Origin: Gemmatimonadota bacterium
GTDB taxonomy: Bacteria > Gemmatimonadota > Gemmatimonadetes > Gemmatimonadales > GWC2-71-9
Direction: 5' to 3'
Assembly (NCBI GenBank): GCA_031367105.1
Contig: JANLPG010000030.1
Span: 16,972-80,971, forward strand
Length of the DNA: 64,000 bases
Shown here: positions 1-64,000 of the stretch, in pieces
How the letters are laid out: the number at the start of each line of letters is the position of its first letter
Numbering within the stretch: the first letter of the stretch is position 1
Notes under the pieces: generated by a model
What the model was told of the DNA's origin: nothing
Databases searched by the model: none
The model's input: only the letters and a program-made list of their open reading frames with translations
Program-made: the position numbers and the translations under genes

Positions 1-337
1 AGAGCTGGTCCCTGAGCACTGCCAGCTTTCCGCCGTATTCGGGGAGGCGGTGCGACAGCTCCGTCACCGAGGCGCCCAGCATCCCGACCACGATGGCACC
101 GCCCACAAACACCACCAGCAGGGTGATGGTGACGGCAAGCCAGCGCCGCACTCCCTGCCGCATCAGGAGCAGCATCAACGGGCTGAGGACCTGCGCGAGG
201 AGCAGGGCGATGAGGAACGGGGTAAGGGTCGGCGCCACCGCCTTGATCCCGGCGAGAATAATCACCAGGCACGCGGCGGCGATCAGGCCGCGCAAGATCG
301 GCGGAACGGAACGTGGGGTGAGCGACTTAACAGTCAC
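1..337 (-). CDS. AI-2E (PerM/TqsA) family transporter, N-terminal part; runs off window start
   Basis: Hand translation from GTG at 337: MTVKSL...LIAAACLVIILAGIKAVAPTLTPFLIALLLAQVLSPLMLLLMRQGVRRWLAVTITLLVV...LPEYGGKL; typical AI-2E N-terminal TM pattern; not in the ORF track. Confidence 0.75.
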   Translation of the reverse strand, partial: MTVKSLTPRSVPPILRGLIAAACLVIILAGIKAVAPTLTPFLIALLLAQVLSPLMLLLMRQGVRRWLAVTITLLVVFVGGAIVVGMLGASVTELSHRLPEYGGKLAVLRDQL

Positions 338-349
338 GGTGCGCCGACC

Positions 350-2587
350 TCACTCAGTGTAATCATCCAGCTGGTGCAAACCTACCATCACATCGCGCGG
401 CTTGGAACCATTCGGCGGGCCGAGGATTCCAGCGTCGTGCAACTGATCGATGATCCGTGCCGCCCGACCATATCCGATCCCCAGGCGGCGCTGCAGCAGC
501 GACGTCGAGCCCCCTTGATGCTGGATGCAGGTCTCGGCCGCCTGCCGGAAGAGTGCGTCACGATCGCCCGCGACATCCTCGCCACCGGCCGCCTCACCCG
601 TGACCGCACGGACCACTTCGAGAATGTCGGGCTCACCGCCGACCACCGTCGCGGGCACTCCGTCGCGCTGGGCGGCATACCACGCCATCACCCGTTCGGT
701 CTCGTCCGTCGAAATGTAGGCTCCCTGCACCCGTTGTGGCTCGTTGCGACCGGGTGGCAGAAAGAGCATATCGCCGTTGCCGAGCAATGCTTCGGCGCCG
801 TTCTGATCGAGAATGGTGCGCGAGTCGACCTTGCTCGCCACGCGGAACGCAATCCGGCTCGGGAAGTTTGCCTTGATCAGTCCGGTGAGGACATTCACGC
901 TCGGCCGCTGGGTCGCCAGAATGAGGTGGATCCCGATGGCGCGCGCCTTCTGTGCCAGCATCGCCAGGGGAGTCTCCACCTCCGACTGCACCGTCATCAT
1001 CAGGTCGGCGAGTTCGTCGACCAGCAGGACGATCATCGGCAATTCACCCTCGCTGTAGACATCATTCCAGGCGTCGCCCGGTGGGGTATCGGCGGCCTCC
1101 TTCGCGATGCTGCTCAGCGTGGGGCGAGCTGCCGGGGGATTGCGCAGCTCCTTGCCGTCCCGGACCTTGCGATTGAAGTCGGAAAGCTGGCGCGCCCCGT
1201 TGGCGTGCAACAGTTCGTAGCGTCGGTTCATCTCATAGACCGCCCATTTCAGCACGGCAGCGGCATCGTTGTTGTCGGTGACGACCTTGTGCCGGAGGTG
1301 CGGCAGGTCGTTGTACATCGACAACTCGACCATCTTCGGGTCGACCATCAGCAAGCGCAGCTCGCGCGGCGAGTAGCGATAGATCAATGCCGTGATGATC
1401 GTGTTGATGGCGACGGACTTCCCCGAGCCGGTCGCGCCCGCCACGAGCAGGTGGGGCATCTTGGCAAGGTCGGCCACAATCGGCTGGCCCTGCACATCGC
1501 GCCCGAGCACGACCGGCAAGGTGGCCGCCGAGGACTGCCACGCCTCACTCTCCAGCAGTTCGCGTAGCGTCACCATCCGGGGGTGCGGATTCGCGATTTC
1601 TACCCCGACGGCGCCGCGACCGGGGATCGGCGCCACACGCAGGGAGGATGCCCGCATCGTGATCGCGAGGTCATCGGCGAGTGCCACGATCCGTCCCGCC
1701 TTGACGCCCGATGCCGGCACGACCTCGAACTGCGACACGGTGGGTCCCGAGGTGATTCCTGCCAGCGTCCCTTCGACCTTGAAGGTCTTGAGCGTCGCGA
1801 GGAGCAATTCGCCCAGACGATGCAGTTCGGCGTCGTCCGCTTCGTCGTGGCTGTGGCGGGGCAAGTCGAGCAGCTCGAGCGGTGGCAACGTCTCGTCACC
1901 CGTGCGGCGGGTCGAAGGACCATCTTCGAGTTCCAGTTGCTTCGACCTCGCCGCCTTGTCGCGTCTCGGTTTCGGGGCGAAGAGTTCCGCCTGTACCGTC
2001 TCGCGCAGGTCGGGGGGGAGATCCGACGCGACGAGCGCCGCCGGCTGAGGGCGCCGGATCGGCGGCGCCGAGCGGATCGGGATCGATGGCGCCGTCGCCG
2101 TCTCCGCGCGCTCGAGTCGCTGGAGTGGATGCCACGCCAGAGTGCCCAGGGTCACTGCCGTGAGGGCGACGAAGCCGGCGAGTAGCCCGCCGGCGACCCC
2201 GATGGCATCCAGCGCGGCACGCGCCAGGAACCCCGGGATATATCCGGTGAGTCGCCCCGCCCAGCTCCACTCCCCCACCAGGTCGACGGAGGCATCGATC
2301 CGGAACAAAATGCCGAGGACATAGGGAATCAGCACGGCGCTGCCGATCGTGAGGATTGCTGCACGCTTCATATCGAGTCGCGGGAGGCGATCCAGGCCAG
2401 CGAGTCCGAGTAGCAGCCCCAGCAGTGGCGCCCCGAGCGCGCCGAGTCCGAGAGCCCGCCAGAGGGCGGGCCCGAGTGACTGCCCGAGCGGTCCGGTGAC
2501 GTTGACTGGCAACAGGGTGAGCGTGAGGAACGCCCCGGCGACCAGCGCCACGACGGCGCCGAGCCTGCGACGGTCGTCGCTACTCAC
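350..2587 (-). CDS. ftsK: DNA translocase FtsK/SpoIIIE
   Basis: N-terminal TM helices, MPHLLVAGATGSGKS Walker A, LVDELADLM Walker B, ATQRPSV motif, C-terminal gamma domain (SLLQRRLGIGYGRAARIID). Confidence 0.97.
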   Translation of the reverse strand: MSSDDRRRLGAVVALVAGAFLTLTLLPVNVTGPLGQSLGPALWRALGLGALGAPLLGLLLGLAGLDRLPRLDMKRAAILTIGSAVLIPYVLGILFRIDASVDLVGEWSWAGRLTGYIPGFLARAALDAIGVAGGLLAGFVALTAVTLGTLAWHPLQRLERAETATAPSIPIRSAPPIRRPQPAALVASDLPPDLRETVQAELFAPKPRRDKAARSKQLELEDGPSTRRTGDETLPPLELLDLPRHSHDEADDAELHRLGELLLATLKTFKVEGTLAGITSGPTVSQFEVVPASGVKAGRIVALADDLAITMRASSLRVAPIPGRGAVGVEIANPHPRMVTLRELLESEAWQSSAATLPVVLGRDVQGQPIVADLAKMPHLLVAGATGSGKSVAINTIITALIYRYSPRELRLLMVDPKMVELSMYNDLPHLRHKVVTDNNDAAAVLKWAVYEMNRRYELLHANGARQLSDFNRKVRDGKELRNPPAARPTLSSIAKEAADTPPGDAWNDVYSEGELPMIVLLVDELADLMMTVQSEVETPLAMLAQKARAIGIHLILATQRPSVNVLTGLIKANFPSRIAFRVASKVDSRTILDQNGAEALLGNGDMLFLPPGRNEPQRVQGAYISTDETERVMAWYAAQRDGVPATVVGGEPDILEVVRAVTGEAAGGEDVAGDRDALFRQAAETCIQHQGGSTSLLQRRLGIGYGRAARIIDQLHDAGILGPPNGSKPRDVMVGLHQLDDYTE

Positions 2588-3336
2588 GCGCGCCCCCGCC
2601 CGACGTCGGGCAGGGTGATCCGCCGGTCGTGGTAGCGCGGGACCACCGGGTGTGCGTCAACCCGCGCCGCGGCGCTGACATCGCCCTGGAGCCCGAGTGC
2701 CGCCAGATCACGCCCCGCGTGGGAGAGGGCGAGGACCCGCTCGATGCCGTCGCCGTAGCGACGGACCAGGTCGATGGCCACCAGCGCCGCGTCGTTGAGA
2801 CCGGCGCGCGTCGGGCGCCCACCGAGGGCACCGATTGCAAGTCGTCCGGCGAGGTAGGCATCGTCCATTCCGAATCCCTGATCACGCCCGGCGCAGAGGA
2901 TCAGCAGTTCCCCGTCTGCCGCCAGCGCGGCAGCAGCCGACGCACTGGCTGACGAGAGATTCACCGCCGAGGCGATCATCACTTCGCGCGCGCCTGCCGT
3001 GGCCAGCAACGCCTTGGTGCCGTTCGTGGTGGTCATCACCAAGGTCTTTCCCGCCACAGCTTCGGCGGTCATCTCCTCGGGAGAGTTGCCAAGCTGGAAG
3101 CCGGGAATCGGCAGGGAATGTCGTTCGCCGGCGAGGAGCACATCCCGCGTGTCGAGGGTATGCGCCAACCGGGTGGCGTCTTCGATATCGGCCGCCACCA
3201 CGACCGCCCGGGCACCGTGATGCATTGCGGCGCAGATCGTGGTAGTGGCCCGGAGCACATCGACCACCAGGACCGTCCGGCCGGCCACGTCGCCCGGGGC
3301 GAGCCCGAGTGGCGTGAACACGACGTCAAGCTTCAT
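2584..3336 (-). CDS. comB: 2-phosphosulfolactate phosphatase (ComB) family protein
   Basis: [29 protein letters not shown] and LCAG motifs of the ComB family. Confidence 0.9.
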
Positions 3337-4718
3337 CCGTCGCCGCGCTCGGGGCGGACCGCGTCGAACTGTTCCGGCTTGAGCAGGTGCGACTCCCGTT
3401 CGAGGAACTTTGTGTCGACAGTGCCCGCTACGAAGTCAGGGTGGCGAATCACCCGGGCGAGAAAGGGAATTGTCGTCGTGATGCCCTCGAGGATGAATGA
3501 GTCCAGTGCCTGCGCCAACCGTGCCAGTGCCTCAGCGCGATCACGGCCGTGGGCGATCAGCTTTGCCAGGAGCGAGTCGTAGTAGGGCGGCACCGTATAC
3601 CCGGCGTAGACGTGCGTGTCGACGCGGATCCCCGGCCCTCCCGGCGGATGATAGGCCGTGATCAGGCCGGGACACGGCTGAAAGTTGCGATAGGGGTCCT
3701 CCGCGTTGATGCGGACCTCGATCGCGTGCCCCGACATCGGCGTCTCGCCGAACGAGAGCGGGGCGCCCGACGCAACCCGGATCTGTTCCTTTACCAGGTC
3801 CTGTCCCGTGACCATCTCCGTCACCGGATGCTCAACCTGAATCCGCGTGTTCATTTCCATGAAGTAGAACTTGCCATCCTCGTCCAGCAGAAACTCGATG
3901 GTGCCCGCGCCGCTGTATCCGATCGCCGAGGCCAGTGCCACGGCGGCGTTTCCCATCTCGGCGCGCAGCTCCGGCGTCAGTGCGGGAGATGGAGCCTCCT
4001 CGATCAGCTTCTGGTGGCGTCGTTGGACCGAACAATCCCGTTCGCCCAGATGGATCACGGTGCCGTGCTGATCTCCCATCACCTGAATTTCGACGTGCCG
4101 GGGGCGCGCCAGAAACTTCTCGATGTAGACGTCGCCATTGCCGAAGGCGGAGAGCGCTTCGTTTTGTGCCAGCGAGAAGAGCTGGGCGAACTGCTCGGAA
4201 TCATTGGCGATCCGCATCCCCTTGCCGCCGCCGCCCGCGGTAGCCTTGATGATCACCGGAAATCCGATCTCCTCGGCGACCAGCAGCCCTTCGTCGGCAT
4301 CGCGCATCACTCCGGGTGAGCCGGGAACGGTGGGCACCCCGGCTTCCTTCGCGAGTCGGCGCGCCGAGGCCTTGTCGCCCATCGCGCGGATCTGGTCGCC
4401 GGTCGGTCCGATGAAGACAATGTTCGATGCCTTGCAGGTATCGGCGAACTCGGCGTTCTCGGCCAGAAAACCATATCCGGGATGAATCGCATCAGCCCCG
4501 GTCACCTCGGCGGCGGCGATCAGATTCGGGATCCGGAGGTACGAGAGCCGCCCTTGCGGCGGCCCGATGCAGACATCGTCGTCGGCGAAGCGGACGTGGA
4601 GCGATTCTCGGTCGGCCTCGCTGTAGACGGCCACGGTCTTCACTCCGAGTTCGTGACAGGCGCGAATGACGCGGAGCGCAATCTCTCCGCGATTGGCGAT
4701 CATCACTTTACGAAACAT
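3333..4718 (-). CDS. accC: Acetyl-CoA carboxylase biotin carboxylase subunit
   Basis: [59 protein letters not shown]. Confidence 0.98.
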
Positions 4719-5896
4719 CAGCTTGGACTCGCGCCGGGAAGTTCGAAGGTGCGATCGGAGGAGGCGTTTACACCGGAGACTCGCAAGGCGAATTCGCTCG
4801 GGTGGGTCGCGTTGAACACGGCCTCGTCATAGGTGATCACTCCATCCTGGAACCAGCGCATCAGCGACTGGTCGAAGGACTGCATCCCGTAGGTCACGCC
4901 GCCCTGGGCGATCAGGTCAGGAATATTCAGCGCCTTCTGCGTATCGCGGATGTTATCCGCGACTGCCGCCGTGTTGATCAGCACCTCCGCGGCGGGGATC
5001 CGTCCCTTGCCGTCGGCACGGGGCACCAGACGCAGCGACACGACCGCAGCCAGCGCGGTCGAGAGCAGCATCCGGATCTCGCTGTGCTGGTGCGGCGGAT
5101 AGAACGACAGGACGCGCGAAATGGTCTGGGTTGCGTCGGTCGTGTGGATGGTCGTCAGTACCAAATGGCCAGTGTCGGCCGCTTTCAGTGCCGTGTCCAT
5201 CGTCTCCATATCGCGGATTTCGCCGATGAGGATCACGTCCGGATCCTGGCGGAGCACGTGTCGGAGTGCACCGCCGAACGAGAGCGTGTCACTGCCCACC
5301 TCGCGTTGCGACACGTTTGCCAGCTGGTCACGATGGAGAAATTCGATCGGATCCTCGATCGTGATGATGTTGACGCGTCGCAGTCGATTCACGTGATCAA
5401 TCATCGCCGCCAGCGCCGTCGACTTGCCGGAGCCGGTGATTCCCGTGACCAGCACCAGGCCGCGCGGCCGAAGCGCAATCTCTTCCAGGACGGGGGGAAG
5501 CAGCAGATCGCGAATGTTGCGGACTTCGTACGGGATGGCGCGGAGCGCGAAGGACATCGTGCCGCGTTGCAGGAAGACGTTCGTGCGGAAACGCCCAATC
5601 CCCGGGACACCGATCCCGAAGTCGGCCTCCTTCAGTTCGGTAAAATCACGCAGCTGCCGCGGCGTCATCAGCGACTCGGCCAGCGACTTCAGTTCCTCGG
5701 GCCGCAGCGGTGGCATCGGGAGGAGCAGCAGCGCGCCGTTGACGCGCACGGTCGGGGGCCGGCCGGCCTTGAGCAACAGGTCGGACGCCCCGCGCTGCAC
5801 CATCTGCACGATGGCCTGTCGGAACTGGAAGCCCGCCGCGGTCGCCTCACCGCTGACGACGTCCGGATTCGCTGGTTCCGTCGAATCCTCAACCAT
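4718..5896 (-). CDS. pilT: Type IV pilus retraction ATPase, PilT/PilU family
   Basis: [81 protein letters not shown]; start set at ATG 5896 overlapping the accB stop. Confidence 0.92.
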
Positions 5897-6425
5897 TCGG
5901 GTCGACGCGGAAGAGCACCTGCCCGTATTCAATCGGCGACGAGTCGTCGACGCAGACCTCGCGCACGATGCCACCCACCTCCGCCTCGATTTCGTTCATG
6001 ATCTTCATCGCTTCGATGATGCAGACCGTCTGGCCCGGCGAGACCCGCGCGCCGACGCGCACATACGGCTCGGCACCAGGTTCGGGTTGGGAGTAGAAGG
6101 TACCGACCATCGGCGACCGGATCTCCTTGAGTGTCACCGCCGGTGCCGACGCAGCGGAGTCGGCGACCGTCCCCTGGCCTGCCGACGGGGGAGGCAGCAG
6201 CAGCGGCGCCAGTCCGGCCGGTCCGGCGATCATCGCCGGCGCGCCGAGACTGGTCCGCGTGATCACGACACCGGTGCCAAACAGGCCCTTGAGTTCAATG
6301 GAGCCGATCTCGGGTTGCTCGCGCAGTAATTGGGCGAGGCGGCGGACGTCCTTGAAGTCGATTCCCTTGGAGCCGGGCATCTGTTCCATCGCGCGGGCAA
6401 GCTCCTGCATTTCGTCGGGATTCAT
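5889..6425 (-). CDS. accB: Acetyl-CoA carboxylase biotin carboxyl carrier protein
   Basis: SPMVGTFY and IIEAMKIMNEIEAE biotinylation motif. Confidence 0.96.
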   Translation of the reverse strand: MNPDEMQELARAMEQMPGSKGIDFKDVRRLAQLLREQPEIGSIELKGLFGTGVVITRTSLGAPAMIAGPAGLAPLLLPPPSAGQGTVADSAASAPAVTLKEIRSPMVGTFYSQPEPGAEPYVRVGARVSPGQTVCIIEAMKIMNEIEAEVGGIVREVCVDDSSPIEYGQVLFRVDPNG

Positions 6426-6982
6426 ACGCGAGTCAGGTACTTGTCTTCACGCCGATCGACGCGAATCAGGGTACCCGGTTCGATGAAGAGCGGAACCTGC
6501 ACCACTGCACCGGTTTCAAGCTTGGCGGCCTTGGTCCCACCCGTGGCTGTATCGCCCCGGATCCCGGGGTCGGTCTCCACGATCGCCAATTCCACAAAGT
6601 TCGGCAGTTCGAGCACGATCACCTGCTCCTCGTGCACCAGCCCGGTGCACTCCATCCCTTCCTTCAGGTACTTCATCTGGTCGGCTCCGATCAGGGCGGC
6701 CGTCAACGGGATGTCGTCAAAACTCTGCAGGTCCATAAAATGAAAGTTCTCGCCATCCCGGTACGAGTAGGTCATCGGCCGATGCGTGAGCTCGACCGAT
6801 TCGAAGCGCTCCCCGGATGGAAAGGTCCGCTCCAGGACCGCACCAGTCCGTACGTTCCGCATCTTGGTGCGGACGAACGCACTCCCCTTCCCCGGCTTGA
6901 CGTGCTGGAAGTAGGTGATTTGCATCAACTTGCCGTCCAGGTTGAGTACCAGCCCATTCCGGATGTCTGCCGTAGTCGCCAC
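6422..6982 (-). CDS. efp: Elongation factor P
   Basis: HVKPGKGSAFVRTK loop, PGIRGDTATGGTK, LETGAVVQVPLFI. Confidence 0.98.
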   Translation of the reverse strand: MATTADIRNGLVLNLDGKLMQITYFQHVKPGKGSAFVRTKMRNVRTGAVLERTFPSGERFESVELTHRPMTYSYRDGENFHFMDLQSFDDIPLTAALIGADQMKYLKEGMECTGLVHEEQVIVLELPNFVELAIVETDPGIRGDTATGGTKAAKLETGAVVQVPLFIEPGTLIRVDRREDKYLTRV

Positions 6983-6994
6983 GACTGCTCCTGC

Positions 6995-8083
6995 TTAACT
7001 GTCGAGTTCGATGAGTTCAGTGCGCCCGTCGGTGAGGAGGACGGGACCGCTGGCGGAGAGCCAGACGTCGTCCTCGAGCCGCACCCCACCCCACCCCGGA
7101 AGATAGATCCCCGGCTCCACTGTCACCACCGCACCGACTGGGAGCGGGGCCTCGGCCGTTGGTGCAAGCCGTGGCGCTTCATGGACTTCCAGCCCCAGCC
7201 CGTGGCCCAGGGAGTGCCCGAACGCCTCGCCGTATCCGCGCGCGGCAATGACCTCACGGGCTAGTGCATCCGCCTCGCTGCCGGTCATTCCGGCCCGGAC
7301 CCCCTCCCGGGCGCGCTGCTGGGCTTCTTCCACCAATTCGTACACCGTGCGCTGACGTTCGTCGGCGCTCGCCCCGACCACGACTGTACGGGTAATATCG
7401 GCGCAATAGCCGTCGAGTTGCGCCCCGAAGTCGATCAGCAGGAATTCTCCCCGCTCGATGGCTCGCTCGGAGGTGCCCGCGTGCGGCAGCGCGGCGCGTG
7501 GACCGGAAGCCACGATCGTCGGGAAGGGGTGCCACTCGCTCCCGCGGCGTCGGAGCGCAGCCTCGAGTCGCGCAGCGATATCCAACTCCCGATCGCCGAC
7601 GCGCACCGTGGGAAGCACCTCGGCAAGGGCATCGAGGGCCAGTGCCCCCGCCGCACGGATCGAGGCGACCTCGCCCGCGTCCTTGACTTGCCGAAGGCGC
7701 TCCACCGAGTCGGCGATCGGGACGACCCGCGCAACCGTCGCGGCACTCACCCGCTCTGCCTCCCGGATGGTCATCACGGTGGCCTCAACCCCCAGCGTGG
7801 CGGGCGCCTCATTGGCGAGCACCCGGGAGAGGCGGTCCCAGACACTGCGACGGTCGATCACCACCTCCGCCGCCGATCCAGCTTCCTGCGGGGCCTGCGT
7901 CGCATAGCGGAAGTCGGTGATCAGGGTGAGCGCCTTTTGCGACACCACCAGCAGCGCCGCGGAGCCGCTGAAGCCGGTGAGCCACCGGATGTTGGGCAGG
8001 TGGGTGACCAGCAGCGCGTCGATTCCTTCCAGCTCCAGGAACGCTCGCAATGCCCCGGCGCGTACCGGACGACTGTCAGTCAT
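6995..8083 (-). CDS. Xaa-Pro peptidase, M24B family
   Basis: Creatinase-N domain, DFGA..DGYCADITRT, HSLGHGLGLEVHE, TVEPGIY..G.GGVRLEDD; start at ATG 8083 overlapping the aroQ stop. Confidence 0.93.
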   Translation of the reverse strand: MTDSRPVRAGALRAFLELEGIDALLVTHLPNIRWLTGFSGSAALLVVSQKALTLITDFRYATQAPQEAGSAAEVVIDRRSVWDRLSRVLANEAPATLGVEATVMTIREAERVSAATVARVVPIADSVERLRQVKDAGEVASIRAAGALALDALAEVLPTVRVGDRELDIAARLEAALRRRGSEWHPFPTIVASGPRAALPHAGTSERAIERGEFLLIDFGAQLDGYCADITRTVVVGASADERQRTVYELVEEAQQRAREGVRAGMTGSEADALAREVIAARGYGEAFGHSLGHGLGLEVHEAPRLAPTAEAPLPVGAVVTVEPGIYLPGWGGVRLEDDVWLSASGPVLLTDGRTELIELDS

Positions 8084-8516
8084 TCCGTAGCGTTGCCACG
8101 AGGGCATCGAGCGCGAGGAGGTAGCCGCGCGCGCCGAAGCCCGCGATGACGCCCAAGGCGAGGTCCGCTGTCATCGAGTGATGCCGAAACGCTTCGCGCT
8201 GGAAGAGATTGGAAAGATGGACCTCGACAAACGGTACCGGTGCAGCCAGAAAGGCGTCGCGTATTGCTACCGAAGTATGCGTGTAGCCGCCAAGGTTGAC
8301 GATCGCCCCGTCGGCGCGCTGGCGCAGCTGCTGCACGGCGTCGACCAGCTCTCCTTCCTGATTCGATTGCAACCACTCGATGCGAACACCGAGCTCCGCT
8401 GCGCGCTGGCGTACCAATGCCTCAACCTGAGCGAGCGTGGTCGCGCCGTAGACGGCAGGCTCGCGGCTTCCGAGCAAGTTGAGGTTTGGGCCATTGATGA
8501 CCAGCACCCGGGTCAT
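8076..8516 (-). CDS. aroQ: Type II 3-dehydroquinate dehydratase
   Basis: INGPNLNLLGSREP.VYG, QSNQEG, THTSVAIRDA, EVHLSN...REAFRH; start at ATG 8516. Confidence 0.96.
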   Translation of the reverse strand: MTRVLVINGPNLNLLGSREPAVYGATTLAQVEALVRQRAAELGVRIEWLQSNQEGELVDAVQQLRQRADGAIVNLGGYTHTSVAIRDAFLAAPVPFVEVHLSNLFQREAFRHHSMTADLALGVIAGFGARGYLLALDALVATLRND

Positions 8517-9256
8517 CGATCGAGCCCCTTGAGCCAGTGCTGGAAGGTCTCGAAATCGGCGAGCTGATCGGCCGGGGGCGGCGCCGGACTGGTCTGATAG
8601 AATGCGTCGTAGGCAGTGCCCGAGCCGGTGGCTGGCGGAGCGACCGCGGCCACCTCGGCCAGCCATTCCCGGAGGGGACGCCCTCCGCTCAGCGCAGCAT
8701 CGTAGGGTCGCGGGCGGCGACTTTGGACTTCGGCCGCGATGCTGTCTCGTCGTGCCCGGAGTTCGGCATTGGCCGGATCACGGCTGACCAGGGCGCTGTA
8801 TACCTCAGCTGCGCGATCGAGATGCCCCTGCCGATGGTAGAGGCCCGCCAGCGATTCGGTCAGCAGCGGCTCCGCCAGCCCCGCGGCAGGGTCGTCGTCG
8901 GTGAACAGCAATTCGTCGGATTCCTCCCCGGTCCGTGCCGCTCCCGAATCTGGGCGCGCCTCGAACTGCCACAACGCCCGGAGCACGCCTGGATGGTCCG
9001 GGTCGGTCGCGAGGGCGACCCGGAGCGCCGCTTCTGCCTCCCGCGGCTCACCCTGATCCAGGAGAATCCGGGACAGTACCACCAAGCACGGGAGGTCGGC
9101 GGGCCGACGGCCCAGCCCCTCCCGAGCCACGGCCGCCGCCTCAGCGTAGGCGCCCCGCTTCCGCAGCCCCTCCGCCAACGCGGCGCAGGCGGCCGGGACG
9201 GGTTCCTCCCGCCAACGTCGGGCAAGCTCGTCAAGGGAGGAGAAGGATTCAGGCAT
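8513..9256 (-). CDS. Tetratricopeptide repeat protein
   Basis: Helical repeats (LAEGLRKRGAYAEAAAV; LTESLAGLYHRQGHLDRAAEVY) separated by an acidic linker; C-terminal FQHWLKGL. Confidence 0.75.
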   Translation of the reverse strand: MPESFSSLDELARRWREEPVPAACAALAEGLRKRGAYAEAAAVAREGLGRRPADLPCLVVLSRILLDQGEPREAEAALRVALATDPDHPGVLRALWQFEARPDSGAARTGEESDELLFTDDDPAAGLAEPLLTESLAGLYHRQGHLDRAAEVYSALVSRDPANAELRARRDSIAAEVQSRRPRPYDAALSGGRPLREWLAEVAAVAPPATGSGTAYDAFYQTSPAPPPADQLADFETFQHWLKGLDR

Positions 9257-9290
9257 AGGCTCTGCGAGTGGCCGTGGGGATGGGATCGCA

Positions 9291-9320
9291 AGACTACCCC
9301 CCGCCGAGCCCCGGTGTCAA
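9291..9320 (-). promoter_or_regulatory. Putative sigma70 promoter for the TPR-aroQ-efp-accB-pilT-accC-ftsK operon
   Basis: Minus strand TTGACA-N18-TAGTCT, with the -10 box about 35 nt upstream of ATG 9256. Confidence 0.6.
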
Positions 9321-9343
9321 CCATCCCGAAGTGGGTCCGCGCC

Positions 9344-9372
9344 TTGAGGTTCGGACTCTGGAGGCCTAGGTT
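9344..9372 (+). promoter_or_regulatory. Putative sigma70 promoter for the ppiD-like gene
   Basis: TTGAGG-N17-TAGGTT upstream of ATG 9416, divergent from the 9291-9320 promoter. Confidence 0.45.
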
Positions 9373-9415
9373 TGCGGGCTATGTCTCACCCAGTCTGGAG
9401 CCGGTCGAACCGCCT

Positions 9416-11269
9416 ATGATGCAAGCCTTCCGTAACGCCGCGAAGCCGGTGGTCTACCTGATCACGATCACGTTCCTCGCCTGGCTCATCGTGGACCTGA
9501 GCGGGATCACCGGTAACGGTGGCCTCCTGACCAAGACCAATGTGGGCTCCATCAACGGCAACACCGTCGATGCCCGGATCTATCAGCAAGCCGTCCAGCA
9601 GGCGATTACGCAGCGCCAGCAACAGTCGGGCAAGTCCCTCGGCCTCGAGGAGACCGAGCAGGTCCGCAATGAGGTGTGGGACCAGTTCGTTCAGAACGCG
9701 GTCATCACGGACCAGATCGCGAAGCACAATCTCTCGGTCAACACCGACGAGATCGCCGATGCCATCCGCAACGTGCCGCCGCAAGAGGTACGTGCCCTGC
9801 CTGACTTCCAGACCGCCGGCAAGTTCGACCTCGGCAAGTATCAGCGCTGGCTGGCATCGCCGGTCGGGCAGCAGGCGGTGCCGGTGCTCGAGGCACGCTA
9901 TCGCGACGAGATTCTCCAGTCCAAGCTGCTCCGAAACGTGACAGCGGACATCTTCCTCTCCGACGCGGCGTTGTGGGAACGCTACAAGGACCAGCACGAG
10001 CAGGTGAGGATCTCGCTGACTGCGATCATTGCCCGGAACGCGGTGCCAGACAGCGCCGTCACGGTGACGTCCGCCGAGGTCGAGACCTACTTCACTGCCC
10101 ACAAGGACGAGTTCAAGCGCCCTCGTACGGCGTACCTCTCGTTCGTGTCCGTACCGCGGCGGATTGATGCCAGCGACTCTGCCGCGGCGCTCGCCCGCGC
10201 AAAGGCGCTGCGCGCCGAAATCGTCGGCGGCGCCCCATTCGCGGAGGTGGCGAAGCGGGAATCGTCCGACACCGGGAGCGCGCGCAACGGGGGGGATTTG
10301 GGCGAATTCGGCAGGGGGGCGATGGTGGCCGCGTTCGACCAGGCCGCCTTCTCGCTTCCGCTCAATACCCTCTCCGAGCCGGTGCTTACCGATTTCGGCT
10401 ATCACCTCATTGAGGTGACCAAGCGGACGACCGACAAGGTGACCGCACGGCACGTCCTGATTCCGGTCGAACTGGCTGGGGCGCACCGCGACCTGGTCGA
10501 CCGGCAGGCCGACTCGCTTGAACGGCTGGCCGCCGAGCACCTCGATCCGGCAGCCCTCGACACCGCCGCCCGGTCGTTGAAGCTCCCGATCGGCCAGACC
10601 GGCCCGGTTCAGGAAGGCACCCGCGTCCTGCTGGGCACCTATGTCATCCCGGACGCCGGGACGTGGGCCTTCCAGGCCAAGGTGGGAGAGACTTCGCCCG
10701 TGATCGATGGTGACGCCGCGTTCTACGTCTTCCGGGTCGATTCCGTGGAAGCAGCCGGGACGCCGCCGCTCGCGAATGTGACACGGGCTGTCATCAGCGT
10801 CGTCGCCGATAAGAAGAAGGAAGCCAAGGCGAAGCAGATTGGCGAGGAACTCATCCGCCGACTCACCACGGGCCTGCTGTTGCCCGCCGTATCGAAGGCC
10901 CTTGGCCTGCCCAACCGGGAATTCCCGCTCTTCTCCCGCGTGAATCCTCCGCTGACAGTGCCCACGGTGATTGGAGCCGCGTTCGGTCTGGCGAAGGGCA
11001 AGCCGAGTCCAGTCATCGAAACCGCCGACGGCCTGTATGTGATCGAAGTACTCGAGCGGGTTCCGGCCGACTCGGCCGCATTCACGCGCGACAAGGACCA
11101 GATCCGTGCCGATATGATCCGTGCGGCCAAGCAGGAGCGGGTGCGGCAGTACCTCGCCGCGCTGCGTGCCGACGCAAAGATCAAGGACGAGCGCGCGGGG
11201 CTGCAGCGGACCAACGCACAGGCCGAAGCCAATGCCGCCGCTCAGGCCGCGACGACCAAAAAACGCTAG
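9416..11269 (+). CDS. PpiD/SurA-like periplasmic chaperone with parvulin (rotamase) domain
   Basis: MMQAFRN + N-terminal TM anchor, SurA_N-like region, FAEVAKRESSD.GSARNGGDLG.F..G.MV..FD.AAF...GYHLI parvulin motif; ORF-track extension from 8537 is spurious. Confidence 0.9.
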   Translation: MMQAFRNAAKPVVYLITITFLAWLIVDLSGITGNGGLLTKTNVGSINGNTVDARIYQQAVQQAITQRQQQSGKSLGLEETEQVRNEVWDQFVQNAVITDQIAKHNLSVNTDEIADAIRNVPPQEVRALPDFQTAGKFDLGKYQRWLASPVGQQAVPVLEARYRDEILQSKLLRNVTADIFLSDAALWERYKDQHEQVRISLTAIIARNAVPDSAVTVTSAEVETYFTAHKDEFKRPRTAYLSFVSVPRRIDASDSAAALARAKALRAEIVGGAPFAEVAKRESSDTGSARNGGDLGEFGRGAMVAAFDQAAFSLPLNTLSEPVLTDFGYHLIEVTKRTTDKVTARHVLIPVELAGAHRDLVDRQADSLERLAAEHLDPAALDTAARSLKLPIGQTGPVQEGTRVLLGTYVIPDAGTWAFQAKVGETSPVIDGDAAFYVFRVDSVEAAGTPPLANVTRAVISVVADKKKEAKAKQIGEELIRRLTTGLLLPAVSKALGLPNREFPLFSRVNPPLTVPTVIGAAFGLAKGKPSPVIETADGLYVIEVLERVPADSAAFTRDKDQIRADMIRAAKQERVRQYLAALRADAKIKDERAGLQRTNAQAEANAAAQAATTKKR

Positions 11270-11298
11270 TCGCCTCGCCTGTCACGAGCGCACGCACG

Positions 11299-11328
11299 AC
11301 GGGCGCCCGAGTTCACTCGGGCGCCCGT
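11299..11328. terminator. Inverted repeat between convergent ppiD-like and tatA genes (probable bidirectional terminator)
   Basis: ACGGGCGCCCGAGT-tc-ACTCGGGCGCCCGT, perfect 14-bp inverted repeat. Confidence 0.7.
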
Positions 11329-11356
11329 TGGCTTTCTGGCAGGTGGCGTGATGCCG

Positions 11357-11617
11357 TTACTGAGACAGCCGCTTCGGTTCGCCGCCGGTCGGCGCGCCCG
11401 TGGACGACTCCGGTCGTTCACCGTCGATCATCCGCGGTGGGTTTCGCTCGCTGTCCGGAGGGTTGAGCATGGCGTCCTGGGTATCGGTCAACGACCGCTT
11501 GAACTCGCGGATCCCCTTGCCCATCGACGAGCCGATCTCGGGCAGGCGCTTTGCTCCAAAGACGAGCAAGGCGACCACCAGCAGGATCATGATTTCGCTG
11601 AAGCCGAGATTTGGCAT
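11357..11617 (-). CDS. tatA: Twin-arginine translocase TatA/E subunit
   Basis: GFSEIMILLVVALLVFGAKRLPEIGSSMGKGIREFK. Confidence 0.96.
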   Translation of the reverse strand: MPNLGFSEIMILLVVALLVFGAKRLPEIGSSMGKGIREFKRSLTDTQDAMLNPPDSERNPPRMIDGERPESSTGAPTGGEPKRLSQ

Positions 11618-11630
11618 GGTTGACTCCGGT

Positions 11631-11903
11631 TCAGAAGAGCGAGCGCGCAGCGTAATACGCCACCGCGACGCCGAGCAGGCTCAAGAGGGTGACGTGCATC
11701 CCCATCGGCCCAAGCGTAAAGGATACCACGAGGAGATTGACGGACACAGGGCCGAAGGTCGGGGTCACCGCAAAGGTGAAGAACGACCGCGCGGCGCTTT
11801 CCGGCAGGAATCGTTCCAGCAGGGCTGCCAGAAAGCCCCCGAGGATGAACCCGACGACCAGCACGCCGAGGTAGAAGCCAGGACGCTTCGGTGATGCTGC
11901 CAT
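11631..11903 (-). CDS. Small membrane protein (DUF4321-like)
   Basis: 90 aa, two hydrophobic segments, GPVSVNL.VVSFTLGP..HVTLLSLLG pattern; coupled to ispB. Confidence 0.6.
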   Translation of the reverse strand: MAASPKRPGFYLGVLVVGFILGGFLAALLERFLPESAARSFFTFAVTPTFGPVSVNLLVVSFTLGPMGMHVTLLSLLGVAVAYYAARSLF

Positions 11904-12895
11904 CAGCTCCTCCGCTCCAGTACGAAGCCCAGCGCCGAGCGCAGGGTATCCCGCGCTGGGGAATCGGGCAGTAGCGCCAGATCGTCTTCCGCCTGCGACA
12001 TCAGCAGCTGGGCGCGTTCCCTGGCATAATCGAGCCCGCCGTGGGCGGTGACGGCGGCCACCACCGCGCCGATTGCCTCCGGTTCGGGATCCGGCGACCG
12101 CATCAACGACTCCAGCGCCGAGCGTTCACCCCGCGACAGGTGGGGCAGCGCGTAGATCAGCGGGAGCGTCACCTTGTGCTCGTGCAGGTCGAGTCCCGAG
12201 GGCTTCCCTGTCATTGCCTGGTCGGCGGTGTAGTCGAGCAGGTCATCGGTAATCTGGAATGCCATGCCGAGTTTCTCCCCGAAGCGGGCGAGGGCTTGGC
12301 GTTGCGCCTCGGGTGCGCCAAGGGCCCCGACCTCGCAGGCGCCGGACATCAGGGAGGCGGTCTTGGCCCGGATCAGCAGATCGTACTGCGCTTCGGTGAA
12401 ATCGAGCGGGTCGTGCGCCAGCAATTGGCGCATCTCCCCGACGGTCATCTCGGTGGTGACGCGTGAGAGGATCCGCAGCGCTTCGAGATCTCCCAGACGG
12501 ACCAGTTCCACCACCGCGCGCGAATAGAGGAAGTCACCCATGATCACCGACACCTGATGCGAGAACAGGGCGTTGATCGTTGGCATCCCGCGGCGCAACG
12601 TCGAATGATCGACAGCATCGTCGTGGACGAGGGTCGCGAGGTGGATCAATTCGATGACGGCCGCGAACGTGGCGGCGCGGGGCGTCGGTCCCCCCGTCGC
12701 CTGATCGGCCAACAGCACCAGCGTGGGCCGCAGCATCTTGCCACGCATCCGGAGCAGGTGGGTGTTGACTTCGCCGATGAGCGGGAAGTCGTCTTCGATC
12801 ATCCGGCGCATCTCGCCCTCGACCTGGTCGAGCCGGATTCCGACCGGCGCCTGCAGATCCGCGAGCGTGACTGCACCGACCTGAGGCAATGTCAC
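11903..12895 (-). CDS. ispB: Polyprenyl diphosphate synthase (IspB/HepT type)
   Basis: GKMLRP, LIHLATLVHDDAVD...RRG, GDFL, KTASL, AFQITDDLLD, GKP.GLDL. Confidence 0.92.
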   Translation of the reverse strand: MTLPQVGAVTLADLQAPVGIRLDQVEGEMRRMIEDDFPLIGEVNTHLLRMRGKMLRPTLVLLADQATGGPTPRAATFAAVIELIHLATLVHDDAVDHSTLRRGMPTINALFSHQVSVIMGDFLYSRAVVELVRLGDLEALRILSRVTTEMTVGEMRQLLAHDPLDFTEAQYDLLIRAKTASLMSGACEVGALGAPEAQRQALARFGEKLGMAFQITDDLLDYTADQAMTGKPSGLDLHEHKVTLPLIYALPHLSRGERSALESLMRSPDPEPEAIGAVVAAVTAHGGLDYARERAQLLMSQAEDDLALLPDSPARDTLRSALGFVLERRS

Positions 12896-14766
12896 GGGAG
12901 CCGGCTCGCAATGTGGGTGAGCCGATCGGCGACGTCCTGGAACGACACATCCACGGCGAGAACACGCTCATAGCAGGTGCGAGCGTCGCTCAATTTGCCC
13001 TGAGCTTCCTGCGCGCGCGCGAGCCAATAGAGCACGCCGATTTTCTCCGCGTCATCCTCCGGGCCCCGTTCCACCGCCCGCAACACCGCCTCGGCGACCG
13101 CAGGACGCCCCTGATCAAAGAAGGCCTCTCCCAGCGCCTCGGAAGTCCGCAGGCGCGCCTCCGGAGAACGCAGCGCCTTCTGGAATTCGCCGATCGCCTC
13201 CTCGAGCAACCCCATCCCCTTGAAGGCGATCCCCAGATCGTAGTGCGACTGATGATCTTCAATTGGCAAGTTCTGGTCGAGCGCTCGCTTGAACTCGGCG
13301 AGGGCCTCGCGAAAGGTCTCGTCCTCGTCGGGTGAGATCGCGGTCGTTTCGGTACGCATCCGGGTCGAGCGCGGTCCGGCATCGTCGTTCATCATCGCGG
13401 CGAAGTCGATAAACCCTTCCGGCGTCTGTTCCGCCGGCGCGTTCGGAACCATTGCGCGCAACGCTGCACGGGCTCGCTCGTTGTGTTCGTCCAGCTCGAG
13501 GATCCGGCGGTAGACCGCGACCGCTTTGTCGGCACTGCCTTCCCGCACGAAGGCGTCGCCAAGCTCGACGTACGACTCACAGAGGCGCGGCGCATCCTTC
13601 ATCTGGGAGGCCACTTCGACTCGCGCCTGGTAGCGTCCGATTGAGGCCGGCTCGGCCTGAACGAGTTCGCCAGCCACTTGCCAGGCGTGCAACAACTCGC
13701 CCTGCCCCTGATAACCGGCGAGGGCTTGCTCGAGCCGAGCGATGCCGCCGGCACGATCGCCGTGTTCAAGCAGCGCGTGGGCGGTGACCCGCTGGCCGAG
13801 TGGGTCGTCAAGCGTCACCCCTTCCGGCAGCTCCGGCATCGGCGGCGCAAACGCGGCACCGGTCTCGAGGAAAACCAGTGGTGCGCCGCCCTCGGTGCTC
13901 GCATCCCCAGCGGCCTCCAGTCGCTCGCCCGGGGAATCGTGCGAAGTGACTTCGAGACCATCGACCGTCGCCATCTCGCCGGCCTCGGCGGCCGTGCGCG
14001 AGACGTTTACGAGCCCGTCCAGCATCACACTTGGCGGGAGCGGTCCGTCGATCTCCGTATCGGGACTGTTCTGTTCCAGCCCTTCGATAGGAACCGATTC
14101 GCTGGGGCGCTCGAACTCAAGATCTTCGACAACCGTGCCTGCGAGGATCGAAGCGCCGGTGAGGTCCAGAGAAACCTCGGAGGCTCGCTCAAGTTGCAGA
14201 TCGGTGTCGATGAACACCAGCCCGCGACCACTCTCGCTCCCGATCGGCCCCGTCGGCGGTGGTGGCTCGGGAGCGTGATCACGGCCGAGCAACTCGTCGA
14301 TGAGCCCCTGGAGGTCACGCCAACCCGAGAACTCAGCCGCAAACGCATCAATTGCCGTTCGGGCTGCATCGCTCCGACCGACATCTCCCATCCGCTTGAG
14401 ATAGGTGCTCAGCTGCAGACGGACGTCATAGAGTACCCGCTTGCGCGCCTGATACCGGGCGAGTTCGAGGTGTGTGCGGATCCGTTCCGGATCCAGCCGG
14501 AGAATCTTGCCGCAGAGCGCGATGGCATTATTGAAAAAGCCCTGCTCCCCGTACCGGGTCGCCGCCTGATCCCAGGCGTCGCACGCCGCGTGGTCCTCGC
14601 CCGCCTTGTGCTCCAGGTCGCCAATGCGATTGTAGAGCGATGGGTCGGCCCCCTCGGTGCCGCCCTCGGCACCGCGGATCGCCTGGCGGTAGAGCTCGAT
14701 CGCTGCGCGCCATTCTTCCCGCTGTTCGTGCTGGCGCGCAGCGACTTTGAGCTTGTCAAGCGTCAT
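12892..14766 (-). CDS. Multi-block tetratricopeptide repeat protein with acidic linkers
   Basis: TPR blocks at N-terminus, middle and C-terminus (EDHQSHYDLGIAFKGMGLLEEAIGEFQKAL) separated by acidic low-complexity regions. Confidence 0.8.
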   Translation of the reverse strand: MTLDKLKVAARQHEQREEWRAAIELYRQAIRGAEGGTEGADPSLYNRIGDLEHKAGEDHAACDAWDQAATRYGEQGFFNNAIALCGKILRLDPERIRTHLELARYQARKRVLYDVRLQLSTYLKRMGDVGRSDAARTAIDAFAAEFSGWRDLQGLIDELLGRDHAPEPPPPTGPIGSESGRGLVFIDTDLQLERASEVSLDLTGASILAGTVVEDLEFERPSESVPIEGLEQNSPDTEIDGPLPPSVMLDGLVNVSRTAAEAGEMATVDGLEVTSHDSPGERLEAAGDASTEGGAPLVFLETGAAFAPPMPELPEGVTLDDPLGQRVTAHALLEHGDRAGGIARLEQALAGYQGQGELLHAWQVAGELVQAEPASIGRYQARVEVASQMKDAPRLCESYVELGDAFVREGSADKAVAVYRRILELDEHNERARAALRAMVPNAPAEQTPEGFIDFAAMMNDDAGPRSTRMRTETTAISPDEDETFREALAEFKRALDQNLPIEDHQSHYDLGIAFKGMGLLEEAIGEFQKALRSPEARLRTSEALGEAFFDQGRPAVAEAVLRAVERGPEDDAEKIGVLYWLARAQEAQGKLSDARTCYERVLAVDVSFQDVADRLTHIASRLP

Positions 14767-14818
14767 GGCCGACCGGGGGTTGGGTGTGGCTCAAGTATCG
14801 ATGGGGCTTGAGGTTCTA

Positions 14819-14860
14819 AGTGTAGGCCGGGCCCCGGTCAGGGGCAAGCTGACCGGGGCC
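14819..14860 (-). promoter_or_regulatory. Putative sigma70 promoter overlapping a 12-bp inverted repeat
   Basis: Minus strand TTGCCC(14842-14847)-N17-TACACT(14819-14824); arms GGCCCCGGTCAG / CTGACCGGGGCC at 14830-14841 and 14849-14860. Confidence 0.5.
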
Positions 14861-14902
14861 TGGGACAACAGAAAGGACGCTCTTCCCAGTATCGGAGGGA
14901 GC

Positions 14903-15748
14903 CTACCAGTTCACCCGGATCAGCTCAGGATTTCCCGGATCGCTTTGAAAGGCCCAGTCGAGCAGGAGGTAGCCGGAGCCTGCGAAAACGACCCGAAGTG
15001 CCCCATAGCGCTTGAAGCCGTCCGGCCCCGTCATCTGGACTACATAGCCCCAACCCGGAGTGGCCTCGAGCCCGCTCCGCCCGAAGCCGCTCAGCGGGGC
15101 GACATCGATCTCCTGAAGCGACCCCACTGGCGCCTGGCCGTAGCGGATGATTTCGGTTCCGCTGCGCTGCGGTACAAAAAAGAAGCGACCAGCAGCGTCA
15201 CGCTGGACCGTCAGATCGACATCGCCCGCTCCGCTCATCACCCAACCGAGTTCGGAACGAATCGCCCCACCGTTCCCGTCGAGATCGCGCCAGAAGCGAA
15301 AGCCGGCACGGGCATCGTCCGCCTGACGGGCGTAGACGGCGACGCTGGTCGCCTCGTAGCGGGGAGTGTCCTCGCGGATCGGCGATCGATCGGAGTCGAC
15401 CCCGTCAGTGCTCTCCGCAACGATGCTGAAGCAGCGGGGAACGCCGTTGGTGAGTGCCCCTGCCACGAAATCCGGGGCGACGGTCGTCCCCTCCATCACC
15501 CAGGGCGTGAGGCAGAGATCACGATCCAGATCATAGGGTGACGAATAGACGCGATAGCGGAGAAACCTCCCGGGCGCGGCACGATAGGGTTCGTCGGTCC
15601 AGTGCAGACCGATCGCTCCATCCAGCGATGCGCTGGTGAGCTGGCTCGGCCGTGGTAGTGGCCCACCGCCGGGAAGCGTCGGGGACGCCTGACAACCAAC
15701 GAGTATCGAGAGACCGAGGATGCCGAAGATCAACGACCGGAAAGCCAT
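14903..15748 (-). CDS. Hypothetical lipoprotein with FN3-like beta domain
   Basis: MAFRSLIFGILGLSILVGC lipobox after a GGAG RBS; P..LT....I.L.W...YRVY...L.NG...F.I.A FN3-like pattern. Confidence 0.6.
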   Translation of the reverse strand: MAFRSLIFGILGLSILVGCQASPTLPGGGPLPRPSQLTSASLDGAIGLHWTDEPYRAAPGRFLRYRVYSSPYDLDRDLCLTPWVMEGTTVAPDFVAGALTNGVPRCFSIVAESTDGVDSDRSPIREDTPRYEATSVAVYARQADDARAGFRFWRDLDGNGGAIRSELGWVMSGAGDVDLTVQRDAAGRFFFVPQRSGTEIIRYGQAPVGSLQEIDVAPLSGFGRSGLEATPGWGYVVQMTGPDGFKRYGALRVVFAGSGYLLLDWAFQSDPGNPELIRVNW

Positions 15749-15878
15749 ACGACGCTCCACGCGCGGGGATGCGTGCAGCAAAGGCAGGGCTCGTGCCGTT
15801 GGCATCGGCGCTGTTCGCGGGTGACCGCAGCCGCAGGCGCCTCGCTGGAGGGACGGCTGCGTCCCGCAAGGAGGACAG

Positions 15879-18800
15879 TCAGCGTGGTCGAAGCGTGGTC
15901 TGGTTGTAGTCGAACTTGACGTCGGGCAGTGGCTTCAGCGTCACTGTGAAGAAGAGGGCGAAGTTGCCGGTGGCGGTCTTGGCGAAGTCGAAGGAGGCCG
16001 TCCAGTCGTGCAGATCCCGCTGCAGGCGGATCTGTTGTGACTCGAACCGGGAGGCAGTGACGTTGTACTGGGTCTGCCAGGACACATTCCACGCCGGAGT
16101 GGGTGAGAAGGATGTGTTCAACCCGATATTGCTCTGGTTCCCTGTCACCAGATTCAGGGGCTGGAGGAAAATGCTGTTCGGATCGGTGTTGATCGAGCCG
16201 ACGGTATTTCCCGTCGGGCGCTTCCGCTGCAAGGAGTACGTCACCGAGGCCGTGAAGCCCCTGCCACTCAGTCCGGCCAGTGCGTCCGACGAGTTGAACG
16301 AGCCGGGTCGGAACCGCCGGGAGGTACTGCCGAAGTAACTCGCCGCCGGCGGAGGAGTAGTGTCGCGCTGTGCTCTCGGGTCAACTTTCCTGGCAAGGCC
16401 GAGCAGGACAGCGAGAGAGCGAAAGGTTCCGCCGCTCAGTGAGAAGTTCGCCTGCACGTTGGAGAGAAACGGCGAGAATTTCGCCGTGTCGGTGCCCACC
16501 TGCCCCTGCCAGAGGTCGTGCGTCAGCGAGAGCTGGAATCCCCGGATCAGATCGCTCTGCAACGAGTTGGTGATCGCCGGCGTAGTCCAGCCGGTTCGTC
16601 CCGGGAGCTTTGCCTGTTCGAAGTCGTAGGCCAGCTGGGATGTCGTCAACTGGAGCAGCGCGATTTTCCGCCAGTTCTTGTCGTCGGTGTTCGTGTCGCC
16701 GGCAACGGGTCGGAGCTTGCCGGAAAGCGATTGCGACAGCGACAGCGACGCCGTCAGATTCGCCGCGGTTTCGCGCGGGATGGCGCTGCCGGCAGATCCG
16801 GAGAGCGCCCGGGCGTACTCCTCGGAGAGCAGCGCTTTCGGCGAGTATTGCAGGTTGAAGAGCGGCTGGATATTGTGTCGGAACCGTACCACCGGGCCGA
16901 TCCCGCGATTGATGAAGCCGAAGAGCTGCGGTCCGATGGCGAGGCTCAACTGCAGCTTTTTCCCCTGTTGCACCCATTGGCCATTCGTCGCGGCGTTGCG
17001 CAGCAGGAACGGATTGCCGCTGCTGATGTTGGTGATACCCAGCGTTGGCGTAATCTTGAACGTCTGCTGGAACAGGATGGGAAGGTTGATCCCGGTATCC
17101 CAATTCAGGCCGCTCTGGAAGTCCCCTTGCCGGACCGTCGTCACCGTGACGGAGTCGTTCGGGTCCGGCGTGCTCAGATCGGGAATACGCTGGGTCAGGG
17201 TCCGCCGGCCGACGTCCATCCGGTCCTGGTAGGCGACCGTGTTGGCCCAATTGAACCCGCCGATCCGCAGCGGGGTCGTGAGATTCATCGTGGTATTGCG
17301 ACTGCGGGAAGTCGCCACCAGACTGTCGACCCGGCCAGGAAAGACCGCAAACTGTGCCGCGCTGGGCTGGTTGGTTGCCACATCGTTCGTCAAGGTGAAC
17401 GAGGGGGACCAGGTGATGTGCTGCCCGATCCCGAACGGATTCGGTGTCAGGGTCAGTGTCGGCAGCGACATCCGCACGCTGCCATCACTCAACGTCTGAT
17501 TCCGCGTGCCGCCAAGGGTTGTCGATCCCCAGCGGAAGCGCTTGGTGAGGTTGAGCGAGCTGGTGATCTGCTGGACCGAGCGCAGGGGATCGACCGTGTT
17601 GCCTTGCAGCACGCTGGTGTTGCCGCTGTAGTTGAAGTTCAGCCGCAGCGAAGTGGCATTGTCAAACTGCTGGTTGTGGCCCCACCGGATATTCGTGGAG
17701 CGGCCACCCCCGTTCTGGCGCTCCTGATCGATGGCGAAATCGCCATCAACGAATCGGTCGCGCCAGCGATAGCGGAACTGCCCGCCGTAGCGCATATACC
17801 GATTGGCGTACCAGTCGAGCCGCACCGTCGCATCGAGGTAGTCGTTCGGTGCCCAGTAATAGCCGATGTTGGTGACCTGGCGGTTGTAACTTCGCGTCGG
17901 GCGGACGATGTCGTTGAAACCGAAGTTGGGGATCAGGATCCCCGACCGCCTGCCGAGCTTGGTGTCCTGAAAGAGGAAGGGCAGCCAGACAATCGGCACA
18001 TCGCGGACGTAAAGCACGGCGGGTCGCGCGACCAGTACCGACTGTGACACCCACTTCACCTGCCCCGACTGAAAGTGGTAGTGCGGCTCGGGAAGGTCGC
18101 ACGATGTGAATTCGCTGTGCGCGGCATACAGGCGTTTGCCGGTGGAGTCCACTGCGAGGTTGCCGCGCAGGAACCAGTTGGCACCACCATCGTCGAAGGT
18201 GGTGAGGGCCTCGCCGATGACCCCTCGCTCCTGACAGGTGTCGAACTTCATCTCCCGGCCGACCAGAATCTTCCCGCCCCTTCCCCCCTCGAACATCCGC
18301 GGCTCCCCTTTGGCGGCAAGCAGGCAGCGCGCATCGTTGTAACGGATCTCCTCCGCCTCGAGGATGCTGGTGTCGCGGGAGGTGGCAGCCCGTCCCCCGA
18401 GAAACAGCCCCTCGCCATCCGGGAGCAGGATCGCCGAGTCGCCGAGGAAACGGGTCACCGCGAAGCCCTCTCGTTTGAGGAGCAGTTGCATCACGGAGTC
18501 TGGTTCGCTGAATTTGCGTCGGGGAGCGGTGGGAATGCCGAGGCGCTTGGCAGTGGAGGAGTCAATCGCCCGCGTCCCCTGACCGGGGAGCGATCGGGCG
18601 CGGCCAGAATCGGCCGCCGGCGGACGTAGCGGCGGGTTCTGGGCGTGCAGGTCCCGCGGCCCCCCTGCCAGCAGCAGGAAGAGGAGGATGGCCCCCGCCA
18701 CCTCTGCCGCTTTCCGGCGTCGCCTCTGCACCAGGAACGCCCCGATCACCCCCAGCTCATACAGCGCGATCAGCAGCAGCGAGCAGACGATCATCGACAG

Positions 18801-19445
18801 GACGTCGGTGCCCGGGGAGAGGATGGCGCCCGCGATGCTGTTAAGCAGGATAGCGTAGCGACGAAACGCGCTGAAGCGCTTGGCGTCCATCACGCCGATC
18901 CAGGAGAGCAGCGTCATGATCAGTGGCAGCTCGAACGAGATCCCCACCGCCAGGATCACCTGAATGACGAACGAAAAATACTCGTTGAAGGTGATCTGGT
19001 TGACGAACTCATCGGCCTGAAACGAGAGCAGAAACTTGAGTGACAGCGGCACACCGTAGATCCAGCCCAGCCACGCGCCGAACAGGAAGAGCACCAGTCC
19101 CATGGCGAGGGCCGGCATCATCGCCTTCTTCTCGCGCTCGTAGAGCGCTGGCGAGAGGAACGCCCAGAGCTGATAGAGAATGACCGGTGAGGCGAGCACC
19201 AGCCCGGCCACGACGCCAAGCTTGAGGACGATCATCACCTGTTCGGTGGGCGCCAGGATGGTGAGCTTGCCGCCGGGAAGGTACGGTGCGATCGGGACCT
19301 TGAGGAACGCGACCGCGTTGTATTTGCTGACCAGCCAGAGCCCGATGCCCACACCAACGAACACTGCGATCAGTGCACGAATGATGCGCCCGCGAAGTTC
19401 CTCGAGGTGGTCGAGGAACGGCATCTCGCCGGCAGGATTATCCAT
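15879..19445 (-). CDS. tatC: TatC fused to an LptD-like LPS-assembly outer-membrane protein
   Basis: aa 1-~240 TatC (EMPFLDHLEELRGRII, YQLWAFLSPALYERE, FELP, LYELG); from aa ~269 LptD-like (FTSCDLPEPHYHF, RRSGILIPNFG, GYYWAPNDYLDAT, alternating beta strands, RDLHDW); single open frame. Confidence 0.88.
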   Translation of the reverse strand: MDNPAGEMPFLDHLEELRGRIIRALIAVFVGVGIGLWLVSKYNAVAFLKVPIAPYLPGGKLTILAPTEQVMIVLKLGVVAGLVLASPVILYQLWAFLSPALYEREKKAMMPALAMGLVLFLFGAWLGWIYGVPLSLKFLLSFQADEFVNQITFNEYFSFVIQVILAVGISFELPLIMTLLSWIGVMDAKRFSAFRRYAILLNSIAGAILSPGTDVLSMIVCSLLLIALYELGVIGAFLVQRRRRKAAEVAGAILLFLLLAGGPRDLHAQNPPLRPPAADSGRARSLPGQGTRAIDSSTAKRLGIPTAPRRKFSEPDSVMQLLLKREGFAVTRFLGDSAILLPDGEGLFLGGRAATSRDTSILEAEEIRYNDARCLLAAKGEPRMFEGGRGGKILVGREMKFDTCQERGVIGEALTTFDDGGANWFLRGNLAVDSTGKRLYAAHSEFTSCDLPEPHYHFQSGQVKWVSQSVLVARPAVLYVRDVPIVWLPFLFQDTKLGRRSGILIPNFGFNDIVRPTRSYNRQVTNIGYYWAPNDYLDATVRLDWYANRYMRYGGQFRYRWRDRFVDGDFAIDQERQNGGGRSTNIRWGHNQQFDNATSLRLNFNYSGNTSVLQGNTVDPLRSVQQITSSLNLTKRFRWGSTTLGGTRNQTLSDGSVRMSLPTLTLTPNPFGIGQHITWSPSFTLTNDVATNQPSAAQFAVFPGRVDSLVATSRSRNTTMNLTTPLRIGGFNWANTVAYQDRMDVGRRTLTQRIPDLSTPDPNDSVTVTTVRQGDFQSGLNWDTGINLPILFQQTFKITPTLGITNISSGNPFLLRNAATNGQWVQQGKKLQLSLAIGPQLFGFINRGIGPVVRFRHNIQPLFNLQYSPKALLSEEYARALSGSAGSAIPRETAANLTASLSLSQSLSGKLRPVAGDTNTDDKNWRKIALLQLTTSQLAYDFEQAKLPGRTGWTTPAITNSLQSDLIRGFQLSLTHDLWQGQVGTDTAKFSPFLSNVQANFSLSGGTFRSLAVLLGLARKVDPRAQRDTTPPPAASYFGSTSRRFRPGSFNSSDALAGLSGRGFTASVTYSLQRKRPTGNTVGSINTDPNSIFLQPLNLVTGNQSNIGLNTSFSPTPAWNVSWQTQYNVTASRFESQQIRLQRDLHDWTASFDFAKTATGNFALFFTVTLKPLPDVKFDYNQTTLRPR

Positions 19446-19453
19446 CGAGACGG

Positions 19454-20227
19454 CTACGGGAGTGCGCGCAACGCATCGCGGGCGAGTTTCGCCTCGTCGC
19501 TCTGCGAATAGCGATCGACCACCTGCTGGTAGTACGCTCGCGCAGCCGTGCGGTCCTGTCGGCGCTCCGCCAGCTTCCCGAGCTTGAACAGCGCCGTTGG
19601 TGCCCGGGACGACGTGGGGTACTTCGACACCACGGCGCCGTAGTAGACGCGTGCCGAGTCGGGGACGACAGGGTCGAACGTGTCGGCCAGCCCATACGTG
19701 GCGTCGGGCGCGAGGGGCGACGTCGGGTAAAGTTCCAGCAGTCGCCGGAATCCGATCCGAGCCGATGCCACGGCGCCCTGCTGGTTCTGACCCCGCGCGG
19801 CCATATAGATCGCGTCGGCCGAAGGGGCGTTGGTCACAGCGGGGAGCCGAGTGGAATCACCGGCCGGCGTGAGGCCGGCCGGCGGTTCCGCACCGCGTAC
19901 CTCGAGCTGGTTTCGCAACTCGCTCAGCCGTCGCTGACTCTGGCCCGAGAGCTCCTGCAGCGCGAGCAGGGAGCGCCGCACTTCGGTGAACTCCGACTGA
20001 TTGTCGCGGGCGCCCCGCTCGAGGGCACGGGACAGCGATCCCAGCGAATCGATCCCGCGCTGTTGCAACGCGATGATTCGCGTCAGCTCTGCTGCGCGCG
20101 CCGAATCGGCACGTGCCTGGGACCGTTCGAGCACGGCAACCTGCGTCTCGACCCGCCGGACCTGGCCTGGGGTGGCACACGCCGCCGCCAGGAGCAGCGT
20201 GAGCGACGTCGCGACGCCGGCCCGCAT
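19454..20227 (-). CDS. cpoB: Tol-Pal system protein CpoB/YbgF (lipoprotein, coiled coil + TPR)
   Basis: LAAAC lipobox, coiled coil, YPTSPLAPDA / YPTSSRAPTALFKLG TPRs; directly after pal. Confidence 0.85.
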   Translation of the reverse strand: MRAGVATSLTLLLAAACATPGQVRRVETQVAVLERSQARADSARAAELTRIIALQQRGIDSLGSLSRALERGARDNQSEFTEVRRSLLALQELSGQSQRRLSELRNQLEVRGAEPPAGLTPAGDSTRLPAVTNAPSADAIYMAARGQNQQGAVASARIGFRRLLELYPTSPLAPDATYGLADTFDPVVPDSARVYYGAVVSKYPTSSRAPTALFKLGKLAERRQDRTAARAYYQQVVDRYSQSDEAKLARDALRALP

Positions 20228-20802
20228 CAGCGGGGTGCCACCAGCGACTGCGCGCCGGCGATGGCCTCGAACTCATCTCGGCGATTCTTGGCATACGCCG
20301 CTTCGTTGGGCGACGGGTCGACGGGAACCTCCCGGCCGAGCGACGCCACTTCGATGCGGGACCCATCTACGCCGAGGCGAGTCAGGTAGTCCTTCGCCGC
20401 GATCGCACGCTTCATCCCGAGCGCCAGGTTGTATTCGTCGGATCCACGCTCGTCCGCGTGGCCAGTCACCCGGATCCGCAGCGCGGGATTCGCCTTGAGG
20501 ATCGCAGCTTTCCGATCGAGGCGGGCAGTGTCGTCCGGGTTGACGGCGAACTGGTCGTAATCGAAGTGGATCGTTTCGGCCAGCTGATTCACCAGCGCCG
20601 CGCGATCGGCTTCCCGACGCGCGGCCTCCGCACGGGCCATCGAGTCGGCATTGGCGGGCCGAACCAGCGGGGTCGGAGTGCTCGAGGCGGGGACGGAGCC
20701 TGCCACCGGTGCTGGAGTGGTATTCGGATCGGCCTTCTTGCCACAGGCTCCGACCACGGTCGTCAGCCCGAGCAGGGCAACGACAAGGGCACGCTGGGTC
20801 AC
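20227..20802 (-). CDS. pal: Peptidoglycan-associated lipoprotein Pal (OmpA C-terminal domain)
   Basis: GTG start after GGAGG, VVGAC lipobox, IHFDYD, GHADERGSDEYNLALG.KRA, KNRRDEF. Confidence 0.93.
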   Translation of the reverse strand: MTQRALVVALLGLTTVVGACGKKADPNTTPAPVAGSVPASSTPTPLVRPANADSMARAEAARREADRAALVNQLAETIHFDYDQFAVNPDDTARLDRKAAILKANPALRIRVTGHADERGSDEYNLALGMKRAIAAKDYLTRLGVDGSRIEVASLGREVPVDPSPNEAAYAKNRRDEFEAIAGAQSLVAPR

Positions 20803-20815
20803 GAGGTCCTCCACA

Positions 20816-22141
20816 TCAAGGGTTAGTGCCGCGCAATATAGGCGACCAGGCAGGCAGGCGGGCGCCCCCCGGGGTCGGCAATTGGCGCGAGGTTCCGGTT
20901 TCCAGGTCGACGATCCAGAGCTGGTCACGACCGGTCCGATTTGAGCGGAAAACCAGGTGCCGGGAATCTGCCGCCCAACTCGGGTCTTCGTTCTGGCGGC
21001 CCGTTGACGTCTGCTGTTTGGCGGGCCGCCCGGTGCCGACCTGCCAGGTGAAGAGCTGTCGGCCGCCGGCTGCATCCCGACCGAACGCGACCGTGGTGCC
21101 GTCGGGCGACCAGTCGGGGGCATAGGACGCCCCCGTTTCGCCGGCGTCGAACGGCACCAGCACCGCCTGGTCCGTCCCGTCGGCATCCATCGCATAGATC
21201 TGCGGCGAGCCGGCCCGGGTCGACATAAAGGCAATCCGTCGTCCGTCGGGCGAATACGTCGGCGTCAGGTTGGCGGCGTACTTTCCGGTGGTCGTCAGCC
21301 GGTGCGCGCAGCACATCCGGGTCACGTCTGCCTCGAACAGATCCGTCCCCTCTTCGGCGACACGACCGAAGACGATCTTGCTGCCGTCGGGCGAGAACGA
21401 CGCACCATTGTTGGTACCCGAGACCGTGGTCGGTACGGTGACACGCGTCCCGGTTGCCAGCGATTGAATGATCAGCGCACCGACGTAATCCTTGATTTCG
21501 GTGAAGGCGAACCGGGTGCCGTCGGGATGCCACGCCGGTGAAACCACCAGCCCGCCCGGGCGGCTGACCCGCACCAGATTCTGACCGTCGGCATCAATCC
21601 GCCAGATGCCGTTGTCGCGGCGGGTTCCGATTTCGTCGGCCTTGAAGAGGATCCGGGTCGCCGCGATGCCAATGCCGCCATTGATCCAGGTCACCAGCTC
21701 GTCGCTGACCCGGTGGATCGCAAGTCGGCTCTCACCCACCCCCGCGGGGTCGAGCGGGCGCACTCCCTGCTGACGCAGCTGGCCCGCCGCGATATCGTAG
21801 AGCTTGACCTCGACTCCGGCACCGATCCGCCGCAGCTCGACCGCCCAGGCTACGCCGAGCGGCTTCAGTGTCGCCGGCACCAGCGGCGCCGTGAGCCGGC
21901 CAAGGGAATCGGGGAGGAAGGCCATCTCGTACCGATCCGAAAATGCCAAGTCGCGCTCGACGATGCGACGGATCGAGTCGAGCCCGGGCCCCGCCATTAC
22001 CAGCACGCCCGGGCGAGCGCCGGCCGTATAGTTGATCCCCAACCGGATCCGCTCAATGTCCTGTGCGCCGGCAGGCGAGGCGCGACCCACGAGCGCCAGC
22101 GTCGCGAGGGCCGCAAGCTGGAGGAACGGGACCGGCCTCAC
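20816..22141 (-). CDS. tolB: TolB-like beta-propeller protein
   Basis: Signal peptide, PD40 repeats (PAWHPDG, SFSPDG, PTYSPDG, PDWSPDG, PSWAAD, PAWSP); tol-pal synteny. Confidence 0.9.
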   Translation of the reverse strand: MRPVPFLQLAALATLALVGRASPAGAQDIERIRLGINYTAGARPGVLVMAGPGLDSIRRIVERDLAFSDRYEMAFLPDSLGRLTAPLVPATLKPLGVAWAVELRRIGAGVEVKLYDIAAGQLRQQGVRPLDPAGVGESRLAIHRVSDELVTWINGGIGIAATRILFKADEIGTRRDNGIWRIDADGQNLVRVSRPGGLVVSPAWHPDGTRFAFTEIKDYVGALIIQSLATGTRVTVPTTVSGTNNGASFSPDGSKIVFGRVAEEGTDLFEADVTRMCCAHRLTTTGKYAANLTPTYSPDGRRIAFMSTRAGSPQIYAMDADGTDQAVLVPFDAGETGASYAPDWSPDGTTVAFGRDAAGGRQLFTWQVGTGRPAKQQTSTGRQNEDPSWAADSRHLVFRSNRTGRDQLWIVDLETGTSRQLPTPGGARLPAWSPILRGTNP

Positions 22142-22815
22142 GGGCGGCGGGTCGGGGCGAAGTAGAATGCAATCGGCAGCTGGTCGCCCGCGAATCCGGA
22201 CGGCAGCGGCCCGAAGGCCCGCACTCGCCCAGCCGCCTCCACTGCGCCGAGCGCGGTGAGATCGAAGTCATCGCGTCCGGAGGGCGCCGATACGACCAGA
22301 TCCGTGACTGAACCATCGCGGAGAATCACGAACGACACCTCGGCGTGCAGATTGGTTCGCGCCAGTGGCTGCTGCCACCGCAGATAAATTTGGTTGGTGA
22401 TCGACCGCAGGTACTCGGGATACGGGAACTGAAGTCCCGCCTGTCGCAACGTCACCACGTCCTGGCCGGTACTCGGCGTCGTCGATGGAATCGGCGTCAC
22501 TGGCGATTGGGTGACCGGCGCCTGCTCCGCCACCTTCACCCGATCGGGCGGGTTGGACTTCATCGGCTCCGGCTTCACCGCTTTCGGCGCCAGCAGCGGT
22601 GCCGTTTCGGCCTCGGCGACGGGCGTCGCTTCGGCGGCGGACCGTCGGGGGGCCTCGGACGGTGCCGGTGCCGCCACCAACTCCACCGCATAGACGATCG
22701 GCGGACGGGTCGGCGCACGCTGCGCGACCAGCACGAGCGCCACGATCACGAGCCCGTGAACCAAGCTCGTGCCTGCCAGTCCAGCGGGGAGCGACGATGT
22801 GCGCGTGGCGCTCAC
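22138..22815 (-). CDS. tolA: TolA/TonB-like energy transducer
   Basis: TM helix with S..H motif (SLVHG), Pro-rich linker, C-terminal F.ILRDGSV....SG..DFD..A..AV....FGPLP. Confidence 0.8.
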   Translation of the reverse strand: MSATRTSSLPAGLAGTSLVHGLVIVALVLVAQRAPTRPPIVYAVELVAAPAPSEAPRRSAAEATPVAEAETAPLLAPKAVKPEPMKSNPPDRVKVAEQAPVTQSPVTPIPSTTPSTGQDVVTLRQAGLQFPYPEYLRSITNQIYLRWQQPLARTNLHAEVSFVILRDGSVTDLVVSAPSGRDDFDLTALGAVEAAGRVRAFGPLPSGFAGDQLPIAFYFAPTRRP

Positions 22816-23240
22816 GGGGGCGGGGCGGGCTCAGTGACGAGCCCCACCGAGCGGATCCCGGATGCGCTGACGACACCGAGTACGCGCGCGATCTCCCCAT
22901 ACCGCGTCGCCTGATCGCCCCGCACGTAGACGACCTCCGGGCGCTGCTGGCTGACCAGCAGCCTGAAGGCGGCGCGAAACTGGTCGTAGGAGTACTGCTG
23001 CTTGTCGATCGAGATCCGGCCGTTCCGGTCGACGGTCACGTTGACCGCCTTGCTCGCCGTGATCGGGCGGGAGGACGCCTTCGGGAGCCGCACCTGGATT
23101 CCGCCCTGCATCATCGGCGCCGTGACCATAAAGATGATTAACAGCACCAGCACCACGTCGACGAGGTTGATGATGTTGACCTCGGCGTTGAGGCGTCGCC
23201 GGTTGCGTCGTCCGCGCCCGAGTGCGCCGAGCCCGGCCAT
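22812..23240 (-). CDS. tolR: TolR/ExbD
   Basis: EVNIINLVDVVLVLLIIFMVTAP, VRLP.A, VRGD...YG; start at ATG 23240. Confidence 0.9.
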   Translation of the reverse strand: MAGLGALGRGRRNRRRLNAEVNIINLVDVVLVLLIIFMVTAPMMQGGIQVRLPKASSRPITASKAVNVTVDRNGRISIDKQQYSYDQFRAAFRLLVSQQRPEVVYVRGDQATRYGEIARVLGVVSASGIRSVGLVTEPAPPP

Positions 23241-23241
23241 C

Positions 23242-23970
23242 CTACAGCCGTCCCTCACGTCCCAGCGAGCCGATGGTCGCCTGCGCGAGCCGCTCCAGTT
23301 CCCCCTCGAATCGCTCGGTGCGGGAGGTGAAGATGTTGTACGCCACCACCGCCGGGATGGCAGCACCCAGCCCCGCAGCGGTCGCGATCAGCGCATCGGC
23401 AATCCCGGGTGCCACGGCGGCGAGATTACTGCTCCCCTCGACGCTCAGGCCGTTGAACGACTTCATGATGCCGAGCACCGTGCCGAAAAGGCCGAGCAGC
23501 GGAGCGGTCGAGCCGATCGTGGCGAGCCACGGAATCATCCGACCCGAATGCTCCGCCTCTTCGCGCACCCGGGTATCGAGCGTCATCGTCAGGGCCTCGA
23601 GCTGGGTCAGCGAGAGCCCGGTGCGCGAGACGTTGGCCCGCTCCATCGCACCGTGGAGGTCGGCGATAAAAGCGGTCGAGCTCTGGACGATGGCGGCATA
23701 AGGCGAATCAGCGAGGCGCGAGGCGGCATCGGACCGCTCATCAACCGTTCGGCTTCTGGCGGTGGCATCCTCGTAGGCGGCGCGGGCGCGAGCGAGTCGA
23801 CGGAACTCCCACCACTTCGCGCCGATGATATACCAGGAAAGCAGCGAAGCGAGCGCACAGATCACCAGGACGGCCGATGTCTCAGTGCTCGCCGACAGAA
23901 TCAGATGGAGGAGCCCAGGGACCGATGGGCCGGCAGCGTCTTGTATCAACGGACCGTTCCTTCGAACCAT
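23242..23970 (-). CDS. tolQ: TolQ/ExbB proton channel
   Basis: WLATIGSTAPLLGLFGTVLGIM, VAPGIADALIATAAGLGAAIPAVVAYN; exact start uncertain. Confidence 0.93.
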   Translation of the reverse strand: MVRRNGPLIQDAAGPSVPGLLHLILSASTETSAVLVICALASLLSWYIIGAKWWEFRRLARARAAYEDATARSRTVDERSDAASRLADSPYAAIVQSSTAFIADLHGAMERANVSRTGLSLTQLEALTMTLDTRVREEAEHSGRMIPWLATIGSTAPLLGLFGTVLGIMKSFNGLSVEGSSNLAAVAPGIADALIATAAGLGAAIPAVVAYNIFTSRTERFEGELERLAQATIGSLGREGRL

Positions 23971-24896
23971 CCAGCGAGCGCCTTCATACCCTCGTCGAAC
24001 GATCCCTGTGGGGCCCAGCCGAGTTCACGCCCGGCCTTGGCGATGTCGAGACAGGAGCGTACCAGCTCTCCCGGTCGCGGCGCGGCGTATTCGATCACCG
24101 GGGTTTTGCCCAGGGCCCGGCCAACGTGGTTTGCCAAGTCGTTCACGGAAGTCTCCCGCCCGGTGCCGATGTTGAAGGCAGGGACGTCCAGTCGATCGCC
24201 GCGCGACACAGTCGCGACACCCGCGAGAAGGTTGGCGCGCGCGACGTCCTTGACGTAGACATAATCCCGGGTCTGCGTGCCGTCACCGAACACCGTCAGT
24301 GGCTTTCCCGCGAGGAGGCGCGAGACGAAGATGGAGACAACACCGGCCTCGGACGCTGGATCCTGGCGCGGGCCGTAGACATTGGAGTATCGCAGCGCGA
24401 CCCCTTCGAATCCGTGCAGCTCCCCCAACACGCGGAGATAATGCTCCCCGGCCAGCTTGCTGACACCGTAGGGGGAGATCGGGAGCGTGGCAGTGGGTTC
24501 GGGGGTGGGGAGCACGGCCGGGTCGCCATAGACCACTCCACCGCTCGAGGCGAACACCACTCGCTTCACCTTCCCCGCGGCGACCGCGGCGAGAATATTG
24601 GCGAAGCCAACCAGATTGATCGAGGCATCGAGCGCCGGTTCCTGCACCGATACGCGCACATCAATCTGCGCGGCCTGATGCACCACTACATCGAAGTCGC
24701 CGGAGGCCACCGCTTCGAACGCCGCAGGGGATCGGACGTCGGTTTTGACGAATCGCGCTGCCGCAGGAACCTGCTCCTGCTTGCCGCGCGACAGATCGTC
24801 CAGGCAAGTGACCGACCAACCCGCCGAGAGATACGCCTCGGCGATGTGTGAACCGATGAACCCCGCCCCACCCGTAATCAGTACCGATCCACTCAT
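23946..24896 (-). CDS. NAD-dependent epimerase (UDP-glucose 4-epimerase-like SDR)
   Basis: ITGGAGFIGSH, HQAAQIDVRVS, SPYGVSK (YxxxK), LRYSNVYGPRQ, TRDYVYV.D. Confidence 0.9.
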   Translation of the reverse strand: MSGSVLITGGAGFIGSHIAEAYLSAGWSVTCLDDLSRGKQEQVPAAARFVKTDVRSPAAFEAVASGDFDVVVHQAAQIDVRVSVQEPALDASINLVGFANILAAVAAGKVKRVVFASSGGVVYGDPAVLPTPEPTATLPISPYGVSKLAGEHYLRVLGELHGFEGVALRYSNVYGPRQDPASEAGVVSIFVSRLLAGKPLTVFGDGTQTRDYVYVKDVARANLLAGVATVSRGDRLDVPAFNIGTGRETSVNDLANHVGRALGKTPVIEYAAPRPGELVRSCLDIAKAGRELGWAPQGSFDEGMKALAGWFEGTVR

Positions 24897-24966
24897 CAGC
24901 GCTCTCCGCGGCGGGTGCCCGGGGGGCGCCCGCCGACTGGGGTGTCAGTGTATTGGGGGGAAAGAT

Positions 24967-24987
24967 AGCGGGGCGATCCGCCCCGCT
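24967..24987 (-). terminator. Putative terminator hairpin after the 24988-25767 gene
   Basis: AGCGGGGCG-N3-CGCCCCGCT followed on the minus strand by ATCTTT. Confidence 0.45.
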
Positions 24988-25767
24988 TCAGTTCGGGAGG
25001 GTTGCAACCCGGATGACGGGAGTCCCAGGCGCGATATCCGGCGAGATGATCCGGATGAGCGCCACCGAGCTGTGCTTTTCATTGACCACCACGACCTGGC
25101 CCGTCGCCATCAGCTCGTCGATCTGGTCGGCGGCATTCAACCGACGGGCTGGCTTCCGCCGCACCTCAACGAAATCACCCATCCGGATCCCGGCGGCACG
25201 TCCTGCGTCGATGAAGACAATATTCCCGGGCTGCAGCAGCTCGCGCGGTTCGCGCGGAGCAATCAGTGTCGCGGCCGGGCCACCGATCTTGACGGGTTGC
25301 ACCGCGCCAGGATTGCTGACCGGCTCGAGTGGCAGGGTCACCTGTCCATCGCGGATCGGGCCATACACCGCCACAACTTCGGCCAGCGTCTGGCTGCCAT
25401 CCACTCCCCTGACGCGCGCGAGCCCGGTGGGCGTGATGACTTCGCCCCAACCCTTCGGACCGGGGGTGCGCTGCGCCAGCACCAGCGTGTCGCCCCTGGC
25501 GTACGACGCACCGGCAGGTGGCCGGATTCCGAGTGTGGCGCCGATCGCCATCACCGCGCCGCCGGCGGCAGATCGGATCTGCTGGGGAGTCACCGGGCCA
25601 AGCACCTTGCCGTAGGGCAACAGGCGCATCTCGCTGAGGAAGCCGGCCGAGTACGACTGGCCTGGCCGGATCGGTACGTAGGGAACCGCCTCGGAGGCCC
25701 GCACAACGTCCTGGGCGACGAGCGGGGCGGCCCCGAGGACCAGCAACAGGGCAAGCGAGGAACGCAT
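24988..25767 (-). CDS. Secreted beta-rich protein with FlgT-C/TsaP-like C-terminal domain
   Basis: Signal peptide MRSSLALLLVLGAAPLVA|Q after GGAG RBS; C-terminal IVFIDAG...GIRMGD.VEV....GQVVVVNEK.SSVAL. Confidence 0.55.
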   Translation of the reverse strand: MRSSLALLLVLGAAPLVAQDVVRASEAVPYVPIRPGQSYSAGFLSEMRLLPYGKVLGPVTPQQIRSAAGGAVMAIGATLGIRPPAGASYARGDTLVLAQRTPGPKGWGEVITPTGLARVRGVDGSQTLAEVVAVYGPIRDGQVTLPLEPVSNPGAVQPVKIGGPAATLIAPREPRELLQPGNIVFIDAGRAAGIRMGDFVEVRRKPARRLNAADQIDELMATGQVVVVNEKHSSVALIRIISPDIAPGTPVIRVATLPN

Positions 25768-26053
25768 AGTTGGATCTCCGCGGGCGGTGAAAACCTTAAG
25801 CTGCACCACGATTCGTGCCAGACGACCGTATCATAACAAGTACCCTCAAGTATCGACCGCTCCTCGCCATCCCCCCAGCCAGTCCGGCTTCCACCGAGCG
25901 CGGCGGGAGGGGGCCAAGCCGCGAGGAGCGCCGCTGCCGGCCACCGTTCGGCGCGAGCCCCTCCCCGCCAGCCAAAAACACCTCGACGGCTGATGCTGAT
26001 CGGACCGGGAGCAATCCGACCCCGGTGGAACGAGGTGAATCTGGCGAAGCACC

Positions 26054-26554
26054 TCAGAACGGCAGGTCGTCGTCCTCGGCATCGAGCGCATCAGGGAAGT
26101 CGGCGAAGGATTCGTCCTTCTTGGCCTCGCCCCCCTTGGCCGCAGGGGCGGCCGAGGCGGCGCGCGCCCCGCCTCCCCAACTGCCTCCGCCCTCACCACC
26201 CTCGCCCTTCCCAGAGAGGAGAATCAACTCGCGGCCGTTGATCTCGGTCGAGTAACGGGTCTGCCCCTCCTTGTCCTGCCAGGTCCGGTACTCGATCTCA
26301 CCCTCGACGTAGAGCTTATCGCCCTTCTTGCAGTAGCGTTCGATCAGGTCGGCGAGCTGCTGACCATTCTTCGCATTCCAGAAGATCACCCGGTGCCAGG
26401 CAGTCTTCTCCTGCTTGGAGCCGTCGGCACCTTTCCATTGCCGACCCGTCGCCAGTGAGACTGTCGCTACGCGGCCTCCGTTGGACGTACTGCGGACCTC
26501 GGGGTCGGCGCCGAGATTCCCGATGAGGATCACTTTGTTCAGGCTCTTGCTCAT
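26054..26554 (-). CDS. ssb: Single-stranded DNA-binding protein
   Basis: SLNKVILIGNLGADPEVR, TAWHRV, KGDKLYVEG, C-terminal DDDLPF. Confidence 0.98.
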   Translation of the reverse strand: MSKSLNKVILIGNLGADPEVRSTSNGGRVATVSLATGRQWKGADGSKQEKTAWHRVIFWNAKNGQQLADLIERYCKKGDKLYVEGEIEYRTWQDKEGQTRYSTEINGRELILLSGKGEGGEGGGSWGGGARAASAAPAAKGGEAKKDESFADFPDALDAEDDDLPF

Positions 26555-26643
26555 GACTTGCTCCGGTGTCGGACGAACGGTCGATGGCGATGCTGGGAAC
26601 GACGACAATCTGGCCAGCGAGTCGGGACTTGCCGGGACTGAAA

Positions 26644-27126
26644 TTACTCTGAGTCGGTACCTGGCGACGCCGAGATCGTGAGATCCCGTCGCAGCACCAG
26701 GGCGTCTTCGACAGGCCGACGATAATAGCCCTTGCGGACCCCTGCCGCGACAAAACCGGCACTCTGATACATCGCGCGGGCGGCGGCGTTGGAGATCCGG
26801 ACCTCCAGCCAGGCGGCGTGGGCCCCGCGCTGTACCATCGTGCTCAGGGCAGCCCCCAGCAGCGCTCGGCCGATGCCGGAGCGGCGCCGCACGGGGTCGG
26901 TCGCGATGGTGAGGATTTCACCCTCGTCCACCACCACGCGCCCGAGCACGTAACCGGCAATGGCCGCACCGGCCCCTTCGGCCGCGACGGCGATTGCGCC
27001 GGGCCAGTTCAGCGCTTCCTGCAGCTGCGCCGGAGTCCAGGGGTCAGAAAACGACGCCCGCTCCAGCGCGGCAAACGCAGGGATGTCAGCGGATGAGGCC
27101 GGGCGCAGGCGGCAATGGCCGTCCAT
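26644..27126 (-). CDS. rimI: Ribosomal-protein-alanine N-acetyltransferase
   Basis: FSDPW, EGEILTIA..P.RRR.GIG, WLEVRISN.AA...Y...GF...GVRKGYY..P.EDAL. Confidence 0.92.
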   Translation of the reverse strand: MDGHCRLRPASSADIPAFAALERASFSDPWTPAQLQEALNWPGAIAVAAEGAGAAIAGYVLGRVVVDEGEILTIATDPVRRRSGIGRALLGAALSTMVQRGAHAAWLEVRISNAAARAMYQSAGFVAAGVRKGYYRRPVEDALVLRRDLTISASPGTDSE

Positions 27127-27808
27127 GCGTGCGCTCCCAGACTGCCTGTGCTTCCGCCGGTCGTCCATACACCGGCTCCCACGACGCCGGATCGGCGATC
27201 ACTGCGGTGGCGCCGTCGAGTTCACCGAGCGCCAACAGCGTCCGGGCGTCGGGAAGTGCTTCCTCGTCGGAGCGCAGCGGCCGGCCTGTGGCCGTCTCGA
27301 CGGCCCCTCGGAGCGGTTCAGGCACCGACCCAACGACGACATCCACTTGCCCGAACAACCTCGCCAGCTCACTCGGAGCAACCGCGCGCGGCGAGGGGCC
27401 AACCGGCACCACACCATCGGCGCCGATGCGCCAGCACCCGGCATATAACTCCCCCCGGAGTGCATCGCTGAGTGCGAGCACCGTGCTACCACCCGCGGTC
27501 GTATGCGCGGCGGCGCGGATCAGCAGCGACGGTGCTGTCCGCCAGACCAGTTGGCGGCCCCAGGTCAACGCCTTCGCCACGCTGCACGACACCCGAAGCC
27601 CGGTGAACGATCCGGGACCGTCCCCGGTGAGCAGGAGGGTGACATCGCGTGAGCTGGCACCGAGTTCACCGAGGACCTCGGCGAGCAGGGAGAGAATCGC
27701 GGTCGCGTGGCCGCGTGATCCGTCGAGGTGCCGATGGGCGACATCGGCACCGTCGGTGGCGGCGACGGTACAGCGATCACTCGCACTGTCGAAGGCGAGG
27801 GTGATCAC
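27086..27808 (-). CDS. tsaB: tRNA t6A biosynthesis protein TsaB
   Basis: TLAFDSA, H...IL, GPGSFTGLRV, DALRGELY, EPVY; GTGA overlap with the tsaE stop. Confidence 0.9.
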   Translation of the reverse strand: MITLAFDSASDRCTVAATDGADVAHRHLDGSRGHATAILSLLAEVLGELGASSRDVTLLLTGDGPGSFTGLRVSCSVAKALTWGRQLVWRTAPSLLIRAAAHTTAGGSTVLALSDALRGELYAGCWRIGADGVVPVGPSPRAVAPSELARLFGQVDVVVGSVPEPLRGAVETATGRPLRSDEEALPDARTLLALGELDGATAVIADPASWEPVYGRPAEAQAVWERTHGRPLPPAPGLIR

Positions 27809-28212
27809 GCCTGCACCACCGACCGCAAGTCGTCTGGTGAATAATCCAGACGGACCCGCCGGGTGGCAGGTGGCGCCCAGGCACCGGCACGTTCCGGCCA
27901 CTCGATCAGGAGGAGATCCGCTCCCGCGAGGGTTTCCCAGTCGAGATCGGCTGCCTCCTCCGAGCGCTTGAGCCGATAACAATCGAGATGATAAATTGCG
28001 CCGAGCGGACCCTCATAGTGATGCACCAACGCGTAGGTCGGAGAAGTCGCCTCATCGACCACACCGCGACCGGCCACAATCGCCCGGGCCAGTGTCGTCT
28101 TCCCCGCCCCGAGCGGCCCCTCCAGCCAGATCACACTCCCGGCCGGGCAGTCGCGGCCCAGCCGCTCCCCGAACGCCTCGAGCGCCGGCAGGTCGTAGCG
28201 GATCGTCGTCAC
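27805..28212 (-). CDS. tsaE: tRNA t6A biosynthesis ATPase TsaE
   Basis: [31 protein letters not shown]. Confidence 0.95.
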
Positions 28213-30251
28213 CGGCGGAGCGGCCGCAGGGCGCCGCGCTTCACATTGGGGGCACCCACGGCCCGCAACTCGTTGAGCTGGTCACGAAGCATGGCGGCGA
28301 GTTCGAACTCCAGGTTGGCCGCCGCCTGACGCATCTGCAGTTCCAGCGCCGCAATGGCGGCGGCCCGCTGTTGCGGATCGTGCAGATCGACGTGCGCGTT
28401 GGGATCCCTCCCCTTCCGGCGAGGTTCGACCTTCTCACTGCGCTGGTCGGCCACGTGGGTCGAGAGCCGGACTTCATTGAGCGATTTCACGATGGACATC
28501 GGCGTGATGTTGTGCTCGATGTTGTACGCCCGTTGAATCGTGCGGCGGCGATCCATTTCGCCAATCGCACGCTCCATCGACCCGGTGATCCGATCGGCGT
28601 ACAGAATTGCCCGACCATTGATGTGGCGCGCTGCGCGACCACAGGTCTGGATCAACGACCGATCGCTGCGCAGGAAGCCCTCGTGGTCGGCGTCGAGAAT
28701 TGCCACCAGGGAAACCTCAGGCAGGTCGAGTCCCTCGCGCAACAGATTGATGCCGACGAGGACATCGAATTCCCCCAGTCGCAAGCCGCGCAGGATCTCC
28801 ACCCGTTCGATCGCGTCGATGTCGCTGTGGAGATAGCGCACCCGTATCCCGGCCTGTTGCAGGTAGTCGGTCAGATCCTCCGACATCCGCTTCGTCAGTG
28901 TGGTCACCAGCACCCGCTCGCGCTTCGCCTCGCGAAGCCGGATCTCTCCGAGGAGGTCGTCGACCTGCCCCCGCACGGGGCGGATCTGGACCTCGGGGTC
29001 CACCAGCCCGGTGGGCCGGATGATCTGCTCGACCACCACGCCCTCGCTGAGCCGGAGTTCCAGATCGCCCGGCGTCGCAGAGACGTTGACCATTTGCGGC
29101 GACAGTGCCATGAACTCATCGAGATGCAGCGGCCGATTGTCGAGCGCCGACGGCAGCCGAAACCCGTACTCGACCAGGGTGGTCTTGCGGGAGCGATCGC
29201 CGTTGAACATTCCGCCGATCTGCGGAAGTGAGGCGTGCGACTCGTCGATGACGACCAGGAAATCGGCCGGAAAGTAGTCGATCAGACAGGCCGGTCGCTC
29301 GCCCACGACGCGGCCGGACAGATGACGGGAATAGTTCTCGATTCCGGCGCAGGTACCCACCTCCAGCATCATCTCGATGTCGAAGTTGGTCCGTCCTTCG
29401 AGCCGCTGCGCCTCAAGCAGCTTCCCCGCGGTCTTCAACTCCCAGAGCCGGGCGGCGAGTTCCTCGCGGATGGCGGTCACCGCCCGCTCGATGGTGGGCC
29501 GCTGGGTGACGAAGTGCTTGGCCGGATAGATCGCACAGCGCTCAAGCCGGGCAATGGTGTTGCCACTCACCGGGTGGAAGCGCGAGATCCGCTCGACCTG
29601 ATCACCCCAGAGCTCGATCCGGACGCCCTGCTCATCGTAGGCCGGAAAGATCTCGATGGTGTCGCCGCGCACCCGGAAGCTGCCTTGCTCGAAGGCGGCG
29701 TCGTTGCGCTGGTACTGAATGCCGACCAATTCGGCGAGGATCGCGTCGCGGCCACGAGTTTCCCCGACGGCGATGCCGAGCATCAGGGCACGGTAGGCCA
29801 CCGGGTCGCCCAGGCCGTAGATCGCCGACACGGTGGAAACGATGACGACATCATCGCGCTCCATCAGCGACGAAGTCGCCCGAAGTCGGAGCGATTCCAG
29901 ATCCTGGTTGATCGAGGCGTCCTTCTCGATGTAGACGTCGGTCGAGGGGACGTATGCCTCAGGCTGGTAATAGTCGTAGTACGACACGAAATACTCGACG
30001 GCGTTGGCCGGGAGAAACTGTTTCATCTCCCCGTAGAGCTGGGCGGCGAGGGTCTTGTTGTGGGAGAGGATGAGGGTCGGCTTGCCGTAGTTCGCGATGG
30101 CGTGAGCCAGCGTCATCGTCTTGCCGCTGCCGGTGACCCCCAGGAGGGTCTGGTACTTGTCGCCACGCACCAGCCCGGCCGTCAGCTCCGCGATCGCGCG
30201 GGGCTGGTCGCCAGCAGGCTCGAACGGCGCGCGGACTTCAAAACGGGGCAT
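28209..30251 (-). CDS. uvrB: Excinuclease ABC subunit B
   Basis: [58 protein letters not shown]-terminal UVR domain. Confidence 0.98.
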
Positions 30252-30257
30252 TCGCCC

Positions 30258-30288
30258 AATATAATCGCTGGTTCGGGAAATGTTCGGG
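30258..30288 (-). promoter_or_regulatory. uvrB promoter with direct-repeat operator candidate (GTTC-N7-GTTC)
   Basis: -10 TATATT 6 nt before the ATG; GTTCGGG at 30271 and 30282 (11-bp period) over the spacer/-35 region. Confidence 0.5.
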
Positions 30289-30298
30289 GAGGGGCCAG

Positions 30299-30709
30299 CT
30301 AGGTGACTCCGAGTCTTCGCAGCGCCGAGCGTTGAGAGACACTCACGGGCATACAGGAGAGCCGGCTGATGCGAACCAGGCCGAGCTCGGCGAGCGCGGG
30401 GACTGCCTTGATGGCGGCGAGTGTGACCGGCGTCTTGAGCGGCTTCCCGGCGACGATCTCCACCACCACGCGCCTGGGGTCATTCAGCTTCGGATCGGGG
30501 TACGGTCCCCTGACAATTTTCGCCATTCCCACGATCGCCTTGCCATCACCGGAGTGATAGAGGAGCACTTCGTCGCCGGCCGCCATCCTCCGCAGGTGGA
30601 TCAGTGCAGTCGCATTCGCGACGCCGTCCCAGACGGCGCCACCCTCGCGCACCAGGTCATCCCAGCTGTATGTCGAAGGTTCGGTCTTGAGAATCCACGA
30701 AGCGGGCAT
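30299..30709 (-). CDS. EVE domain-containing protein
   Basis: WILKTEP..YSWDDL, WDGV.N..A...L..M..GD....YHS, RLS.MPV. Confidence 0.93.
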
Positions 30710-30756
30710 CGCCGATGATAACCGGCGGTGCGGGAGTGCGGCAACGCGCAGCGGAG

Positions 30757-32937
30757 TCAGCCGCCTTCCTGGGCCTCGCGCCGCTCGACGCTCGACACAC
30801 CCTTCACCTTGCGGATCGCCTTGAGGACCTTGCCCAGATGCGGGAGGTTGTCGACTTCGACGAGGATGGAGCCGAATGCCGTGCCGTCCTTCGAGTTGAT
30901 CTCGGCGCCGCGGATGTTGGTGCCGGTTTGCGAGATCTGTTGCATGATGTCGGCGTAGAGTCCGCGGCGATCCTCGCCATTGATCAGCAGACGCACGGCA
31001 TAGGTCTCACCGGTCTGTTCCTGCCAATCGATCTCCACGCGGCGCCCCTGGTCGCCCAGCGTGAGTAGGTTGGGACAATCGGCGCGGTGAATCGAGATGC
31101 CGCGACCCTGCGTGACGAAGCCGACGACGGTATCGCCGGGGACCGGTTGACAGCACTGGGCGTAGCGAATCATCAGGCCATCGACGCCCTGAATCCGGAT
31201 TCCCCGACCGAGCCGGATCCGATCGATGACGCGTCCGAATACGGTGGGCGGCTTCTCCTGCAGCGCATCGGGTGAGAGTTCCGGGAAGAGCGCCTTCATC
31301 ACCTGGCCGATGGCGAGGTCGCCACGGCCCAGCGAGATCTCCAGGGCATCGCCGTCCAGCAGGTTGAGCGCGATGGCGGCGGACTGCATCGCGTCGGGCG
31401 CGGCTGCGTCGAGCCGGCGGCGCTTGAGCTCTCGGGTGAGGATCTCGCGACCGAGCTGGAGGGACACCGTCTCCTCCTCCTGCCGGATCCACTGCTTGAT
31501 TTTTGCCCGTGCGCGTCCGGTCCGTACGTGGCTGAGCCAGTCGCGGCTCGGCTTGGCGTGCTGGGAGGTCAGGATCTCCACCGTGTCGCCGTTCTTGAGC
31601 TCGCGGTGCAACGGCGCGATGCGGCCGTTGACCTTGGCCCCCGATGTGTGCAGTCCGACGTCGGTGTGCACGTGGAAGGCGAAGTCGATCGCGGTGGCGC
31701 CCTTGGGCAGCTGCTTCACGTCACCTTGTGGCGTGAAGATGAAGATCTCGTCGTGATAGAGGTCGACCTTGAGGAATTCCAGGAAGTCCTCGGGCGAAGC
31801 GCTCTCCTGCTGCAATTCCAGTAGCTGCCGGAACCAGCCGAGCTGGCGACCGACATCGTCCTCGCCTTCTTCGACGGTCTTGTAGAGCCAGTGCGCAGCG
31901 ATGCCGTATTCGGCGGTGCGGTGCATCTCCTGAGTGCGGATCTGGATCTCGAACAGCTGACCGCCCGGCCCGAAGATGGTGGTGTGCAGCGACTGGTAAC
32001 CGTTGGACTTCGGTGAAGCGATGTAGTCCTTGATCCGCTCCTGCACCGGCGTCCAGACGTGATGAATGACGCCGAGGACGTGGTAGCACTCGGGGACCGT
32101 TCGGACGATGACGCGCATCGCCATCAAGTCGTAGATTTCGTCGAACGGCTTGTTCCGCTTCCGCATCTTCTGGTAAATCGACCAGAGGTGCTTTGGTCGG
32201 CCGCTCACGTCATACCATTCGATCCCGGCACGCTTGAGTTCCTGTTCCAGCGGGCCTCGCATTCGCTCGATCATTTGCTCGCGGGAAGCGCGCTTCGCCG
32301 CGACCTGCTGCGCCAGCGCCTGATACTCCTCGCCTTCGAGAAACTTGAAGGCGAGATCTTCCAACTCGGCCTTGACGTTCGCCATGCCGAAACGGTGCGC
32401 CAGTGGGGCGTAGATCTCGCGTGTTTCGGTGGCAATCCGCTGGCGGCGCTCAGGCGTGAGATGCTCAAGTGTCCGCATATTGTGGAGGCGGTCGGCGAGC
32501 TTGATAATGATGACGCGCGCGTCCTTGGCCACCGAGAGCAGCAGTTTGCGGTAGTTCTCCGACTGCTCTTCCACTGACGAGCGGAAGGAGAGGTGGGAGA
32601 TCTTGGTGAGCCCGTCGACCAGGCCGGCGACCTCGCTGCCGAATTCCTGGGCGATATCATCGGCGGTCAGGTCGGAGTCCTCCACCACATCGTGCAATAG
32701 CGCTGCGCAGATCGACGTGGTATCCACCAGGAAGCCGGCGAGGATCGAGGCGACGGCGATGGAATGCTCCACGAAGTCTTCGCCGCTCATCCGTTTCTGG
32801 CCGCGATGGGCGGTGGCCGAATAGCGCAAGGCACGATCGATCTGGGCAATGTCGAGTCGCTCCGCGTGCTTCTCCAACACCAGGAAGAAGGCGGGCGAAA
32901 GATCGGTGAGCGTACTCGGCACGGCACCCGTGGTCAC
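30757..32937 (-). CDS. rel: Bifunctional (p)ppGpp synthetase/hydrolase, long RSH
   Basis: Intact HD (LLHDVVED), IKLADRLHNMRTL, GRPKH..SIY.KM, PKSNGYQSLHT, EIQIRT, TGS, CC and ACT domains. Confidence 0.97.
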   Translation of the reverse strand: MTTGAVPSTLTDLSPAFFLVLEKHAERLDIAQIDRALRYSATAHRGQKRMSGEDFVEHSIAVASILAGFLVDTTSICAALLHDVVEDSDLTADDIAQEFGSEVAGLVDGLTKISHLSFRSSVEEQSENYRKLLLSVAKDARVIIIKLADRLHNMRTLEHLTPERRQRIATETREIYAPLAHRFGMANVKAELEDLAFKFLEGEEYQALAQQVAAKRASREQMIERMRGPLEQELKRAGIEWYDVSGRPKHLWSIYQKMRKRNKPFDEIYDLMAMRVIVRTVPECYHVLGVIHHVWTPVQERIKDYIASPKSNGYQSLHTTIFGPGGQLFEIQIRTQEMHRTAEYGIAAHWLYKTVEEGEDDVGRQLGWFRQLLELQQESASPEDFLEFLKVDLYHDEIFIFTPQGDVKQLPKGATAIDFAFHVHTDVGLHTSGAKVNGRIAPLHRELKNGDTVEILTSQHAKPSRDWLSHVRTGRARAKIKQWIRQEEETVSLQLGREILTRELKRRRLDAAAPDAMQSAAIALNLLDGDALEISLGRGDLAIGQVMKALFPELSPDALQEKPPTVFGRVIDRIRLGRGIRIQGVDGLMIRYAQCCQPVPGDTVVGFVTQGRGISIHRADCPNLLTLGDQGRRVEIDWQEQTGETYAVRLLINGEDRRGLYADIMQQISQTGTNIRGAEINSKDGTAFGSILVEVDNLPHLGKVLKAIRKVKGVSSVERREAQEGG

Positions 32938-33605
32938 AGCAGCCCCGCAGTGGCGAAAGAAATGAATCGGTCGCCGGCGACGATCACGTGATCGTACACT
33001 GGCACGTCGAGCAGTTGTCCTGCGGCCACCAGCTGTCGGGTGACCGCGCGATCCTCGGCCGACGGAGTGGGATCCCCGCTCGGGTGGTTGTGCACCAGGA
33101 TGATCCCGGCGGCGGCCTCGACGATCGCGGCCCGGAACACCTCCCGGGGGTGCACCAGCGAACTGTCCAGCAAGCCCCGGGTCACCAGGACATCCCGCAG
33201 CACCCGGGAGCGGGTGTCGAGCGCGAGGAGATGAAATTCCTCCACTTCGAGGTCCCGGAGCCGTGGTCCCACCAGTCGGGCGACGTCGGCCGGCTCGACA
33301 ATCCGCTCCAGTGCAGGCCGCCCCTCTTGTGCCAGCCGAACCCCCAACTCGAAGGCGGCGACGAGACGGGCGGCCTTGGCGGGCCCCACCCCCGCGGTCC
33401 GTTGCAGCTCAGCCGGGGGGCGGGCTGCGAGGCGACGAAGGGCGCCGTGGGCGGGTGCGAGCAGTCGCGCCGCCACCGCCAAGGCATCCTCTCGAGTATC
33501 GCCGGTCCCTAGCAGGATGGCGAGAAGTTCCTGCGGCGTCAACGAGGAGGCCCCCAGTCGCCAGAGGCGCTCGCGGGGGCGGTCGGTGGCTGGATCGGCT
33601 TTCAC
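32934..33605 (-). CDS. radC: RadC family JAB-domain protein
   Basis: DRPRERL, ELLAILLGTG, GVGPAKA, VHPREVF, HNHPSGDPTPS.ED, DHVI; probable GTG start at 33605. Confidence 0.93.
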   Translation of the reverse strand: MKADPATDRPRERLWRLGASSLTPQELLAILLGTGDTREDALAVAARLLAPAHGALRRLAARPPAELQRTAGVGPAKAARLVAAFELGVRLAQEGRPALERIVEPADVARLVGPRLRDLEVEEFHLLALDTRSRVLRDVLVTRGLLDSSLVHPREVFRAAIVEAAAGIILVHNHPSGDPTPSAEDRAVTRQLVAAGQLLDVPVYDHVIVAGDRFISFATAGLL

Positions 33606-33729
33606 GGCCGGGAGTATCGCCGAGCACGCTGGTGATGGGGGGCGCCATTGGGGATGGCTTCGGCGCCGATTTACGCGGCACCGCGCACGCGGTTTTCGGC
33701 TCCAAGTCCCCGTCCGTGCCCGACAGAAC

Positions 33730-33761
33730 AGGGGCGCGAGATCGCCCGATCTCGCGCCCCT
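33730..33761 (-). terminator. Putative secA terminator
   Basis: AGGGGCGCGAGATCG-N2-CGATCTCGCGCCCCT perfect 15-bp stem, followed on the minus strand by GTTCTGT. Confidence 0.7.
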
Positions 33762-33795
33762 CCGCTCTTGCCGATAGCCGCCAGCGGTTCCGCCG

Positions 33796-36700
33796 CTACG
33801 CCCCCGCCCCGTGGCATTTCTTGTACTTCTTCCCCGATCCGCACGGGCAGGGATCGTTCCGGCCGACTTCGGCCCCGACCGGCGTCGCCGCGCCGAGCGC
33901 ACCGAGGCCGGTCGAGATCCGCGGCACAGTGGCCACCGGTGCCCGACTCACCGCACCCGAGAAGAGATCGTCCGCCGAGGGTTCGTGTGGCCCGGTTTCG
34001 ATCGTCGCTGGCGGCGGCGGTGGCGGCGGCGGCCCGTCGGCGCTGACCTGAATCTTGAGATACCGCTCCGCAAAGGTCGACTGGATGTCGTGCAGGAGAT
34101 CCTCGAACATCTCGAAGGCCTCCTTCTTGTACTCGACGAGTGGATCACGCTGGCCATAGGCCCGGTACTGGATCGCATTCCGCAGCTGATCGAGATCGTA
34201 GAGATGGTCCTTCCACTTCTCGTCCAGCACGGCCTGCATCACCTGCGACAACACCTGCAGGTCGACATCGGGAATCCCGATCTGTGCCCCGAACTGTTGC
34301 AGGTAGCTGACCTTGCGCTCAAAGGCCGCCTCACCTTCGACCCGGGCCGCCTCGGCGATGGCATCCAGGGAGGGCGTGGCCTCGGCATCCAGCACTGCGT
34401 CGGGACCTACCAGGAACTGCATCATCAGCGCGGCATGCAGCCCGGTCCGATCATAGTTCTCGGGCCGGTCGACCCCCGCGACGTAGCTCCGCGCGTTCCG
34501 GTTGACCGCTGCGCGAATCATCTTGATCGCTTCGGCCTTGAGTTCCTCGCCCCGCTCCAGCGCGAACAACCGCGTCGAGTAGATCACCTCGCGCTGCTGG
34601 TTCATCACGTCGTCGTATTCCAGCAGCCGCTTGCGGGTCTGGAAGTTCTGCAACTCCACGCGCTTCTGGGCCGACTCGATCGCTGCGGTGATCAGTTTGC
34701 CGGTGATCACTTCGCCCTCTTCGGCGCCGCCCTTGTCCATCATCCGGGCGATGCGGTCGGAGCCGAAGAGGCGCATCAGGTCATCTTCGAGCGACAGGAA
34801 GAAGAGGGACACACCCGGGTCGCCCTGGCGACCCGAACGCCCGCGCAGCTGTCGGTCGATTCGCCGCGACTCGTGGCGCTCCGTCCCGATGATGTGCAAC
34901 CCCGCTTCGGCAATCGCGAGGTCCAGCGTCGGATCAAGTTTGATGTCGGTACCGCGGCCGGCCATGTTGGTTGCAATCGTGATCGCGCCTCGCTCACCCG
35001 CCTTGGCGACAATCTCGGCCTCACGCTGGTGATACTTCGCGTTGAGGACCTCGTGCGTCAACCCGCGCCGCTTGAGCTGGCGCGACAACGTCTCCGAGAC
35101 ATCGACCGTGGTCGTGCCGATCAGGACCGGCCACCCCAGCTTGTGAATCCGCTCGACTTCGTCGGCCACGGCGTTGTACTTCTCACGGCGCGTCTTGTAG
35201 ATCTGGTCGACGTGGTCGGTCCGCCGAATCGGCTTGTTCGTCGGGATCACCGCCACTTCAAGGCCATAGATCGAGTAGAACTCGGTCTCTTCGGTCTCGG
35301 CGGTGCCGGTCATACCGCACAGCTTCTCGTACATCCGGAAGTAATTCTGGATGGTGATGGTCGCGAGCGTCTGCGTCTCGCCCTTGACGGTGACCCCTTC
35401 CTTCGCCTCAACGGCCTGGTGCAGCCCATCCGACCACCGGCGACCCACCATGATGCGCCCAGTGAACTCATCCACGATGAGGACCTGGCCTTCCTGCACG
35501 ATATAATCGACCTCGCGCTCATAGAGGGCGTGAGCCTGGAGCAGCTTGTGGATGATGTGCAACTGCTCACTCTTGGCGGCGTAGTCACCCTCGATCTGCC
35601 GGCGCCGCTCGGCCTTCTGCTCGATATCGAGCTCGGCGTCGTGTTCGACTGCGTGAATCTCCTGCGAAATATCCGGCACCAGGAAGAGCTGTGGGTCGTG
35701 GGGCGAGAGCGCCTCAGCGCCTCGATCCGTCAGGTGGACCGAATGTCCCTTCTCGTCGAGCACGAAGAAAAGCGAGTCTTCGATCGAGCGCATCTGCTGC
35801 TGCTTGGTCGGGAGCTTCCGGTCGGCGATGTAGTCTAGTTCCGTGCGCTGCAGCAGCTGCTTGACGCCGGTCTCGTTGAGGAGTTTTTGCAGCTTCTTGT
35901 TCTTCGGTGCGCCGAGCTGGGCCTGGTAGAGCTTCATCCCGGCCTCGGTGCGGCTCTTGTCGTCGGCCAGCAGCTTCTCGCCTTCGGCCACCAGCCCGCT
36001 CGCCACTTCGTTCTGGCGGCGAACCAGGTCGGCGATTTTCGGGTTGTACCCGCGATAGTGCGTGCTGTCTTCATCACCCACCGGACCGGAAATGATCAGC
36101 GGCGTCCGTGCCTCGTCGATCAGGATCGAATCGACTTCGTCGATGATGGCATAGATGTGCTCCCGCTGCACCCGCTGATCGAGCGAGTACACCATATTGT
36201 CACGCAGGTAGTCGAAGCCGAATTCGTTGTTGGTACCGTAGGTGATGTCGGCGCCATACGCAGCCCGACGCTCCGGCGACGACGGCTCGGTATCGTCGAG
36301 GCAGGCGACCGTGAGGCCGAGGTAATTGAAGAGATGCCCCATCCACTGTGAGTCGCGGCGGGCGAGGTAGTTGTTCACGGTGACCAGCTGGGCGCCCCGT
36401 CCGGGGAGGGCGTTCAGGTAGAGCGGCAGCGTCGCGACCAGGGTCTTTCCTTCGCCAGTCGCCATCTCGGCGATGCGCCCACGATGCAGACTGATCCCAC
36501 CGATCAGCTGGACATCGTAGGGTACCATATTCCAGATGATCGGTTGCCCGGTCACCATCACCGTGGTCCCGACCAGTCGACGACAGGCCTCACGCACCGT
36601 GGCAAAGGCTTCGGGGAGGAGTGCATCGAGCGTACTGGCGACGCCGTTGCGGAACGCTTCCTCGGCGACCTGCAGCTGCTGGTCGATCCCGTCGCGCTCC

Positions 36701-36936
36701 GTGGGGTCCGCGCAGTCGTGCTTCAAGCTGCGCAACCGCTCGACCTCGGCCTTGAGCGTTCCGGTCTGCTCTTCGATGCGCGCGCGAAAGCGGGCGGTCT
36801 GCCCCTGCAGGGCCGCATCATCGAGGGTGCTGACGTCTGTCTCCGACCGACGAATCTCTGCAAGCAGCGGCTCGAGCCGCTTGACTTCGCGTGCCTGCCG
36901 GGAACCGAATACCGACTCAACCAACCGCTTGATCAT
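33796..36936 (-). CDS. secA: Preprotein translocase subunit SecA
   Basis: [91 protein letters not shown]. Confidence 0.99.
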
Positions 36937-37505
36937 CCCGCTTCGCTCCGATAAAGCTGTAACCCTGAAATATAGTCGGCCACCCGTTCTGGAACCCATC
37001 CGACCAGCGACCGACCCGCCACCACCCTTGCCCGAACTGTGGTCGACGAGAGCTCAATCAGGGGCATCCGGACGACTGAATCGAATCCCGTCGGAGGAGC
37101 TTCTGCTCCGCGCGCGCATACTGCCACCCTTGCCAGTGCACGGATTGTGTCGGGCTCACGCCAGGCGCCGAAGCCACGCGCGGCATCGGCGCCCAGGATC
37201 AGGACAAGTTCCGCGCCAGCATTCTCTGCCAGAATTTCGCGAATCGTGTCGATGGTGTAGGAAGGGCCGGGTCGCGCGATCTCGCGACGGTCCACCACGA
37301 ACCCGGGAATGGATGCTATCGCGAGTTCGACCATCCGGGCCCGAACTTCCGCGGGTGCGAGATGCCGGCCGACCTTGAAGGGCTGCTCGCCCGCCACCAC
37401 GAAGCAGACCTGGTCGAGATGCAGCTGCTCGCGGGCAAGCTGCGCCAGGATCAGGTGCGCGTGATGGATGGGATCGAAGGAGCCGCCGAGGAGGCCGATC
37501 CGCAC
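36933..37505 (-). CDS. nadD: Nicotinate-nucleotide adenylyltransferase
   Basis: [33 protein letters not shown]; GTG start at 37505. Confidence 0.93.
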
Positions 37506-37507
37506 GG

Positions 37508-38317
37508 CTACTTCCCGACGGACTTCTCCGCCGGCGTCCCCGCAGGGGCCGTCGCCGGACAATTTGTATCGATGTTGGGCGCCGTGGGGAAACGCTTGCG
37601 GAGGATCGTGCAGTACTCGCGGACATCCTCGGCGTAGCCAAGGCTGTGATAGGTCTGGATCAGGCGCGTCAGCGCCACGGGGGCAATCGTCGCACGCGGC
37701 CAGGTCGCGAGCATATCCTTGAGATAGAGGATCGCCGAGTCGTAGGCCTTGAACTTCAGATAGAAGAGCGCCGCCTGGTACGACTTGAGGGCGAAGCGAT
37801 CCTCCAGCGCGGTGATCTTGTCGGCCGCGCGCTTCGCGGCCGCCGACGCCGGATAGCGGGCGATCAGCTCCTGATAGGTCGCCACGGCAGTCTGGCCGTA
37901 GGTCGGATCGAGCTCCGCCCGGCGCCACAAGGTCGCGTAGCTGTCGCCCGCGCGCAGCAGCGCTTCGGGTGCCATCGAATCGGCCGGAAACTCGTCCGAC
38001 ACACGCCGGAACTCGCGCACTGCCTGCAGATTGCTGTGCTCGCCGACACGCGTCTCCGCGAGATAAAAGCGCGAGAGAATCACCCGCCGGTCACCGCCCG
38101 GCAACTCCAGCTGCATCCGCTCCAGCGCGACGGCAGCTTTCGACCACTTCTTCCGGGTGTAGAGATCCAGGGCCTTGGCCCACATCGAGTCAAGCGCCGC
38201 CGGTGTGGCGGTCAGGCGACTGGGGAGTGGGGCGGCTGCGGTGGACGGCTTCCCCTTCCCGCACGCGGGGGCGAGGACGACGATCAGCGGCAACAGGAGC
38301 ATCTGCAGACGACGCAT
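37508..38317 (-). CDS. bamD: Outer membrane protein assembly factor BamD
   Basis: LAPAC lipobox, TPRs, ELDPTY..TA...YQ.L..RYP, ALFYLK..AY.SA..Y. Confidence 0.88.
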   Translation of the reverse strand: MRRLQMLLLPLIVVLAPACGKGKPSTAAAPLPSRLTATPAALDSMWAKALDLYTRKKWSKAAVALERMQLELPGGDRRVILSRFYLAETRVGEHSNLQAVREFRRVSDEFPADSMAPEALLRAGDSYATLWRRAELDPTYGQTAVATYQELIARYPASAAAKRAADKITALEDRFALKSYQAALFYLKFKAYDSAILYLKDMLATWPRATIAPVALTRLIQTYHSLGYAEDVREYCTILRKRFPTAPNIDTNCPATAPAGTPAEKSVGK

Positions 38318-38537
38318 CAAGGGCGATCCGGGACGGCAACAGGGTGATTGGTCGAGTCCGTTGACGCCGCGCACGCGGAGTCGTCGGAGCGCGAGGATCG
38401 TAATCGAATCGGGCGCTGCGCGCGCGGAGCGCACCCCCAGGCACGCCAAAGTGGCAGAAAAGGGGTCACCCTGTCCGGATCGGCCCCCCGGGAGCTGAGC
38501 TGCGCGCAGAGCGCCTTGATAGCAACCGGCCACACCC

Positions 38538-39245
38538 TCACCCCGGGATGCGCTCTACCATGGCGAGGTAGGCCGACACCCGCTCAACGTCGGGGCGGAC
38601 GTCCTGTGCCGCACGCCAGATATCCCGCGCACCAGCGGTGTCGCCCGCCAAGTATCGGGCCAGACCCAGTTGAACCCGCGCGTCGATCCAGTCCGGGCGC
38701 TCGAGGAGGATCTCTTCGAGCACGTCACGGGCCTCAAGCGGATTCCCCCCCTCGATCAGGAGTCGCGCGAGCCGGAGCCGGAGATCGTGAAATGCAGGGC
38801 CGAGGTCGACCGCACGTCGGTACTCGCGCACGGCGTCGCTGAGGGCGCCACCCTCGGCGTACAGCTCGCCGAGATGGGCGTGTTCGTTGGCAAGGTGGGC
38901 GGCAAATCGAGCGGGGAGGCCGGCGACTGGCGGGCCCTCGGAGGCGGCCGCCGCTCTGAACGCCACTGCCGCCTCCTCGTTTCGCCCGATCTGATTGAGA
39001 ACCAACCCGCGGTGGAGATGTGCCTCGACATATCGGGGATTCAGGGCGAGCGCAGCATCAAATGCTTCGAGGGCCTCCTCGGACCGGTCAAGGAGCGAAA
39101 GCGAGAGCCCGCGCAGATGGAAGACGTCGGCATACGCGCGACCGCTTCCCTGGACATCGTCCAGACAGAGCAGCGCACCGTAGTAGTCGCGGTTGGAAAA
39201 GCGAGCCTGCGCCGTCTCGAGCAGGCCGCCGGCGCTGAGCTTCAT
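38538..39245 (-). CDS. Tetratricopeptide repeat protein
   Basis: Repeated TPRs ([36 protein letters not shown]); ATGA overlap with uxs. Confidence 0.8.
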
Positions 39246-40174
39246 CCGACCACCTGCCGAAAGTAGGCGATGGTGTGCTCCAGCCCTTCCTGGAGGGGTA
39301 CTTTCGGCTCCCACTGAAGGACGGCCCGCGCAACCGTGAGGTCCGGCTTGCGAACTTTCGGGTCATCGACCGGGAGTTCGCGATGGACAATCCGTGATGC
39401 CGAGCCGGTCAGCGCGAGCACCTGCTCCGCCAGTTCCAGCATGGTGAACTCACCGGGGTTCCCGATGTTGGTCGGATCGACGCGGTCCGAATGGAAGAGT
39501 CGGTAGATCCCTTCCACCAGGTCGGAGTAGTAGCAGAACGAGCGCGACTGCAGGCCATCTCCATAGACGGTGAGGGGCTCGCCCTTCAGCGCCTGGACGA
39601 TGAAGTTCGACACCACCCGCCCATCCTGCGGCCGCATTCGCGGTCCATAGGTATTGAAGATCCGGACGATCCGGGTCTCGAGACCGTGGTACGTGTGATA
39701 GGCCATCGTGATCGCCTCGGCGAAGCGCTTGGCCTCGTCGTACACACCGCGCGGCCCGACCGGGTTCACGTTGCCCCAGTAGGTCTCTGGTTGCGGGTGC
39801 ACCAGGGGATCACCGTAGACTTCCGAGGTGGAGGCAAGGAAGAAGCGGGCCCCCTTTGCCTTGGCCAGTCCAAGCGCATTATGCGTCCCGAGGGAGCCAA
39901 CCTTGAGCGTCTGGATCGGCATTTCGAGATAGTCGATCGGCGATGCGGGGGACGCGAAGTGGAGTACCCCGTCGATGGCGCCATCGACGAAGATGTACTG
40001 CGAGACATCGTGGCGGACGAAGCGGAACCGCTCATCCCCCATCAGGTGTGCGAGGTTTTCGGGGCGACCGGTGATGAAGTTGTCGATGCCCACGACGTGA
40101 TGGCCATCTGCGAGAAAGCGGTCCGTCAGGTGCGAGCCGAGGAAGCCAGCGGCCCCCGTAATCACCACACGCAT
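39242..40174 (-). CDS. uxs: UDP-glucuronate decarboxylase (UDP-xylose synthase) family SDR
   Basis: [52 protein letters not shown]...DGRVVSNF. Confidence 0.9.
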
Positions 40175-41478
40175 TACACGTTCCTCCGACCGATGCCGGT
40201 GTAGCGGAAACCGAGTCGCGCCATTCGCGCCGGCTCGTACAGGTTGCGCCCGTCGACCACCACGGGAGACTGCAGCATTGCCTTGATGCGCTCAAAATCA
40301 GGATTCCGGTACACCAGCCACTCCGTGACGACCGCGAGAGCATCGGCACCGAGGAGCGCGTCATAGGGGTCGGCGGCATAGGTAATCCGGTCGCCCCAGA
40401 TCCCGCGGGCGACGTTCATCGCCTCAGGGTCGTGGGCCCGGACCGCCGCACCTGCGGCCAGCAGCGCCTCGATCAGGGCCACGGCCGGACTCTCGCGCAT
40501 ATCGTCGGTCCCGGCCTTGAATGCCAGGCCCCAGACGGCGATCGTGCGCCCGCGCACCGTGGCGAGGAGTCGTTCGAGCTTCTCGAACATGACGCGCTTC
40601 TGGCGTGCGTTGACCGCTTCCACCGCGTCGAAGAGTTCCGGAGACATCCCGACGCCACGCGCCGTGTGAACCAGCGCCTGCACGTCCTTCGGAAAGCAGG
40701 AACCGCCATATCCCGGTCCGGGAAAGAGGAACGCATTCCCGATTCGCGAGTCACTCCCGATCCCCTGGCGCACGGCGAAGACGTCGGCGCCCACTCGCTC
40801 GCACAATTCGGCGATCTGGTTCATGAACGAGATCCGGGTTGCCAGCATCGCGTTTGCAGCGTACTTGGTGACTTCCGCCGAGGGGATATCCATGAACAGA
40901 ATCGGCGAACCCGAGCGGACATAGGGGGAGTAGAGCGCGCGCAACAGCTCCTCGGCCCGCGGATCGTCGGTGCCAAGCACCACGCGGTCCGGCTTCATGA
41001 AATCGTCGATCGCGGCGCCTTCCTTGAGGAATTCGGGATTCGATGCGACGGCGAAATCTCTGGGAGTCACCTCGCGGATCGCGGCGCGGACTCGCTCGGC
41101 GGTTCCCACCGGCACGGTGGATTTGGTGACGACGACCTTGAACCGGTCGAGATGGCGACCGATCGTCGTCGCCACGGCGAGGACGTGCTGCAGGTCGGCC
41201 GAGCCGTCCTCCCCGGGCGGTGTGCCGACGGCGATGAAGACCACGTCGCCGTGCTCCACCGCGGCGCCCAGCTCGGTAGTGAACCGGAGCCGACCCTCCG
41301 CGAAGTTTCGTGCGACGAGGGGCGCGAGGCCCGGCTCGTAGATCGGCAGCACGCCCTCGCGCAGCCGGGCGATTTTCCCGGCGTCGACGTCCGCGCACAC
41401 CACGTCGTTCCCAGTCTCCGCGAAGCACGCCCCGGCAACCAGCCCGACATACCCGGACCCGATTACCGTCACCCGCAT
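40174..41478 (-). CDS. ugd: UDP-glucose 6-dehydrogenase
   Basis: [54 protein letters not shown]. Confidence 0.95.
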
Positions 41479-42773
41479 CAGGCGACCTTCGCCATGATGT
41501 TGCGAGTGTCGACCACGAGCCGCGCGTTGCGCTTGACGAGCCCCCAGTCGATGCTGGCGTGGTCGGTGACCACGAGGACCGCATCGGCGTCCCGAACCGC
41601 CGCCTCGGTGAGTGGCACCGAGGCGTAGTCGTGGCCGGCCTCGGTGAACTGTGCCACGTAGGGATCGTGGTAGCTCACCTGCGCGCCGTACTGGTGGAGC
41701 AAGCCGAGGATGTCGAGCGCCGGACTCTCTCGCAGATCCTCGATATCCTTCTTGTAGGCCACGCCCATCACCAGCACCTTGGCGCCCTTGATCGCCTTGC
41801 TGTGGTCGTTGAGTTCCTCCATCAACTTGCGCACCCAGAAGAGTGGCATCTCGCTGTTGAGCTCCCCCGCGAGGTCAATGAATCGGGTCTTGTAATTCAG
41901 GCCGCGCATTTTCCACGCGAGATAATGCGGATCGATCGGGATGCAGTGACCACCAAGCCCAGGGCCCGGGAGGAACTTCATGAAGCCGAACGGCTTGGTC
42001 GCCGCCGCCTCGATGACCTCCCAGACATCGACGCCAAGCTTGTCGCAGACGATCGCCATCTCGTTCACCAGCCCGATGTTCACACTGCGGAAGGTGTTCT
42101 CCAGCAGTTTGACCAGTTCCGCTGCCTCGGTGGTACTCACGGGCACCAGGGTATCGATCGCTGGCGCATACATCGCACACGCCACCTTGTGACAATCGGC
42201 AGTGATCCCGCCGACGACCTTCGGCGTGTTTTTGGTGCCGTACTTCGGATTGCCCGGATCGACGCGTTCCGGCGAGAAGGCGAGGAAAAAATCCTCGCCG
42301 ACCTTGAGGCCGGTGCTCTCGAGGGCCGGGAGCATGATCTCGCGTGTCGTCCCCGGATAGGTGGTGCTCTCGAGGATGATCACCTGGCCGCGGCGCAGTG
42401 TGGTCTTGATCGCCTCGGTGGCCGCCACGATGAATGACACATCGGGATCCTTGTACTTCGAGAGCGGCGTGGGAACACAGATCGAGATGGCATCGGCCTC
42501 GGCGAGGCGGAGCGGATCGGTTGTGGCCTCGAAGAGATTGGCCTTTCGCAGTTCGGCAACCTCCTTGCTGGCGATGTCCTTGATGTGCGAGGTCCCGGCG
42601 TTCAATCCATCGACAACCCGCTGGGTGATGTCGTAGCCCAGCACCTTGAAGCCGGCGCGACCGAGTTCCACGGCCAGCGGGAGTCCGACATAGCCGAGGC
42701 CGACAATTCCGAAGGTGATCTCGCGCCGTTCGGCACGGGCGATGAGGTCCTGGGCGAGCGTCATAGCGTTCAA
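41478..42773 (-). CDS. wbpA: UDP-N-acetylglucosamine 6-dehydrogenase (WbpA/WecC family)
   Basis: GLGYVGLPLA, ICVPTPL, ESTTYPGTT, FSPERVDPG, KLLENTFR.VNI, GPGLGGHCIP.DP.YL; next to wbpB/E/D homologues. Confidence 0.85.
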   Translation of the reverse strand: MNAMTLAQDLIARAERREITFGIVGLGYVGLPLAVELGRAGFKVLGYDITQRVVDGLNAGTSHIKDIASKEVAELRKANLFEATTDPLRLAEADAISICVPTPLSKYKDPDVSFIVAATEAIKTTLRRGQVIILESTTYPGTTREIMLPALESTGLKVGEDFFLAFSPERVDPGNPKYGTKNTPKVVGGITADCHKVACAMYAPAIDTLVPVSTTEAAELVKLLENTFRSVNIGLVNEMAIVCDKLGVDVWEVIEAAATKPFGFMKFLPGPGLGGHCIPIDPHYLAWKMRGLNYKTRFIDLAGELNSEMPLFWVRKLMEELNDHSKAIKGAKVLVMGVAYKKDIEDLRESPALDILGLLHQYGAQVSYHDPYVAQFTEAGHDYASVPLTEAAVRDADAVLVVTDHASIDWGLVKRNARLVVDTRNIMAKVA

Positions 42774-43852
42774 TACTCCAGCGGCAAGGCGACTCGACGT
42801 CCGTCGCGGGCGGCGAGATAAGTGGCGATCAGCAGTTCGAGGGAGTGCAATCCCTCCCGTCCATCCGTGTCGGGCTGCGCGGTCCCGCGCAACACCGCAA
42901 AGACATTCTCGTAGTAGGCCTTGTGGCCGTGACCGTACACCGATGTCGTGGCGTAACTTGCATCCGCGGCCTGTGCGTCATCGGGATGCGCATCGGCAAA
43001 CTCCCAATGATCGATCCGATTGACCGCCACTCCGCCGAGGCGCACCGTGCCGCGCTCTCCGAGGATGGTGATCGATCCTTCGAGGTTCTTCGGATAGGTC
43101 AGCATCGTGACCGCCATGGTGCCGAGGGCCCCATTGCGCCACTTGATGGACAGCACACCGCTGTCTTCGACCTCGATATTCCGTGCCAGCGTGGCGGTGT
43201 ACGCTTGCACGCTCTCCACCGGGCCAACCAGCCAATCAAGCAGGTCGACGTAATGGCTCGCCTGGTTCATGAACGCGCCGCCGTCGAACTCCCAGGTGCC
43301 CCGCCAGGAGGCGCTGTCGTAATACGACTGCGGGCGACTCCAGAAGACGTTGACGGAGACCATATAGATCCGGCCAAACCGCCCCGACACGATCGCCCGC
43401 TTGAGGAGCTGCACCGTGGCGTTCCGACGATTCTGCTTCACGACGAAGAGGTGTCGATCCGCGCGATCACACGCCGCGACCATTGCCTTTCCGTCGGCCC
43501 ATCGGGTCGCCATCGGCTTTTCCGTCACGACGTGCCGTCCCGCTTCGGCACAGGCGATGGCCTCGGCGGCGTGCAGCCCACTCGGCGTCGCCAGTACCAC
43601 GACATCGGCATCCGATCCCGCGAGCAGGTCGTCAAGGTTCCGGAAGCCCCTGGCGCCAGTCTGCGCCACGGCGAGCTCGAGCGCCGCCGGGTTGGAATCG
43701 CACACCGCGACCACTTCGCAGTCAGCCGCGTGGGCCTCGAACGCCTCGAAGTGGTTGGCGGAGATCCGGCCGCAGCCAACCACCGCGACGCGGATCCGCC
43801 GTCCAGCGATGATCGGCGCGCCGACGAGTCGAGGGTGCGTGTGCAGGCTCAC
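42770..43852 (-). CDS. wbpB: UDP-GlcNAcA 3-dehydrogenase (WbpB/WlbA, Gfo/Idh/MocA family)
   Basis: GCGRIS.NH, TPSGLH, EKPMA, VKQNR.N, WRGTWEFDGGAFMNQASHYVDL, YPKNLEGS, SVYG.GH. Confidence 0.88.
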   Translation of the reverse strand: MSLHTHPRLVGAPIIAGRRIRVAVVGCGRISANHFEAFEAHAADCEVVAVCDSNPAALELAVAQTGARGFRNLDDLLAGSDADVVVLATPSGLHAAEAIACAEAGRHVVTEKPMATRWADGKAMVAACDRADRHLFVVKQNRRNATVQLLKRAIVSGRFGRIYMVSVNVFWSRPQSYYDSASWRGTWEFDGGAFMNQASHYVDLLDWLVGPVESVQAYTATLARNIEVEDSGVLSIKWRNGALGTMAVTMLTYPKNLEGSITILGERGTVRLGGVAVNRIDHWEFADAHPDDAQAADASYATTSVYGHGHKAYYENVFAVLRGTAQPDTDGREGLHSLELLIATYLAARDGRRVALPLEY

Positions 43853-44964
43853 GTGTAGAACTCGCGAATGCCGTGCACCACCTGGTCGAGCTGACCCTGG
43901 GTCAGCTCCGAATAAATCGGGAGCGAGAGCACCGTATCCATTGCCGCCTCCGTGACCGGAAGGTCACCGCGGTGATAACCGAGGCCAGCGAAACAGGGCT
44001 GCAGGTGAAGCGGTAGCGGGTAGTAAATGGCACACCCGATGTCGCGCTGCTTGAGATGTGCCATCAGCGCGTCGCGGCGTTCGGCCTGAATGGTGTATTG
44101 ATGCCAGATGTGCTCGTTCGCCGGGTCGACGATCGGCGGCCTCACCTGCGGGATGCCCGCGAGGGCCGTGGCGTAATAGCCGGCATTCGCGCGACGCGCT
44201 TCGTTCCATTCCTGCAGGTGCCGAAGCTTGACCAGCAGCACGGCGGCCTGGAGGGAATCGAGTCGCGAGTTGAAGCCGACTTCGTCGTGGTGGTACTGCT
44301 TGGCGCCACCGTGCAACCGCAGTCGGGCGAGTCGGGCACCGAGGACGTCATCGTCGGTCAGCATCATCCCGCCGTCTCCCCAGGCCCCGAGGTTCTTGGT
44401 CGGAAAGAACGAGAGGGTGGCCACGGTGCCAAGTTGGCCGACCGAGCGCCAGACGCCGTCGATCAGGCGACGCGCCCCGATCGACTGGGCGCCATCTTCG
44501 ATGATCGCGAGGCCGTGTCGGGCGGCAAGCGGTGCGATCGCCTCCATCGCCGCCATCTGCCCGAACAGGTGCACCACGACAATCGCCCGGGTGCGTGGGG
44601 TAATCGCCGCCTCGATCGCCGCCGGGGAGACATTGAAAGTCCCCGGCTCGATATCGGCGAACACCGGGATCCCACCGGCATTGTGAACTGCCCCGGCTGT
44701 CGCGAAGAAGGTGAACGCCGGCGTGATCACCTCATCGCCCGGCGCCAGGCCTATCGCACGGAGGGGAAGCAGGAGGGCGTCGGTCCCACTGGCGCAGGCG
44801 ATCCCGTGCTTTACCCCCATCAACTCGGCGACGGCAGCCTCAAGGGCCGCAACCTCAGGGCCCATCACGAAGCCCTGGCGGTCGATGACCGTGCGAAGCG
44901 CGGGCTCGATCTCTTCTCGAATCAGTTGGTACTGGGTGACCAGATCCAGCAGCGGTACCGGCAT
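43849..44964 (-). CDS. wbpE: DegT/DnrJ PLP aminotransferase (WbpE-like)
   Basis: SGTDAL, FTFFATA, VHLFGQ, EDGAQS.GA, SFFPTKNLGA.GDGG, GFNSRLD.LQAA. Confidence 0.85.
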   Translation of the reverse strand: MPVPLLDLVTQYQLIREEIEPALRTVIDRQGFVMGPEVAALEAAVAELMGVKHGIACASGTDALLLPLRAIGLAPGDEVITPAFTFFATAGAVHNAGGIPVFADIEPGTFNVSPAAIEAAITPRTRAIVVVHLFGQMAAMEAIAPLAARHGLAIIEDGAQSIGARRLIDGVWRSVGQLGTVATLSFFPTKNLGAWGDGGMMLTDDDVLGARLARLRLHGGAKQYHHDEVGFNSRLDSLQAAVLLVKLRHLQEWNEARRANAGYYATALAGIPQVRPPIVDPANEHIWHQYTIQAERRDALMAHLKQRDIGCAIYYPLPLHLQPCFAGLGYHRGDLPVTEAAMDTVLSLPIYSELTQGQLDQVVHGIREFYT

Positions 44965-45009
44965 ATCTGACCCAGGCGAATGAGGCGTAACTGTCAATGG
45001 GATAGGAAG

Positions 45010-45600
45010 TTACCCCGGCTGGGGAGGCGGGGCAATCAGCGTCAGTGCCCCGTCCTGCTCGGAGTAGCTCGTGCCGCAGGCGTTGCACGTCGCGTGCCCC
45101 CCACCGACCCGGAGCCGCTCGCCGCAGCGACAAACCCAGCCCACCCGCCGGGCGGGAACTCCGACCATCAGGCCGAACGCCGGGACATCGCTGGTCACCA
45201 CCGCCCCTGCCCCGATAAACGCATACTCCCCCAGGGTGGCGCCGCAAACGATGGTGGCGTTGGCGCCGATGGAGGCCCCGCGCCGCACCAGGGTGCGCCG
45301 GTACTCGTGTTTGCGGGAGACGTGACTGCGGGGATTCAGGACGTTCGTGAAGACGCAGCTCGGGCCGCAGAAGACGTCGTCCTCGAGCTCGACGCCTTCG
45401 TAGATCGAGACGTTGTTCTGGATCTTGACGTTGTTGCCGATCCGGGTGCCGGACATCACCACGACGTTCTGTCCGAGGCTACTGCGTTCGCCGATGACCG
45501 CACCCGCCAGTACGTGGCAGAAATGCCAGATCTTGGTGCCGGAGCCCACGACGGCACCCTCATCGAGGTAGCTCGACTCGTGGACGAAGAAATCAGCCAT
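45010..45600 (-). CDS. wbpD: Hexapeptide-repeat N-acetyltransferase (WbpD-like)
   Basis: [54 protein letters not shown]-terminal CxCG...CxxC. Confidence 0.88.
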
Positions 45601-45648
45601 CCCCTGCCCTCCCGGGAGCCGCGTAAGCCCCAAAGATAAGCGCAGGAC

Positions 45649-47310
45649 CTACCCTCCGAGCGTCGGGAGGAAACGAGGGGGCTGCCGCAACCTGGTGGCC
45701 TGTTCGAAGGCAAAGGCAAAACCCAGAAGCGCCGCCTCCGTCCACGCCCTCCCGATCAAGGAGATCCCGACCGGAAGCTCGTGGACCAGCCCCATCGGGA
45801 CTGTGATACTGGGGTAGCCGGCGACCGCAGCGAAGGAAGTATTCCCGCCGGTGAAGTGATCGCCATTCAGGAGGTCGGTCGTCCAGGCCGGCTGGTTGGA
45901 TGGAAGGACGATCGCATCCAGTCGATGCCTGGCCATCGTGGCATCGACTCCCTCGGTGCACGCCAGCCGGAGACAACGCGCGCGCGCTTCACGGTATTTG
46001 GAATCGGTTAGTGGACCCGCCTGCTGGGCGCGGAGGAAGGTCTCCTGCCCAAACCACGGTAGCTCGCGCGACCGCTCCTCCTCATTCCACGCAATCAGCT
46101 CGGCCAGCGTTCGCACCGGCACCCCGGAGCCGCGCGAAGCAAGGTAGCTGTTCAGGCCGGTCTTGAACTCGTAGTCGAGGACGATTCCCTCGGCCGCATC
46201 GAACTTTCCCGCTGTCGGGAGGTTGGCGGGATCGACGATGATCGCTCCGGCACTCTTGAGGGCACGGAGCGCCTCGTCAAATCGGAGATCGACGTCGGGA
46301 TTGAAGCCGGCGAGGTTGCGCGCCACCCCGATGCGGGCACCCTTGAGGGCGCCGGGCTCCAGGCCACGGCGGTAATCCGCGCGACTCCGGCCCAGACTCG
46401 CGGCAGTCGCTGGATCGCGGGGATCGACGCCGGTGAGCACGCCCAGCAAGGCGGCGGCATCGGCGACGCTGCGCGCCATCGGACCGGCGGTGTCTTGCGA
46501 GGCCGAGATCGGAATGATTCCCGACCGACTCCAGAGTCCGACGGTTGGCTTGATCCCCACCAGTCCACAGATCGCTGAAGGACAGATGATGGAACCGTCA
46601 GTCTCGGTGCCAACGCCGACGGTGGCGAAGTCAGCGGCGATGGCCGCCCCCGTGCCGGACGACGAACCACAGGGGTTCCGGTCGAGAACGTACGGGTTCC
46701 GGGTGAGCCCACCGCGACCACTCCAGCCGCTGGTGGAACGGGTCGATCGAAAGTTCGCCCATTCGCTCAGGTTGGTCTTCCCGAGCAACACGGCGCCAGC
46801 CGACCGGAGGCGCTCGATGATGAATGCATCGCGCGGCGCGCTCGACCCGGCGAGTGCCAGCGATCCGGCGCTGGTTCGCATCCGGTCCCCGGTGTCGATG
46901 TTGTCTTTCACGACCACTGGGATGCCATGCAACGGCCCACGCAGCGCTCCGGCTTGTCGCTCCGCATCGCAGCGCTCCGCGATAGCAATTGCGTCGGCAT
47001 TGCGCTCGATCAGCGCGTTGACACCGGGCCCACGTTTGTCCATCGCCTCGATCCGCGCGAGGTAGCGCTCCGTCAATGCTCGCGACGTCAGCTCGCCACG
47101 TTGCATCAACTCCCCGAGCTCCGCGACGCTTCGCTCGAACAACGGGTCGGTCGCGTCAGACGCCCGGGATCCGGCCGGGCGACCGCCGACTGTTCCAACA
47201 GGCACCATCGCGGACACTGGATTCGCCGCGCCAAGCAACGCCGCCCCGGCAGCAAGCGTGCGCGTCACGAATGCCCGGCGTTCGATCCCGTCATCGTGCG
47301 TTGGAGCCAT
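45649..47310 (-). CDS. Amidase signature family enzyme with Tat signal peptide
   Basis: ERRAFV twin-arginine leader; LHGIPVVVKDNI, GKTNLSEWANFRS, GSSSG, GTETDGSI.CPS catalytic motifs. Confidence 0.92.
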   Translation of the reverse strand: MAPTHDDGIERRAFVTRTLAAGAALLGAANPVSAMVPVGTVGGRPAGSRASDATDPLFERSVAELGELMQRGELTSRALTERYLARIEAMDKRGPGVNALIERNADAIAIAERCDAERQAGALRGPLHGIPVVVKDNIDTGDRMRTSAGSLALAGSSAPRDAFIIERLRSAGAVLLGKTNLSEWANFRSTRSTSGWSGRGGLTRNPYVLDRNPCGSSSGTGAAIAADFATVGVGTETDGSIICPSAICGLVGIKPTVGLWSRSGIIPISASQDTAGPMARSVADAAALLGVLTGVDPRDPATAASLGRSRADYRRGLEPGALKGARIGVARNLAGFNPDVDLRFDEALRALKSAGAIIVDPANLPTAGKFDAAEGIVLDYEFKTGLNSYLASRGSGVPVRTLAELIAWNEEERSRELPWFGQETFLRAQQAGPLTDSKYREARARCLRLACTEGVDATMARHRLDAIVLPSNQPAWTTDLLNGDHFTGGNTSFAAVAGYPSITVPMGLVHELPVGISLIGRAWTEAALLGFAFAFEQATRLRQPPRFLPTLGG

Positions 47311-47473
47311 AGCGACCTCCGGAGGCGGTGAGCTGGCAGCCCGGCGCGGATTCCCATTGCACGCATCGGGACGTTCGCGTTTCGAGCGATGAAGTGTGTA
47401 CCTGTGAAATCCGCAACGATGTCATGAACCGTGGACGTGCACATCCTTTTCGTGCCACCATTTCATCGGCAGG

Positions 47474-49564
47474 TCACGGTGCTCTCAACACCTCGACCCT
47501 GACGATCATATCTCCCTCCATCAGCCGTTCGGCAACCGCCTGGCCCGCCACAATCTCCCCGAACACCGTATACTCGTGATCCAGGCGCGGATTGTCGACC
47601 AGATTGATGAAAAGCTGCGCATCGCCAGTGTCGCGGCCACGCGCCGAGATACCCACCGTCCCGCGGCCGTGGGAACGCGGAGTCAATTCATCGCGCAGAA
47701 AGAATCGGTCGCCGACATACTCCGTCGCACCGTGCCCGCCCCCCTGGACCACGAAGTTCGGCTCGACACGCTGGAAGGTGGTGCCATCGAAGTAGTGCTC
47801 GCGGGCGCGCCGGATGAGGCGGGCGACGGTGGCGGGTGCCTCCGTCGGAAAGAGGGCGAGCGTGAAGGTACCGCCACCGCTCGAGGCGGCCAGGGTGACG
47901 CGCAGTCGAAGCCGGGTCGTGGCGAAGATCTCGGCCAGGGGCTCTACGGCGATCGGCAACGCGCGCGGTGCGGCCACGACGGTCCGGCCCGACCAGCCGG
48001 AGATCAGCCCCGCCGCAGTCGCCGCGACGGTCGTATCAAAATCGGTCAGATATGGCATCATCCGAACGACGGTCGTGCCGCCCCCCAGCGCGCTGATGCG
48101 GCGCAGGATCGCCAGTCGCGGGTCACGGGCGTTCTCGCTTTGCCCGGCCGTGAGACGGTCGAGCGCGTCGAGGAGCGCCGGAAGCGCATCGGCAGACGTC
48201 GAACCGGCCAGCGCTTCGGCCGCGGCGAGCACCACCTGGAAGCCGGGAGCGGCCAGCGCCGCGATGTAGACGCTGTCACTGGTGTGTTTGCTGGTCGTCG
48301 CCAGCCCGACAATGGCTGCTTCGCGCACGTTCTGGTCACGGTCGCCGGCAAGCTTCAACAATTGCGCGTCGTCCTTGAGCGACGTGGCCACTCGGGCGGC
48401 GACAGCGCGGTCTTGCCAGCGGGCCGAGGCGATGAACTGTGGCAATCGGCTCCGCACCCCGGCGGCATCGATCCGGCTCAGTGCGAGCAAGGCACGGGTG
48501 GGTCGCTGCCAGGAGTGGTCGCCCCGCCTGAGACTCCGTTCCCCGACGATTCCTGCCAACGCCGCCCGCACTGCAGCGCTGTCGGTACAGGGAGCGCCAA
48601 GGGAGTCGATCGCGACCAGCGCCACATAGGGATGGGGATCGTGCGTCGCGGCGGTGAGCGGCGCGCAGTTGGGGATACGTGCCAGCCGGCGCACCGCGCC
48701 GATCGCCTCGACGCGAACGATCACGCTTGCGTCAGCAAGTGCGCGTCGGACGAGCAGCTGGCGGGCTGAGTTATCGAGGCTTCTCGCCCCGGTGAGGGAG
48801 AGTCGACGCACCTGTTCATCGCCGTCCCGGCTAGCCGCAAGCGTCGTCGCGCTGTCGAGGCCATCCAGCAGCCCGAGCGCGAGGACGGCCAGCCGGCGAA
48901 CCGCGGGTGCGGCGGAGCGAACGGCACCTCGGCGTAGCAGGGCGATACCTTCGGTGGAGAGGCCGCCAGTGAACCGTCGCGCCAGCACCAGTTAATACAT
49001 CCCGTTCACGATGCCCAGACTCGTAATGTCCTAAGTCGGTGCCCGCATCGCACGTTCTGCGGCGCGCGCCGCGCTACTATCGGCGAACGGAAGGCGGCCG
49101 AGGGCTTCAGCCAACGCGTCGATCACCAACCCAGCCCGCTCTCGGGCGAGTGCAGCGACCAAAGCGTCCTGGGCAACCTTCGCGCTGAGCTGGTTGGTAT
49201 CGGCAGGAACGGCGACACGCCGCACCCGCTGCACCCCTTGGGCAATGGCGTTCGCCGCTTCCGCCCGGATGGCCGGGACAGCATCTTCGAGGAACGGGAG
49301 CAGCAGGCGGGCAAGGTCCGGGCGCTGCAATCTCCCGACTCCCCGAACCGCCACCCGGCGCAGCAAGGTGTCTCCGCTCAGCAGCCCGTCGAGGAGTGGC
49401 GCAACTCCCGATGCCCCGGTCCCCCGGACGTCTTCCGCCACCAGGATCCGCTGCAACGCGACGACCGTCTTTTCGTTGGGCCGCTGTGCTTGTACCGTGG
49501 CCGCAGGGCACACCAGACCGATCAGTCCTGCGATCGTCACTGCCAGGCGCTTCACAGGCTGCAC
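47474..49564 (-). pseudogene. HEAT-repeat + cyclophilin PPIase gene interrupted by two in-frame stops (pseudogene or sequence error)
   Basis: ORFs 49031-49564 (signal peptide, HEAT) and 47474-48988 (HEAT, then AP.TV..., FQRVEPNFVVQGG, RGTVGIS.RGRDTGDAQLFINL..NPRLDH.YTVFG) share a frame; the junction reads PT*DITSLGIVNGMY*LV. Confidence 0.75.
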
Positions 49565-49591
49565 ACATCCTCCAGGGCAATCCAGGGACGA

Positions 49592-50107
49592 TCAAACACC
49601 GGGCGCAGCGAGGTCCAGCAGGTAGAAGGCGTCGCACGAACTATGGCCAGTCGCGCCTCGCGGGGCATCGAGGCGGCTGAACCCGGACTTCTCGTACAGT
49701 CGCCGGGCCGCGTCCATTCGCTGGAGAGTTTCCAGGTAGCAGTGTCGGAAGCCGATCGCGCGCGCCCGTTGCAGGCAGCGCCGGAGCATCAGTCGTCCCA
49801 GGCCGAGCCCTCGGATCTCCGGAAGAAAGTACATCTTGCGTAATTCACAGGTATCCGCGGCACCGCCATCGAGGGGTGCCACCCCGCCGCCGCCCACGAC
49901 TCGACCGAAGTGCGTGATGACAAAATACGCCGCCCGCGGTCGGTCGTACGCCTGCGCCATCGTGTCCACTTCCGGGTCGTGGATCGCGAAGCCCGGGCCG
50001 TCTGCCCCGAATTCCGGCATCACCGTCCGAATCAGCCGGGCGACGTCAGGATTGTCGGCCTCGGTGATGGGTCGCAATAGATAGCCGTCGGGCAGGTGCT
50101 CCGTCAT
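49592..50107 (-). CDS. GNAT family N-acetyltransferase (YjgM-like)
   Basis: VVGGGGVAPL, CELRKMYFLPE.RG.GLG, CYLETL..M..A..LY.K.GF; start at ATG 50107 inferred from promoter position. Confidence 0.88.
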   Translation of the reverse strand: MTEHLPDGYLLRPITEADNPDVARLIRTVMPEFGADGPGFAIHDPEVDTMAQAYDRPRAAYFVITHFGRVVGGGGVAPLDGGAADTCELRKMYFLPEIRGLGLGRLMLRRCLQRARAIGFRHCYLETLQRMDAARRLYEKSGFSRLDAPRGATGHSSCDAFYLLDLAAPGV

Positions 50108-50113
50108 CGCGGC

Positions 50114-50143
50114 AACGTACGGATGCGTACTTGCCATCGTCAA
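50114..50143 (-). promoter_or_regulatory. Putative sigma70 promoter, leaderless GNAT gene
   Basis: TTGACG-N18-TACGTT-N6-ATG. Confidence 0.55.
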
Positions 50144-50150
50144 GGTGCTG

Positions 50151-51107
50151 CTAGATCAGCACGACGGCTCCGGCCGGACCGATCACTTTGACCTCGGGCT
50201 CCAGCACGACCCCCCACCGTTCCTCGACTCTATTGCGCACGGTGCGCATCAGCGTCAGCACGTCCTCGGCGGCGGCACCGCCGGTATTGACGAAATAGTT
50301 GGCGTGCATCGGCGAGACCTCCGCGCCACCAACCCGGAAACCCTTCAGCCCGGTCGCTTCGATGAACTGCCCGCTTGTGCGCGGTGAGCCCGGTAACACA
50401 TCACCGGAAAGCTCAGGATTCTTGAAGACACTGCCACAGCACGGCTGGTTGAACGGCGTCCCCTCCCGGCGCCAGGCGTACAGCGATTCGGTCTCGGCCT
50501 CGAGGGCTACGCGATCGGCGGCGTGCAGCGCGACCGTGACTTCCACAACGACCACTGTGCCAAGCACGCTGCGGCGGTAGCTGAATCCGCATTCTGCCGC
50601 CGGGACCACCCGGTCGTGTCCGGCAAAATCCAGGACCAGCACCGACACCACGGTATCGCGCCACTCCGCGTGATGACAGCCGGCATTCATTACGACTCCG
50701 CCCCCCACGCTCCCGGGGACGCCGACCATCTTATGAACTCCGCCGAAGCCAGCGGCAGCGGTCCGCTTGGCAGCCAGGGGAGCGGGCAAGCCCGCACCAA
50801 GTCTGAAGTGGTCGCCATCCTGGCGCAGCTCGTCGAGTCCCTTGCCCACCCGAATGATCAGGGCATCAAGGCCCACGTCAGGAAAGAGCAGGTTGCTCCC
50901 GAGTCCGAGCGCGAACCACGGTACAGCCATTGAAGCACAGTGCTTCAGCGCGAGCGCCACATCCTCGGCGTCGGCGGGCAAAAGCACCGTCGCGGGCCCG
51001 CCGATGCGATAGGTAGACCAGCGCGAGAGCGCCTCGTGCTCGCGCACTTCGCCCCGAACCAGTGCGCGGAGCGCTGCCGCGAATGCCGGATCGCGTGCCG
51101 AGCTCAC
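50151..51107 (-). CDS. murB: UDP-N-acetylenolpyruvoylglucosamine reductase
   Basis: [53 protein letters not shown]; GTGA overlap with the carB stop. Confidence 0.95.
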
Positions 51108-54100
51108 GCGAGGGAGGCCGCTCGGGCCAAGGCGTGCCACTCCTGCAGCGAGCGCACGTCTCCGGGCCGGCTCTTCATTGCGATGATGGCATCGCACGCA
51201 GCCGAGGCCGCCGACATCGTCGTGGTATAGGGAATCCCGTGCTGGAGGGCGGCACGACGCATCGAGTAGTCATCCTGTTGCGTCAGCTTGCCAAGGGGGG
51301 TGTTGACCAGCAAGTGCACCTGTCCCGATACCATCAGATCGATGCCATTGGGACGCCCCTCGTACACCTTCAGTACGCGTTCGGCAGGGACACCACGCGC
51401 CTTCAGGTACTTCGCAGTTCCGGAGGTCGCCAGGATCCGGAAGCCAAGTTCGTGGAATCGCCGAGCAATCGGAACGACGGTCCCCTTGTCACGATCATTG
51501 ACAGTGATCAGCACCGATCCCGAGAGTGGCAGTTGCCCATCGACACTGGCTTGTGCCTTGGCAAACGCCATCCCGAAGGAGTCGGCAATGCCCATCACCT
51601 CGCCGGTCGAGCGCATCTCGGGGCCGAGTCGTACGTCCACGCCCGGAAACTTGGAGAAAGGGAACACCGCTTCCTTCACCGCGACGAAGGGTTGCTGGGG
51701 ATCGTCCGTGAGCCCCAGGTCGGCAAGTTTCTTCCCTGACATCACCGCCGCGGCCAGGGAGGCGAGCGGAACCCCAGTCGCTTTCGAGACAAACGGGATG
51801 GTTCGCGATGCCCGAGGATTCACCTCGAGCACGTAGACAACGCCATCCTTGATGGCAAACTGGACATTGATCAGCCCGACGACACCGAGTGCCAGCGCAA
51901 ACGCCCGGGTGTGCTGGCGCATTTGCTCGACCTGATCTTCGGTGATCAGGTACGGCGGCAGCACGCAGGCCGAATCGCCGGAGTGGATTCCAGCGTCTTC
52001 GATGTGCTGCATCACGCCGCCAATCACCGCTCGCTCTCCATCACAGATCGCGTCCACATCGGCCTCGAACGCGTCTTCGAGGAAGGAGTCGATGAGCACC
52101 GGATGCTCCGGTGCCACCCGCGCAGCTTCATCGAAGAATTCGCGCAGCTCCTCTGGATCGTAGACGATTCGCATCGCCCGACCGCCGAGCACATAGCTTG
52201 GGCGCACCAGCACAGGGTAGCCGATGCGTTCGGCGACCGCGACTGCAGCGTCCACCGTGTCAGCCGTCCCGTTGGGGGGCTGCGCGATGCCGAGTTCTCG
52301 CACCAGTGCCTCGAAGCGCCGGCGATCTTCAGCGATGTCGATAGCGTCGGGGGAGGTCCCCAGGATCGTAACCCCGGCCGCTTCGAGTCCCTTCGCCAAC
52401 TTGAGCGGCGTCTGGCCACCGAGTTGCACGACCACGCCGATCGGCTGTTCGATATGCACGATCTCGAGGACGTCCTCGAGCGTCAGGGGCTCGAAATACA
52501 GCACGTCCGCGGTATCAAAGTCTGTCGACACCGTCTCGGGATTGGAGTTCACCATGATCGTACGGTAGCCCAGGTCGCGGAACGCCATCGTCGCGCGGAC
52601 GCAGCAATAGTCGAATTCGACCCCCTGCCCGATCCGGTTCGGACCGGAGCCGAGAATCAGGACCGTCGGACGTCCATCCGGTCCGGCTTCGTTTTCCTCA
52701 TCCCAGCAGGAGTAGAGGTAGGGAGTCTTGGAAGGGAACTCCCCCGCGCAGGTATCGACCGTCTTGTACACCGGGCGAAGGCCGAGGCGATGGCGGACGG
52801 CGCGGATGTGGGCCTCGGGGAGCTGCTTCAAGTCCGCCAGCTGCCAGTCGGAAAAGCCCGCGCGCTTGAGTTCGAGCAGCGTCGCGCGGTCGTTGGAGTC
52901 ATCCTCGCCGAAAGGGTAGCCGATCCAACTGTCTTCCAGCGTGACCAACTCAGCCAGTTGGTGCAGGAACCAGGGATCGATGCGAGAGGCCTCAGAGAGA
53001 TCCGCGACGGAGATCCCGGCCACCAGGGCACGCTTCACCTGGAACAGCCGCTCCGGCGTCGGGGTACGAATCGCCGACAGCAGCGTCTCACGGTCGATGG
53101 CGCTGAGGCGGTCGTCGATCGGGCCGGCGCCGATGGCCCACCCTGCCCGGCCCGATTCGAGGCCGCGGAACCCCTTCTGCAGCGCCTCCTTGAAGGTGCG
53201 GCCGATCGCCATCGCCTCACCGACCGACTTCATCTGCGTGGTGAGTCTGGGCTCGGCAGCCGGGAACTTCTCGAAGGCGAACCGGGGAATCTTGACCACG
53301 ACGTAATCGAGCACCGGCTCGAACGAGGCAGGCGTGGTCTTGGTGATGTCGTTGGGCAGTTCGTCGAGCGTGTACCCCACCGCGAGCTTGGCGCCGATCC
53401 GGGCAATGGGAAAGCCGGTGGCCTTGGAGGCGAGCGCCGAAGAGCGCGAGACCCGCGGGTTCATCTCGATCACCAGCTGCTCGCCGGTCTCCGGCGACAC
53501 GGCGAACTGAATGTTGCAGCCGCCGGCCTCGACACCGATTTCGCGGATGATCTTCATCGCCGCGTCGCGCATCTTCTGGTATTCGCGATCGGTGAGCGTC
53601 ATCACTGGCGCCACGGTGATCGAGTCGCCCGTGTGGACGCCCATCGGATCAAGATTCTCGATCGAGCAGACGATCACCACGTTGTCGGCACAATCGCGCA
53701 TCAGTTCGAGCTCGAACTCCTTCCAGCCGATGATGCTCCGTTCCACCAGCACCGACGTCACCGGCGACAGTTCCAGGCCGCGCGTGAGCATCGCGACGAA
53801 CTCTTCGCGATTGTACGCGATGCCGCCGCCGGTGCCGCCCAGGGTGAACGAGGGCCGCAGGATGGCGGGATATCCTGTGCGGTCCACCGCTTCGAGCCCT
53901 TCCGCGAGGGTGGTGACGGTGGAGCCCGCTGGCGTCGCGAGGCCGATGCGTACCATCGCCTGGGCGAACTCCGCCCGGTCCTCGGCAATCCGGATGGCAC
54001 GCTCGTTGGCGCCGATGAGCTCCACTCCGTACTTGGCCAGCGTCCCATCCTTGACCAGCGCCATCGCGACGTTCAGCGCTGTCTGGCCACCCATCGTTGG

Positions 54101-54344
54101 CAGGAGCGCGCTGGGACGCTCACGCTCGATCACCTTGGCGACCCACTCCGCCGTCACCGGCTCGATGTAGGTGGCGTCGGCGATTTCCGGATCGGTCATG
54201 ATGGTCGCCGGATTCGAATTCACCAGGATCACCCGGTAGCCCTCTTCCTTCAGCGCGCGCACCGCCTGGGTTCCGGAGTAGTCGAACTCCGCCCCCTGCC
54301 CGATGACGATGGGACCGGAGCCAATAATGAGGATCGACTTGAGA

Positions 54345-54361
<17 letters not shown>
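51104..54361 (-). CDS. carB: Carbamoyl-phosphate synthase large subunit
   Basis: [26 protein letters not shown], two ATP-grasp halves ([15 protein letters not shown]; [24 protein letters not shown]), MGS domain. Confidence 0.99.
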
Positions 54362-56541
<2,180 letters not shown>

Positions 56542-56564
56542 CCCCTTCCGGTTTCGCACCGAAT

Positions 56565-56602
56565 ACGGGTGGTACCCTTCACGGGTGCCACCCGTTTCCT
56601 TT
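56565..56602 (+). terminator. Putative rpmB terminator
   Basis: ACGGGTGGTACCC-ttcac-GGGTGCCACCCGT followed by TTCCTTT. Confidence 0.7.
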
Positions 56603-56619
56603 GTGGCGCACCGAGACAG

Positions 56620-56644
56620 AAAAAAAGGGGACCCGAAGGTCCCC
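56620..56644 (-). terminator. Rho-independent terminator of the alpha operon
   Basis: Minus strand GGGGACC-TTCG-GGTCCCC-TTTTTTT (UUCG tetraloop plus U tract). Confidence 0.88.
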
Positions 56645-56681
56645 AGCCGATCCTGCCTGATGGAAGCGCCGACGGTGTGGC

Positions 56682-57038
56682 TCACTCCGGGATGAGCTCG
56701 ATTCGCGCCATCTCGGCGCCGTCGCCGGGACGGTGACCCAGCTTGAGGATCCGGGTGTAGCCGCCTGGCCGGGAGGCGAAGCGCGGCCCCAGCACCTTGA
56801 ACAGCTTGGTCAGAATGGCGCGATTCGGAATCTTCTGTTCCACCTGACGAATGGCGTGGAGGTCCCCTCGGCGCGCCAGCGTAATGAGCTTCTCGGCGTA
56901 CGGCCGGATCTCCTTCGCCTTGGCGACGGTGGTGTTGATGCCTTCGTGTTCAAACAGCGACGCTGCCATATTGCGCATCATCGCCCGCTTGTGGGTGGAC
57001 GTCCGCGACAGCTGCCGTCCTTTCGCGCGGTGCCGCAT
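56682..57038 (-). CDS. rplQ: 50S ribosomal protein L17
   Basis: MRHR...R.LSRT..H..AMMRNMA.SL, TT..KAKE, RPGGYTRI.K...R.GD.A.MA.IEL. Confidence 0.98.
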   Translation of the reverse strand: MRHRAKGRQLSRTSTHKRAMMRNMAASLFEHEGINTTVAKAKEIRPYAEKLITLARRGDLHAIRQVEQKIPNRAILTKLFKVLGPRFASRPGGYTRILKLGHRPGDGAEMARIELIPE

Positions 57039-58087
57039 TACGCTTCCTCTCCAGTACCGGCCACCGCCATCGGCGAGGTGCCCTGATTCACGATCCGGAG
57101 GTCGCCCTCGGCCTCTTCGAACTGCATCCCGAAATTCAGCTCTTCGCGCTGGAGCAACTCGGCAATTTCCTGCAGCGCCTTGTCGCCGATATTCTTGACG
57201 CCGTCCAGCTCCTTGGTCGAGAACTCCACCAGGTCCCGCAGGGTGCGGATGTTGGAGTTCTTCAGGGAGTTGAGCGAACGCACCGACAGCCCGAGGTCAT
57301 CGATGGAGCGCGCCAGACGGGCCTTCAACCCGGTGGCGACCACCGGAGCATCGGACGGGACGGCGGCAAAGTGGGGCACCTTGCCAAACTCGACGAAGTA
57401 CCGGAAGTGCTCCTGCGCCAGGGCGGCCGCGTAGGCGATCGCATCCTCGGGCGAGATCGTGCCGTTCGTCTCGACCGACACCGCGAGGCGATCGTAGTCG
57501 GTGCGCTGTCCAACCCGGGTTTCCTGCACCGTGAAGTTGGCGCGGCGAACCGGGTTGTAGATCGCGTCGATCCGCACCAGGTCGATCGGGTAGGAACGAT
57601 CCGTCGGATGCATTTCCGACTCGACGTATCCCCGACCCTTGTTCACGTACAGCTCGCACGTGACTTCGCGATCGTCCTGCACCGTGAAGAGCAGCTGGTC
57701 GGGATTGACGATGGTGGCGCGACCACTTTCCTGAATGTCGCGCGCGAACACGGGTCCCGGACCCTGCTTGGTCAGGCGCAGCACGGTCGAGTCGACCTCT
57801 TCTTCCAGCACCAGTGTCAGCGCCTTGAGGCGCTGCACGATCTGGTGGACGTCTTCGAGGACACCCTGCACCGTTTGATGCTCGTGCACGACGCCATCGA
57901 GGCGGAAGCCCCAGACCGCGCTGCCCCGGAGCGATGAGAGGAGCAGCCGTCGCAGCGAATTGCCCAGCGTGTGGCCGAAGCCCCGCTCGAGCGGCTGCAA
58001 ACGGAACTCGGCGATGTTCGGGTTGTCATCCCGCTTGGTCATTTCGACCACGTGCGGCCGGACCAGCCCGGTCAGATCGATACTCAT
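57038..58087 (-). CDS. rpoA: RNA polymerase alpha subunit
   Basis: QPLERGFGHTLGNSLRR.LLSS, GRGYV, DAIYNPV, RVGQRTDYD.L, alpha-CTD LSVRSLNSLK. Confidence 0.98.
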   Translation of the reverse strand: MSIDLTGLVRPHVVEMTKRDDNPNIAEFRLQPLERGFGHTLGNSLRRLLLSSLRGSAVWGFRLDGVVHEHQTVQGVLEDVHQIVQRLKALTLVLEEEVDSTVLRLTKQGPGPVFARDIQESGRATIVNPDQLLFTVQDDREVTCELYVNKGRGYVESEMHPTDRSYPIDLVRIDAIYNPVRRANFTVQETRVGQRTDYDRLAVSVETNGTISPEDAIAYAAALAQEHFRYFVEFGKVPHFAAVPSDAPVVATGLKARLARSIDDLGLSVRSLNSLKNSNIRTLRDLVEFSTKELDGVKNIGDKALQEIAELLQREELNFGMQFEEAEGDLRIVNQGTSPMAVAGTGEEA

Positions 58088-58104
58088 CAGCGCGATTTCC
58101 TTGA

Positions 58105-58740
58105 TTACTTCGAGTAAAGCTCGACGATGAGCTGTTCCTGCGCGTTCACCGGAATGGCGTCACGCGTCGGCAGCTCGAGCAGCCGGCCCGCGGCCTTCTC
58201 GGCATCCACGGAGAGCCAGCCCACAGTGGCACCACGAGAGGCCTGCTCCTGCGCTGCCATCACCGCGACCATCTCGCGATCGGCTGGCCTCACCCGCACT
58301 TCGTGACCCGGCAGGACCCTGAAGGAAGGAATGTCGACCCGCTTGCCATTGACCTCGATATGCCCGTGACGCACCAGCTGGCGCGCCGCACGACGCGAAG
58401 CGGCGAAGCCCATCCGGTACACGACGTTGTCGAGACGGGTCTCGAGGGCGACGAGCAGGTTGGTGCCCTTCATCCCCGGCAGGTGCGACGCCTTGGTATA
58501 GGTGGTGCGGAACTGGGTCTCCGTGAGCCCGTACATCCGCTTCACCTTCTGCTTCTCGCGCAACTGCTTGGCGTACTCGGACGTCTTGCGCCCGCGACCG
58601 GCGTTCTGGCCGTGCTGGCCGGCCGGATACGCCCGACGCTCCACCGCGCACTTCTCGGTGAGGCAGCGGGTTCCCTTCAGGAACAGCTTGGTGCCTTCGC
58701 GGCGGCAGAGGCGGCACGCGGGTCCAGTGTATCGGGACAT
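58105..58740 (-). CDS. rpsD: 30S ribosomal protein S4
   Basis: MSRYTGP.CRLCRREG, PAGQHG, SEY..QLREKQK, LETRLDNVVYR, ARQLV.HGH, LIVELYSK. Confidence 0.99.
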   Translation of the reverse strand: MSRYTGPACRLCRREGTKLFLKGTRCLTEKCAVERRAYPAGQHGQNAGRGRKTSEYAKQLREKQKVKRMYGLTETQFRTTYTKASHLPGMKGTNLLVALETRLDNVVYRMGFAASRRAARQLVRHGHIEVNGKRVDIPSFRVLPGHEVRVRPADREMVAVMAAQEQASRGATVGWLSVDAEKAAGRLLELPTRDAIPVNAQEQLIVELYSK

Positions 58741-58743
58741 AAG

Positions 58744-59142
58744 CTAGACCCGCCGCTTCTTCGGAGGACGGCACCCGTTATGTGGAATCGGAGTCACGTC
58801 GCGAATCGACGCCACCTTGAGGCCAACCGACGCGAGCGCCTGAATGGCCGACTCCCGTCCGCTGCCGGGCCCCTGGACGCGCACGTGCACCTTGCGGAGC
58901 CCGAGATTGAGCGCCTCGCGGGCGCAGTTCTCGGACGCCACCGTGGCGGCGAACGGGGTGGACTTCTTCGATCCCTTGAAACCCGCCTTGCCAGCGGTGC
59001 CCCACGCGATGGTATTGCCGCGCAGATCGGTGATCGTGATCAGTACGTTGTTGAACGTCGCGGAGATGTGAACCATCCCCTCCGACTCGACAACTTTCTT
59101 GGAGCGCTTGGCGCTCGGCTTCGCCGCAGTAGGTGCAGTCAT
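58744..59142 (-). CDS. rpsK: 30S ribosomal protein S11
   Basis: [53 protein letters not shown]. Confidence 0.99.
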
Positions 59143-59145
59143 GGC

Positions 59146-59526
59146 TTACTTCTTCGTCGCCTTCTTCTTGCCGGCGATGGCCCGACGGGGGCCCTTCTTC
59201 GTCCGGGCGTTGGTGTGCGTGCGCTGGCCGCGCACCGGCAGCCCGCGCCGATGACGAATCCCGCGATAGCTGCCGATGTCCTGAAGTCGCTTGATGTTCA
59301 TTGCGATTTCAGTGCGAAGCGCGCCTTCGGTCTTGACAGACCGCTCGATGATCTGCCGCAGGCGACCGACCTCGACGTCCGAGAGATCCTTGACGCGCGT
59401 ATCAGGCGAGATGCCGGTCTCGGCGAGCAACTTCCTGCTCGTCACGCGGCCTATCCCGTAGATGTAGGTCAGGCCGATTTCGACGCGCTTCTCGCGCGGA
59501 AGATCGACGCCAGCAATGCGCGCCAT
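59146..59526 (-). CDS. rpsM: 30S ribosomal protein S13
   Basis: [43 protein letters not shown]. Confidence 0.99.
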
Positions 59527-59527
59527 A

Positions 59528-59644
59528 TCAGCCCTGCCGCTGCTTGTGCTTCGGGGTGCGCTTGCAGATGATGCGCGTCACACCGCGACGCTTCACCACC
59601 ACACAGCTCTCGCAAATCGGCTTCACACTCGAGCGAACCTTCAC
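59528..59644 (-). CDS. rpmJ: 50S ribosomal protein L36
   Basis: Hand translation (too short for the ORF track): [41 protein letters not shown] start, GGAG RBS. Confidence 0.97.
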
Positions 59645-59686
59645 GACACGCGTCTCCCTGAAGACGGGGTTTCAGCCTAGCAAGGA

Positions 59687-59715
59687 ATGATACTGGAGCA
59701 CCGAACCCTTCGCAA
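59687..59715 (-). promoter_or_regulatory. Putative sigma70 promoter of the rpmJ-alpha operon
   Basis: Minus strand TTGCGA-N17-TATCAT, -10 box about 42 nt upstream of the rpmJ start. Confidence 0.65.
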
Positions 59716-59742
59716 CCCTGTGCCCCCCAACGACGTGGGCCA

Positions 59743-60423
59743 TCAGGGCCCGATCAAACGCCGAAACTCGGCCCAGCTCTCCCCCGGCGATACTGCACCC
59801 GTAATCGGTCGCCCGACGACCAGGTCGGTTGCCCCGCCCCGCACCGCTTCCTCCGGCGTCGCCACCCGGCGCTGATCGCCCAATTCATCCACTGCTCGGC
59901 GGATTCCTGGCACGACCATCCGGCCCGCCCCCACCGCCGGCCGCACCCGCTCCAGTTCTGCCGCCGAACAGACGACCCCCGCCGCACCCGCCGCCATCGC
60001 CAAGGCAGCCAGTCGGGCGACCTCCTCCCCCAGCTCCACCCCGGTTCGACCCGTTACGCTGCCGAAACCGGCTCCGTCGTGCGAAGTCAGCACCGTCACC
60101 GCCACCACCGCCAGCCGGCCGGCCGCGGCCTCCACCGCCGCCGCGATCATTTCCGACCCGCCCAGCGCGTGCACAGTGACCATCCGTACGCCGAGGTCCG
60201 CCGCGGCCGCAACTGCACCGTGTACCGTATTGGGGATATCGTGCCATTTGAGGTCCAGGAATACCGGGTGACCGGCGTCGAGCACACTCCGCACGAAGCC
60301 GTGTCCGGCACGGGTCATCAGCACCGACCCCACTTTTACCGGCGCCCCGGCGGGGAGCTGATCCAGCAGCTCCACCGCACTCGGCGCATCGGCGTGATCG
60401 AGGGCGACGTACAATTCAGCCAT
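59743..60423 (-). CDS. pyrF: Orotidine-5'-phosphate decarboxylase
   Basis: VALD, KVG, FLDLKWHDIPNTV, TVHALGG, VTVLTS, VVPGIR....DQ.RV.TP, VVGRPIT. Confidence 0.96.
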   Translation of the reverse strand: MAELYVALDHADAPSAVELLDQLPAGAPVKVGSVLMTRAGHGFVRSVLDAGHPVFLDLKWHDIPNTVHGAVAAAADLGVRMVTVHALGGSEMIAAAVEAAAGRLAVVAVTVLTSHDGAGFGSVTGRTGVELGEEVARLAALAMAAGAAGVVCSAAELERVRPAVGAGRMVVPGIRRAVDELGDQRRVATPEEAVRGGATDLVVGRPITGAVSPGESWAEFRRLIGP

Positions 60424-61279
60424 CGTGGCGCTCCAGTTCCGTAATGAGGCGTTCGGGGAGATGCGGGTCGGCCAGCGCCGCAGTGCCGATCGCGACCAGC
60501 GCGGCCCCGGCGCGCAGGTAGTCGCGTACATCGTCGACCGTCCGGATGCCGCCTGCACCGATCACCGGGAAATTCGGCAACCGCTCGGCAGTTCGTTGCA
60601 CCGCGAGCAGCCCGGTGGCCAACAGCGCGGGGCCGCTCACGCCCCCGAATCCATTCCCGAGCCGGGGTTCGCCGTCCGCATACAAAAAACCGGGCAAGGT
60701 GTTTACCAGCGTGACACCGTCCGATCCTGCCTCGCGCGCCGCGGCGGCAATCGACGGGATGTCGGGGAGCGCGGGCGACAGCTTCGCGAAGAGCGGCCGC
60801 CGAGTAACGCGCCGACAACGCCCGATCACTTCCGCGACACTGCTGGGATCGGACCCGAATTCCACGCCGCCGGCAGCAGTATTGGGGCACGAGAGATTCA
60901 CTTCATAGCCGACGTGGCCCTCGAGGTCGTCGAGTCGCGCGATCACATCGGCGTACTCCGCGAGCGTGAACCCCACCACGTTGACGAGCACGGGGAGGGC
61001 GCCGGCGTACTCGCGAAGCCACGGCAGTTCCACCGCGCGCACCTGGTCGACACCCGGATTCGCCAGCCCGACCGAATTGAGCATCCCGCCGCGGAACTCC
61101 GTGACCCGTGGCGGAGAGTTGCCGCTCCGTGGCGCCAGCGAGACCGCCTTGGTGATGAGTCCGCCGAGCCGTGCGAGCGACACGGCACCGGCAATTTCAC
61201 GCCCATACGCGGCGGTCCCGGAAGCGAGGAGGACGGGATTCGCAAACCGAATCCCCGCCACCTCCCGAGCCAGCGTCAT
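60416..61279 (-). CDS. pyrD: Dihydroorotate dehydrogenase, class 1 catalytic subunit
   Basis: NPVLLASGT, R.GN..PR..E...GMLNSVGLANPG, EVNLSCPN (catalytic Cys), KLSP, LVNT, GGVSGP, IG.GGI. Confidence 0.93.
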   Translation of the reverse strand: MTLAREVAGIRFANPVLLASGTAAYGREIAGAVSLARLGGLITKAVSLAPRSGNSPPRVTEFRGGMLNSVGLANPGVDQVRAVELPWLREYAGALPVLVNVVGFTLAEYADVIARLDDLEGHVGYEVNLSCPNTAAGGVEFGSDPSSVAEVIGRCRRVTRRPLFAKLSPALPDIPSIAAAAREAGSDGVTLVNTLPGFLYADGEPRLGNGFGGVSGPALLATGLLAVQRTAERLPNFPVIGAGGIRTVDDVRDYLRAGAALVAIGTAALADPHLPERLITELERHDG

Positions 61280-62631
61280 GGCCGATCCGGCGCGTCGCCC
61301 GACGAGACGGGCTTGCGACCGCTGGCCGCCCGGGCACGCTCGAGGACATAGGCGCGGAGGGAGTCCTCCAACCGGACGAACGCCGCATCCTGCTGGCCGC
61401 GGAGGTAGGCGAGGTAGGGATTCGGTGGCAGGGAGGCCAGCCGGGTTCGCAATACCTCCCCCGAATCAGGAAGGAGCGGTAGCCGCGCCAGCAGGGATTT
61501 GGCGCGGTAGGGTGACTCCGACCAGTCGCGCTCGATCCGTGCGAAGAGCCACGCCGCCAGTTGTGGTGCGGCCAGCGAATCGCGCGCGATTTCTCCCAGT
61601 GCAAAGAGCACCAGATCGCCGCGCGGAACGCCAGGGGCCGTCGCGCGCTCTTCTGCGAGCAGGGGCACGGCGATGCGCCGGAGTTCCTGCGCCCGACTGC
61701 GCGCGAGCCCTTCGTCAGCCACTCGACTCAGCGAGTCGAGCCGGAGGCGAAGATCTGCGGGCGACACTGCCCGCGCGACGATGCGGTCGGCCGCAAGCAG
61801 CGCTCCCGATCGGACCGCGAGGTTGCTCGGCAGTGCGAGTAGCCGACCGAGGCGCCGATCGGCGGCATCGGGATCGTTCCGCAGGGAGCCGCGCACCGCC
61901 GCAAGCAACCAGCGGGATTCGCGGTCAGGCGAGACCAGCGGACCGGCCGCGAGCAGCTGCAGCAGTTCGTCGCTCAGGGCCGTCGACCGCGCGGCGAGCA
62001 TCTCGAGTACCGAGGTATAGTCGAGCGTCGTGTCGGAGGATGTCAGCAGCGGTCGCAGCTCAGCGAGCGAGGCTTCATCTCGCCCCAGCGCAGCCAGCGC
62101 AATCGCACGATTCAGCCGGACGCGGGGTTCCTCGACATTGCGCAGCATCGCGAGGGCCTCCTCCCACTGACCGTCCCGGATGAGCGCATCGCCCGCGCGC
62201 CGTTGGGCGACACGTCGCAGCGCGGTGTCCCGGCTGCTGGCGAGCTGTTCGAACAGCGCCACGGCCCCACGATCCTGGAGCGCTTCCCGGCAGCGCGCCA
62301 GCTCGAACAGCAGCGGTTCCCGCCAGGACGTGTTGCGCCGGAGCAGCGCGCTGCGTTCGAGTGCGACGCTGGCCCGGACACAGTCGCCGCCGCGTGCCTG
62401 CGCCCGTCCCTGCAGCCAGAGCGCCTCAGCGGCCTTCGCGCTTGCCGGCCCCCTGGCATACGCCGACTCGGCCTTCGTCGCCGCTCGTCCCCAGGCAGTC
62501 TGGGCGTCCCCCGGTCGCTCCTCCCGCTCCGCCTTGAGCGCTTCCGCCGAGGCGGCCCGCGCCTGATAGAGCGAATTCGACCAGCTGCAAGCACCCACCA
62601 ACAAGAGGGTGGCGGCGGCGACCCGTTTCAC
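61276..62631 (-). CDS. Hypothetical alpha-helical (TPR-like) lipoprotein
   Basis: MKRVAAATLLLVGAC lipobox; Ala/Leu/Arg-rich helical repeats; overlaps both neighbours by 4 nt. Confidence 0.65.
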   Translation of the reverse strand: MKRVAAATLLLVGACSWSNSLYQARAASAEALKAEREERPGDAQTAWGRAATKAESAYARGPASAKAAEALWLQGRAQARGGDCVRASVALERSALLRRNTSWREPLLFELARCREALQDRGAVALFEQLASSRDTALRRVAQRRAGDALIRDGQWEEALAMLRNVEEPRVRLNRAIALAALGRDEASLAELRPLLTSSDTTLDYTSVLEMLAARSTALSDELLQLLAAGPLVSPDRESRWLLAAVRGSLRNDPDAADRRLGRLLALPSNLAVRSGALLAADRIVARAVSPADLRLRLDSLSRVADEGLARSRAQELRRIAVPLLAEERATAPGVPRGDLVLFALGEIARDSLAAPQLAAWLFARIERDWSESPYRAKSLLARLPLLPDSGEVLRTRLASLPPNPYLAYLRGQQDAAFVRLEDSLRAYVLERARAASGRKPVSSGDAPDRP

Positions 62632-63845
62632 GGCGCACCCGCGCGCTGCGCATCGCTGGTCTTCCGATCGTACTGTTGCAGATATTTCACGATCGCTTCC
62701 GCGATGGCAGACGCGATTCCATCCTGGCCGTTTCGCGAGGTCATCTGCCGCGCATCGTCAGGGTTTGTGGAGTACCCCATTTCGATCAGGATGGCGGGGC
62801 GCCGAGCCGTGGTGAGCACAGCAAATCCCGCTTGCTTGACGCCCCGATCGAGCGCGGGGCCGTCGCCAACTTCCCGCAGCGACGACTGCACCAGCTCGGC
62901 CGCCCGTGCCGACTCCCGCAGGAACTCGTTGGTCTGCAAATCCTTCAGAATAAAGTCGAGGCCACCGGCGGCCGACTCGCCGCTGTCGGCAGGATCGAAT
63001 CGGCTGGCATCGTTTTCCATCTTGGCAACGCGAGCGGCGTCGGCGGTCCGCGCCTCGGCGAGGAAGTAGGTCTCGAAGCCGCGGACTTGCGTGTAGCCCG
63101 CGCGTCGCTCGAGCGAGTTCACGTGCAACGAGACGAACAGATCACATTCCGGGACCCGGCAATAGCGCGGTGCGCGGTGGGTCAGGGAAATCAGCGTATC
63201 GGTCGTGCGGGTCATCGTCACCTTGATGCCACGACGTTCGAGTTCATCTCGCAGCAGCATCGAGACGGCAAGCGTGATGTGCTTCTCCTTCAGCCCTCCC
63301 GGGAAGTAGAGCCCAGGGTTTCCGGGGTCAGTGCCCCCGTGCCCCGCATCGATGGTGACGTGATGACCCGGCTTGAGGCCAGTCGGTAGCCGACTGCGCT
63401 CCTCCCGTCCCACCGTGGTGCGCGAGGGGCGCGTGAGCAGCTGTGAGGGCGCCGGCCCTTCGGCGAGGACGGCGGTCGCGGGATTCCAGTTCCAGGCGCG
63501 GCGAAGGGGATCTGCAAGCATTTCCGCGACGAAGGCAAGCGGGATGAAGAGCGAGTCGCCGCGCCGGCGGGACACGGCTGGCAAGCCGCGAACCGAGACG
63601 CCGTCGTCGACCAGGGCGGTCCCGGAGAGGAATCGAAATTTCCCCGCAGCGCTGGCCAGCACGAACCATTCGTCGTCGTGCTGCAGCCGGCCACCAATCG
63701 CCTGCGCGAGTGGCCCCAGCGGGACCATCGCCCCCTGACCCGGTTCACTCCAGAGGGCGATCACCACGACGCCCCGGGAGGTACTGACTTGCAATCGGGC
63801 CGGCGCGGCGACCAGCAGGGCCAGCAGCAGCCCGGCCGGTAGCAT
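62628..63845 (-). CDS. N-acetylmuramoyl-L-alanine amidase (Amidase_3)
   Basis: Signal peptide; IDAGHGGTDPG, EK.ITL, MTRTTD, LFVSLHVNS, GFETYFL, GVKQAGF.VL, PAILIEMGY..N. Confidence 0.93.
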   Translation of the reverse strand: MLPAGLLLALLVAAPARLQVSTSRGVVVIALWSEPGQGAMVPLGPLAQAIGGRLQHDDEWFVLASAAGKFRFLSGTALVDDGVSVRGLPAVSRRRGDSLFIPLAFVAEMLADPLRRAWNWNPATAVLAEGPAPSQLLTRPSRTTVGREERSRLPTGLKPGHHVTIDAGHGGTDPGNPGLYFPGGLKEKHITLAVSMLLRDELERRGIKVTMTRTTDTLISLTHRAPRYCRVPECDLFVSLHVNSLERRAGYTQVRGFETYFLAEARTADAARVAKMENDASRFDPADSGESAAGGLDFILKDLQTNEFLRESARAAELVQSSLREVGDGPALDRGVKQAGFAVLTTARRPAILIEMGYSTNPDDARQMTSRNGQDGIASAIAEAIVKYLQQYDRKTSDAQRAGAP

Positions 63846-64000
63846 CAGTCCTTCCCCTTTCGTGAAATCGCTCGCGCGACTTCACGATCGACGATTCGCT
63901 TCTTCAGGTCCTCGCGCTTGTCGTGCACTTTCTTGCCCCGTGCCAATGCGAGCATCAGCTTTGCCCGGCCGCGGAGGAAGTAAATCTCGAGTGCCACCAG
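63845..64000 (-). CDS. smpB: SsrA-binding protein, C-terminal part (runs off window end)
   Basis: Hand translation: [51 protein letters not shown]; the GKK.HDKR motif is diagnostic. Confidence 0.92.

What the first reader, a model, noticed from the sequence alone, without database searches (positions are those of the whole stretch)
15879..19445. TatC-LptD polyprotein joined by an internal, probably cleavable signal peptide
Seen: one 1188-aa frame with a complete TatC (aa 1-~240) followed, with no stop, by QRRRRK-AAEVAGAILLFLLLAGG-PRDLHA|Q (about 18639-18731; basic n-region, hydrophobic h-region, Ala at -1) and then a ~920-aa domain with LptD-type motifs (FTSCD.PEPHY, RRSG.L.P.FG, GYYWA.NDY.D, amphipathic beta strands). 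Established: TatC is a 6-TM inner-membrane protein with a cytoplasmic C-terminus, LptD is an outer-membrane barrel, and internal signal-peptidase processing of a bacterial polyprotein has precedent (Bradyrhizobium FbcH cytochrome b-c1). Inference: the linker acts as a seventh N-in/C-out helix that exports the LptD part, which signal peptidase I releases near Q269, tying synthesis of the Tat receptor and the LPS translocon 1:1 at the end of the tol-pal operon. An uncleaved IM-OM bridge, or a second in-frame start at GTG 18731, are alternatives.
Basis: partly seen in the sequence, partly recalled or inferred. Interest (0 to 1): 0.85.

Follow-up and report, generated by a model that had tools for sequence, protein, structure and literature searches.

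The report
Conserved TatC-LptD fusion with internal signal peptide
In one family of Gemmatimonadota, an inner-membrane protein (TatC) and an outer-membrane protein (LptD) are encoded as a single gene, joined by what used to be LptD's own export signal, and the sequence suggests the two are cut apart after export.

Summary
Window 15879-19445 (-) is one 1188-aa frame: TatC (aa 12-229), a signal-peptide-like linker (aa 240-268), then an LptD-like beta-jellyroll plus barrel (aa ~330-1176).

It is not an assembly error. The junction is in one frame in 23 of 25 genomes of the genus and in 148 of the 150 best matches from 201 genomes of the family. An independent soil-metagenome contig has no indel there.

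In sister families tatC and lptD are adjacent, often overlapping, separate genes. Their LptD starts with an N-terminal signal peptide ending ...A|Q. The linker is that same peptide.

Across 96 fused proteins the linker varies, but +1 is Q in 96/96. Position -1 is A/G/S in 96/96 and -3 is A/L/V/G/S/T in 95/96. A|Q is also the commonest predicted cleavage site genome-wide (68/188).

An in-frame internal start is not conserved. Fusion and split states switched at least 4-6 times on the tree.

Best reading (about 0.7): a polyprotein cut by signal peptidase I at A268|Q269. Cleavage itself is inferred, not shown. My literature searches found no description of this fusion.

The parts
15879..19445 (-). 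Whole fused tatC::lptD ORF, 1188 aa plus stop
   Evidence: one frame in relatives
18729..19445 (-). TatC part, aa 1-239 (six TM helices; the only TatC in the genome)
   Evidence: PF00902 and TIGR00945 above cut-off; fold match 4hts Z 20.1, 4b4a Z 19.8 over aa 12-241; single genomic hit
18711..18728 (-). Basic patch QRRRRK (aa 240-245): TatC's post-TM6 cytoplasmic patch, doubling as the n-region of the signal peptide
   Evidence: R241 is R in 91/96 and K in 4/96; positions 242-245 are mostly R/K. The same patch ends TatC in split relatives
18660..18710 (-). Hydrophobic h-region, aa 246-262; predicted 7th N-in/C-out helix
   Evidence: column make-up; homologous to the h-region of the N-terminal LptD signal peptides of split relatives
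18642..18659 (-). c-region PRDLHA, aa 263-268: P at -6, L at -3, A at -1
   Evidence: P263 in 73/96; position 266 is A57/L28/V4/G3/S2/T1; position 268 is A87/G8/S1
18639..18641 (-). Q269, predicted first residue of mature LptD (cleavage predicted between 18642 and 18641)
   Evidence: Q in 96/96 fused proteins and 20/20 unfused sites scored; Q is the commonest +1 residue genome-wide, 68/188
18729..18731 (-).
   Evidence: no in-frame start near this place in L009, L010, L012, L019; this column is I in 28/96
18459..18638 (-). Variable Pro-rich spacer, then a conserved motif with two short helices before the jellyroll (aa 270-329)
   Evidence: pLDDT below 50 for aa 247-293; helices at 296-302 and 317-324; invariant D295, R301, G303, P305, P308, D316, L322, G327
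18006..18458 (-). LptA/LptD_N-like beta-jellyroll, aa ~330-480
   Evidence: model strands; LptA 2r1a Z 12.2, rmsd 2.5 over aa 328-450
15918..17948 (-). LptD-like outer-membrane beta-barrel, aa ~500-1176
   Evidence: PF19838; Foldseek LptD 8h1s_C E 3.3e-25, 4q35_A E 9.1e-25; VIA Z 14-17 over aa ~293/500-1176
19454..20227 (-). ybgF/cpoB-like TPR gene; its stop lies 8 bases before the fusion's start, and it sits upstream of tatC or lptD in relatives
   Evidence: TIGR02795 E 1.6e-21, below cut-off; tblastn hits upstream in the stored loci
20227..23970 (-). pal, tolB, tolA-like, tolR and tolQ upstream on the same strand
   Evidence: Pfam OmpA, PD40, TonB_C, ExbD, MotA_ExbB; Pal TIGR02802 E 9.3e-33
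11357..11617 (-). tatA, the only TatA/B-family gene found, 4.3 kb downstream on the same strand
   Evidence: PF02416 E 5.9e-17; ORF

Best explanation
This is a real, family-wide gene fusion. The ancestral arrangement is still seen in sister families: tatC followed by a translationally coupled lptD that carries its own Sec signal peptide. In this family the tatC stop and most of TatC's cytoplasmic tail were lost, so LptD's signal peptide now sits directly after TatC's post-TM6 arginine patch. TatC is inserted N-in/C-in, so the arginine patch stays in the cytoplasm. The hydrophobic segment then enters the Sec translocon N-in/C-out as a seventh helix, and the 920-aa LptD part is threaded into the periplasm. 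Signal peptidase I cuts after A268. This releases mature LptD starting at Q269 for assembly into the outer membrane. It leaves a 268-aa TatC that carries the former signal peptide as a C-terminal helix, unless that helix is trimmed later. What is shown: the fusion, its conservation, the origin of the linker, and selection on the -3/-1/+1 positions. What is inferred: the topology, export through Sec, the cleavage itself and the fate of the seventh helix.
For: 1. Both halves are recognised. The AlphaFold model has mean pLDDT 75.8. Its parts match TatC (Z 20) and full-length LptD (Foldseek E 3e-25, VIA Z 17).

2. The frame is real. The junction lies in one frame in 23 of 25 genomes of the genus; the other 2 are broken by contig ends. 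It is spanned by 148 of the 150 listed matches from 201 family genomes, with 97 further matches unlisted. The 8 listed rows with an internal stop have that stop at the natural terminus (6) or inside the LptD part (2), never at the junction. A contig from a different study spans 18300-19100 with 6 substitutions and 0 gaps.

3. The linker derives from LptD's signal peptide. In the unfused loci, LptD opens with an n-h-c signal peptide. Of the 22 unfused loci, 20 gave a site and all 20 have Q at +1. The tatC stop abuts or overlaps the lptD start, or the next gene's open frame, in 14 of the 16 split loci.

4. A cleavage signature is kept in an otherwise variable linker. In 96 fused proteins Q269 is 96/96, position -1 is A87/G8/S1, position -3 is A57/L28/V4/G3/S2/T1, and P at -6 is 73/96.

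5. The same A|Q site dominates this genome's crude predicted signal peptides: Q at +1 in 68/188 against 3.5% Q in the background, and L is the commonest -3 residue at 60/188.

6. Two signal peptidase I genes are present.

7. No other TatC or LptD was found in the 96%-complete genome, while LpxC and LptF/G are present. Both halves should therefore be functional.

8. LptD works without TatC attached in relatives. It is split in families f2 and f3, and three f1 genomes have cpoB directly followed by lptD with its own signal peptide.

9. The h+c length is signal-peptide-like: median 21 residues in fused against 18 in unfused proteins.
Against: - No experiment or proteomic data shows cleavage.
- No dedicated predictor (SignalP, DeepTMHMM) was available; my signal-peptide calls are regex-based.
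- This protein has L, not A, at -3.
- The fused h+c region is about 3 residues longer than in unfused relatives. This could slow cleavage.
- AlphaFold drew TM6 and the h-region as one continuous low-confidence helix in both the full-length model and the aa 1-268 model. It therefore gives no support for a hairpin.
- Plant-type glutaminyl cyclase PF05096 was not found. The reason for the invariant Q is not established.
- The fusion persists across most of a large family. A purely neutral fusion might be expected to be less stable.
Confidence: 0.7

Rival explanations
1. The fusion is not cleaved, or only partly cleaved. The hydrophobic segment is a permanent seventh TM helix, and LptD stays tethered to TatC through the ~60-residue spacer (aa 269-329). 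This would physically link the inner and outer membranes.
For: The spacer before the jellyroll is about 60 residues and is modelled as disordered. Fully extended, it could roughly span a periplasm; this is my own estimate. The fused h+c region is slightly longer than in unfused relatives. The fusion is retained in most of the family.
Against: A permanent anchor gives no reason to keep small residues at -1 (96/96), an allowed residue at -3 (95/96) and Q at +1 (96/96) while the rest of the linker drifts. Spacer length is very variable. Relatives with split or unlinked genes use the same LptD. The state switched at least 4-6 times, which is hard to reconcile with a structural tether.
Confidence: 0.12
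2. Functional LptD is made mainly from an internal in-frame start (GTG 18731 here) as an ordinary precursor with an N-terminal signal peptide. The read-through fusion protein would then be a by-product.
For: GTG at V239 sits just before the arginine patch in this genome and in several relatives. Ancestrally the two genes were translationally coupled.
Against: There is no stop, so every ribosome translating tatC continues into lptD. No in-frame ATG/GTG/TTG lies near that place in L009, L010, L012 and L019, out of the 19 truly fused loci among those scanned. In the 96 proteins the column is I in 28, A in 3 and T in 1, and M occurs anywhere in aa 236-251 in only 12 of 96. No Shine-Dalgarno-like motif is evident in the 20 bases upstream, by my reading. 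No RNA run was listed, so transcript starts could not be examined.
Confidence: 0.07
3. The long frame is an assembly or sequencing artefact: a lost stop or frameshift between two ordinary genes.
For: The genome is a fragmented assembly of 206 contigs. A single-base change would fuse the overlapping genes seen in relatives.
Against: The junction is in frame in 23 of 25 genus genomes and in 148 of 150 listed family matches, at 43-76% identity. In the word-index search, all of the 120 best-scoring proteins listed (the query and 119 others) carry both Pfam domains. Contigs from other runs show no indel.
Confidence: 0.01

Closest known systems
Separate, adjacent tatC and lptD genes of sister Gemmatimonadota families
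   Same: The gene order cpoB-tatC-lptD is the same. The TatC and LptD_2 proteins are the same families. LptD has the same signal peptide ending A|Q.
   Different: A stop codon and a 10-25 residue TatC tail separate the two genes, often with stop/start overlap. Here both are gone and the signal peptide is internal.
FbcH cytochrome b-c1 polyprotein of Bradyrhizobium (recalled; the primary papers are not in the searched library)
   Same: One bacterial ORF encodes a polytopic inner-membrane protein followed by an exported protein. The two are separated by an internal signal peptide that is cleaved by signal peptidase.
   Different: In FbcH both products stay in one inner-membrane complex. Here the downstream product is an outer-membrane barrel with no known functional link to the upstream one. 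Cleavage is shown for FbcH but not here.
Viral polyproteins with internal signal peptides, e.g. HCV core-E1 (search-listing abstract of PMC5402940)
   Same: After signal-peptidase cleavage, the upstream product keeps the downstream protein's signal peptide as a C-terminal membrane anchor.
   Different: That system is eukaryotic ER and viral, and the anchor is then trimmed by signal peptide peptidase. Whether TatC's extra helix is trimmed is unknown.
LptD of Proteobacteria (PDB 4q35, 5iv9, 8h1s) and the LptD_2 family of Bacteroidota
   Same: An N-terminal beta-jellyroll plus a very large barrel. PF19838 also hits Bacteroides thetaiotaomicron in the control search.
   Different: Sequence identity to solved LptD structures is 9-14%. 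PF04453 and the NCBIfam LptD equivalogs are not met. No LptE was recognised.
Bacteroidetes Q-rule (PMC5837995: abstract and three passages read; PMC10653852: listing abstract only)
   Same: Signal peptidase I sites expose an N-terminal Gln.
   Different: The rule was described as specific to Bacteroidetes. The word Gemmatimonad does not occur in that paper's main text. Pyroglutamate formation and a cyclase are not shown here.

Membership tests
TatC (PF00902 / TIGR00945) | HMM score above the curated cut-off | tested here: met
   PF00902 scores 197.9 bits against 25.1. TIGR00945 scores 192.9 against 132.7.
TatC (PF00902 / TIGR00945) | Six-helix TatC fold | tested here: met
   4hts Z 20.1, rmsd 3.2, 224 residues aligned. 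4b4a Z 19.8. Foldseek target-normalised TM-score 0.78.
TatC (PF00902 / TIGR00945) | Works with a TatA-family partner; transports twin-arginine substrates | tested here: inconclusive
   One tatA was found at 11357-11617, and this is the only TatC. Transport activity cannot be tested with these tools.
LptD, LptD_2 branch (PF19838) | HMM score above the curated cut-off | tested here: met
   120.6 bits against 22.5, over aa 472-944. It is the only hit in the genome.
LptD, canonical (PF04453; NCBIfam NF002997/NF003358) | HMM score above the curated cut-off | tested here: not met
   PF04453 has no hit in the genome. NF002997 scores 29.7 bits against 683, and NF003358 scores 29.3 against 944.
LptD (fold level) | Periplasmic beta-jellyroll followed by a very large barrel | tested here: met
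   Foldseek 8h1s_C E 3.3e-25. VIA 9ia0_A Z 17.2 over aa 331-1171. LptA 2r1a Z 12.2 over aa 328-450. I did not count the strands.
LptD (system level) | LptE plug and Lpt bridge partners; LPS synthesis present | tested here: inconclusive
   LpxC and LptF/G are present. LptE PF04390 and LptD_N/LptA PF03968 were not found by HMM, although a jellyroll is present structurally.
Sec-type signal peptide cleaved by signal peptidase I | n-h-c architecture with small or neutral residues at -3 and -1 | tested here: met
   Basic patch, h-region, P at -6 in 73/96, -3 A/L/V/G/S/T in 95/96, -1 A/G/S in 96/96. No SignalP run was possible.
Sec-type signal peptide cleaved by signal peptidase I | Located at the N-terminus of the precursor | tested here: not met
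   It starts at aa 240, after six TM helices. It is N-terminal in the unfused relatives.
Sec-type signal peptide cleaved by signal peptidase I | Actual cleavage by the peptidase | not testable with these tools
   Two S26 peptidase genes are present. No proteomic data are available.
Bacterial polyprotein split at an internal signal peptide (FbcH type) | One ORF, an upstream polytopic membrane protein, an internal signal peptide and a downstream exported protein | tested here: met
Q-rule substrates | Gln at +1 of the signal peptidase I site, and a glutaminyl cyclase | tested here: inconclusive
   Q at +1 in 96/96 fused proteins and in 68/188 crude sites genome-wide. PF05096 was not found. The other cyclase type was not searched.

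The most novel reading that the evidence does not exclude
An outer-membrane barrel is routinely made as the C-terminal passenger of a polytopic inner-membrane protein. It would then reach the Sec translocon co-translationally through TatC's own targeting instead of the usual post-translational route for outer-membrane proteins. After cleavage, TatC permanently keeps the spent signal peptide as a seventh helix next to TM6. From recall, TM6 is the face where TatA/TatB helices bind, so this would be a natural 7-TM TatC variant with altered Tat assembly. A fraction might also stay uncleaved as a trans-envelope tether.
Probability: 0.2. Interest if true: 0.85.

Novelty: new variant of a known kind. 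Interest (0 to 1): 0.65.

Why it matters
Both proteins are textbook components, and internal signal-peptide processing has a bacterial precedent. The new point is a family-wide natural fusion of an inner-membrane protein to an outer-membrane barrel. It offers three things:

- A natural test case for whether signal peptidase I processes a signal peptide placed after six TM helices.
- A natural test case for an outer-membrane protein that must be exported co-translationally.
- A TatC that may carry an extra helix.

The repeated switching between overlapping genes and an in-frame fusion also shows how a cleavable signal peptide can make such fusions nearly cost-free. Public annotation calls these ~1190-aa proteins simply 'TatC'. 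This hides the only LptD of these genomes from gene-content surveys.

Searches for TatC+LptD (13 papers), Gemmatimonad+TatC (31 papers, 12 listed) and LptD+Gemmatimonad (3 papers) showed no title or abstract about the fusion. The TatC diversity survey PMC3827258 contains neither 'fusion' nor 'fused' in its main text.

Tried and rejected
- **Seventh-helix packing.** I asked AlphaFold whether the h-region packs on TatC as a seventh helix. Both the full-length model and a model of aa 1-268 with 23 sequences (mean pLDDT 77.6) draw TM6 and the h-region as one continuous helix, with pLDDT 53-65 in the tail. This says nothing either way, because no membrane is modelled.
- **Expression data.** No RNA holder was listed for 18300-19100, so nothing can be said about transcripts or internal transcript starts.
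- **HMM searches without hits in the own genome.** PF04453, PF03968, PF04390 and PF05096 gave no match. The genome is 96% complete and these models may be insensitive to this lineage, so this does not show absence.
- **FbcH primary papers.** They are not in the library. That precedent is recalled, not read.
- **'Stops inside' rows.** I first read these rows as possible in-frame stops at the junction. One search showed they are natural terminal stops (G056, G224, G182, G130, G138, G235) or stops inside the LptD part (G223, G090).
- **L020 mislabel.** My script labelled L020 (G040) 'fused' because only the LptD match was found. One search shows a TAG directly before its GTG start, so it is split in frame.
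- **Signal peptides not found.** My regex found no signal peptide in L024 and L053. Both were left out of the 20 unfused sites counted.
- **Tree rows.** Rows L047 and L049 (internal stops) and L013 (a duplicate of the window) were left out of the tree. The non-fused members of family f1 in that tree were picked on purpose, so its proportions are not representative.
- **Supplements.** Supplements are closed. The supplementary tables of the Q-rule paper may list values for Gemmatimonadetes that I could not see.


Full report
**Observation**

Window 15879-19445 on the minus strand is a single 1188-aa open frame. Pfam places TatC at aa 12-221 (E 2.3e-58) and LptD_2 at aa 472-944 (E 9.1e-35), both far above their cut-offs. 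The NCBIfam tatC equivalog is also met, at 192.9 bits against 132.7.

- a basic patch QRRRRK, aa 240-245
- a hydrophobic stretch, aa 246-262
- PRDLHA followed by Q269, with the Q codon at 18641-18639

The upstream genes on the same strand are tolQ, tolR, a TolA-like gene, tolB, pal and ybgF/cpoB. Downstream on the same strand are a lipoprotein of no known family, a TPR protein, a polyprenyl synthase and tatA.

**Is the frame real?**

Yes.
- In the genus, 23 of 25 genomes (the window's included) carry the junction in one frame without a stop, at 53-76% identity. The other two are cut by contig ends near the junction.
- In a draw of 201 genomes from the family, 148 of the 150 best matches listed span both halves; 97 weaker matches were not listed.
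- The 8 listed rows flagged with an internal stop have it at the natural terminus (6) or inside the LptD part (2), never at the junction.
- The word-index protein search listed its 120 best-scoring proteins (the query and 119 others). All carry both Pfam domains, most are 1150-1200 aa, and those that are named are called just 'TatC' of Gemmatimonadales or Gemmatimonadota.
- The ESM Atlas holds two clusters with this architecture (104 and 78 members), both labelled Gemmatimonadota.
- Logan contigs of runs from another study cover 18300-19100 with 6 substitutions and no gap.

**Structure**

The AlphaFold model of the whole protein was built with 96 sequences and has mean pLDDT 75.8. It shows:
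- a confident TatC, aa 12-240
- a low-confidence linker, aa 247-293
- a beta-jellyroll, aa ~330-480
- a very large barrel, up to aa ~1170

Foldseek ranks LptD structures first (8h1s_C E 3.3e-25, 4q35_A E 9.1e-25) and also finds TatC (4b4a, target-normalised TM-score 0.78). VIA-align gives TatC Z about 20, full-length LptD Z about 17, and LptA Z 12.2 on the jellyroll.

**Where the linker comes from**

In sister families of the order, and in other classes of the phylum, tatC and lptD are adjacent but separate. TatC ends a few to about 25 residues after the same arginine patch. LptD begins with a classical N-terminal signal peptide ending ...A|Q.
- In 14 of the 16 split loci the tatC stop abuts or overlaps the lptD start or the next open frame. 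The pattern is typical of translational coupling.
- One genome (G040) has TAG immediately followed in frame by GTG.
- Three genomes of the window's own family have cpoB directly followed by lptD with its own signal peptide, and tatC is not at that locus.

The internal segment of the fusion is therefore LptD's ancestral signal peptide, brought into TatC's frame by loss of the stop and the tail.

**Evidence that it is still cleaved**

Across 96 fused proteins (alignment A1) the linker is variable in length and sequence, but the cleavage signature is kept:

| Position | Residues in 96 fused proteins |
|---|---|
| +1 (Q269) | Q 96 |
| -1 (268) | A 87, G 8, S 1 |
| -3 (266) | A 57, L 28, V 4, G 3, S 2, T 1 |
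| -6 (263) | P 73 |

These are the positions that signal peptidase I reads. This specificity is established knowledge that I recall; it was not tested here.

The 20 unfused signal peptides scored show the same pattern: -1 is A17/S2/C1 and +1 is Q in 20/20. In this genome a crude regex screen of N-termini gives Q at +1 in 68 of 188 sites, against 3.5% Q overall, and L is the commonest -3 residue. LHA|Q is therefore an ordinary site for this organism.

Two S26 signal peptidase genes are present. The distance from the last charged residue to the site has a median of 21 residues in fused and 18 in unfused proteins. That is signal-peptide-like rather than anchor-like.

**Internal start**

GTG 18731 exists here. 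However, no in-frame start lies near that position in 4 (L009, L010, L012, L019) of the 19 truly fused loci among those scanned. The column is I, A or T in 32 of 96 proteins. In any case there is no stop, so ribosomes translating tatC must continue into lptD.

**Evolution**

A maximum-likelihood tree of the LptD part was built from 50 rows with the quick method. It needs 6 changes between fused and not-fused states, and at least 4 are forced by well-supported branches. Two of these are independent fusions inside family f2 (G035 and G286, each sister to a split genome). This lability fits a change that is nearly cost-free because the product is cut. It argues against an obligatory physical tether or a strict need for 1:1 synthesis.

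**Function of the halves**

This is the only TatC and the only LptD-like gene found in a 96%-complete genome. One tatA, lpxC and lptF/G are present. Both halves should therefore be needed. LptE and LptA/LptC were not recognised by Pfam.

**Verdict**

The fusion, its origin and selection on the cleavage site are shown. Topology, Sec export, cleavage and the fate of TatC's extra helix are inferred.

I put about 0.7 on a signal-peptidase-cleaved polyprotein, about 0.12 on an uncleaved or partly cleaved tether, and about 0.07 on internal initiation as the main route to LptD. The remaining ~0.1 is left for readings not listed here.

Literature searches found no description of this fusion.

Noticed in passing
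whole genome G000 (window's assembly): A crude regex screen of N-terminal signal peptides gives Gln at +1 in 68 of 188 sites, against 3.5% Gln overall. This is a Q-rule-like bias outside Bacteroidota. The Q-rule paper calls the rule Bacteroidetes-specific and its main text does not mention Gemmatimonadetes. Plant-type glutaminyl cyclase PF05096 was not found.
   Followed up: partly
window 14903-15805 (-): A 300-aa ORF lies directly downstream of the fusion. It has a lipoprotein-type signal (..LVGC) and no Pfam or NCBIfam family. It is found downstream of lptD in 9 of the 51 stored loci from other genomes, from families f1 and f3; the short flanks of many loci limit this count. No LptE was recognised in the genome, so it could be looked at as a barrel partner.
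   Followed up: partly
window 19454-23970 (-) and loci L002-L050: The order tolQ-tolR-tolA-tolB-pal-cpoB-tatC-lptD is conserved. The cpoB-like gene sits upstream of tatC, or of lptD where tatC is absent, in nearly all stored loci of families f1, f2 and f3. The tatC-lptD adjacency extends to other classes of the phylum.
   Followed up: partly
L019 (G014), G104, protein P0098: A few fused members carry a 20-40 residue Gly/Asp-rich low-complexity insert between the arginine patch and the h-region. This loop therefore tolerates large insertions, as expected if it is cytoplasmic.
   Followed up: no
L047 (G223) and L049 (G090): Each has a single premature stop inside the LptD part of an otherwise intact fused gene: a TAG in the barrel and a TAA in the jellyroll. 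These could be sequencing errors or pseudogenes of what looks like the only LptD.
   Followed up: no
G035 (L026 and contig C2): This family-f2 genome has a fused tatC::lptD that keeps the TatC tail, plus a second, separate tatC on another contig.
   Followed up: no
window 18006-18458 (-) versus genome-wide PF03968 search: The jellyroll is clear structurally (LptA Z 12.2). Yet the LptD_N/OstA Pfam model finds nothing anywhere in the genome. LptA and LptC of this lineage are probably missed by current HMMs too.
   Followed up: no
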